A stretch of 41,581 bases of DNA from a virus. Lineage: Duplodnaviria > Caudoviricetes. The DNA lies in IMG/VR virus record IMGVR_UViG_3300025803_000022, positions 1 through 41,581 of that record; one strand, 5' to 3'. The notes under the pieces were generated by a model, which was not told the origin of the DNA, did no database searches, and saw nothing but the letters and a program-made list of their open reading frames with translations. The position numbers were made by a program, and so were the translations under genes. Positions 1 through 41,581 of this stretch are shown one piece after another (within the stretch, counting starts at the first letter, position 1; each line of letters begins with the position of its first letter).

Positions 1-1256
1 TGGTACCTCACGGGGAACTCCTTAGCGTCATGGACGTCAGTGTCCCTCAGTGATTGAGCAGTCACATCGCTAGTGATAATACTGGGGTATGCCAACTTAG
101 CAATGTTCAAGTCTACATCCCCTGCCAGAGTATCAATGTTCGCAATCTTGAGAGTCGCTGGACCCGCACCAGGACGAAGATCGTCAGGGGTTGACCCGCC
201 GCTACGAGACTTATACTTGTACTCAATCAGCTCTTTGTAGTCTGTGTCCCATACTTCTTGTAGTGAACCCATGATGTTCTGAGCCAGAGTTGGCTGCTGC
301 TCCATAGTCTCTTTATCCAAGTCAAACATCTCAATCAGTACTTCATCAGGCATCGCTGCTGCTGTGGAATCAAAGTACTTATAGTTTGGGTCGCGCAGCC
401 GTTCCATTATCTGTTCTGCTGCCATGAGTCGCCACTCATATTGCTCTGACTCACGATTGACTGTACTGAAATCCATAGGGTCCCTCCAGTGCCGAGTGTA
501 ATCGCGGCTGATGTCGTCCCAATTGAAGGGGAGGTTCCGAGCCATGCGAGCAGAGACCAAGTTCTCCGCCAAATCCTCCATGTCTCGTGGGGCTACACGC
601 ATAGTGCTGGGGGTGAACCAGCTTTTATCATTGAAGTGTCGCGCCATGCGCCCGTCGATCTCAGTGCCGTCCATAGGTTCACCAGTCTTTGGGTCTACAT
701 CCATCCCCATGACAGAGAAACTACCATCATTGTTGCGCACAACGTGAGGGTTTTGCATCAAGCCTTTCGTTTGATAGTTCCATTTCTCTTGGAACTCCTG
801 CATACTTGCATTCAACCTGCGGTCTGCAGGTAGGCTCGATTGCATAGTGTTGTACGCTTCGGATTGAGGGTCAATAAAGTTGGCGTAGTCATGCGACGCA
901 GCAATCATATCCTGGTCAACTAGGTACTTGTCCGCCGATTTAATAAAGTTCTCGTACTCTATCTTCATCATACTCGGTGCGACACTGGGATCCATGGATA
1001 GAATCTGAGGTACGCGCTCAGTACGAAAGCGGTCCCACTCCTGCGTGATATATGGTTTGAAGAACGGGTGATAGTCCTGATCGATACCTCCAAGCTCCCC
1101 CAACGCTTTTGCGCGGGCCTCGTTGGCTGCCTTTAAAGCAGCAGCCTGCTGTTTCCTGTTCGCCGCGTACTGTTTGTTGCGTGCTATGTATGCCTGGGGG
1201 ATGAGCTCCATCCCCTTAGTCAAGTCAGGTATGGCGATCTTGCCTGTATACCTCAT
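1..1256 (-). CDS. Hypothetical protein, probable internal virion/ejection protein (partial, runs off left end)
   Basis: Not in the ORF track. ATG at 1256 overlaps the upstream TGA (ATGA); frame MRYTGKIAIPDLTKGMELIPQAYIARNKQYAANRKQQAAALKAANEARAK... stays open to the window edge. Function inferred from position after the tail genes. Confidence 0.7.
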   Translation of the reverse strand, partial: MRYTGKIAIPDLTKGMELIPQAYIARNKQYAANRKQQAAALKAANEARAKALGELGGIDQDYHPFFKPYITQEWDRFRTERVPQILSMDPSVAPSMMKIEYENFIKSADKYLVDQDMIAASHDYANFIDPQSEAYNTMQSSLPADRRLNASMQEFQEKWNYQTKGLMQNPHVVRNNDGSFSVMGMDVDPKTGEPMDGTEIDGRMARHFNDKSWFTPSTMRVAPRDMEDLAENLVSARMARNLPFNWDDISRDYTRHWRDPMDFSTVNRESEQYEWRLMAAEQIMERLRDPNYKYFDSTAAAMPDEVLIEMFDLDKETMEQQPTLAQNIMGSLQEVWDTDYKELIEYKYKSRSGGSTPDDLRPGAGPATLKIANIDTLAGDVDLNIAKLAYPSIITSDVTAQSLRDTDVHDAKEFPVRY

Positions 1257-2422
1257 GCCTGTTGAAATTGCGGCAAGGAGAACAGCATGCTCATATAGCC
1301 CAGCAAGCCATTCGCATCACGAGACTCAATGAAGTCCTCGATTTTATCAGTCTGCTCTGGATTAAAGACGACCTCACCACCTGTTAGCTCCCCCTCTTTC
1401 TGTCCATTCTCCTCGTCGATGATGGCCTTCTTGTTTGTGTCGTGACTAAACTCCCCTTCAGTTACACCGCCACCCTCGGCGATGTAGCCGCCCTGACGGA
1501 ATTGATACCCCCCGTAAGGCAAGATGCCAGTGAAATTTTGGAAGTCATCAACACTGCCCATAGATCCAACCCCGTAGGTGTTCCATCCAAAGCCTTGATC
1601 ACGAATGACATCCTCTAGATCCGCCCCCTGAAAAGCATTCGCCAGCTCTTTGTTGGTCATGGCTTCCAAGGGGTTTGCCATATCAGTTTGATACGGACCT
1701 GAGTAAAGACTTACTTTACCAGGACTAGACGAACCAGTACCAAATTTTTCAAAATCCGCTGGGTCATACGTCGGTGCATATTCTTCTGTCGCACCATCAG
1801 CACCTCCGCCGCCCTGACGCTGCGTTCTAGCTAGTGCCCGTTGATCAGGCGTACCTGAAGCGGCAATGAGTGATGAACTCAAGGTGTTGCCTGCAGCAGC
1901 AAACTGTTCCGCAGTGGCAGCTTTAGATCCAAAGTATGCGTCCATACCCGTATTGATACGGGCCAGATCACGCTCCCTGGTGTCAGCGATGTTGAACTCC
2001 ATGCCACGCTTGACATCCTCCAACCCCTCACTGCGCTTAGTTAAACCAGCTTCCCCCTGCAGCTTCAGCATCGCACCCTCTAGGCGTGCATCGCGCTTGC
2101 CCTTCATTAGATCGCTGACTTTACCTACAGCAGCCATCTCCTCACGGGCATCACCAATGCCCGCCATCATCTGAGATGCGAGCTCATCGGCATCAGCCAC
2201 CCCCGCCTTAGATAGCTCCTCTGCCACCTGGTAGTACGTGTCGCGAAGCTTATAGCTCTGCTGCCCTACGCCAACCTCGTCAGCGATGCGAGACAGGTTG
2301 CCTAGCGTGATGTCGTAGTCTGCTTCTCCCTGAGCAGCCAGAGCCTGACCTTCTTTGCCGATCTCTTGATTCTCAAGATACCCCAGTGTCTGCCCTACTG
2401 CAAATGGTATTAGTTGCCACAT
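1253..2422 (-). CDS. Probable ejection/cargo protein, Ala/Gly-rich and helical
   Basis: 389 aa; hydrophobic N-terminus, coiled-coil-like middle, C-terminal YQFRQGGYIAEGG...GEFSH..N...ELTGGEVVFN; follows the muzzle gene; own TAnnTTTG box. Confidence 0.55.
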   Translation of the reverse strand: MWQLIPFAVGQTLGYLENQEIGKEGQALAAQGEADYDITLGNLSRIADEVGVGQQSYKLRDTYYQVAEELSKAGVADADELASQMMAGIGDAREEMAAVGKVSDLMKGKRDARLEGAMLKLQGEAGLTKRSEGLEDVKRGMEFNIADTRERDLARINTGMDAYFGSKAATAEQFAAAGNTLSSSLIAASGTPDQRALARTQRQGGGGADGATEEYAPTYDPADFEKFGTGSSSPGKVSLYSGPYQTDMANPLEAMTNKELANAFQGADLEDVIRDQGFGWNTYGVGSMGSVDDFQNFTGILPYGGYQFRQGGYIAEGGGVTEGEFSHDTNKKAIIDEENGQKEGELTGGEVVFNPEQTDKIEDFIESRDANGLLGYMSMLFSLPQFQQA

Positions 2423-2430
2423 TGTAATTG

Positions 2431-2438
2431 CAAAAGTA
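2431..2438 (-). promoter_or_regulatory. Bacteroidota-type -7 promoter box
   Basis: TACTTTTG, 8 nt before ATG 2422. Confidence 0.6.
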
Positions 2439-2443
2439 AATAA

Positions 2444-3391
2444 TTATTGTCTACGCCTCGTTTGCTTGCTTGCTCCTGACGCCCCGCCAGACCTACGATT
2501 GTATCGTTCATCACGATGATCATAGTCAGTCTCTTCGTATTCTAAATTCAAGGCGTACAATTCGTAGTTTGCGGCCCCTAAAGTGATGACAGCATTCACA
2601 GTCTGCCCCCGCGCCTGCTCACCGTTTACTTCTCCTGGCGTAGCAGAATACAAGTAGGTATTACCTGCACCAGGGAGTGTGATCGCGCCCCCAGAAAAAT
2701 ATATAACGTTGGTACCGATAGACTCAGTGGTTGCAAGCGGAGCTAGAGCCAGAGCAGTAGGGATATTATTGTATGCTACGGGGTTGATAACGTTTGTAAC
2801 GTTGAATTGAAAATAAGTTGTCGCAGTAGTCCCATTGGGGTTGTCTTGCACATTGGCAAAAAAGTATCTGGTAGATCCATCAGCATCTAGGTTGTACGAA
2901 TCTCCTCCATCAATAAACTGTATCTCAACAGTGTTTATGGCCCCATTGGTCACACCCTGCACCACCCCTACAAGTTTGACGTTAGCTCCCGTCAGCCTCT
3001 GATCCAGCCCGACACTGCCATACATAATTCCACCCTTCTCCTCTAAGACGGTGGCAGTAGGGTTTACCGCCTGGGCAGCTACAGTACTATCATTAACCGT
3101 CAACACGGACACGCCGTTCACGTTGTTGGTTGACTCCAAAGAAAAAGCTTTGTAAATCTTATTGCTACTCGCATTTTCGTTGAAGGTCACAGCAATAGCA
3201 CTCCCGCCCTGCGCATTGTAGAAATTAGTACGACCTGCCGTCTCACTATTGTGCTCCCATATAGGCGCCGTCCCAAAGGTTTGGTTGAAGCTAAAGAATA
3301 GGCGGTCAAGGAATGCATAGCAATAGCTATAGAAGCTATAGCGTGTCTTCCAATACCCACCTTTATGACTGAACGCTACTGTATTAGGCAT
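2444..3391 (-). CDS. C-terminal part of tail stabilisation (muzzle) protein, encoded as a separate ORF
   Basis: Likely start ATG 3391 (MPNTVAFSHKGGYWKTRYSF...WEHN...NFY...FNENASSNKIYKAFSLE), resembling the motif series that normally follows GYDP..DEY in crAss-like stabilisation proteins. Confidence 0.6.
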   Translation of the reverse strand: MPNTVAFSHKGGYWKTRYSFYSYCYAFLDRLFFSFNQTFGTAPIWEHNSETAGRTNFYNAQGGSAIAVTFNENASSNKIYKAFSLESTNNVNGVSVLTVNDSTVAAQAVNPTATVLEEKGGIMYGSVGLDQRLTGANVKLVGVVQGVTNGAINTVEIQFIDGGDSYNLDADGSTRYFFANVQDNPNGTTATTYFQFNVTNVINPVAYNNIPTALALAPLATTESIGTNVIYFSGGAITLPGAGNTYLYSATPGEVNGEQARGQTVNAVITLGAANYELYALNLEYEETDYDHRDERYNRRSGGASGASKQTRRRQ

Positions 3392-6300
3392 TACTAGGAG
3401 TTGTATAGTTAATAGCATTTACTATAGCAGTATTCACTTGGTCTTCTGTCAACTGAACGTTGTCGGCAATAGCACCAAATCGGAGAAATGGATTAAGGGA
3501 TACAGCGGGGTTAGCAATCAAGGTCGAATCAGGTATATTTTGACTGGTATAAACATCAATAAATTTTTGGGTGAGCTCAGGAGACCAACTGGTCCCTTCC
3601 TGCATGTCTGCGTAAGGCTCCATAAGAATCATAATCTCCTGCATAGCAGCGCCAGTATCACCTATAACCTGCCAAACAAACCCAGGGGGATAGGCGCCGA
3701 TAAGTAGGTTCCAGAAATTATCTCCTAAGTCCAGCCTGTCTTTCGTTTGTGAGCCACCTTCGAATACTCCAGGTGTCCCCCAATATCCAGCCTGGTATGA
3801 CGCAGATTCCCACGGGAATTCAACGGGGAATAATGATTGATCTATCCACGTATATGACCCTGTAGCTAGGTTTACGTCATATCGCCCCGCCTCTAAATTC
3901 TTTAGTTGTGCACGAACCCACGGGTATCTTTGCAGATGGAAGCCCGCTGAAGGATTCGAGTCAATCGCTACAATATTAAGATTAGCTGCCTCAGCCATAT
4001 TAATGTAGACTTGTAGCGCATCAGGCTCTGTCATCATCGTGGCTATCTGGATTCCTCGTAGACCAGCAACTTTAACGAGTGGTTGATATATTGCAAATGG
4101 GTTGAGGAAAGCACCATCAGCGTCTGTAGCGCCAGAAGAAATTAGCGCATTGCCTAAATCTTGGGACGTAAGCAATGCCTCACCAGTAATATTCAGTGGA
4201 TTAGTAAAACCGTCAAGATTCGTTAAAGCTCGGATGCCATCTGGATCATCTCGTAGACTGATGAATTGCTGTGCCAATTTTTGACTAGCAGAAAATTCAG
4301 AGGCGGATATAGTTGTAGGATCAACACCGACGTTTGGCATTTGACTCAGCAGCGTCTCTCCGATATCGGCCAAAACTTGCGCAACAAATTGGGCGCCTAG
4401 GTCTGGGGTTAGGGCATCAGCAGTCGTGGCATTGTTGGTAATAATAAACTGAATCAGAGGATCAAAATCTCGTGTTACGTCGCTGTATGTCAGGAGTCCA
4501 TCCTGAGCAATTGTATTGATGCTTGACGACTCCAACTGTGTAGATGTCACACCTGAAATAAGTGGTTCACCCCCATCGAAATTCAAGGTGGCGTCACTCA
4601 ATGCCTGTACTTGATCCGTTAGCACATCCACTTGATTGCGCAAGGTGGCATTGGCCGATGCTAAATCTGTCAAAATAGACGATAAGTTTACGCCCTCCAA
4701 TCCCAAAAGCGGAATGAATGTATCCCCTACCGTAGCCAGAAGGGAATTAAACTGATTTAATACATTGTACTCGATAGGTCCTAATGGATACGATGTTTCA
4801 GTAAAGCTACCAAAACCACCGACCAGGGTAGTCTGACCATCTGGATCGCTCAGGGTCTGAATGGTAGTACTGCCCAATACAGTCAAAGCGAATTGTTCCA
4901 GGTCAGTAATTGCTACCAGTGTTTGGTTCAGCAAAGCTGCAATATTTGGGTCATTGTTTATACCCAGCGTAGTCAGTTGCGCAATGACATTATCAAGATC
5001 GCCTGGTAGTTGGTTGATCAGCTGTAGTATTTCTGTTTCTGGACCATTTTTAATACTGGCAATGAGCTCGTTCTTTTTCTGAACGAGATAATGTTTGCGG
5101 ACTTCGACTGCACCACGCAATGAAAGATTGCCAAACAGCACCTCCCCCTCGCCTAACCTCGCTCTGTAATTGGACGCATCGATATTATTGAGATCAAAAG
5201 TCACCCAAGATGAGATCGGGTTATTAGGATTCGGATTGCCATTAATATTTTGCGGAATGCCCGTTATTGTGGTATCACCATCAAAACTTAGCTGCGAATC
5301 TCCTGGACCATTCCATGTCCATGGTCCTAGGGTTTCGCGTAAAGCAACAGGCCATATTTCCCTGACATCTACTGTAAACGGATTGAATCCGCCTCCAAGT
5401 TGGATACGGGTTGTGTAACTGCTTGGTTCATATGGATCAGCATATCCAGCCGTACCACCATTAGAGGTATCATCAATTATACCTTGATTGAATACAACAA
5501 CATCAATTTGACCCTTGCCAGAGTTGCCAATACCATCTCCATTCGGCGCTGGCCACCCATCGTTTTCGGTAGGAGAAACCCCATCGGGCGCTGTGCCACC
5601 TGTACTTATGATCTCATCCGTGTAATCTGTTGCGGGACCGCCATATGAAGTATCCCAATCAATTACGCCTTCACCTTCCTCACCAAAGCCAGAACCCCCG
5701 TCTCCGAGACCTACATCGGTCAAAAGACCCAAATTGGGCTGCGTGTATTCATTAATGCCTGGTTCTGCCAACGCCTCAGTGGTCAACACAGTAATGATAT
5801 ACTCGTCATTTAGCGGATCATATCCACTGACCACACGAACCAGGTCCCCGTAGCCGTAGTCCTCGAACACATCTACGAAGAAGGCGTTCATGCCTGCGTC
5901 AGAGATAACCTGGAGCCCGCCCTTGGGGCTGAAGCGATACACTTGCTTGTTGGTTTTGTGAGCAAAGTACACGCTGTCATCGACCTTGATAACACTCTCC
6001 CTATTGTTGTCTGCCCCTGCGTGCCCAGAAATTAATTGCTGATTGCCCACGACTTTACTGGTTGCAATCAAGCTCTCTGCCCCTAGCACATCACTAATGA
6101 TCTGTCTGTTTATAGGGAGCATACTCGCCTTATCCTCTTGCACAACAAAGAGCGAGTCGTTGTAGTTGAGCAGAGCGTTGATATTTCCAAACTCATTGGG
6201 CAGGTCTTTGAACGGAGCTAGGTATGGGTTGAACACGGTGTACCTAAGACGCCGCACACTGTAGTTATTCTCGTCGCTATAGATCACGCTAGAGAACCTG

Positions 6301-9300
6301 CGTACTTGCGTAGCGTTTGGCTTGTATCTCTTGACTTTACCCAACCCATTTACATCACAGCCAGGGAAGGTGTCATTGAAAGTTGTGCTTTCTAAGTACA
6401 CGCTGCGGAACCGCGCCTGTGTGGGGAAGGTGTTCTCATTGCCTAGGTCATCAACCTCTGGTTGAATGAGGTTTAGGAATTGACTGTTTTGATAATCCTG
6501 AACGTTTACAGGTACAGCTCTCCACCATACGTCGCCATTGTCAAACAACAGTGTTGGCGTCTGGTAGTACACACCCGTATTACCTCGACCTACATTGTAC
6601 ACCTGCGAGGTCTCACGATACAATATCTCCTCCCCTTCTGCTATGCGTCGGGGGGTAATGATCTCCACAATGCAGCGCCCCCTCCAGTAATTAGTGGAAG
6701 TAGTGTTAGCCGCATTGTTCCCAACAATAACATCACTGAATCTAAATCCCTGTGCATCTTGATTATCCTTGATTATTAGGAACTGTCCAGTCAAATGCGT
6801 AGCCTGGACATTATCCGCCTCCATAAGAGGGTTTGTATCTGCGTCGGCAGTCAATGTCACCTGCCCTGCAATCTCAAAGATTAGATTGGTTGGATAGACC
6901 TGGTTCGTAGCATCAGTGTAGTAGCTGATGACGCGTAGGTAATCACCAGGGGAGTACACATACAGGTCGCTTGTGCCGTCAGGGTGCACCGCCCCAAAGG
7001 CATTAGCATACGAAACTGTCGGGTGGAATTGAAGGTGATTCAGAGAAACGTAAAGGTTATTGAGCTGCTCTTCTGCGCCATCAATAGCATGGTAAGCACC
7101 CCCCACACTGTACTGAATAAAATTTTGTACTGTGCTATTGCCTGCGTACACAAGCTGATAGTAGAATGCCCAATCTGGTGGGTCGCTCAGTAGTTCTACT
7201 TGCAAAGCCACCCTGCCTTGAAAGCCAATGCCATTTCTTTCTGCAGGTGAATACCCTGGAACAAAGACAGGATCAATAGGCTGGACATTGCCTGGGCGTC
7301 CACGCTGATCGTAGTGGATGATACCCAAAGCATGAGTGGCGTTGGTCTTAAAACTCCTAAAGGCCCCGCTCAGGTCTGACTCGCCTAAGAATATGTCCGT
7401 TTGAATCTCTGCCCTAGGCCCCGCCGTTCCCTCAGGTACGCTAGTCTCGAACTCATAAAATTGAGCGCCGCCGCCAGCGCCGTCAGTCGCAGCCCCTACA
7501 CCACCAGAATTAATAAGCGACCCCCCGATCCGCTCAAAAGCGGACTGAAAGATGAGTGGAGTGGGCAGCAAGTCACCAATCTGTGCACCTTGTAAGTGTT
7601 GCGGAAAGTTAGTAGCCCACGCCGCACAACCGTACATCACCGCCATAGTGCCATAGCACCCGATGTCTGGATCGTTGGGAGTAAAGACGTGGTCTAAACC
7701 GTCAAAACCATTCTCCAAGTTCTCAGTGTCAAGGTATTCCCCCCGATATACAGCGGGGTGTGACTCACCATCCTGCAATGATGTCCCCACTGCCTCAAAG
7801 CCAATGCCAAATAGGTTTACCTCATTGACTTCCAGGTTATTACTAATCAAAATTTGCTCCCTCCTCTCTCTGTTATTTACAAAAAGATCACCCCCAGGAA
7901 TAGGGTTACCGACCCCAACGGTTTGGCTGTACAAGAAGCCTAGATAACGGGCACGCCTATCTAGGGGCAGCAAATCATTATCATCGCCCTGCGCAATATT
8001 AGCCAGGAATGCACTCATGTCTCTGGGATCTGCGGAAGGCATATCCAGAACATTGTATTGGTTGAGGTAAGATGCAGAGAATACCCGCCACCCCTCAAAG
8101 CGCAAGGGTTGATCAAAAGGACCAACACCCCCATCTAAGATACCCCCTGGATTAAGGATAGGTAGGCAGGTACGCACGTCGCAGTCGCCCACCTGGTCCA
8201 ACTCAAGGTAGAAGACCAGAGATCCCAGCGGATCGTTAGTTATAGTTGGCATGGCCCTCAACCGAAAACTCAAGGTTGCTGAATTGACAATGCAAAATCC
8301 TTGGGCTGCGTTAGAATTCCAGACACTGGCCACCGTACCGTAAGTATCATTGGCCGTAGCGGAGCCCACGGGGAAGATGAGCTTAGCCACATCTCTATGT
8401 GCCGAATTCTTGGTTGGGAGGATAGCGTATTCTGGAGTGTCGGTATTGATTACGCTGTAAGTTGCTTCCTGCCCAGAGCCTGGAGCTTCAGGGCCAGTGC
8501 CCAAAAACATCTGCCCTACCCCTTCTATGCCGTCAGGTGCAGTTGCAGGATCATTCAAATAAGCTTGATACTCAGGGCTCTCGGTTGGATCTTTTAAACC
8601 TAGGTCAAATCCATACGAAGGGGTTATCTGCGAGTTCGTAACCTCCCACCCTTGAATTAAGAAGTCGCTGCCCTGTAGCCCATACCGAAGCACATCGCGT
8701 ACTGACGTCTGAGGATTCGTGATTGCCCCCTGTGCCGTCGCAGTAAAACTAAAGACCAATTGCTCCGATGCGCCTTGCGGTCCACGGAATCGTAATGGCG
8801 ACAGACCATGTCCGCCAACACGAGCGCCATTTTCGTATGGTGTACCAAATACGCTTTGCGCCTGAGCTATGGTTTGCCACCGAAGCGTGTCTCTACCTAC
8901 ACCCTCACCAATAAAGCCTACAGGAAGCGTGCCGTTCAGACTAAAAGTTCCAGTAGTATTGGATGAGGCATAATTCTCACCTGGGAGCTGCCCATTTTGG
9001 AGGGCGTTGTTTTGCGTAAAGTCGAGTGTTTGAGCGTTGGTGGCATTTAATCCGTCACCAAGCAGCTGATTGGCGTGAAAGTTCTTCGCTCCCTGATATG
9101 CCTCTACTGCCCCACCAAAAGCCACGCGGATCAAGCACGTAAGAACAGCCCCGTCTGGTAGCGTATCAGGTAGTTGAGAAAGGTCCATGACAAACCCTGT
9201 AGACTTCTCACGAAACGCCGTGGGGTCACCCGCAAGAGTTAGCTCGCTGTCCATAGGGACAATTACAGGACTGACGGGGATGTTGATATTAATAAACTCA

Positions 9301-10466
9301 TTAGGCCTGTCTTGATACAACACGTTGACATTCGCCTCTAGAGGAACCTCATCAAATCCCTCTACGTAGTTGCCATAGAACAATCTGTTTTCAACCACAG
9401 CTAGAGCCTCAGCTACCTGTGGGTGCGCATCGAAGTCTCTATTCTGCTCTTCATTGGTCAACCCCGTCAGTACCTCGTCGTTGTAGAAGTTGTAGACAAC
9501 TGGAGCGCCACCGACGCTCGTCCAATCAACCTCATCGATTTCATACCACGCCCCTATATTACCTTGACGAACCAGCAAGCGAATGCGTTGAACCTCCTCA
9601 GAGAAGTTGGGCATCCCATCAACTTGTGAAGGAACCACCAGCTGTAAAAACTTCGGTAGTTCTAGCTGTGTAGCAGTAAAGCCTTGCCGCAAGTATTCTT
9701 CGGGCACCGCGATATCCGAGTATGTCGAAATCGCAGACTCCTCGCCTGTGTAGTAGATGCATTGATACGCAAACTGCATACCAGGGATCCGACGGAAGTT
9801 GCTTTGGGCGCGTTCGGGGTCGGGCAGAAACTCAAACTGAATCGGGTGAATGGGCGCTTTGGTGCAAGCAGTAATGACATCGACGTCATCAACACTGTTT
9901 TCTGTGTACTCAAAGCCAGTAGGGTCATATCCATTCTCCACACAGCGCAAGACATCAATCCTGCGTGGCTCATTCTCGTTGTCTGTGAAATACAGGATGG
10001 GACGGAACGTATCGTTAGGACCAGTGATGTGCACGACATCCCCTACAACCCTACCTGTAGAGCTAAACTGGAACTCACTAGTCGTGTAGATTGGTCGCCA
10101 TGCCTGATCACCACCTGGCAAAAATCCGTAAGCATCATATGCATACACCCCCATCTCACTCGGCGTCTCCGAATAGATGAACATGTACACAACCCCCGCA
10201 CGAGAGTCAACCACCCTGCCTAGGACCCGCCTATTGACTGCAGGCGTAGGGGGGAATACAGCATCAAGGTCATACGTTTTGATAGGCCTGGCTTCATTGC
10301 CCTTTTGAGGCTTAATAACCCCAGCGTCACCCCCCTCGTTCGCACCGCCTAACGCATCAAAATCCTCTGTCGCGACGATATTCAAAGCGTCGTTCATCTC
10401 GGTCTTCGAGCGAATCCGATTGTCTTTGCTGGAATTTAAAATGCGAGGAAAAATCTTATCGATCAT
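3384..10466 (-). CDS. Tail stabilisation/muzzle protein (P22 gp10-like, crAss-type) with large insertions
   Basis: 2360 aa; motifs LYFTDNENEPRRI, QFAYQCIY..GEESAISTYS, NRLFYGNYVEGFD, SFKT...HALGIIHYDQRGR, KDLPNEFGNI, GYDPLNDEY; lies after two ring-protein genes. Confidence 0.75.
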   Translation of the reverse strand: MIDKIFPRILNSSKDNRIRSKTEMNDALNIVATEDFDALGGANEGGDAGVIKPQKGNEARPIKTYDLDAVFPPTPAVNRRVLGRVVDSRAGVVYMFIYSETPSEMGVYAYDAYGFLPGGDQAWRPIYTTSEFQFSSTGRVVGDVVHITGPNDTFRPILYFTDNENEPRRIDVLRCVENGYDPTGFEYTENSVDDVDVITACTKAPIHPIQFEFLPDPERAQSNFRRIPGMQFAYQCIYYTGEESAISTYSDIAVPEEYLRQGFTATQLELPKFLQLVVPSQVDGMPNFSEEVQRIRLLVRQGNIGAWYEIDEVDWTSVGGAPVVYNFYNDEVLTGLTNEEQNRDFDAHPQVAEALAVVENRLFYGNYVEGFDEVPLEANVNVLYQDRPNEFININIPVSPVIVPMDSELTLAGDPTAFREKSTGFVMDLSQLPDTLPDGAVLTCLIRVAFGGAVEAYQGAKNFHANQLLGDGLNATNAQTLDFTQNNALQNGQLPGENYASSNTTGTFSLNGTLPVGFIGEGVGRDTLRWQTIAQAQSVFGTPYENGARVGGHGLSPLRFRGPQGASEQLVFSFTATAQGAITNPQTSVRDVLRYGLQGSDFLIQGWEVTNSQITPSYGFDLGLKDPTESPEYQAYLNDPATAPDGIEGVGQMFLGTGPEAPGSGQEATYSVINTDTPEYAILPTKNSAHRDVAKLIFPVGSATANDTYGTVASVWNSNAAQGFCIVNSATLSFRLRAMPTITNDPLGSLVFYLELDQVGDCDVRTCLPILNPGGILDGGVGPFDQPLRFEGWRVFSASYLNQYNVLDMPSADPRDMSAFLANIAQGDDNDLLPLDRRARYLGFLYSQTVGVGNPIPGGDLFVNNRERREQILISNNLEVNEVNLFGIGFEAVGTSLQDGESHPAVYRGEYLDTENLENGFDGLDHVFTPNDPDIGCYGTMAVMYGCAAWATNFPQHLQGAQIGDLLPTPLIFQSAFERIGGSLINSGGVGAATDGAGGGAQFYEFETSVPEGTAGPRAEIQTDIFLGESDLSGAFRSFKTNATHALGIIHYDQRGRPGNVQPIDPVFVPGYSPAERNGIGFQGRVALQVELLSDPPDWAFYYQLVYAGNSTVQNFIQYSVGGAYHAIDGAEEQLNNLYVSLNHLQFHPTVSYANAFGAVHPDGTSDLYVYSPGDYLRVISYYTDATNQVYPTNLIFEIAGQVTLTADADTNPLMEADNVQATHLTGQFLIIKDNQDAQGFRFSDVIVGNNAANTTSTNYWRGRCIVEIITPRRIAEGEEILYRETSQVYNVGRGNTGVYYQTPTLLFDNGDVWWRAVPVNVQDYQNSQFLNLIQPEVDDLGNENTFPTQARFRSVYLESTTFNDTFPGCDVNGLGKVKRYKPNATQVRRFSSVIYSDENNYSVRRLRYTVFNPYLAPFKDLPNEFGNINALLNYNDSLFVVQEDKASMLPINRQIISDVLGAESLIATSKVVGNQQLISGHAGADNNRESVIKVDDSVYFAHKTNKQVYRFSPKGGLQVISDAGMNAFFVDVFEDYGYGDLVRVVSGYDPLNDEYIITVLTTEALAEPGINEYTQPNLGLLTDVGLGDGGSGFGEEGEGVIDWDTSYGGPATDYTDEIISTGGTAPDGVSPTENDGWPAPNGDGIGNSGKGQIDVVVFNQGIIDDTSNGGTAGYADPYEPSSYTTRIQLGGGFNPFTVDVREIWPVALRETLGPWTWNGPGDSQLSFDGDTTITGIPQNINGNPNPNNPISSWVTFDLNNIDASNYRARLGEGEVLFGNLSLRGAVEVRKHYLVQKKNELIASIKNGPETEILQLINQLPGDLDNVIAQLTTLGINNDPNIAALLNQTLVAITDLEQFALTVLGSTTIQTLSDPDGQTTLVGGFGSFTETSYPLGPIEYNVLNQFNSLLATVGDTFIPLLGLEGVNLSSILTDLASANATLRNQVDVLTDQVQALSDATLNFDGGEPLISGVTSTQLESSSINTIAQDGLLTYSDVTRDFDPLIQFIITNNATTADALTPDLGAQFVAQVLADIGETLLSQMPNVGVDPTTISASEFSASQKLAQQFISLRDDPDGIRALTNLDGFTNPLNITGEALLTSQDLGNALISSGATDADGAFLNPFAIYQPLVKVAGLRGIQIATMMTEPDALQVYINMAEAANLNIVAIDSNPSAGFHLQRYPWVRAQLKNLEAGRYDVNLATGSYTWIDQSLFPVEFPWESASYQAGYWGTPGVFEGGSQTKDRLDLGDNFWNLLIGAYPPGFVWQVIGDTGAAMQEIMILMEPYADMQEGTSWSPELTQKFIDVYTSQNIPDSTLIANPAVSLNPFLRFGAIADNVQLTEDQVNTAIVNAINYTTPSNA

Positions 10467-11332
10467 CAGTGCTTCGGTGACTGTCGGAAGTTTTGACGCA
10501 CGGTTTTCAATGCTTCTTCTTTTGTGAAGTTGTTCATGCGGGCCTTAGCCTTGCGACGCTCATTGTAATACTCCTGTCGAGCCCTGGCTTTTTCCCCTGC
10601 GGGTATCGTTGACTTGCGCTCACACAGCTTGTAGTACATATAGCAACGCAGGGCCTCCTCTGCATACACATGGATCACAGGGTAAGTAGATCGAGCTTCA
10701 TCGGCGATATACTCAAGCACAACCTCAGAAATATCAGAGCTTGTATCTAGCTCAATCCTGTTCTGCTCTAGGTTCATGCGATAGTAACCCCGCAAGTGAC
10801 CACCCCCAGCACCATATAACCTACCAAGTCCACCCTGGTACAGGTAGTTCTGGAACACGTAGAAGTCGTAGTCATTCTCCCCGTTACCACCCCCCGCAGT
10901 ATCAGTCCCATCGTCATCACGGTTCTGAATAAAATTTGCAGGAATGTCTAAAGGGCCATCTTGGCTATCGGTAGTTGCGATATCCCCGTTCGCGTCAGCA
11001 GCCTCGATGATCTGGCTCATGTTGATGTTCTTGTTTTCACCAAGCACATACACGATACCATCTGATACTATCCCCAACTTAATCAAGTCTACAAAATCGT
11101 CAGGAAGAGCCACGGTATTCGTCGCCGTGTCGATGGACCGCTTGAGAGAACGCACTCGACTGGTGACGTCAAATCCAAACTCGCGGATACCACGCAGCGC
11201 TACGTTGCGGATCGCGGCGTCGTTGACGTTACTGATGTAGTCATCAGTGTCCATAGTAATAATGAAATCGTCAATCACCTGGCGGAGACTGACGTGATTC
11301 ATTGCATCTTCTGCTACGTTTGTTAGTGGCAT
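10466..11332 (-). CDS. Tail ring/tubular (head-tail connector) protein
   Basis: 288 aa; RGIREFGFD, LPDDFVDLIKLG, VVLEYIAD, IHVYAEEALRCYMYY, YYNERRKAKAR; synteny before the muzzle gene. Confidence 0.7.
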   Translation of the reverse strand: MPLTNVAEDAMNHVSLRQVIDDFIITMDTDDYISNVNDAAIRNVALRGIREFGFDVTSRVRSLKRSIDTATNTVALPDDFVDLIKLGIVSDGIVYVLGENKNINMSQIIEAADANGDIATTDSQDGPLDIPANFIQNRDDDGTDTAGGGNGENDYDFYVFQNYLYQGGLGRLYGAGGGHLRGYYRMNLEQNRIELDTSSDISEVVLEYIADEARSTYPVIHVYAEEALRCYMYYKLCERKSTIPAGEKARARQEYYNERRKAKARMNNFTKEEALKTVRQNFRQSPKH

Positions 11333-12192
11333 TACTCAGCTTGGGTTTCCATCATTCCATATTGCATCAAGACATTGTCGCGCAAGCGCACGCCAATAAG
11401 CTGACAGATCTCCATCACCACCTCATGGATATAGTGCGCAGGTAAATCAAACCCCCTGCTGCTGTTAAGGTTTGGGATGATGAACCCCGTGCCGTCGTCA
11501 ACTGTGTTGGCCACGAAAGTGGGTTGGCTGTTTGGGATGTATTCACCCAAACCATAGTTAACAGCGAACGCTACGCCTGCTGCATCTAAGGTATTCAGCT
11601 GAACCGCAGCCTCAGCCCTAGACTGTGGTTGCCTGTAGTACCGCATCACCACACCTGTAACATCCGTGGGGAAGACCTGAAAGACCTCATTCATCTCCAA
11701 GGCTACAGGAAACTCTAGCGTAGGGGTAGACAGGTTGCTGTTCAACACACGGTTCAGTTTCTCTGAATCGTAGATAAGTTCGACGCTGGTGTTTGTCCCC
11801 TCCAGCTGCATAGAGATGAGGTGGCCAAAGTCTGAGGGGCGACGGAATGTAAACGCACCATCAGGATTCACATTGACCGTAATGGTCTGGTCTGGGTCGT
11901 TAGGATCGGGCGCCTCATCAGCATACGCATCGATGTCTGTGGTGATCAGCATATTGTTGATGTATGTGGAGAGGTCCTCCTCAACCATCTTGTATGCCGA
12001 CTTATCACGACCTGAGTCACGACCAGATTTTCGCAGTGCCGTAGCCAGCTTCATCTCATTGAACATCTCGTTATAAATGTTCTGCTGAGCCACACGGGCG
12101 AACGAAGTAAATACGTTCGGGGCGATGAATCCCTTCTGATCCTTATTCGCCAGATCGCGAACAATATTGTATACCCTAACGATACTGACCAT
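11332..12192 (-). CDS. Tail ring/adaptor protein
   Basis: Likely start ATG 12192 (MVSIVRVYNIVRDLANKDQKGFIAP..F..FA..AQ); YYRQP and FDLP..Y..EVV..I....GV.LRD motifs resembling crAss-like ring proteins. Confidence 0.65.
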   Translation of the reverse strand: MVSIVRVYNIVRDLANKDQKGFIAPNVFTSFARVAQQNIYNEMFNEMKLATALRKSGRDSGRDKSAYKMVEEDLSTYINNMLITTDIDAYADEAPDPNDPDQTITVNVNPDGAFTFRRPSDFGHLISMQLEGTNTSVELIYDSEKLNRVLNSNLSTPTLEFPVALEMNEVFQVFPTDVTGVVMRYYRQPQSRAEAAVQLNTLDAAGVAFAVNYGLGEYIPNSQPTFVANTVDDGTGFIIPNLNSSRGFDLPAHYIHEVVMEICQLIGVRLRDNVLMQYGMMETQAE

Positions 12193-12198
12193 AGTATA

Positions 12199-12206
12199 CA
12201 AATATA
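12199..12206 (-). promoter_or_regulatory. Bacteroidota-type -7 promoter box
   Basis: TATATTTG, 6 nt before ATG 12192. Confidence 0.7.
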
Positions 12207-12238
12207 AAAAAGAAAAGGCCGCGCTTGGCGGCCTTCTC
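12205..12238 (-). terminator. Rho-independent terminator
   Basis: Minus strand AAGGCCGC-CAAGC-GCGGCCTT followed by TTCTTTTTT, just after the 12256 stop. Confidence 0.85.
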
Positions 12239-12255
12239 AGCTGTGTGTCAAAGAC

Positions 12256-13095
12256 TTAGGCAAGCTTCGCCAGCTTGTCTTCTAGGTTGCTCAACACCGA
12301 CGCACCCTTCTCAGTCAGGCAGAAGCGGGTGAGTACATCAATAGGGTCCATGCCAGCAGGTACAGATACTATCACCTTGTTGCTATCAAACCACCGCACT
12401 GAATCTGGTTTGGCATTGATGAATTGATAATCCGCTGCTTGCTGCACAATAGAACGAGCCTGTACCTGCGGATTGTCAAACGACTGGATGAAATCTGACG
12501 GGTTCTTCTTCGCCACCTGCAACAGGTTATATCGGATGTCGCTGGTAGACACGTTGATGTTCACCCCATGATAGATGGCAACAGCGAGGAGATCCTCGAT
12601 GGGCTTCTCACGCACCAGCTGAATAGCATCGTTCAACAAGAACTCCTTCTGAAGTTGATCCTCAGCCTCCTTCTTCTTATCTACAGCTCGGAACAGCCCC
12701 CCTCCATTTGCTTCGTTACCTGGATGAACCTCCAGGAACTTACGCAGGTTAGGCTTATTCTTTGGCACAAAGATGCGCCCATCCCGAAAGATGACTGCTT
12801 CACGCCTGGCCTTCTCCCCCTGCTCATCAGTCCAAATGCTAGGTTCATTAGGGCAGTACCGCACCTCACGGACAGTATCTTTTTCAGGATCGTAAACAGT
12901 TACACCTTTCTGCGGGAGCATAGTGACAATGCCGCCGTTGCGGATAATCTCAAACTCCGCGTTGGAATTAACGGCCTCTTTACGCTTGAGGACTGTCTTC
13001 TTTTGTGTTTGCTTTGGAGTCTCAGCGACTTCGACTGGTTTAGTTTCAGTCTTACGCGGACGACCTGGCGCCCTGCGGGTAGTTGTTTCACTCAT
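12256..13095 (-). CDS. Conserved phage protein of the capsid module, function unknown
   Basis: 279 aa; RYCPNEPSIWTDEQ, IFRDG.IFVP, FLEVHPGN; basic N-terminus; position between capsid and ring genes. Confidence 0.6.
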   Translation of the reverse strand: MSETTTRRAPGRPRKTETKPVEVAETPKQTQKKTVLKRKEAVNSNAEFEIIRNGGIVTMLPQKGVTVYDPEKDTVREVRYCPNEPSIWTDEQGEKARREAVIFRDGRIFVPKNKPNLRKFLEVHPGNEANGGGLFRAVDKKKEAEDQLQKEFLLNDAIQLVREKPIEDLLAVAIYHGVNINVSTSDIRYNLLQVAKKNPSDFIQSFDNPQVQARSIVQQAADYQFINAKPDSVRWFDSNKVIVSVPAGMDPIDVLTRFCLTEKGASVLSNLEDKLAKLA

Positions 13096-13115
13096 TTTAA
13101 TTGAATTTGTTCAGA

Positions 13116-13123
13116 CAAATATA
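13116..13123 (-). promoter_or_regulatory. Bacteroidota-type -7 promoter box
   Basis: Intergenic TATATTTG, 20 nt before ATG 13095. Confidence 0.7.
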
Positions 13124-14389
13124 CTAAAAAGAATAGTAGTTGTATCTAGCGAACAAATCCTGGGCAATACGAGCCGCTTCTGAGCTACCGATATCAGACG
13201 GGATGACTCCAAACCTAGCAAGCTCCCCCTTCCACTCCGTTCCAGTACCGTCCCCACCGAGGCGATCAACACTCAAGTCCCCGTCGGTTTTCTGTGTGCC
13301 CTCTACTTTTCTAGGGATGTATCCAATCACATCTCCTTGATAGTCATGGATATAGATGTTAAAGTCTTTATCCCTTCTGATAACCCATACGTAGCAAATC
13401 TGCGCTCCTGCCTTGTTAGCACCTAGCGCCGCGACATCATCAAGCTTAGGGTCTTGTAATCGTGAAGCCTTGGTTCCAAAGTCTGTTGTGCTTGTCAATA
13501 CGTTTGCTGGTGCAGCAGATCCCGTGTCGAAAGAAAAGGACATAACGTCCTTTGTATCACCTCTACCGAAACCTTCAGCAGCGCTGGAACTGCTGCCATA
13601 GATAGGGTACATCTGTAACCGAGCAATCAATCCATACACCATGTACATCGTGTATTCACCAGCTACCGTCAGCTTATTATTAAGATGCAGTGCGTCAGAC
13701 GCAGTGATTGTCACAGCATCCGTAGCGAGGTTGTTGTTTCTCGCCCTGCTATGCAGCGGATTACCTGTGTCCGCATTGATGTCATAGGTGGTCCCCCCAG
13801 TACCGAGGTTGGTCCAAGTATGGCTACCACCAACATTGCTTCCAATAGTGCCTGTAAAACCAGTGTCGTTATAATCAATAATCGGCTTAGTGCTTGCGGA
13901 TGGGAACGCCACGCCCGCAATCGTAGTCGTTGCAGTACTTGTGATGTCCGTGTCGGCGGGATCATTACTGATGGTCTGCGTAGCCATAACTGTCGGCTGC
14001 TTGTACACCTTCGCTGCGATACTGTTTGCTGTACTCAGCTGTGCTTGCCTAAAGGTTGAGTTGCCCGTGACAGCGTCGAACACCATTGTATTCTTAATGG
14101 ACTTGTCATTGGCAATGAAATCCAGTACGTCACGAATAAGGCTAAACTCCTCCCCCTCTGGACAAGCCACATCGATGCTGGTTTTACGCAGAGCCTCTTT
14201 TGTGCTTGTGCTATGCTGCTCATACACCCCTGCATCATTGAATACAAAGGTCACCTTGCCTGCGGTCCCCTTCATGTGCGAGACATGGCTGGCAGGGATA
14301 GCAATAACTGATAGGTTGTCACCAGTATTAGATACCTCCTCGCTAAAGACAGTCGGGTTTTCTCTACGGAACAGGAAAAACTTTGCCAT
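13124..14389 (-). CDS. Putative structural protein with C-terminal concanavalin A/LamG-like beta-sandwich
   Basis: 421 aa, Thr/Gly-rich; WTNLG, YTMYMVY, WKGELARFGV..SDI pattern reminiscent of LamG-like folds. Confidence 0.45.
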   Translation of the reverse strand: MAKFFLFRRENPTVFSEEVSNTGDNLSVIAIPASHVSHMKGTAGKVTFVFNDAGVYEQHSTSTKEALRKTSIDVACPEGEEFSLIRDVLDFIANDKSIKNTMVFDAVTGNSTFRQAQLSTANSIAAKVYKQPTVMATQTISNDPADTDITSTATTTIAGVAFPSASTKPIIDYNDTGFTGTIGSNVGGSHTWTNLGTGGTTYDINADTGNPLHSRARNNNLATDAVTITASDALHLNNKLTVAGEYTMYMVYGLIARLQMYPIYGSSSSAAEGFGRGDTKDVMSFSFDTGSAAPANVLTSTTDFGTKASRLQDPKLDDVAALGANKAGAQICYVWVIRRDKDFNIYIHDYQGDVIGYIPRKVEGTQKTDGDLSVDRLGGDGTGTEWKGELARFGVIPSDIGSSEAARIAQDLFARYNYYSF

Positions 14390-14393
14390 CTCT

Positions 14394-14401
14394 CAAAAAT
14401 A
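14394..14401 (-). promoter_or_regulatory. Bacteroidota-type -7 promoter box
   Basis: TATTTTTG, 4 nt before ATG 14389. Confidence 0.65.
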
Positions 14402-14406
14402 CAAAT

Positions 14407-14434
14407 AAAAAAGGCCCCACTAGGGGGCCCTTTT
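14407..14434 (-). terminator. Rho-independent terminator of the capsid operon
   Basis: Minus strand GGCCCC-CTAGT-GGGGCC followed by TTTTTT, downstream of a TGATAG double stop. Confidence 0.85.
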
Positions 14435-14452
14435 CGTGTATCAGATGTGCTA

Positions 14453-14923
14453 TCAGCTGAACGGAGTTGCCAGCGTACCTGCACCGCTCAGGATGCAGCG
14501 CACGTTCCAGCCAGTCGGCGTGCCGATAAGCTCGATGCGATCGCCAATCAGACCACCTGTCGTGCTACCGTTGAGGGTGATGACCAAATCATCCCCGTCA
14601 GGTGCAAAGTACGTGAAGTCGTTAGCGGCGCCATCAGCTTCATCGCGAGTAAAGGCGTAGCCCTTGAGAAAATCGCCAGTAGCAGCAGTGATGACGTGGT
14701 TGTTAGACGTGACATCAGCAACGTTGAAGAAGCTGATGCGGGCGCCAGGCGTAGAGGCGGGGAGCGTGACAGCAATGCCTGCTGCCTTGTTCAGCCCGTA
14801 CTCCTTGCCAGCCACAGCCGTGAAGTCGGCATCAACAACGACGATATCAAAGAAGTCGTCGTATCGTTTTGCAGTCTGCAGGTTTGCACAGACTACCTCA
14901 GTGAGTTGCATTATTGAAGCCAT
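14453..14923 (-). CDS. Putative capsid decoration/auxiliary protein
   Basis: 156 aa, beta-rich (VTLPASTPG..ISF, ITLNGSTTGG.IGD.IEL); TGATG-coupled within the capsid operon. Confidence 0.5.
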   Translation of the reverse strand: MASIMQLTEVVCANLQTAKRYDDFFDIVVVDADFTAVAGKEYGLNKAAGIAVTLPASTPGARISFFNVADVTSNNHVITAATGDFLKGYAFTRDEADGAANDFTYFAPDGDDLVITLNGSTTGGLIGDRIELIGTPTGWNVRCILSGAGTLATPFS

Positions 14924-15387
14924 CAGTCAAAGATTGTATAAACAACAGAAATCTCCAGTTGATTGTCACCAGTAACAGCAGCAGCTCCAGTGGTGATACG
15001 ACCATACAAGGTGCGGGCGTCACTCAACAACGCGCCAGTACCGTTTGTTACGCCAGGCGTAGCTGCACCACCACCAGCGACGGTGAAGGAAAAGACGTTA
15101 CCTGCAGAAACAGTCAATGCATCACTACCGTCAAGAATACCGTTCGCGACAGCACCGACAATTTGTCCCCCCGCATGGTCAGTGGCAGTGCCCAGATTGA
15201 AGCCCACATCGACTGCTGATGCTACCGTGATACCCCCTAGGACACGCACGAAGACCTTATCGATAATACTATTGGCAGGCTGATCAATCTCAAAATTAGT
15301 GTTGGTGCTTTGCGCACAAGCATCAGAGATGATGATCTTGTTGGAGACAACCACTGGCCCAGGGAATGTGTGTGAAAATTTAGCCAT
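14923..15387 (-). CDS. Putative capsid decoration/auxiliary protein
   Basis: 154 aa, Gly/Ala/Thr-rich (QPANSII..V), immediately after the major capsid gene. Confidence 0.5.
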   Translation of the reverse strand: MAKFSHTFPGPVVVSNKIIISDACAQSTNTNFEIDQPANSIIDKVFVRVLGGITVASAVDVGFNLGTATDHAGGQIVGAVANGILDGSDALTVSAGNVFSFTVAGGGAATPGVTNGTGALLSDARTLYGRITTGAAAVTGDNQLEISVVYTIFD

Positions 15388-15410
15388 AATCGTTTGTGAT
15401 TATGAAGCTT

Positions 15411-15434
15411 GGGGAGGAGCCGAAACCCCTCCCC
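15411..15434 (-). promoter_or_regulatory. Stable RNA hairpin after the major capsid gene
   Basis: Minus strand GGGGAGGGGT-TTCG-GCTCCTCCCC (10 bp with two G.U pairs); no U-tract. Confidence 0.65.
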
Positions 15435-15447
15435 TCACTCCAAATGA

Positions 15448-16863
15448 TTATCCCTTGATTGCAACGTGCTGGTTAGCAGCACGAACCACGAGGTTACACT
15501 CCGAACGGTAGTGGAAGACCGCCTGGTCGCGACCTGCATCACCGTTGTTGTTGTACCCCAACACGCCACCACCAGTCACCCAGTGCTCCATCTGACGGCT
15601 GTAGCCGTTGGCCTCCTTGTAGTACATGGCCAAGGACGGAGCCTTATTACCAGTACGCGGGTCAGCCACGTTGGCCAGCGGGACCATAGCCCCCTGGTAC
15701 ACCGTGCTGGCGCCGAGGAGGGTGGGGTCGTTCAGCAGCTTCCAATCGTGCTTGTGGAAGGTGTATCCACCACGCGTGAAGCTCTTGAAGCCAAGCTGTA
15801 CAGCCATGTCAGCGTTGTTCTGGAACGCACCGAACTGACCAGGCAGACCTGCCGTGACGCTCGTAGCGATACCAGAAGCCAACATATCATCGATGGCCAA
15901 GTCTTGCTTCCGATTCAAGTACATGGCGTACTCTGCAGGAGCGCCGACCTTATCGAGCTCAAGGATGATGTCATCGATCTCAGCAAAGCTGTCGATCGGG
16001 TTAGCGTTGGCGCCAGAAACATTGATACCCAAAGTCTCCACTTGCGAGAAGTATCCGTCAGATCCAGCCAGGTCGTCCGTGAGATCCGTGCCACCCGCAC
16101 TAGTGATGTATTGCTCACCGAAGAGGAGCATCATCTCACGCTGGTCCTCGAAACGCTTCCGAGCCTCCTGCTCTGCGTACATAAACCAACGGTACTCACC
16201 ACCGCCGAGGTTGACCCAGCCGATGTTGGTAGCCTGTGAGCCACTCACCTCGTGACGACCCTTGACGATCATGAACGGGTTGCTCCGCTTGTGAACGTCA
16301 GTTTCGTTGTAGGCACCAGGCTGCTCAGAACCTTGGGCGTACATATTGCCCAGCTTGATGAAGCTACCGTTACTACTGACATCAATGTCGGCTGCCGCGA
16401 ACGTGCCACCGTCAAGCGGAACGAGGATAACGGGAGACACAGCAGTGCCCGTACCGAAACCGCCAGACTGAACGATGAAGCGGGAGCCCGTATCGACTTC
16501 CATCAGCACGTCGTTAAGCTGGACGTTGTTCACGATATCGGTGTCCGTGCAGGTCACACTCACGCCAGCACCCGTATCAGAAGTGTTAGCAAGCGTGTAG
16601 TTCAAGACCCTGTGACGACGACCCACCTCGTACCAGTCGACCTGGTCTGAGGTTCCGCCGCTTTGTACGGCGCCCGTCAGCTCCAGGAATCCTGTGATGC
16701 CTTGGTTGCCGTAAGTCTCGACAAGCTCAGGCATGACGAAGTCCTTCGTCGTCTTGATCAGGGTGTCGAGAGTCGTGTATGTTTCAGGATTAGCACGAAA
16801 GTCGAGCGCAGCCTGGTTTTGGGTTGAAACGCCATTTGTAATAGCGCCTGTAGTTGTTGCCAT
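15448..16863 (-). CDS. Major capsid protein (crAss-like, HK97 fold presumed)
   Basis: 471 aa; ETYGNQGITGFL, VSGSQATNIGW, RKRFEDQREMMLL, LGFKSFTRGGYTFHKHDWKLLND, FHYRSECNLVVRAAN; follows a scaffold-like gene. Confidence 0.85.
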   Translation of the reverse strand: MATTTGAITNGVSTQNQAALDFRANPETYTTLDTLIKTTKDFVMPELVETYGNQGITGFLELTGAVQSGGTSDQVDWYEVGRRHRVLNYTLANTSDTGAGVSVTCTDTDIVNNVQLNDVLMEVDTGSRFIVQSGGFGTGTAVSPVILVPLDGGTFAAADIDVSSNGSFIKLGNMYAQGSEQPGAYNETDVHKRSNPFMIVKGRHEVSGSQATNIGWVNLGGGEYRWFMYAEQEARKRFEDQREMMLLFGEQYITSAGGTDLTDDLAGSDGYFSQVETLGINVSGANANPIDSFAEIDDIILELDKVGAPAEYAMYLNRKQDLAIDDMLASGIATSVTAGLPGQFGAFQNNADMAVQLGFKSFTRGGYTFHKHDWKLLNDPTLLGASTVYQGAMVPLANVADPRTGNKAPSLAMYYKEANGYSRQMEHWVTGGGVLGYNNNGDAGRDQAVFHYRSECNLVVRAANQHVAIKG

Positions 16864-16875
16864 CTTTTCTTATTG

Positions 16876-18054
16876 TTAGATGTTGAATGTCATTGTGGAA
16901 CGATTTCCACGAAGAATATCCCTGACCTGTTCGCCCAGGGGGTTTGTGTTTTGAGTGCCAGAGACGTCATCAGGCGCCTTGGCTTGAACGTTAGCTGCAT
17001 TCTGCACCACTCCGCGCTGACCATCGCTCATGCCCTGCCGATAGGCAGACTGCACGATCTTATCGATGTTGTCAATCACTGTGCGGTGAGAGGACAGCAT
17101 GTCGAAATCCCAGCTCCCATCTTCACGGACGTATGGATCAAAGAAGTTTTCGAGGTTGGCGTTCTTGTACGCCAGTTGCTTCTTGTACTCCTGGTCCATT
17201 CCGAAGGTGAACGTCTTGTCGTTACCGAGATCAAACTCGATACCTTCCATAGCGTCCAGGTTATACGCCATCTCACGAACCCAGTTCTGGTCAATCAGCG
17301 GTTCGGCTTCTGCCTGCTGAGGGGCCTCTGTGGGTTTAGGGGCGACGTAATTGGAACGCATACGGTCGATACTCTCACGAGCAGACGTTGCATCCATCTT
17401 CAATTGAAGCTGAGCCATACGCTTCTGGTCATCCGTAGCATCGGCGCCAGGAGCATACTTGCTCTTGATGAGTAGTCCCAGTTCCTCCCCGTTCAGGTTC
17501 GGATGCTCTGACGCCATATGGACACGTACCGCCGTGATATCGTCCATCTCGGACGGGTTAAGCGACTGATACCTGAACCAATCTTGCGCAGACCTACCTG
17601 TGTCCTGCATAAACTTGGAGATCACTTGCAGCCCCTCATCAAGCTGCGGTTGCGACAGTTCCTCGAATGACTGAATCGGTCTCCCCAGCTTCTCGCTGAG
17701 GTATGAGATTACAGCACCATCAACATCCTGTTGCGAATACCGACCCACTTGTGGCTCAGGCTGAAACCTGCGATCATCAAATGGTTCTGTGGTTTGAGGC
17801 TCAGTAAAAGCCTCTGGCTCAACAGCCGTCGTCTCCTCCTGCTCTGCAAAATCTCTTTGCATACTAGCAGCCAAAGCTTCAGGGCTATCAAAAATTTCAA
17901 AGGGGGCCTTCTGCTCTTGAGCAGGAGCCACCTCCACAGGGGCTTCCTGAATCGTAGGCTCCTGAGTCGGAGCTTCCTGTACGGGTGCCTCTGTTACCGC
18001 TTCTTGTGCGGGGGCCTGCTCGACGACAGGCTCTTGTACTTGTGCTTCTTCCAT
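16876..18054 (-). CDS. Putative capsid scaffolding protein
   Basis: 392 aa, acidic, with Glu/Pro/Gln/Ala-rich low-complexity N-terminus (QEAP repeats) and C-terminal AYRQGMSDG; directly upstream of the capsid gene. Confidence 0.6.
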   Translation of the reverse strand: MEEAQVQEPVVEQAPAQEAVTEAPVQEAPTQEPTIQEAPVEVAPAQEQKAPFEIFDSPEALAASMQRDFAEQEETTAVEPEAFTEPQTTEPFDDRRFQPEPQVGRYSQQDVDGAVISYLSEKLGRPIQSFEELSQPQLDEGLQVISKFMQDTGRSAQDWFRYQSLNPSEMDDITAVRVHMASEHPNLNGEELGLLIKSKYAPGADATDDQKRMAQLQLKMDATSARESIDRMRSNYVAPKPTEAPQQAEAEPLIDQNWVREMAYNLDAMEGIEFDLGNDKTFTFGMDQEYKKQLAYKNANLENFFDPYVREDGSWDFDMLSSHRTVIDNIDKIVQSAYRQGMSDGQRGVVQNAANVQAKAPDDVSGTQNTNPLGEQVRDILRGNRSTMTFNI

Positions 18055-18070
18055 TTTATTTAATTATATA

Positions 18071-18331
18071 TCAATAGTATGCCAGCAGGCCAGCCCCCAC
18101 CACTGAGGTAAAGCTGCCGTACAGAGTGCCGCCAGGCTGAACCGCAATGGTCTGACTAGTAGCCACGTCTTTGTAGACAGTACTTTGGAACGTCTTCATG
18201 CGACCAATGACTGCCGCATCGATGGCGGCGTCGGTAGGATTGTGAAGGGCGTAAGTAGTATGATCCGTATAAGCATTGCTGCCTGACAGGATCACCATGT
18301 TGTTAGGAAAGGCTGAACTAGGATGTGCCAT
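18071..18331 (-). CDS. Small beta-rich putative structural protein
   Basis: 86 aa; TAATG-coupled. Confidence 0.55.
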   Translation of the reverse strand: MAHPSSAFPNNMVILSGSNAYTDHTTYALHNPTDAAIDAAVIGRMKTFQSTVYKDVATSQTIAVQPGGTLYGSFTSVVGAGLLAYY

Positions 18332-18738
18332 TAGCTGAGTCTTACTGCGGAGCTATCCAATCCGAATACTCCATAATCAATCAATTGATCCACCTTAGTC
18401 CCGTAGGCTTTTAGGCTGGTGTCGTTTTTTGCAGGAAAGAATGCAAACTCACCGCCAGCCAGCTTCATGATTACAGGGTCATCCGCTGCTGTATCCGCAT
18501 AGACATAGATGTAGTCCTCTTTCTCTACCGCCAGGTTCTGAATGAAAACGTATGCTACTTCGAGCTTATCACTAGGTTTATTGATAACCGTAGCATCAGC
18601 CCCCGCTGAGGTGCCGAGTACTTTACTGCGGATCAAACTCCCTGAATCCGCCAACACATTCGCTGACGCATTCAAAGACAGAGGTGAGCTCATCACCCCA
18701 GGGCTCTGCAGTGTTAGATTAGCTCGAATGTTCGCCAT
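18331..18738 (-). CDS. Small beta-rich putative structural protein (paralogue family)
   Basis: 135 aa; YVFIQNL...MKLAGGEFAFFP. Confidence 0.6.
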   Translation of the reverse strand: MANIRANLTLQSPGVMSSPLSLNASANVLADSGSLIRSKVLGTSAGADATVINKPSDKLEVAYVFIQNLAVEKEDYIYVYADTAADDPVIMKLAGGEFAFFPAKNDTSLKAYGTKVDQLIDYGVFGLDSSAVRLS

Positions 18739-19148
18739 TAGGCTTCGAAGATCAGTGCGTACTCAACCGTCAGAGATGTCGCAACACTGGGGGTATACAC
18801 GATGTCTGCATCAGTCGTAGTAGTATCCGCATTCCAGGGGATGAATAGCCAGTCACCTGCATACAAGCGACCGATCTCCGTCCCTCCAATTTTCACCTGA
18901 ACATACTCCGTGGCCACGGTGCTGGTGTTCTTGATGTACACCTTATGATTTTTATCGTCCGTGTAGTCTGCTGCTGCAAACAAGGTGACATCAGACGTAG
19001 CCAAAGTTGTCTTACGACCGACACCAGTAGTCTGATCCAGACCAGTGGTTGTTCCAGCCTTGGTCAGCGTGCTCGTCGTAGACAGAGCCAACGCATCACC
19101 AGTCAGGTCGGAGCTGGAGAGAGTTACTGTTGCAGTTGTCGTAGGCAT
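18738..19148 (-). CDS. Small beta-rich putative structural protein (paralogue family)
   Basis: 136 aa; KVYIKNT...GRLYAGDWLFIP. Confidence 0.6.
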   Translation of the reverse strand: MPTTTATVTLSSSDLTGDALALSTTSTLTKAGTTTGLDQTTGVGRKTTLATSDVTLFAAADYTDDKNHKVYIKNTSTVATEYVQVKIGGTEIGRLYAGDWLFIPWNADTTTTDADIVYTPSVATSLTVEYALIFEA

Positions 19149-19169
19149 TTTTCTGTTAGTATTTGCCTA

Positions 19170-19177
19170 CAAATATA
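19170..19177 (-). promoter_or_regulatory. Bacteroidota-type -7 promoter box (capsid operon)
   Basis: Intergenic TATATTTG, 21 nt before ATG 19148. Confidence 0.7.
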
Positions 19178-19186
19178 ATACTAAAT

Positions 19187-19420
19187 CTATTTGCGCTTTT
19201 TCTTTGCTTTGCTCTTAGCGCCAGCAGCAATCTTAGCTGCTTCTTTTTTACCAAAGGCAGACTTAACTCTAGCCATAGCCCAAGCATGTTGTGATGTCTT
19301 GGGTCTGTTTCCGCTGCTCATATATGCAGCCAAGCCTCTGCGATAAACTTCTTTCTGGGCAGCAGACAGCCCAGCCATACCCCCCTTCTTCGTCTTACCT
19401 CCTTTCTTGTAAACCTTCAT
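19187..19420 (-). CDS. Small basic protein
   Basis: 77 aa, Lys-rich; VYRRGLAAYMSSGNRP..SQHAWAMARV motif; N-terminal MKVYKKGG. Confidence 0.65.
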   Translation of the reverse strand: MKVYKKGGKTKKGGMAGLSAAQKEVYRRGLAAYMSSGNRPKTSQHAWAMARVKSAFGKKEAAKIAAGAKSKAKKKRK

Positions 19421-19614
19421 AGCTTATCCCGTCTCTTCATCAACTCTTTCAGACGCTTTGCTACAGCAGGGGGGAACCCCTTCTTCTTTCGCTTATCCTT
19501 TGTGCCACGATGCTTCTCGTAAATCGCCGAGATCTCACTCATCAGCCGCTTACGCTCCCCTACGTTTTTACTTCCTTTCGTGTACTTAGGGTTGAACTTC
19601 TTCACCTTAGCCAT
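19417..19614 (-). CDS. Small highly basic protein
   Basis: 65 aa, Lys/Arg-rich; overlaps both neighbours. Confidence 0.6.
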   Translation of the reverse strand: MAKVKKFNPKYTKGSKNVGERKRLMSEISAIYEKHRGTKDKRKKKGFPPAVAKRLKELMKRRDKL

Positions 19615-19792
19615 GACTGACTAGTTTAAACTTGGCCTTGGCTTCCGCACCTGGGTGTGGCTTGTAATCCCCCTTCATTAGGAAGTACCTTCCATTCTCC
19701 TGCATCCAGTGATGTCCAGCAGGTGGATCTACAGCCACAGTCTTCTGTGAGACCTTTAGCTTTCCGTTCTTGTTCTTCTTGACGGCATTCAC
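19607..19792 (-). CDS. Small basic hypothetical protein
   Basis: 61 aa; PPAGHHWM...YFLMKGDYKPHPGA; ATGA overlap with the upstream gene. Confidence 0.6.
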   Translation of the reverse strand: MNAVKKNKNGKLKVSQKTVAVDPPAGHHWMQENGRYFLMKGDYKPHPGAEAKAKFKLVSHG

Positions 19793-19992
19793 TGCATCTG
19801 ATTCTTTGCAAGCAGCATTTTGATCTCCTGGATTTCTGTCAGAAGCGTATCAATCTTGCTTTTGAACTCACCGTTGTCCATCTCCAGGACCTTAACGCGC
19901 GACTTGAGGGTGGTAAAATCTGACTGAAACTTGAGCCACATTCCTACCAGTCCCCCCGCTACTGTAAGAAGTTCGAATTGTGTAAGGTCCAT
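19789..19992 (-). CDS. Small membrane-anchored coiled-coil protein
   Basis: Likely start ATG 19992 (TAATG); hydrophobic LLTVAGGLVGMWL followed by a heptad-like tail. Confidence 0.6.
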   Translation of the reverse strand: MDLTQFELLTVAGGLVGMWLKFQSDFTTLKSRVKVLEMDNGEFKSKIDTLLTEIQEIKMLLAKNQMQ

Positions 19993-20270
19993 TACCACTT
20001 GACTTTATCGGCCCAGTATGCTGCACTCATCTTACCCTTCTTGATGTTCCGCGCATGACGGGCTTTGAAGGATGCACGCTGCTTGGCGTTCTGATTTGTC
20101 TTGGCTCCCTGCTCCCCAAAGCGAATCAGCTTTACCTTATTGCCTTCTTTAGCCAACACGATGTGCGACTTCTTCGGGTGTTTAGGTGTGCGCTTAGCTT
20201 TGTTTACACCCGATAAACCGTGCTTCTTGAGTAGGTTTTTTACTCTAGTAGATGTAGGAGAGCTTGCCAT
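19992..20270 (-). CDS. Small basic conserved phage protein
   Basis: 92 aa; RTPKHPKKSH.V.AK...KLIRFG.QG...SFKARH...SAAYWA.K..W. Confidence 0.7.
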   Translation of the reverse strand: MASSPTSTRVKNLLKKHGLSGVNKAKRTPKHPKKSHIVLAKEGNKVKLIRFGEQGAKTNQNAKQRASFKARHARNIKKGKMSAAYWADKVKW

Positions 20271-20274
20271 TATG

Positions 20275-20282
20275 CAAATATA
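20275..20282 (-). promoter_or_regulatory. Bacteroidota-type -7 promoter box
   Basis: TATATTTG, 4 nt before ATG 20270. Confidence 0.7.
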
Positions 20283-20286
20283 ATTC

Positions 20287-20547
20287 CTACGGCTTTATGC
20301 CATACTCGCCCTCAGTCAAGGTGTACGTCTTGGTTCCCCCAGTGTCCTGACACAGATAGGTCATGCTAAAAGTCTCTCCTGCTGGGACCTCTAGCGTTTC
20401 ATATGAACCCACATAAGTACCATCAACCTGCAGGCATTCTTCGTATGTCTGCTCAATAAACCCCCACTCCATGTTTGGACAATTAGCGTCAGTCCATGTT
20501 GACTCAAGATCCTGCTCCGACGCGATCACTGCTGTTCTGGTAGCCAT
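20287..20547 (-). CDS. Small acidic hypothetical protein (possible fibre accessory)
   Basis: 86 aa; TAATG-coupled to the RCC1-repeat gene. Confidence 0.55.
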   Translation of the reverse strand: MATRTAVIASEQDLESTWTDANCPNMEWGFIEQTYEECLQVDGTYVGSYETLEVPAGETFSMTYLCQDTGGTKTYTLTEGEYGIKP

Positions 20548-21854
20548 TATGTTGCTGCTGTTGCGATTGTTACCACCTCGCCTAAACTACCGTTTTGTTC
20601 TTTGTATGCGACAAGTATGTGGTTAATACCGACGGTAATATCATTTCCCTGAAGAAGAGTGTTTATCGACTCCCAAGTGTTGTCTGTTGTCGGTGATTTG
20701 CTGCTGGTGTTTGCTGCAAAAGAGTTTATTCCTATAGTATTTCCATGATTTGCATACCAAGCCCCGTTCTTCTTTGCAAAAAGAATCTGTATTCCTGTGT
20801 TCGACGATGTTTCGTGGGATAATATTTCTTCGTAATCAGTGTCAGTTCCGCACTGACGATACGTTCTGTCTGCTGTTGTAGGCCCGATATTGTATTGGAA
20901 AACTGAGCCTCTCGACCCATGAAGAGAACCATCGGTCTTAATACAAAAGCCTTGGTGCCTCGCCTTAGCATAAGGTATATCCCAGTCAGTGTCAGTACCT
21001 GCTTGTACTGGATACAAAGAATCTGTTGTATTGCCTTGACCTAAGTGACCATCATTGGCATCGCCAAAAGCAAAGAGCTTTCCGCTTGTTGTGACAACCA
21101 TAGTTGATTGATAGCCTGCGCTAATCTTCTCTATTGTTTCGGTCCAGTCTGTACTCGCACCAGATTTCACTCTCGTAAAAGGCTTTGTGCTACCAGCGGT
21201 AGTTCCTACTCCTGTCTTCCCCCAATAGTTAATTCCGCATGAATACAAATATTCAGACCCCGTTCCTCCTTTGATTGCTATGGTAACAGCAGGGAAAGTT
21301 GGGAAGCAATCAATGTCTATCCAGTCGGTGTCACTGCCGAACTGAGACCACCCGTAGTTTGTGGAGGTTGTGCTACCAGTTCCTGTATCTCCGCTATCGG
21401 CAAACTGGCTAATCCTTCCGCACCACCATAGCTCACCGTTGGTTTTAATAGCCCAGCATCCATTGTCGTGGGGCGCGAACTTACTTACGCCCGTTAAACA
21501 TTGTACAAGCTGATGTTCATCGCTGGAAACAGACCTTCCAAGGCTAGTGTTTTGTGACCACCCAGAAGAATATAGGTTTCCAGAACTGTCAAGAGCAAAA
21601 GTGTGGTAATTACCATCTTTTATTCTTACGATGTCCGTTCTAGTAGAAATCTGCGCCTTGTACAAGCCAACTGCAGAGTCTCCAAAAAACTCCTGAGCGT
21701 CAGGCATTCTACTATTGAATCCACCCCCCTCAAAATAAAGAACCCCTGTACTCGACTCTGATACCCCGCCGCCGCCGCCTGAGGCTACCGTTTGTCCACT
21801 AATCTTTGCAATATCGGCCATGGTTATACCACTGTATTTTGCTATGTCTGGCAT
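20547..21854 (-). CDS. RCC1/BLIP-II-like repeat beta-propeller protein, putative receptor-binding protein
   Basis: Repeats HTFALDSSGNLYSSG, WAIKTNGELWWCG, LYSCGINYWGKTGVG, VVTTSGKLFAFGDANDGHLGQG, FCIKTDGSL, with recurring G(S/T)DTDW. Confidence 0.8.
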   Translation of the reverse strand: MPDIAKYSGITMADIAKISGQTVASGGGGGVSESSTGVLYFEGGGFNSRMPDAQEFFGDSAVGLYKAQISTRTDIVRIKDGNYHTFALDSSGNLYSSGWSQNTSLGRSVSSDEHQLVQCLTGVSKFAPHDNGCWAIKTNGELWWCGRISQFADSGDTGTGSTTSTNYGWSQFGSDTDWIDIDCFPTFPAVTIAIKGGTGSEYLYSCGINYWGKTGVGTTAGSTKPFTRVKSGASTDWTETIEKISAGYQSTMVVTTSGKLFAFGDANDGHLGQGNTTDSLYPVQAGTDTDWDIPYAKARHQGFCIKTDGSLHGSRGSVFQYNIGPTTADRTYRQCGTDTDYEEILSHETSSNTGIQILFAKKNGAWYANHGNTIGINSFAANTSSKSPTTDNTWESINTLLQGNDITVGINHILVAYKEQNGSLGEVVTIATAAT

Positions 21855-23128
21855 TACGCAATCTCAATGTAGTCCTGCGCTGGGTCAATGTAGATGTAGT
21901 TGCTACCGAGAGCATACCCGATAATCCGCACGAAGTCACCCGTTGCTGACGGAGCCGTAGCCGTGATCTCCCCCTCAGTCGTGCTTATATAAAGGATCTG
22001 ACCCGCCGTGAATCCACTATACGCTGTGCTGGCACGTATGCCTCGAACTAAAAGCCCGTCTGTGGCTGAGGATGTACCCAACGCCACACCGAACAATCCA
22101 TACGTCTTCGTCTCTATATCCGCGTCTACCGCAGTCCATCCCGAAGATGTATACACATAGCTCTTGCCAGTACTCAATGTGTCGCTCCCGAACTTGACCA
22201 CATGCCCTTCGTAGGAACCATTGCCGTAGGCAGTGCTGCGGGTTATGACTTCGAGGATCTGACCATCCAGCTCATTCCCGCCGCTAGGCGTGCTAAAAGA
22301 AACCGAACCAAGACCATCCGTGGTAAGAACTTGACCGCTGGTTCCGTCCGAAGTGGGAAGCGTGTAGGCATTGGAAATCTTAGTTACGCCTGTGTTTGCG
22401 TTTACCGCAAATACCTCAACCCCAGATCCATTTAACAGTTCATACCTCGCGGCTGTCAGATTAAAGTACAGTCCATAATTGGTAGCCCCTGCTCCTGTGT
22501 GGTACCTAAAGACATATACGTTGCCAGTGACCAGCAGCTCTGCAGAGTTGGTGAACATGTCCAAGTCCGCTGCCAACTGAGGCGTTGTATCCAATACAAT
22601 ATCGGTCCCACCATTGGCTCCTGTTGGGCCCGTCGGACCAGTGGGGCCTGTTGCACCGTCAGTACCATTGGTTCCATTAGTACCCGCTGCACCCGTCGGA
22701 CCCGTGGGGCCAGTAGGGCCTGTAGCTCCGTCTACTCCGTTCGTTCCATTGGTGCCAGCAGGACCAGTGGGGCCTGTAGCGCCAGTCGGACCCGTCGGGC
22801 CTGTGGCTCCGTCTACTCCATTAGTACCGTTGGTGCCAGCTGCACCTGTCGGGCCCGTTGGGCCTGTTGCCCCTGTTGCCCCTGTGAGTCCAGTAGAGCC
22901 CGCCGCGCCAGTCGGACCAGTAGGGCCCGTAGGTCCAGTGGCTCCATCCGACCCGTTAGTTCCTGCCGCACCCGTCGGGCCTGTAGGACCAGTAGCACCT
23001 GTGGGGCCCGTGGGGCCTGTAGCACCAGTATCGCCTTTGCGCCCTGTGTTAGCTACAGATACTGATCCAGTTGTAGGTACTGTAACCGTAACTGACGTAC
23101 CACCAGAAACTGTAATCTCTGTAGCCAT
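21854..23128 (-). CDS. Collagen-like fibre protein
   Basis: Long Gly-X-Y tract, then DTTPQL..DLD and [18 protein letters not shown] fibre motifs and a C-terminal beta domain. Confidence 0.85.
22611..23044 (-). repeat. Gly-X-Y collagen repeat (about 48 triplets)
   Basis: Higher-order units [10 protein letters not shown](P/A)TG(A/P)AGTNG(TNG)xD with diverged wobble positions. Confidence 0.9.
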
Positions 23129-23613
23129 TAGATACTTTTTGAGACGTCGTCATTAATGACAAACCTGCCCTCAAGAATGGTCCTTTGCGTATCCCCTACA
23201 CTGTACTGAAAGTCATACTTGTATCTACCAGGGCGAACTTTCCTCATGTCCTGAGCAGACAGAAAGACTGTGACATTTCCTAAGTCATCCTTATTGAGGA
23301 AGCTGAAGTTCACAGGGCCCTTTACGCCCTGCTCTGTGCTACCAATAAAAATACCATCGGTGATGGAGTTGTCGTCGTCACTTTCGCCTCCGCCTCCGCT
23401 ACTACTAGAAGTGACAGCCCGAAGAATTGGGTCGATCCGCTGAGTAGGGCTGTCCCTAGTGCTTCGAACCTGCATTAAAAAAGTGTAGTCATCTGTCAAT
23501 AGAGGCAGGGCGTCGCCGCTGCTATCCTTTAGAGTCAGATTCAATTCGAAAGTATCTCCGCGTCGGCAAGTAATATCTAGCCTATCAGTTATGTCGAGAT
23601 TAATCTTAGACAT
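23128..23613 (-). CDS. Putative fibre-attachment/adaptor protein (BppU N-terminal-like)
   Basis: [16 protein letters not shown]...YKYDFQ...[12 protein letters not shown] pattern; precedes the fibre gene. Confidence 0.55.
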
Positions 23614-23615
23614 CC

Positions 23616-26042
23616 TTATACCATATTGCTAAAGTCAAATCCTGAGGGCTGCTCCTCTAGTTCTGGGCGCTTTCCCTGGCGCTGGCTGATCAGCTTGCTT
23701 TGCTCAACAGCCTGCTTCTTCACGCGCTCGTCCTTGCGGTCATCCTTCTGCGTCTCAACCGCCTTCCTGCTCTGCACCTCTCCTTGCATAGTAGCGGCTT
23801 GAACTTGCAGTTTCATCTGCATAATCTCCTTTTCGAACTGATGCTTGATCTTAGCTAGTTCTAGATCAGCCATAGCTTTAGCCTGGATCACCTGGACGTC
23901 AGCTTGGGTCTGTGTAGCAATCTCTTGCTGACGACCTTGCATCTTGATAGCCTCTGCCTGCTGAGCCTGCTGAGCCTGCATCTGCTGCATCTGCATCTGC
24001 TGATCCTGTTGCTTTTTCATTCGCTTAGACCTGCGAATAATAAGTAGCCGTTCAGCCTGGTTGATGTCTTTTAGGTTTCGGATAGCCATTGCATCCTCAA
24101 GGTCTATTTCTTTTTGAGCTAGAGACATCTGAATGTTCTGCTCTAGGTATGCCTTGTCTTTATCCTCCATGTCCTTCATCACCTTCACCCCAAAATTGTA
24201 CATTGGTAGGTCCGCGAAAGTGGCTAAGACATTCATGTTGCTATCCCCAATAGCATTTCGGTAGGCCGTATGAATGGCTGATTCTTGCGGCAGGATCTGA
24301 AGACACTTAACTACATCCTCACAAACCTTGCGATAAAGCACCATGGCGGCATTGGTGATGTCGTATGTAGCGTTATTGCTGGCAGCGATAGCTTGCTGCT
24401 GGACACCAACCAGCGTATCCCCCTTCGGAGTTGACGCATCAGCCATTTCATTGATACCCGTGGTATCGCGAATCATGCGCAGATAGTGGTTGTACAGCGC
24501 AATGAGCTCGTTAATATTACGGATGCTGTTGCCTATCTCTCGTACTGGCGGATTCTGGAAGCCACCCTCAGGGTTCTTACTTCGGTAGTAAAAGACCCCC
24601 GTCTGTTCGTAGATATCATGGAGATCCAAAGGTTGAAGCTCTCCGCCTTTACCAAGCTGAACATTCTCCAGACCTTCAATATCAATAACCAGGCCGTCTG
24701 GTTTCGCTTTGGCAATGGCTTGCTGAAGTTTCAAGTGTGTAAGCTGCAGCATATCCGCAAACCCCACACACCCGTCAACCATAGACTTAGGCATATTAGC
24801 CACCATATTCGTCGACACCACAGAATACGACATCCGCGCCCTGGTGACATCATGCATGTTCTTTGGCGTGTTGTACTGCTTACCATAATTAATCAGATGA
24901 TCTGTACCTAGAATGTACATACCCTGGTAGATACACTCAACATCCATAGAGTGGGGGGTGCGATCGTAAACGCTACCTTTCTTCTCTTTATATGCAAAGC
25001 CCTCGTAGAAGAAGTTTGTATTCCCATACTGATTCTCCTTCTCCTCGAAGTACATCGTGTCTACTGTCTTGAACTCAAACTCCAACACTTCAATAACATG
25101 GCCGCTGAAGTTCTGCTTCTGTAATCCACTGGTACTGTATGGGTGGTCAGGGTATTTGCTGGAGCTAGAACGCCGAGACTTTTTAAGCAGGTCTTTTAAC
25201 TGCTGCTCGGTCATCTGATCCCCCGCCAAACGCTTCAGCTCAGCTAGAGTGATTTCCCGTACATGCCCCATGTACACAACATCATCAAAATTGGGATCTT
25301 GCGTATACCCATGAACAAAATGTACTGGGTCTACATAGTCGAGCTTGATACCGTAGCTAGGGTCATTACTCCGTTTCACTACAGCCATACCGCAACTAGT
25401 CAAGTCATTGACGCAACGCCGATAAACCCCCTCACTAAAATCGTTCCACTGCAAGGTCATTTCCGTTGCAACCTGCGCCGCTATCTCTGCATCTGTTTTG
25501 ATGTTAGTGGCCATAAAAATTTCGGCCTCTTCAGTCGTCTCAGGTATTTGCTCCGCAGGTTCATCTAGAACGGGCTGCCCCATGCGCTGCTCCAGCTCCA
25601 TAAACATGGGGCGCATAGCCACCTTGTTCTGCATGATATTCTTCTGCAGATTCTTTTCGCTAGAAGACAAAGGGTCTACTGCCTCTAGGTTCGGATACAT
25701 ATTCCTACCTAGAATCTTGTTGACCACAACACGAACAAACTTGGGTAGAACAGGGACTGGGGTGTAGTCCAAATTCATCAAGGATCCCTCCCCGTTGTTT
25801 GGATCCGTAGTGTTTAGCAACTGCTTATAGATAGCAGTGTCCTGGGTTCCATTCGCATAATCCCTGTTGCGAGCAAAGATATTCTTCCTACCCCCGAAAG
25901 TAGAAGTATTGTCCTGAGTGTTACCCCATTGCGCTTCGATTGCCTTAGCGTACTTCAGCCCATATTCTTTGGAAAGCTTCTCCTCTTGCGGCGCCAGTGG
26001 ATCTGGGAAACCACCTGGATCACCTGACTTATTGTTGTACAT
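23616..26042 (-). CDS. Portal protein
   Basis: 808 aa directly after TerL; LDYTPVPVLPKFV, LQLTHLKLQQAIAK..PDG..ID, IYEQTG, IRDTTGINE, Gln-rich helical C-terminus. Confidence 0.85.
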   Translation of the reverse strand: MYNNKSGDPGGFPDPLAPQEEKLSKEYGLKYAKAIEAQWGNTQDNTSTFGGRKNIFARNRDYANGTQDTAIYKQLLNTTDPNNGEGSLMNLDYTPVPVLPKFVRVVVNKILGRNMYPNLEAVDPLSSSEKNLQKNIMQNKVAMRPMFMELEQRMGQPVLDEPAEQIPETTEEAEIFMATNIKTDAEIAAQVATEMTLQWNDFSEGVYRRCVNDLTSCGMAVVKRSNDPSYGIKLDYVDPVHFVHGYTQDPNFDDVVYMGHVREITLAELKRLAGDQMTEQQLKDLLKKSRRSSSSKYPDHPYSTSGLQKQNFSGHVIEVLEFEFKTVDTMYFEEKENQYGNTNFFYEGFAYKEKKGSVYDRTPHSMDVECIYQGMYILGTDHLINYGKQYNTPKNMHDVTRARMSYSVVSTNMVANMPKSMVDGCVGFADMLQLTHLKLQQAIAKAKPDGLVIDIEGLENVQLGKGGELQPLDLHDIYEQTGVFYYRSKNPEGGFQNPPVREIGNSIRNINELIALYNHYLRMIRDTTGINEMADASTPKGDTLVGVQQQAIAASNNATYDITNAAMVLYRKVCEDVVKCLQILPQESAIHTAYRNAIGDSNMNVLATFADLPMYNFGVKVMKDMEDKDKAYLEQNIQMSLAQKEIDLEDAMAIRNLKDINQAERLLIIRRSKRMKKQQDQQMQMQQMQAQQAQQAEAIKMQGRQQEIATQTQADVQVIQAKAMADLELAKIKHQFEKEIMQMKLQVQAATMQGEVQSRKAVETQKDDRKDERVKKQAVEQSKLISQRQGKRPELEEQPSGFDFSNMV

Positions 26043-26064
26043 GTAGGGATTACGTTATCACCCA

Positions 26065-26072
26065 CAAATATA
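26065..26072 (-). promoter_or_regulatory. Bacteroidota-type -7 promoter box (portal)
   Basis: Intergenic TATATTTG, 22 nt before ATG 26042. Confidence 0.7.
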
Positions 26073-26078
26073 ACTAAA

Positions 26079-28196
26079 TCATCCGCGCACCTTATAACGC
26101 CTAAAAAAGCGCTTCTCGTCAAATTTAGAGTCTTGTTTTTTCTGCTTGACTTTTTGTGCCGCTAATAATGCTAAGCCAGAGCTAATGGTAAGGTCGAATC
26201 GCGTCCTGTTATTGATGTCGTAGCCAATCCAGTCCTCCAGGGTTTTATTGAAATACATTGCCCCCATCTCCCCAGTCTCTCTATTAACGCCAACATGGTT
26301 GTGGATGTAGGCCTCGATAGCCTGGGCGTGGGACTGTATTACATCTTGAGAATTAGACGGGATACCCTTCGTCTTTACCTTGATGTTTGTGTTGGGGGCA
26401 GATAGGTGCTTAGGCCTATCCAAAAGATACCCATCATATCCACGTTGCTCAAAGTACCGCGCAATACCATACTTGTTGTTCTCTATCAGTATCGGGTATC
26501 CGTAGAAGACTGCGGCCATAAGTACGTCTTCATAAAAGATCGAAGCCAGCGGAGGACGGGAAGCGTACTCCAACACAAACATATTAGCAGGAGCATCCAT
26601 GCTAAACTTATTGTATAAGTGCAATGCTCCTTTAGATCCTCTGCCGTCAACAGTGGCGTCAAGATCATAACTATCCACGCCGCCACAACCAAGATGTGTA
26701 TTAGGCGCCACCCTTTTGTTTCTTTCATATACTTTCAAATTACGCTGCCCAGACTCTGGCATCCACGCCACCTTAAACCTACCCTTAGGGTCTGGAGTGA
26801 ACACAACCTCAGTATCCTTTACACCACCTTTCCATGTGAAGCTACCCGTCACCACAGGGTTTGGGAATAGATCATCGTTGTGTTCTATCTGCTCATAGAT
26901 CTGGCCGATATTAAACAGACTAGCCTCAATGCTATCCCTAAAAGCTTCGTCTGTAGTAAATGGGAACTGCCTTATGATCTCATTCAGCTCACTAGGATCA
27001 TCGCGCAAACTATCCCTCTCGTTCTTCAAGAAGGTCTTCGCCCCCATGTGTATCCACTCCCCATCAATACCTTCAACTGGCTCCTTTGGGTCGTCCACTA
27101 CGGGGTGCCCGTACAGATCAAAGAACCCCTCTAGAGAGTCGTGGGCTGGGATGAACAGCCGATACAACCCAGACCTAGTCCTCCCATTCTTGTTCCGCTC
27201 CTGAGGATCCGAGTCCGCCCATAAATCTTTGTACTCGCTTCCGCCTTTCCCCATTGGATTCACGGTGCTTCCGACCATGGCCTTGCCTACGACCTTCCGA
27301 CCAACGATCAAACATGTCCGCTGGATCCTCCAGGCCTCTCTTATGTCTGTTGGTTTTTCCCATTTGCCTGCCTCATCTAAGTATAGCAGGTGAAGTTTCT
27401 CCCCGTCGTATGCGTTGTTTGTGGTGTTCTTCCAATTGATCACCGTATTCAAGGCGTCACCAACCTGTGCTGTTTTGTTTTTCTTCGTGATCTTCTTCGA
27501 TGGTTCTCGGAACGCCAACTCCATACGGGGATTCGTTGTACCATCCTGAATAGGCTTGAAGAAGAATGGGTACTTGCGGAACATGTTGACCACCTTCTTC
27601 ATGAAGATGTTCTCTTGAGCGTCCTTACCCGTCTTACTCTGAATGCCTATCAGCTTGTCCTTGACCTGCGTAGCTTCATCTACGATGACAGAAGAGCATA
27701 TGTTGGTGTATCCTGATCTACGGCATTTGGTATATAGCTGTCCGATACAACGAGGGTCCGCCTCACACGCAGCCAAATGTAAGAAAATATCTCTCTGGAA
27801 ATCAAGGTAGTAAGGGGCACCGATGTCCAGCTGCCCCCACTGCAGCATCATATAGTGACGACCCGTGATGTATGTAGCATCACCTCGATTATAAAACCAA
27901 ACGCCCTCACGCCTACGCCGAAACTCCTCCTCGATGTATGGACGAAACTTTTCTCTGAACTCCCTCGGCATCTCCGCCCACTCATCCATAGAACGTATAC
28001 GCGATAACTCCTTGGGAAGATCAACGCGCCGCCAATGCTGATCAGCAATGGGAAGACCATGGAAGAGGATGTCTCGGACCTTAGGCGCCTTGGGTAAGAC
28101 AATGACAATCCCACCGACCTCGATGTGGTCGCCCAGCGTACCGTTGGCACAAATCGCCACGCCCTGTTCATCATATCCCTCTACCTTAACTAGCAT
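26079..28196 (-). CDS. terL: Terminase large subunit
   Basis: Walker A-like KCRRSGYT, Walker B LLYLDEAGKW, coupling motif GSTVN, RQFP.T.DEAF, nuclease GGVDSYD and ENNK. Confidence 0.92.
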   Translation of the reverse strand: MLVKVEGYDEQGVAICANGTLGDHIEVGGIVIVLPKAPKVRDILFHGLPIADQHWRRVDLPKELSRIRSMDEWAEMPREFREKFRPYIEEEFRRRREGVWFYNRGDATYITGRHYMMLQWGQLDIGAPYYLDFQRDIFLHLAACEADPRCIGQLYTKCRRSGYTNICSSVIVDEATQVKDKLIGIQSKTGKDAQENIFMKKVVNMFRKYPFFFKPIQDGTTNPRMELAFREPSKKITKKNKTAQVGDALNTVINWKNTTNNAYDGEKLHLLYLDEAGKWEKPTDIREAWRIQRTCLIVGRKVVGKAMVGSTVNPMGKGGSEYKDLWADSDPQERNKNGRTRSGLYRLFIPAHDSLEGFFDLYGHPVVDDPKEPVEGIDGEWIHMGAKTFLKNERDSLRDDPSELNEIIRQFPFTTDEAFRDSIEASLFNIGQIYEQIEHNDDLFPNPVVTGSFTWKGGVKDTEVVFTPDPKGRFKVAWMPESGQRNLKVYERNKRVAPNTHLGCGGVDSYDLDATVDGRGSKGALHLYNKFSMDAPANMFVLEYASRPPLASIFYEDVLMAAVFYGYPILIENNKYGIARYFEQRGYDGYLLDRPKHLSAPNTNIKVKTKGIPSNSQDVIQSHAQAIEAYIHNHVGVNRETGEMGAMYFNKTLEDWIGYDINNRTRFDLTISSGLALLAAQKVKQKKQDSKFDEKRFFRRYKVRG

Positions 28197-28936
28197 TAAC
28201 CAAAATGCCCGTCTAAATATAGGTCCAAGCTTGGGTGACGGTGGCGGATTACCTCTCTGCTTAGATACCGTGGATAGGCAGCGACCTCCATATACGATGA
28301 ATAGCTGTGTATGTTGACGCCGTTTTTTACGTCAATACAATCCTCCTCGTCGAAGCTGACGTTCTCAATAATGTCCTCCCCCCACTTATCTACCATGGCA
28401 TCGATAACCTTACCATCGAAATTAAACGTCTGATCAGAATCATAAATCGTGAGGGGATTCACTGAGTGTCTCAAACTGTGGGTCAAGAAGAACTGGCCAG
28501 AGCTAATCAGATAGTGATTCCTTGGTGTGAATACGCAGGTGTCTTCTTCGCCTGGCATGGCGCTCATGATAACACAGTTCTTGGTGCCAAAGGTCGCCAC
28601 CTTCTTACCCTCTAAAACCCCAGCGCACTCCACTAGATAACCTGCCCCATGCACATTGTTACTCCCCCACCAAGCAATGTAGTCGCACCCCATCTGGATG
28701 GCACGTAGCCACGCATAGGAGAACTTGTTGGATACAGGGTCATTAGCAAACATCTCGTGCTGGATACCGCGTGACGCACAGAATTGTGCTACATCGTAGC
28801 TTTCCCCTATAGCTAACCCTACAACATCGTGACCATCGTAACTGAAAAACTGCATCGCCCCCTGCATATCATCCAATGCCATCTTAGTCAATGCGGGGCG
28901 TCCGTGGTACACCATGAAGAAACAGACGCTCCTCAT
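28196..28936 (-). CDS. Glycosyltransferase (GT-A/family 2)-like protein
   Basis: N-terminal CFFMVYHGRP.LT, NDPVSNKF, DYIAWWGSNN at the expected DxD-like position, late DVK..VNI motif. Confidence 0.5.
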   Translation of the reverse strand: MRSVCFFMVYHGRPALTKMALDDMQGAMQFFSYDGHDVVGLAIGESYDVAQFCASRGIQHEMFANDPVSNKFSYAWLRAIQMGCDYIAWWGSNNVHGAGYLVECAGVLEGKKVATFGTKNCVIMSAMPGEEDTCVFTPRNHYLISSGQFFLTHSLRHSVNPLTIYDSDQTFNFDGKVIDAMVDKWGEDIIENVSFDEEDCIDVKNGVNIHSYSSYMEVAAYPRYLSREVIRHRHPSLDLYLDGHFG

Positions 28937-29220
28937 ATTGGCTTGTTCTGTCTTTCAGAATCTACCTCTATAGCTATTGGGGTCTTTGGGCCTAGATACC
29001 CCCCAGTAGTATTGAATGAGATATACTCTAGCGCCTCCTCCTGACTCATCTCATCCCGCTTCATGCAGACCTCGACCATCCTGTCATGGTCATACACCGC
29101 AACAGGCTCAATGCCCACAGTGATACCTATAAGAGCGTCTTCGAATCCATCCCAGGTGATGCACTCATTGTCTTCCAGGGACATCATCAGTTTATCCCAA
29201 CCTTTTGCTTGCCAACTCAT
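28933..29220 (-). CDS. Conserved small phage protein, function unknown
   Basis: DGFEDALIG...AVYD...M...EEALEY..FN..GGYLG..TPI. Confidence 0.7.
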   Translation of the reverse strand: MSWQAKGWDKLMMSLEDNECITWDGFEDALIGITVGIEPVAVYDHDRMVEVCMKRDEMSQEEALEYISFNTTGGYLGPKTPIAIEVDSERQNKPI

Positions 29221-29507
29221 TTTGAAAATCTTTCTGCAAAACCACCAGAGTAATCCTTATCCTCTGTCATGGTTCCGCTCAAAGTAAGATCTTTCATCAT
29301 CTGCTCCAGCCGCTGTCTTTCAACAAGAAGTTCTTTACAATCTATAGCCGTCTGCTTAATAGACTGAAGCTCAGCCTTTCTAGCGCTACCATTGATCTCC
29401 TTGTCTACAGGCTTTTTGATTTCCTCAATCATATTGTTGATAGCTACCTCCATAGAAGCCATCAACCGACGAGCAGCATCAATCGTGGTGAATTGCTTTC
29501 TGGACAT
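29217..29507 (-). CDS. Helical protein, candidate terminase small subunit
   Basis: Likely start ATG 29507 (MSRKQFTT...); helical, ends GGFAERFSK; upstream of terL. Function inferred from position only. Confidence 0.45.
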   Translation of the reverse strand: MSRKQFTTIDAARRLMASMEVAINNMIEEIKKPVDKEINGSARKAELQSIKQTAIDCKELLVERQRLEQMMKDLTLSGTMTEDKDYSGGFAERFSK

Positions 29508-30075
29508 ACAGTAAGTCTTCGGTTCGTACTCGGTACATCGTCTCGTCGTTGACCTTAAAATCGTAACGCAGCTTGCTAGGGAAAACAACCACATCACCCT
29601 CTTCAATCCCCAGGTCCTTGTGCATATACGTTCGATACGCAAGAACTCCACGATCTGGATCAGCATCCTTTAGTCGCACCTCTGTCCACAGCTGCGTGCG
29701 ATCCACTATCTCCTCCTGGTGTGGGCGAAGGATAGACCACATAGACAATGGTATGACATCATCCTCACCTTTCGGGGTGTACGCAAAAGCATGGCAGTTG
29801 ATGGTGACATCAGGATCGTAGCTTACCAAGTACTCCCCCTCCCTGTCTGCAAAAGGCATCCCCCCATTGATGACCACCAAATGATGGAAGTACAATGTGT
29901 CCCCTACTTTGACAGGGGTGTCGTACTTCTTCGGTACCGACACCACCTCCCCTTCACACACCCTATGTTCAAACTCGTTGAACTTAGTCTCCATGTAGAT
30001 ATTCTGGTCACCCAGCTTAATCTCGTCTTGCAGCAGCTTGTCTAGCTTCACCACAAAGTAATGCAGCATATCCAT
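29479..30075 (-). CDS. GroES-like co-chaperonin with two tandem GroES-like units
   Basis: GEVVSVP...VKVGDTLYFHH and GIEEGDVVVF...FKVNDETMYRVRTEDLL. Confidence 0.65.
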   Translation of the reverse strand: MDMLHYFVVKLDKLLQDEIKLGDQNIYMETKFNEFEHRVCEGEVVSVPKKYDTPVKVGDTLYFHHLVVINGGMPFADREGEYLVSYDPDVTINCHAFAYTPKGEDDVIPLSMWSILRPHQEEIVDRTQLWTEVRLKDADPDRGVLAYRTYMHKDLGIEEGDVVVFPSKLRYDFKVNDETMYRVRTEDLLYVQKAIHHD

Positions 30076-30311
30076 TAGAAATTCAAATCAAACTCAAGTA
30101 AACACGGGAGACCATCGATCGCCTTCCAGAGAGACTGACCCCCATCGACACCGATGTAGATTAAGTACCTACTGCGACCATACCTATGCAGATGCTCCTC
30201 GTCTAAGACGATCGTCGATACACTCCCATCACCTACGCGCATACCTAGGTAATATGCCATCGCGTCCTTTGGGTTCGGACCGATTATGATTTTTCTGATT
30301 ATTCCATTCAT
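30075..30311 (-). CDS. Conserved small phage protein
   Basis: Start ATG 30311 (TGATG); IRKIIIG.NPKDAMAY..G...YLIYI...LWK...P..LEFDLNF. Confidence 0.7.
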   Translation of the reverse strand: MNGIIRKIIIGPNPKDAMAYYLGMRVGDGSVSTIVLDEEHLHRYGRSRYLIYIGVDGGQSLWKAIDGLPCLLEFDLNF

Positions 30312-30649
30312 CAATTGCAAGATGGGTCAAACCCGTCTTGCTCGTTAAGACCATCTATGATCTCTTTGTACCAGTTTTCACTATCGAATTCAACATCCTC
30401 CTCTGCAGGGAAGACATACGAGAACCGCAAAAAATCGAACACCTCATCCAAAACATCCTCGCTCTCTACATCTAGAGAGAACACCGCTTTCAAAACTGGG
30501 TCATCAAATTCATCTGTAGACAACATGCCAGTGAGCATCACGTTGATCACCTGCCCTTGCAGGTCATACTTATTCACCAGCATATCCACTATCTTGTGAA
30601 CCTTCTGCATCTCCACTAGAAACAACTCCTTTCGCGTCAGATCGTCCAT
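30311..30649 (-). CDS. Acidic hypothetical protein
   Basis: Likely start ATG 30649 (MDDLTRKELF...); the longer track start lies antisense to the winged-helix gene. Confidence 0.6.
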   Translation of the reverse strand: MDDLTRKELFLVEMQKVHKIVDMLVNKYDLQGQVINVMLTGMLSTDEFDDPVLKAVFSLDVESEDVLDEVFDFLRFSYVFPAEEDVEFDSENWYKEIIDGLNEQDGFDPSCN

Positions 30650-31070
30650 GCCAGCTTCCAAAAAAAAGATATTTCGAGAGCATTCTCGATTACAACAAAG
30701 ATACGTAAACAAGAACCACCTCAAGAACCTGAGGTCCAGTCTGTTACGCTTCCAGGACAAGTACGATCTATTTCAAAAAGAGATGTACTTTTTACTGTGG
30801 GCATACGACCTGGAGTTCTGGACTCTCAAGTACGCTCAGGAAGAGTATGGGTACAGCAAAAAGAAATTGGAGGACACCATCGTATACCCCCTGCAGAGAG
30901 AAGGGTACATACACAAAGTGTTTGATAAGCTTACCCCCTCCGATGTCAGGGAGGATCACCTCTTCAGAGAAGAGACCAAGTACAACTACAGGGTGCGATA
31001 CGCCTTAACGCAAAAGGCTAGGCTTATGGTGCAGCGGTTCTACAACGAGCTTAGCCCAAAGACAACTTGA
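30648..31070 (+). CDS. Winged helix-turn-helix (MarR-like) DNA-binding protein
   Basis: EMYFLLWAY...PLQREGYI.K...RYALTQKARLMVQRFY; the only convincing plus-strand CDS, and it fills a gap in minus-strand coding. Confidence 0.65.
   Translation: MPASKKKIFREHSRLQQRYVNKNHLKNLRSSLLRFQDKYDLFQKEMYFLLWAYDLEFWTLKYAQEEYGYSKKKLEDTIVYPLQREGYIHKVFDKLTPSDVREDHLFREETKYNYRVRYALTQKARLMVQRFYNELSPKTT
30696..30703 (-). promoter_or_regulatory. Possible -7 promoter box for the terminase operon
   Basis: TATCTTTG inside the plus-strand winged-helix gene, 46 nt before ATG 30649. Confidence 0.45.
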
Positions 31071-31626
31071 CGTCTTTCATATAATAAGACTCTCCAGCTA
31101 TAGGGAAGTTGAAAAACCGATCCCACTCGTACAGGTAGAAGAATGAACTAAACATACCTATCGTCTCCCCGCTTACGTCAATGGTGGTCCAAGTTTGGTC
31201 CTGCAGCGTAGTTTGGAATTTATCCTGCTCTGTAGTCCCAAAGGAAGTAGTGAATGTAATCTGAGTTCTACTGGAGTCAAGAATGCAGTACAACTTGGCT
31301 TGCACCCTCCACTTGGTATAGTCTGCAAAGTTGATGAAGGTGCTGCCGCCGTCAGGCACCAAAGCACTACTAGGGGCCCGCCACTGACACGTATCTGTCT
31401 GGGTTGCGTTTACCACGAGCTTAGCGTAGTCCGTCTCGCCATCCAAAGCAGCCGTTTCAAAACTTAGCGAAGGTTGAGTTGTCGACCAAGAATTCGGTCG
31501 GAAGCCTAAAGTAGCACTTATGAGATTAGCGTCGTTTTCCCACGTCCTGAACGTCGTGTATGGACTTACTACTTCTGGAACCGCTCCTCCACGATCCAAA
31601 CTCGCACCAAGGCCGAGGCTTGGCAT
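31051..31626 (-). CDS. Putative virion accessory protein with carbohydrate-binding-like beta domain
   Basis: N-terminal MPSLGLGASL motif; aromatic/Thr-rich domain ending YYMKDVKL. Confidence 0.45.
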   Translation of the reverse strand: MPSLGLGASLDRGGAVPEVVSPYTTFRTWENDANLISATLGFRPNSWSTTQPSLSFETAALDGETDYAKLVVNATQTDTCQWRAPSSALVPDGGSTFINFADYTKWRVQAKLYCILDSSRTQITFTTSFGTTEQDKFQTTLQDQTWTTIDVSGETIGMFSSFFYLYEWDRFFNFPIAGESYYMKDVKLSLG

Positions 31627-31790
31627 TACTGCTTCTTAATACGGTCTGACACAATCATATTTATGAGGGTGTCAAACCATCCAAATACTTGATTGTCAGT
31701 CTCCGTCGGGGTGATGTTGACCACGACCTTAATAAAAGCCATAGCTCCGAGAAGCAGCGCACCCCAGTTTTCGATGATAAAATCTAACAT
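31626..31790 (-). CDS. Putative holin
   Basis: Start ATG 31790; hydrophobic WGALLLGAMAFIKVVV, TPTETDN motif, basic C-terminus; adjacent to the putative lysin. Confidence 0.55.
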   Translation of the reverse strand: MLDFIIENWGALLLGAMAFIKVVVNITPTETDNQVFGWFDTLINMIVSDRIKKQ

Positions 31791-31794
31791 GGCA

Positions 31795-31802
31795 CAAATA
31801 TA
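31795..31802 (-). promoter_or_regulatory. Bacteroidota-type -7 promoter box
   Basis: TATATTTG, 4 nt before ATG 31790. Confidence 0.7.
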
Positions 31803-31810
31803 AAGAATAA

Positions 31811-32305
31811 TCAATAAGCTGTGTCAAAGTCAGTGTACTTGATCGTCACCTCTTCCTTTCTCTCCAGAGCAGCAAGTATGTAAGGGTATACGCGGAAATA
31901 AGCGCGAGTGCTGTGGCCAACAAAACCATTCTTTTTTATTTGATTATTCTCTTGTGTATCGCCCAGCAACAGACATCCAGCAGTATCCTCATCAGTGTTG
32001 CCGCAATGAATGAGAATATACTCAAAGCCAGGTACATCACGAACCCACAGCATTCCTTTGTGAACAGTAGGAAATCGACTAGCATATTTCTTGTGGAGGC
32101 CACCAACCCTCCGAAGAGAAATTGAGTATTCCCCAGCTGGGATGCGGGTTTCGCCTTTGACCTTTTCATCACGATGCTCGTCTTCCAGAGTGTAGCACAG
32201 GAAAGTCCTGGTGCCGTTTGATATGTCGAACAATGCTCCGTTGGTCGAGTCCACTTCCGAACTGAACCTTACTACCTCCAGCTGCATCTTTTTTAAGTCG
32301 CTCAT
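31811..32305 (-). CDS. DUF5675-like putative peptidoglycan peptidase/endolysin
   Basis: TLED..R..KVKGETRIPAGEY, DVPGFEYILIHCGN...DTAGCLLLG (His/Cys pair as in YkuD-like folds). Confidence 0.7.
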   Translation of the reverse strand: MSDLKKMQLEVVRFSSEVDSTNGALFDISNGTRTFLCYTLEDEHRDEKVKGETRIPAGEYSISLRRVGGLHKKYASRFPTVHKGMLWVRDVPGFEYILIHCGNTDEDTAGCLLLGDTQENNQIKKNGFVGHSTRAYFRVYPYILAALERKEEVTIKYTDFDTAY

Positions 32306-32344
32306 ATCTCTTCAGTCTAGGATTGTGATAAAACTTATTGGGCA

Positions 32345-32620
32345 TCAACAGTTAGGGTTTCGACAAGACAATGACGTTTTCCTCCCCTTCGCTTTATTCC
32401 TCTTCTGGCTTACGCTCTGTTTTACCCTACGCATAAGAGAATTTCGATTTACAACCTTAGGGCGGGGAGCCTCCTCTTCTTCCTCTTCTTCTTCCTCCTC
32501 CTCCATTTCCCCCTCCATCTGCGAGGAGGGTAAGAACCTAGGGTTTGATGGTGCTACGTTTCTACGCTGTTTCTTTATTCTGCGAAACACACCGCCATCG
32601 TCATACTTGCGTACTTTCAT
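32345..32620 (-). CDS. Small charged protein with YxxGG leader and poly-Glu run
   Basis: MKVRKYDDGG; 11-Glu run flanked by basic segments; TGATG-coupled. Confidence 0.6.
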   Translation of the reverse strand: MKVRKYDDGGVFRRIKKQRRNVAPSNPRFLPSSQMEGEMEEEEEEEEEEEAPRPKVVNRNSLMRRVKQSVSQKRNKAKGRKTSLSCRNPNC

Positions 32621-33237
32621 CAGTCTGGCCCCAATCCCAACATCATACCAAGACGCTGCAGAGCATTGAGGTCAACATCATAGGTCTGACCAGACGCTCC
32701 GATCGGACGCTGCACTGTCTTAGGCGTCTTGCTGTACTGTGAGATCCCATACCCCAACAGTCCAGCCAGGGCCTGACGAGCCAGCATACGAGCAGACTCA
32801 TTCATGAAACCCTTGTTCACCATCCGCTCGCGCTCAAAGCGATCATTGCCCAGACCCTCCAACAAGAAATCTACCTCCTGCGGCTCTGCGGGGAACATGC
32901 CTGTTTGGCGCCCTTCACGGTTTGCAGCGCGGCGCTCCTGGCGGGCCATCTTACGAAGCTCTGCTTCAATACCCTTCTGAGCAAAGAAATTGTCGGTAGT
33001 CTGAGGATCCCTCCCCATAGCCATGCGTCGGGGATCACCCCCCATCATACCTCCGTCAGCGTAGTACATTCCGCCACCACCGTAACGAAGAGGAGACTCC
33101 ACGTCGCGGCCCTCCCTGTCCGAACGCCTGGCTTCTCTCCGAGAGTCTTTCATAAAACGACGCTGAGCCCTTCTAGTCTCTCGCTGCTGTTTGCGAAGTT
33201 GACGACGTGGACCCCCGTCAGAGTAAGTAATATTCAT
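32620..33237 (-). CDS. Arg-rich hypothetical protein with several YxxGG motifs
   Basis: Likely start ATG 33237 (ATGA overlap): MNITYSDGG...LRYGGGGMYYADGGMMGG. Confidence 0.6.
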   Translation of the reverse strand: MNITYSDGGPRRQLRKQQRETRRAQRRFMKDSRREARRSDREGRDVESPLRYGGGGMYYADGGMMGGDPRRMAMGRDPQTTDNFFAQKGIEAELRKMARQERRAANREGRQTGMFPAEPQEVDFLLEGLGNDRFERERMVNKGFMNESARMLARQALAGLLGYGISQYSKTPKTVQRPIGASGQTYDVDLNALQRLGMMLGLGPD

Positions 33238-33686
33238 GTCAGTGCTGCAAATACCTCGACCTGGCAAGACGCTGTGTTTGCCTGTGCTAGGATGTTATCT
33301 ATGTCTGTGAGATTACCAGCCGCTGCACTTGCATCGCCAGCAGCATTGGCGTCGAGTTTACTGTTAAACAAGACGTAGCTCTCGCCTGCGTCAAGCTTTA
33401 CCATGTATTCCTCTGTGCTATCATTCTGGATTGTGATCGCCACATAGTTCGTAGCATCCAGGTTAGTGATGCGGAAGTATGCTACGTTCGTAGTCAAAAG
33501 CGTCCCTCCAGCTGCGTTTGCTGCCGTAGCGTCCATCTGAAGGATCGTCTGAGAAGCGGCTGTGCCAATGTCCATGATCCGATGGAATGTCTCTGTGATG
33601 TTTGCCACATCAATAGAAACTTCACTCCCGCGTTCCCTGCCATTCAGCTCAAGCTCCTCGTATAGTTTTACCGTTAGGACTGCCAT
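33234..33686 (-). CDS. Small beta-rich putative structural protein (paralogue family)
   Basis: 150 aa; YFRITNL...VKLDAGESYVLF. Confidence 0.65.
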   Translation of the reverse strand: MAVLTVKLYEELELNGRERGSEVSIDVANITETFHRIMDIGTAASQTILQMDATAANAAGGTLLTTNVAYFRITNLDATNYVAITIQNDSTEEYMVKLDAGESYVLFNSKLDANAAGDASAAAGNLTDIDNILAQANTASCQVEVFAALT

Positions 33687-33690
33687 TGTA

Positions 33691-33698
33691 CAAATATA
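33691..33698 (-). promoter_or_regulatory. Bacteroidota-type -7 promoter box
   Basis: TATATTTG, 4 nt before ATG 33686. Confidence 0.7.
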
Positions 33699-33704
33699 AC
33701 CATA

Positions 33705-33779
33705 TTAATCTTCTACCTTAGACAGGGTGTACGCAGTAAGCAGTGCCATACCAACCAGAATTGCTATTACTAAAGTCAT
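33705..33779 (-). CDS. 24-aa single-pass membrane micro-protein
   Basis: MTLVIAILVGMALLTAYTLSKVED; ATGA-coupled to the upstream stop and fills the gap up to the next promoter. Confidence 0.55.
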   Translation of the reverse strand: MTLVIAILVGMALLTAYTLSKVED

Positions 33780-34744
33780 GACTCAATCTCGTATTTGTCT
33801 CGATACTTTTGAATCTCCTCTTCACCAAGGTCTCTGACCCTCCACTGTTTTCTTTTGTCGTCCCACTCTTTAATGGCGTAAGGGACCTGGCCTGTCCTAG
33901 TGCTCCCCCTAGCTCCAGTATTTGCGGCCTTGAATAAATATTCTGGCTGCCTGCCAGTGGGCGCCTTGACCACTCTAACCTTACGTTCAGGAGTCGGGGC
34001 TGGTTTGGGGGCAGGATCTGGCTCAGGTTCGGGTTCGGGTTTCGGAGGAGGATCCCGCTTTACAACTTTAAATTTCTCTTTCTTCTTTTCCTCCCAGGGT
34101 TCGGGACCATACTTTTCCCTACGCTGCTTCTTTTCTTCTTCCGTGAGGAGGTCATAGGGTTTTACAGCTAGAGGATCGTAGTAAGGGAATTCTATAATAT
34201 CATATTGATCAGTGGTCTCTTTCTCCCATGAAGGCATAATTTCTCGATGCACCATGGGGTCTACAACAGGGGCTATGTCGGATTCTCCAGTAATTAATCC
34301 TTGCGGTTGAATCCCAGTGTCATAATACCCAAGGCCAAGTCTAGGATTTATAACTCCAGTAGTCATCTCCCTTACTCTCGTTACGTCTCCCTCAGTCGTA
34401 TTGTTGAATATCCCATAATAGTCATCTATTGTTGGTATCCTACCAGAAGCTTTATAGGCTGCATCAAAATTAACAAGAGCATCTTCGTACTCTTTTTTTT
34501 CCGCATCCGAATAGTTGCCTCTAGCCCTTCTTAGATGTTGTGCCATCTTGTAGAGTGTCCCAGGATCTGTATTTGCAGACGTTGTGTACTCCCACATATT
34601 TAGGACGGTGTTCAGATGTTCAGCCGCATAATATGCATCTAGACTATCTTGCCTAGTAGCTACAGACGTAGGGAAGGCATCCTCAGCACCTTCTGGTGGC
34701 CAGTTTCCATGCCTGCCTCCGTGTTCATATTTCTTTAGTCTCAT
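33776..34744 (-). CDS. Hypothetical protein with YxxGG leader and Pro/Glu linker
   Basis: Likely start ATG 34744 (MRLKKYEHGG, ATGA overlap); PKPEPEPEPDPAPKPAP linker. Confidence 0.65.
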   Translation of the reverse strand: MRLKKYEHGGRHGNWPPEGAEDAFPTSVATRQDSLDAYYAAEHLNTVLNMWEYTTSANTDPGTLYKMAQHLRRARGNYSDAEKKEYEDALVNFDAAYKASGRIPTIDDYYGIFNNTTEGDVTRVREMTTGVINPRLGLGYYDTGIQPQGLITGESDIAPVVDPMVHREIMPSWEKETTDQYDIIEFPYYDPLAVKPYDLLTEEEKKQRREKYGPEPWEEKKKEKFKVVKRDPPPKPEPEPEPDPAPKPAPTPERKVRVVKAPTGRQPEYLFKAANTGARGSTRTGQVPYAIKEWDDKRKQWRVRDLGEEEIQKYRDKYEIES

Positions 34745-34878
34745 CCTGAACAGCTTTCGCAATCCTCTGGGGAGTCCAGGTTGCAGGTGATCTCCCCACT
34801 CTTCAGCTTCTCTGCCGTCTCCTGGAGCTTCTTCTTGTCTAGGAATGTTGGGGCATCCCACTCTTCTTCTCTGTTCAT
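34741..34878 (-). CDS. 45-aa protein with C-terminal C-x7-CxxC motif
   Basis: MNREEEWDAPTFLDKKKLQETAEKLKSGEITCNLDSPEDCESCSG; ATGA overlaps at both ends. Confidence 0.75.
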   Translation of the reverse strand: MNREEEWDAPTFLDKKKLQETAEKLKSGEITCNLDSPEDCESCSG

Positions 34879-37800
34879 CGCTTGATTACTTTCATAGGTT
34901 TGCGCTTCTTTACTCTCACCCTACCACCATACTTATAGCCTCGTACTTCGCCTTCCCCCCGCTGCATGGACTTAGGTACCTTGAGCTCGAACCATTCATT
35001 TCCGTGCTGGTCAGTGACTGGCTTTAGATTGTAACCCATCTTTTTAGCAATCTTAGGTAGGCGATCATAACTGTTCATGACCGTCTTCAGATCGTCCCGT
35101 ATACCCTCACCATTTAGAATAGCTCGCAACTGGTCCTCCTGTGACTGAAGGTGCGTCTGTTGCGATCCGATATCACCATGGGAAATAGCGCCTCTTTTCA
35201 AAGAATACCCTAAGTTTTCAATTCCGGTTCGGAAACTAATTAAACCTCGAATACTAGCTGCGTTATCACCAATGGCCCCACCCAACTTATTCAGCTCTAC
35301 TGCTTTTTGAGCTAGGAAATCCTGGAGTTCGGACTCGGTAACCATATAACCAAGTTCTTGGATCATTGCTCCTGCCCGTTGCGGACCGCCAGGAGTCTGC
35401 GCAATAGGCATAAAAATCAATTTCTGCGACTCACCGTAACCACCCCCAAACCCAGAATTCCATCCCAGGCTCCTATGACTACCCTCACCGAACGTCAGTT
35501 CCGTCAGCTGCTTTGCCTTTTGATTCTTGGCAATCTGACTCGCCGAGTTCGAGGGCATGATACCATAGTTTTCGATGTAGTGGTAAACCAAGTCTCCCAC
35601 AGAGAAGTTGAGCTCGTCGCCAAACTTCCAAGGATTGAAATGCCCCTTATAGGCCAAGTGGCTAGAGAACTCATCTATCACTTTTTTCTGGAATAGCAGC
35701 CCACCAGGATCATTAGCATCTATGTACAGCTTATACGCTGGGTGCTCAAGGAAGTCGCCATTTAGATATGCTTCTGCCTCAAGCCTAGGGATTTGTGGGA
35801 TTCCAGTAAAATCATGAGGGTTCGAATTCGCAAAGCTCTCCACACGATCGATTAGGGTATCGATTATTAGGTCCATGTCTGAAGAGCCCTTGAACCGCTC
35901 ATACTTGCCAAGCATATCCTGGCCAGTTCCAGGGTATTTAGGATCCACAGCATAGATTTGCATTACGTAATTGACATTACTGTGCAATCGGCCTGGCTCC
36001 CTAGGTAAGGTGCTCGCTACGTATTCGGCTGCTTCTCTAAACTCTTGAGCACGGAGATCCGCAATGTTGGTTCTGACACGACCCTGTTGGAATGCATTTA
36101 CAAACGTCATGAAGTTGTACAAGTGTACATCCTTCTGCATTTGAGGAGACACCTTGCCTTCATAAATGGCTGACTCAGTATTGCCAGGATAATACACCAC
36201 CCGATCCAGAACTGGGTCGGCCATTGTAGCGCCATCGGGAGTGCGTTGTGTGTAGCCTTCGATATCTGTAAATCGTGGTTTTCCAGAGTCACCCACGATC
36301 TTAGTTCCAAAAAGAAGCTCCTGAGTGACTGGGCCTAGAGCATCAATTTGATCTCCAAAGTAAGTCGTAGATCCATCTTGAAACACAGACTTAAAACCTT
36401 CAATACCCCCCTCCGGATTGTCGATTAGGTTATTGGCTCTTGTGACGTCCCCTCTTAGGTGCTCGATGGATTCTCTGGTTCTCTGGATCTCCTGCTCGAA
36501 CCTTACGGGGCTTCTAAAGAAACCCTGTATGATTCCTGTCGTTTGTCCTGTCGGGAATCTAATTGCCTTATACTGACTATTCTGTTGAATGATCTGGCTA
36601 AGTAGAAACTCGTCCTGGTTCTTAACGAAGTGACTCTGGATTTTTTCATCCTGGGCAGGGTACTCACTACCAATTTCCATATCACGATATGTCCCGTCGT
36701 GAAAGACCATGGCCATCTCCGCGTCATAACCCTGCTGCCTCTCTAGTAGATCCTTCAAGACCTCCAGGCTCTGATCATATGAAGATTGGATGTAGGCGTT
36801 TGTAAAAGTGCCAGGTGGATTGACATCATTTTTTTGCAACGCCTCTATAATGTCTTCGATGGCTATCTCCATATCAATAGCTATGTTACTGAGGTCAGGA
36901 CTAGTAGAATCGAGCCACTCAAGCTCAAGGCCTGGGTGACCATCCTGCCACACTTTTATTGCTTCTTGGTAGAACCTGCGAGCTATCCCCTTGCTGTTCT
37001 TATTTAGATCCCGATATGTTCTGTACAGGTCTCTGACTTGCCCCTGCAAACCCATCCAGTAATTGACGTCGTACAAGAACTCGTTCTCTGGGGTAATCAC
37101 ACCATCACCCAGTACGTCCTTTATCTGCTCCATGACATCATCGTATCCACTCGGTGCTGTGGCCTCGATATCAAATTCTACAGGCATATTAAAGAAGAGC
37201 TCGTGCGGGTTGCGGGCTTCAGGTAGATTACGGAATGCATAGCGTCGGGCACTATCATAGGCGTCATCTGGGAACTGATACGTATACCGCATAACTCCGT
37301 TTTCATCTGGAGCCTGTCGCATAATATCCTGAGGGAAGTCTTTGACGTAGTCATAAGAATCTTTGAGGAACCTGCCGCTTTGAGCGACATCTGACTGCAT
37401 CTCTGAGATGTACAGGGTTCTTGTATCAGCCAAGTTGCCACCTCGTACAAACCCTCGGTAGTGAGCGACAATGTCTGGTGAAATTTCTCTCCAATGTCCA
37501 GAGCTTGCACCAATGTAGCTCTTGCCTATTTCACTTTCCCGATTGGCGACTATCAATTTAGTTCCAATACTCTGAATTTCGTTTTTGGGACCTCGAAGAT
37601 TTCCTGTGCCGTAGTCAGTATAACTGTCTGTTTCATCAAGAGAGAAGCGCTCCTGCAAATTTGCTGCGGCGAAGTTGCGCAGGTCGCGGAGGTTGTAAAA
37701 CTCCTTACCCTTTTTGCCAGGTACCGTACCTAGCTCCATCATGGCTTGTTCCAATACAGCTTTGTCAAACGTACTCAACCCCCCTTTCTCCAGGAACTGG

Positions 37801-38942
37801 GCGAGCTGGTCCTTCGGAATCATCCCCTGTTTATTCGCACGCTTCTCCAAATCGCCCCCAATCATCAAAGCAGGAATCTGCTGAACAGGTTGAGTTGTGT
37901 TTCCGTAAACATCAGCATGCTGACGATGCTGTATTTTGCCTAGCTCATTGATAAATGCAGTCGCGCGATGCTCATCTCCAGATGGAGCAAGAGCCTGATA
38001 ATCTGCTTCGGTCATGTCCCGAAGCACTTTGTACGGCATCTTACTGGCCGCTTCGCGTGCCATTTCTTGGCCCTGATTTTGGTTACGCCTGAAGCTTATG
38101 TTTTGCCCCTCGATGCGGGCCATCTCTGGAGATCCTGGCAAACCCCTTCGCCCCAGGACAGCCTCCTCTCCAGTAAGGATTTCGGCTTCTACCGCTGCCT
38201 CTTCCGCTGCAGAGAACATACCAGAGGAGGACGGTCGGCGTCCCAGCATATCCATTCTGCGAGCCCCTTCAGGTGTCAAGCCAGAAGCGAATCTTTCCAT
38301 CTCACTTGCCATACGTCCAGGCTGGTCTACGATATCGGACGTTCGGGCCGTGTACTTAGGGTCCTTCCCCATCATACGACGGAAGAAGTTGCGTACATCT
38401 TCAGCCCCCTCACGCAGCACCCCGCCAACAGCAGGACCACTCGGCATCTTACGCATTGCTGCACTCGAAGCTGCTGCCACTATACTGGGTAGATCGTCGG
38501 CATCCACCCCATCAGCCAGCATGCGATTGATCAGTGCTGGGGTCCCAAAAGGAGTGAAGTACAAGGGAAGCTCGATAGCCTCATACCCTCTGTTCTGTGC
38601 GTCGACTACCCCCTGGGTCATATCCAGGTAGTCAGTCACACCTTGGCTCCCCAGGTTGCGATACACTGCAGCCAAATCCCCTTCTGTCCTGGCGATACGC
38701 TCAGGCAGCATAGCGTTGACGTAAGTTGGATCTGACCTGTCTGTGATGACCTCAGCTGCAGGGAGGTTGACCTGAGTTACTGGTAGATTGTACGGATCAG
38801 AAGTCGGGATCATTGTTTGACCCTGATACCTATCTAAGTAATCAAGTAGCTCTGTAACATTCGTTGGGCGACCACCGTCGTTGTACTTAGGGATTCGCTT
38901 CTTTTTTATTTGCGTCCCCTTTCGCCTACTCTTACTCAGCAT
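34875..38942 (-). CDS. Large polyvalent-type protein, putative virion-delivered cargo
   Basis: 1355 aa; IVAHYR...TLYISEMQSD..Q, IRFPTG, YDRLPKIAKKMG...WFEL motif series; basic YxxGG segments at both termini. Confidence 0.55.
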   Translation of the reverse strand: MLSKSRRKGTQIKKKRIPKYNDGGRPTNVTELLDYLDRYQGQTMIPTSDPYNLPVTQVNLPAAEVITDRSDPTYVNAMLPERIARTEGDLAAVYRNLGSQGVTDYLDMTQGVVDAQNRGYEAIELPLYFTPFGTPALINRMLADGVDADDLPSIVAAASSAAMRKMPSGPAVGGVLREGAEDVRNFFRRMMGKDPKYTARTSDIVDQPGRMASEMERFASGLTPEGARRMDMLGRRPSSSGMFSAAEEAAVEAEILTGEEAVLGRRGLPGSPEMARIEGQNISFRRNQNQGQEMAREAASKMPYKVLRDMTEADYQALAPSGDEHRATAFINELGKIQHRQHADVYGNTTQPVQQIPALMIGGDLEKRANKQGMIPKDQLAQFLEKGGLSTFDKAVLEQAMMELGTVPGKKGKEFYNLRDLRNFAAANLQERFSLDETDSYTDYGTGNLRGPKNEIQSIGTKLIVANRESEIGKSYIGASSGHWREISPDIVAHYRGFVRGGNLADTRTLYISEMQSDVAQSGRFLKDSYDYVKDFPQDIMRQAPDENGVMRYTYQFPDDAYDSARRYAFRNLPEARNPHELFFNMPVEFDIEATAPSGYDDVMEQIKDVLGDGVITPENEFLYDVNYWMGLQGQVRDLYRTYRDLNKNSKGIARRFYQEAIKVWQDGHPGLELEWLDSTSPDLSNIAIDMEIAIEDIIEALQKNDVNPPGTFTNAYIQSSYDQSLEVLKDLLERQQGYDAEMAMVFHDGTYRDMEIGSEYPAQDEKIQSHFVKNQDEFLLSQIIQQNSQYKAIRFPTGQTTGIIQGFFRSPVRFEQEIQRTRESIEHLRGDVTRANNLIDNPEGGIEGFKSVFQDGSTTYFGDQIDALGPVTQELLFGTKIVGDSGKPRFTDIEGYTQRTPDGATMADPVLDRVVYYPGNTESAIYEGKVSPQMQKDVHLYNFMTFVNAFQQGRVRTNIADLRAQEFREAAEYVASTLPREPGRLHSNVNYVMQIYAVDPKYPGTGQDMLGKYERFKGSSDMDLIIDTLIDRVESFANSNPHDFTGIPQIPRLEAEAYLNGDFLEHPAYKLYIDANDPGGLLFQKKVIDEFSSHLAYKGHFNPWKFGDELNFSVGDLVYHYIENYGIMPSNSASQIAKNQKAKQLTELTFGEGSHRSLGWNSGFGGGYGESQKLIFMPIAQTPGGPQRAGAMIQELGYMVTESELQDFLAQKAVELNKLGGAIGDNAASIRGLISFRTGIENLGYSLKRGAISHGDIGSQQTHLQSQEDQLRAILNGEGIRDDLKTVMNSYDRLPKIAKKMGYNLKPVTDQHGNEWFELKVPKSMQRGEGEVRGYKYGGRVRVKKRKPMKVIKR

Positions 38943-40270
38943 TACTTCTTCTTAATCTTGTATGGGATTTTACCACCGTATTCGTTACGCATAGTTGGTG
39001 AAGCTAAGTCTTCAGGGGATAGGCCCACGCGAAGCTGGTTGATGCGATCAATCATATCGCGCATGTAGTTGTCACTTGGCATACGGCCATATTGGTTACG
39101 GAAATCCTGAACGGCCTGTAGCGCCATCCGAACCACAGCTGCATCGTCCATGTCATCCGTATATTGCACTGCCGCCCTAACTATATCCTCCCTTTCGGAC
39201 TTTAGTGCATCAAGCTTTGCTTTAGCAGTTGCGCGATCTGCAAGAGGCCCATTGATAGCATCGAACTCTAGCTCATCAATTTGTTTTTGTAAATCCTGTA
39301 GCACGTCACTAGCAGCCAAATTGCCACGACGTAGAGACTCCTCCAACGGCATCCCGCCACGGCGGCTTGCTGCGCTGACGATCTCTCGATCACTCAAAGG
39401 ATACATCTCACCATACCCCATTACCGTAAAGGGTTCCTCGCTACCATCCACATACCCATAACCATGTCCATACCCATACATCATCTCCACATTGTTGATC
39501 TCCTTGTTGACTAGGTCGCGTGCATCTTGTAGAGTAGCCCCTGGCTTCAACATCCCATCTTCAATCATCTCATCAATGAGGGGCTGCTGGATTGCAGGAT
39601 CGAGAGTGTCATCAAACAACATAGAAACTTGTTTCCGTTGCATATTTGCAATGTTGCTTGTTGCGAGGTTATCTATTGGCCTAGCAATCCCTTGCCTATC
39701 AGCACCAGCCTTCAAGTCGGTGTTTAGGTTGGCAGTAGGGGAGTTTTGACGGTACATACCACTCAACTGACTTTCCGTCGGGGTGGGGAGGACACGTCCT
39801 CTGATAGCCTTGTACGCATCAGCGCCATACCGACCCATAGCCCCAGGGAGCAGTGCAAGCAGTGCCCCTAGTCCTGCTGCATCATAATCCTGGTTGTAGG
39901 CATCGCGACCGATGTACCCTGCCTCCATCAGGTCCCCTAGTATTGGCGTCATACCTGCAGCAAACTCCCCCATCTGCGATTTCATCTGGTCTGCAGTCCC
40001 CCCAGGGCGCATAAACTCGCGTTGACGCTGTTCTTCTGCGCTATAGAACCTTTGACCCCCACCAATTGACCTTTGTGTGGGTGGGGTGTAGTTACGCAAG
40101 TCAGGACGCGCAGGTTCTGGGGGTGTCGTCCTGCGCATTTGGTTAGTGCGGATGTCCTCATCTTGCGATGTAGGTGCAATGGTAGAGGGGCGGAGATCGT
40201 AGCTGAGAGCATCAAGCAACTCCCTGACATTTGTAGGGTAACCCCCGTCTTGCAACTTCTTGATTTTCAT
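38942..40270 (-). CDS. Putative virion-delivered protein with pre-toxin-like hydrophobic hairpin
   Basis: 442 aa; leader shared with the 1355-aa protein; AGMTPILGD...DYDAAGLGALLALLPG; C-terminal EYGGKIPYKIKKK. Confidence 0.5.
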   Translation of the reverse strand: MKIKKLQDGGYPTNVRELLDALSYDLRPSTIAPTSQDEDIRTNQMRRTTPPEPARPDLRNYTPPTQRSIGGGQRFYSAEEQRQREFMRPGGTADQMKSQMGEFAAGMTPILGDLMEAGYIGRDAYNQDYDAAGLGALLALLPGAMGRYGADAYKAIRGRVLPTPTESQLSGMYRQNSPTANLNTDLKAGADRQGIARPIDNLATSNIANMQRKQVSMLFDDTLDPAIQQPLIDEMIEDGMLKPGATLQDARDLVNKEINNVEMMYGYGHGYGYVDGSEEPFTVMGYGEMYPLSDREIVSAASRRGGMPLEESLRRGNLAASDVLQDLQKQIDELEFDAINGPLADRATAKAKLDALKSEREDIVRAAVQYTDDMDDAAVVRMALQAVQDFRNQYGRMPSDNYMRDMIDRINQLRVGLSPEDLASPTMRNEYGGKIPYKIKKK

Positions 40271-40274
40271 GTAG

Positions 40275-40282
40275 TAAAGATA
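40275..40282 (-). promoter_or_regulatory. Variant -7 promoter box
   Basis: TATCTTTA, 4 nt before ATG 40270, the first gene of the minus-strand arm. Confidence 0.5.
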
Positions 40283-40822
40283 ATAATCCTTACCACTGCC
40301 TCGAACACCAAGGAATCAGTTCAGGTCAGTGCACAAGTGACCCGTATTCACCAAAAGAGCCACCCAAATTTCGTAGGTTCACTGTGTCAACCTCCCCATT
40401 TATCCGTCTCTCTAAGTCAAAGTTACACCAAAAAATTGACATTGTCAAATCCCCCTCTGTAATAGACGCACAACAGACAAAATCCTGGGATATAGACGTA
40501 GTATGAACAAGGGAAATAGACAATTGTCTAAAACTATGGCACATTCCTCTCTTTTTTTTCTACAACTTCCCAACTGTACAAAACTCGTCGAGAGAATTCA
40601 GAGGGGAAATCCACCAGGAGGGCACAAGAAAACAGCTTTTGAAGTAAATACCGAAGAAGGGGTGAGAAAAAAGGTTTGAACAACAGAGATCGGGGATTAT
40701 ATAATTTACGCGGCGTTGGCGGCGGCGACCGAAACCGACTCGACTTGGTGGCGTTTTGTGTTAGTATTTGTATTTCCAGGACTTTTCAGCTTTTTAATTG
40801 CAATAGTAACAGTACTATCCCC

Positions 40823-40840
40823 CTGATTATCAGCGACTTA
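40823..40840. promoter_or_regulatory. IHF-like binding site, copy 1
   Basis: CTGATTATCAGCGACTTA contains an exact match to WATCARNNNNTTR. Confidence 0.45.
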
Positions 40841-41086
40841 CAACTTTGCGGCGCCCCCTTTTGTGTTGCCATTCATTGCATTGACCGAAAGAAACCGTGT
40901 ACAATACCGCCCCCCGTTCCATTGTCTATTCCCCCCACTACCGATAGGTCTGGGCATTGTTTGTATTACTATTTCAATTCCTTTGTGTTGATATTGCGTT
41001 TATTCCAAATACTAACAACAAACTAACCAACGGGGGCACATCGATATTATACATCGGTTCATCGAAAATATCGCAGTGAATGGGTG

Positions 41087-41104
41087 CTGATTTTCAATGA
41101 GTTA
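41087..41104. promoter_or_regulatory. IHF-like binding site, copy 2
   Basis: CTGATTTTCAATGAGTTA, 14/18 identical to copy 1. Confidence 0.4.
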
Positions 41105-41144
41105 GCAAATTCGACCAACTCTCTATCGACATTATCAGTTTTTT

Positions 41145-41177
41145 TTTGGTATTGTCGAAAACACGTCACTAACTTTG
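41145..41177 (+). promoter_or_regulatory. Complete Bacteroidota primary-sigma promoter (-33/-7)
   Basis: TTTG (41145-41148), 21-nt spacer, TAACTTTG (41170-41177). Confidence 0.7.
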
Positions 41178-41181
41178 ACGG

Positions 41182-41581
41182 CGTCAGACGTCGACGGGGC
41201 AAAGGCTCCTATATAGCGGCGAACGATACGACACCATCAGGTGCGTACATAGTGTCTCATTAGCCTACGACGTTAGAACAACGGCAAATGCCCTACCTTC
41301 TAACCTTTGTGTGTCAAGTAGTCCCCGACGGATAACGGGGGCGAAAGTATAGAAGCACACACGGAAAAGTCGAACACGGAATATATCCACCGTGCAAAGG
41401 TTGACCCTACCCAATACAGGGAACTTAAATAATGAGTCACGGAACGTCTACGGAATACCTTAATAGGTAGCGTAGACGGTGCGGTATGTAGTGCCCCCCT
41501 TATTACACGGGGCTACATTGACCGTGCTGAAGTAACCCATCCACAGGGAGAACGCGAATTGTGCGCAAGTAGCGCACATCG
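41182..41581 (+). ncRNA. Candidate large structured non-coding RNA (probably truncated by the window end)
   Basis: Starts at the predicted TSS; no ORF of 60 aa or more; more than 10 consecutive or nested helices identified by eye. Confidence 0.6.

Follow-up and report, generated by a model that had tools for sequence, protein, structure and literature searches.

The window, that is, the whole stretch of DNA analysed here, is an entire virus contig of 41,581 bp whose long ORFs lie on the minus strand and include terminase, portal and virion proteins. Identity of the terminase is 49% with an environmental podophage, 42% with Flavobacterium elemo phages and 34-36% with Cellulophaga phages; gut crAss-like phages are weaker. 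At least half of the words of the window are present in 18 runs, 17 of them freshwater and one marine, and two are possibly its source. To judge from its sequence, the phage is an uncultured, aquatic relative of Bacteroidota podophages. The terminase relatives, together with the promoter type, point to a Bacteroidota host.

The minus-strand genes border a gene-free gap, in which a first-pass annotation had listed a candidate large noncoding RNA without ORFs, ending at 41581. Indeed, no ORF of at least 60 aa overlaps 41180-41581. The end at 41581 is only the end of the contig, which cuts the RNA: the window holds its 5' 60%, and it is about 250 nt longer in two other contigs, L001 and L127, see Table 1. 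L001 is 99.8% identical to the window over 3.6 kb, and both contigs stay gene-free for about 270 nt more before an ORF begins. Besides more RNA, the sequence past 41581 reveals two things that the annotation had missed, a tRNA-like 3' module and the absence of a terminator; no plus-strand terminator-like site is found after the RNA, and the first 4.4 kb of either genome scanned contain no plus-strand intrinsic terminator.

Table 1. Features at the locus. Positions without a contig name are those of the window.
Feature	Position	Strand	Remarks
First gene of late/virion arm	38942..40270	-	442 aa, no family; terminase and portal further along the arm
Divergent promoter, same type as the next, towards late arm	40417..40449	-	perfect pattern match
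Promoter, presumably Bacteroidota-type -33/-7, pattern TTTG-N21-TAACTTTG	41145..41177	+	perfect pattern match
5' part of RNA, 402 nt	41180..41581	+	402/402 identical to L127
Two 5' hairpins	41196-41209, 41227-41247	+	first: compensatory change in L125, replaced in L129
5' domain	41252..41440	+	closing long-range helix 41252-62/41430-40, 6 of 10 pairs changed on both sides
Inside 5' domain	helix 41272/41304, short helix 41263/41401, variable arm 41305-41398, hairpin 41405-41421	+	
Two covarying arms	41445/41478, 41479/41527	+	
Invariant purine-rich linker	41529-39	+	
5' strand of 6-bp long-range helix	41540-45	+	paired in 5/5 sequences, 4 of 6 pairs changed on both sides
Hairpin	41560-41578	+	
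Whole RNA, ~650 nt	L127 577-1229 = L001 9091 to 8439	minus in L001	gene-free
Parts of RNA past the window			in order: 3' domain rich in predicted pseudoknots, tRNA-like module, terminal hairpin
tRNA-like module	L127 1159-1213		
Terminal hairpin	L127 1214-1229		abuts module
First ORF of opposite arm	starts L127 1253		23 nt after RNA end
RadC-like JAB-domain gene	L001 7009-6560	minus	early arm, E 5e-26

The arm beyond the window is a run of short plus-strand genes, opened by an ORF of 144 aa (L001/L127). These are predicted to be early genes, and from the gene order we infer that the RNA, too, is expressed early in infection. The polymerase motif D[FY]DxD is absent from frames longer than 300 aa in the window, in L001 and in a complete relative, G002.

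The 144-aa protein has seven close and two more distant relatives. Scans with alignments of it, from which 2 of 107, 5 of 123 and 3 of 132 candidate stretches were retained, underlie the four lineages used below: A (the window, L001, L124, L126 and L127), B (L125, which sits in a complete 61-kb genome, and L130), C (L129) and the distant D (L351). L128 begins inside the ORF, so it has no upstream DNA. The protein itself has no significant Pfam match, no PDB fold match and no Atlas match, and its structure model is of medium quality (pLDDT 68); an RNA-binding role cannot be claimed for it.

In all four lineages the RNA slot precedes the same orphan gene. The RNAs of A, B and C, of about 650, 630 and 720 nt, can be aligned, with identity rising from 55-57% over the first 220 nt to 74-81% over the last 230 nt, and 60-66% for the whole. 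Lineage D has at the same place a gene-free stretch of 590 nt that folds with a z-score of -4.64, and its body shows 51.8% identity to that of A, which is the random level (51-52%).

The pattern TTTG-N21-TAACTTTG has only two perfect matches in the window, back to back across the gene-free gap. One lies at 41145-41177, where the annotation had placed a consensus promoter upstream of the RNA, and we take it to be a Bacteroidota -33/-7 promoter. The proposed divergence from the late arm also holds, with the second promoter, at 40449, pointing the opposite way. A matching -7 box lies just 5' of the RNA in L125 and L129; it is not clear in L351.

There are further conserved elements upstream. A 7-base motif in the promoter spacer (41156-41162) is kept in L125 and L129, while several copies of it lie upstream in L351; it could bind a regulator. 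Between the divergent promoters, L125 shares a block of about 100 bp (40685-40790), whose first part is conserved in L351 as well; it is possibly an origin or packaging signal. IHF-like sites are found about 270-350 bp 5' of the RNA in three lineages (window 40828-40840, L125 and L351). The window as a whole has nine such matches, so that these sites may be due to chance.

The RNA in the window folds better than chance, with a z-score of -3.79 and none of 100 shuffles as good. However, the minus strand of the region folds almost alike (z -3.48), so that energy alone gives no strand. Folded alone, the 3' half of the RNA of lineage A is no better than shuffles (z -1.0).

Further evidence comes from the homologues. 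RNAalifold, run on a MAFFT alignment of them (A2), gives 123 pairs, of which 37 have changes on both sides. In a hand-drawn structure of 162 pairs, chosen while viewing the same sequences, compensatory changes among the three alignable lineages affect 50 pairs, as against 28.1 +/- 3.4 in shuffles (0/500 as high), and 90.8% of the cells pair, compared with 29-48% when the structure is slid. The tool warns that relatedness inflates the covariation score, and because the helices are hand-chosen and only three lineages are independent, the test leans favourable. Variation within the species disrupts a single pair in each of two helices. Altogether, a structured RNA is almost certainly real.

Two loops in the window may reach beyond it. 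Loop 41293-97 is complementary to an invariant strand past 41581, and so are five bases of the invariant 10-nt loop 41499-41508 on arm 41479/41527. For the latter loop a pseudoknot is predicted from complementarity; covariation is impossible there since the strands are invariant. Invariant single-stranded blocks are seen at 41499-508 and 41529-39 and at two places beyond the window, and the complementary ones suggest three pseudoknots in all. These are predictions only, because hardly any variation occurs in two of them and the third aligns badly (75% paired).

The picture of a large RNA with many junctions, which the annotation had drawn from a single sequence, agrees with the covarying homologues and with RNA-library contigs that fall within it, see below. 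The individual helices fare less evenly. All 17 that were checked pair fully in the window, but some share bases, those at 41272-73 and 41302-04 being unable to coexist, and several long-range ones are not conserved. Conservation was judged on a sequence-only alignment, which does not reach the helices of the variable arm (41305-41398). In at least one other lineage, no more than one pair is lost from each of the helices at 41196, 41272, 41405, 41445 and 41560. In contrast, of the 6 pairs of helix 41188/41273 the two other lineages retain 0 and 4, of the 8 pairs of helix 41302/41402 they retain 4 and 5, and of the 5 pairs of helix 41423/41437 they retain 0-3. Helix 41438/41526 retains 3-4 of its 5 pairs, whereas helix 41479/41527, which competes with it, retains 6 of 7.

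The strand follows from the kind of pairs that replace each other. Across 22 helices the other lineages contain 9, 7 and 7 G.U pairs on the plus strand, versus 0, 1 and 0 A.C pairs; hence the plus strand is the RNA strand. This bias bears on whether the element acts as DNA, for example as an origin, packaging or ejection signal whose hairpins form in single-stranded DNA. The position at the point where the arms diverge, beside the conserved upstream block and the IHF-like sites, is what such an element might have, and both strands do fold similarly. A G.U bias on one strand, a T-loop, a promoter at the 5' edge and contigs from RNA libraries are hard to reconcile with it, and we consider a DNA element very improbable.

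The most constant part of the RNA is its 3' module. All five loci have an acceptor-like helix of 8 positions, a GGA loop, a variable arm, a T-stem of 5-6 bp with a canonical T-loop and, abutting the module, a hairpin; the start codon follows 23 nt past this hairpin in A and D. The middle arm varies in sequence and in length, with 22-27 nt between acceptor and T-stem. There is no canonical anticodon arm and no common anticodon, the GGA loop lies inside a real D-stem only in L351, and the acceptor helix is followed by neither CCA nor a U-tract. L125 and L130 (lineage B) have a mismatch in the T-stem, and MFE folding gives a clean tRNA shape only in L351.

Lineage D keeps this module behind an unrelated structured body. 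In its acceptor helix both sides are changed at four of the eight positions and all eight are still paired. A covariance model built without this lineage (R1) ranks the L351 module first of nine weak matches, at 13.3 bits, where the best match in a tRNA cluster of the control locus scores 11.6 bits; as the score is weak, homology of the module in D rests on position, pairing and shared hairpin ends. Since the module is conserved while the body is not, it seems to be kept independently of the body, like a processing handle. The L351 body itself (3373-3880, about 510 nt, no Rfam match) is a candidate family in its own right.

Just 5' of the module is a 9-nt strand, invariant in three lineages, with three possible partners. 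Pairing with an upstream loop gives -7.6 to -9.8 kcal/mol and with the leader of the first ORF -4.9 to -9.2 kcal/mol; in L351 both are weak, at about -4. The strand 5' of the module pairs with the trailer at -6.4 to -6.7 kcal/mol in all five loci. A switch among four strands, the terminal hairpin included, was discarded, as it would break a stem and is unalignable in L351, and a permuted tmRNA was rejected on the grounds that CCA is missing and the T-stem does not adjoin the hairpin.

Next to known families, the RNA stands apart. A scan with the 4227 models of Rfam 15, at the cut-offs and at loose E-values, gives no match for the window, the full RNA or three relatives, and the best matches to group I and II introns, known ribozymes and riboswitches are short and far below cut-off. 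Bacterial Y RNA has no Rfam match here either. The GOLLD model (RF02032) finds nothing at E <= 10 in two genomes or in the L351 record, and detects its controls Bongo and Rey at 216 and 182 bits; the ROOL model (RF03087) likewise finds nothing at E <= 10 in two genomes and scores 130 bits on its control, L350. For tmRNA (RF00023) there is no match at E <= 1 in three virus records, with the phi14:2 control at 46 bits. Thus the annotation was right that no known class can be assigned. Gathering mode missed the ROOL of L350, which E-value mode found; our negatives therefore rest on E-value mode, and gathering-mode negatives for large RNAs are unsafe. GOLLD was absent from 151 Bacilli genomes, so that set provides no control.

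ARAGORN finds no tRNA gene in the window, in L001 or in the complete G002; in G005 there is one tRNA-Arg, about 12 kb away. The module also departs from tRNA (RF00005) in its 8-position acceptor, in having a D-stem only in L351 and in its variable middle arm.

GOLLD and ROOL are phage-encoded RNAs of 600-700 nt with many junctions and predicted pseudoknots (PMC12286853, PMC5737381), as is the RNA described here, and GOLLD has a variable 5' and a conserved 3' half (PMC12286853), again as here. Unlike them, this RNA stands at the head of an operon, has a tRNA mimic at its end, lacks a terminator and lies away from tRNA arrays; the models do not match, the motifs differ, and a multimeric cage is for this RNA only conjectural. 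The tRNA-like domains of tmRNA and Y RNA share with the module an acceptor/T-arm stack, a GG-containing loop and, in three lineages, the lack of a D-stem. The module, in contrast to tmRNA, closes locally and not by pairing of the two ends of the RNA, and has no CCA.

Could it nevertheless be a very diverged GOLLD, ROOL or tmRNA? Its size and the GOLLD-like 5'/3' conservation fit, as do a T-arm near the 3' end and the tmRNA-like gene of the crAss-like phage phi14:2. The idea is largely refuted, and we rate it as extremely improbable, by the silence of models whose controls score well, by the absence of the consensus motifs compared with the RNA by eye, by the missing CCA end and by the negative ARAGORN result.

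The best sub-threshold Rfam match is instead to mascRNA (RF01684), on the module of L129, with 25.6 bits (E 0.14, cut-off 42.5). A mascRNA-like layout, with an acceptor/T-arm stack, a T-loop, a GG loop and no CCA, 3' of a long RNA, is found at all five loci. According to PMC8457004, mascRNA and menRNA are likewise small tRNA mimics that end long RNAs (at the 3' end of MALAT1 and MEN-beta). Shared as well are the lack of a canonical anticodon arm and of an encoded CCA, and a possible leader-trailer pairing. The mammalian mascRNA differs in that the phage RNA has an acceptor helix of 8 positions and a hairpin trailer followed by an ORF, with no triple helix seen, and the resemblance is best regarded as analogy, not homology. 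RNase P cuts at mascRNA and requires leader-trailer pairing for it (PMC8457004), and PMC4919922 adds tmRNA, OLE and phage RNAs to its substrates. Other literature consulted comprises bioRxiv 2024.12.08.627333, PMC12990946, PMC6582537, PMC8375218 and bioRxiv 2026.09.22.753630.

Expression was studied by mapping metatranscriptomes to 20 kb of L001, using runs selected with the RNA region itself. Two freshwater metatranscriptomes from different studies yield three contigs of 151-192 nt at depth 3-6, all inside the RNA, and one of them lies wholly past the stretch used for picking the runs. Two marine RNA runs (X21 and X22) have nothing on the RNA; matches of 30 nt from X22 at L001 16230 look spurious. 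The support is weak because the runs were found with this RNA, and since the contigs carry no strand, ends or level they are a hint of expression. That no RNA-library contig maps to the remaining 19 kb of L001 is no proof of anything by itself.

We propose that the RNA is a host-transcribed early leader that is cut at the tRNA mimic, which would free a stable body acting in trans. As a whole, this reading stands in even balance with all others taken together. Host RNA polymerase would start near 41182 and read through into the first gene. The T-loop and the GGA loop could then form a tRNA elbow on an acceptor/T stack of 13-14 positions, and RNase P would cut on the 5' side of the module, in the way it does at mascRNA in MALAT1. 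The downstream mRNA would retain the abutting hairpin and be protected by it. The weakest step is the next one, where the freed body, which has invariant loops and linkers rich in A, would adopt a compact fold; it might finally work as an RNA-only scaffold or decoy, as proposed for GOLLD and ROOL. Of its parts, we hold processing at the tRNA-like module to be slightly favoured, and action of the body in trans to fall a little short of even.

Release is favoured mainly because the module survives behind an unrelated body. The main doubts are the missing CCA and the lack of a mapped end; the 3' side of the module is also locked in the hairpin, and the RNA-library data are contigs only. Reportedly, the RNase P of E. 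coli cannot do without CCA in vivo (a study cited in PMC4919922).

The chief rival is a leader acting in cis, which would remain on the early transcript and work by antitermination or as a folding switch over the first start codon. With no terminator between the RNA and the gene that it precedes in every lineage, with the next promoter match about 7.9 kb downstream and with a 9-nt strand that has alternative partners, such a role has some support. However, the lack of plus-strand terminators in the first 4.4 kb leaves nothing obvious to read through, the two alternative pairings are weak in L351, and the L351 body is unrelated though the gene is the same. We see a cis-acting leader as rather unlikely.

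The mimic could also be the product itself, a decoy for host defences that cut tRNA or for tRNA-binding proteins, with the body as a carrier. The module is the only part common to all four lineages, and the complete relative G002 has no tRNA gene of its own. Its variable middle arm, the lack of a shared anticodon and of CCA, and a body strongly conserved in three lineages, needless for a mere carrier, make this improbable.

Going beyond release as such, the locus might be a modular cassette, with a host promoter, an exchangeable folded RNA of 500-600 nt and a fixed tRNA-mimic release tag that passes the RNA on to the tRNA-processing machinery of the host as infection starts. The body would then belong to a new class of assemblies or catalysts made of RNA alone, by which some host function is disarmed or redirected, and the same slot in L351 would be filled by a second, unrelated class. 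This extended form we regard as speculative and somewhat unlikely. Still, two unrelated bodies in one promoter-to-module slot before the same gene suggest that phages exchange large RNAs like accessory genes.

Large and intricately folded RNAs of bacteria and phages are rare. What we describe is an uncatalogued family of large phage RNAs with a tRNA-mimic 3' tag. It adds a family of GOLLD/ROOL size with a built-in handle, the mimic predicting cut site, enzyme and product length.

Further members are scarce. In pattern scans, one locus (L122) was real among the matches listed (at least 120 loci), a second scan gave the known contig only, and others gave 2 of 19 and 2 of 120 real loci. Another, of 24 loci, gave three real ones, all known before, the remainder being tRNAs, tRNA-like or coding; among GTDB genomes 0 of 80 had anything past the motif itself. 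Searches of 50,697 phage records by blastn with three RNA queries and by tblastn with the 144-aa protein gave no match. Neither did model R1 in 151 genomes of the order of G004, nor the protein alignment in 401 genomes of its phylum. On parts of MW202828, elemoE, phi46:3 and phi14:2 the model reaches T-loop-level scores only. The literature searched contains no account of this RNA; supplementary candidate lists (e.g. PMC8040213) and most subscription papers lay outside that search. No cultured phage with this RNA was found, which limits work in vivo, while cleavage in vitro, probing and cryo-EM need the sequence only.

Long noncoding RNAs occur in another Bacteroidota phage, the Cellulophaga crAss-like phi14:2, where they are reported as early, abundant and persistent (bioRxiv 10.1101/2020.03.07.982082). 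Like the RNA studied here they are long, intergenic and near the start of the early region. In contrast, similarity is limited to the T-loop, and the phi14:2 early genes are read by a virion polymerase, while a host-type promoter is found here.

Two further observations concern phi14:2 and MW202828. In phi14:2 (NC_021806; L383), positions 4031-4502, a long gene-free part of the early region not annotated as tmRNA in the stretch fetched, match tmRNA with 46 bits (cut-off 47, E 7e-16), and this is probably one of the two long noncoding RNAs left unexplained in the 2020 preprint. In MW202828 (L352), two unannotated tRNA-like pieces that contain a T-loop lie between convergent genes at 584-689.
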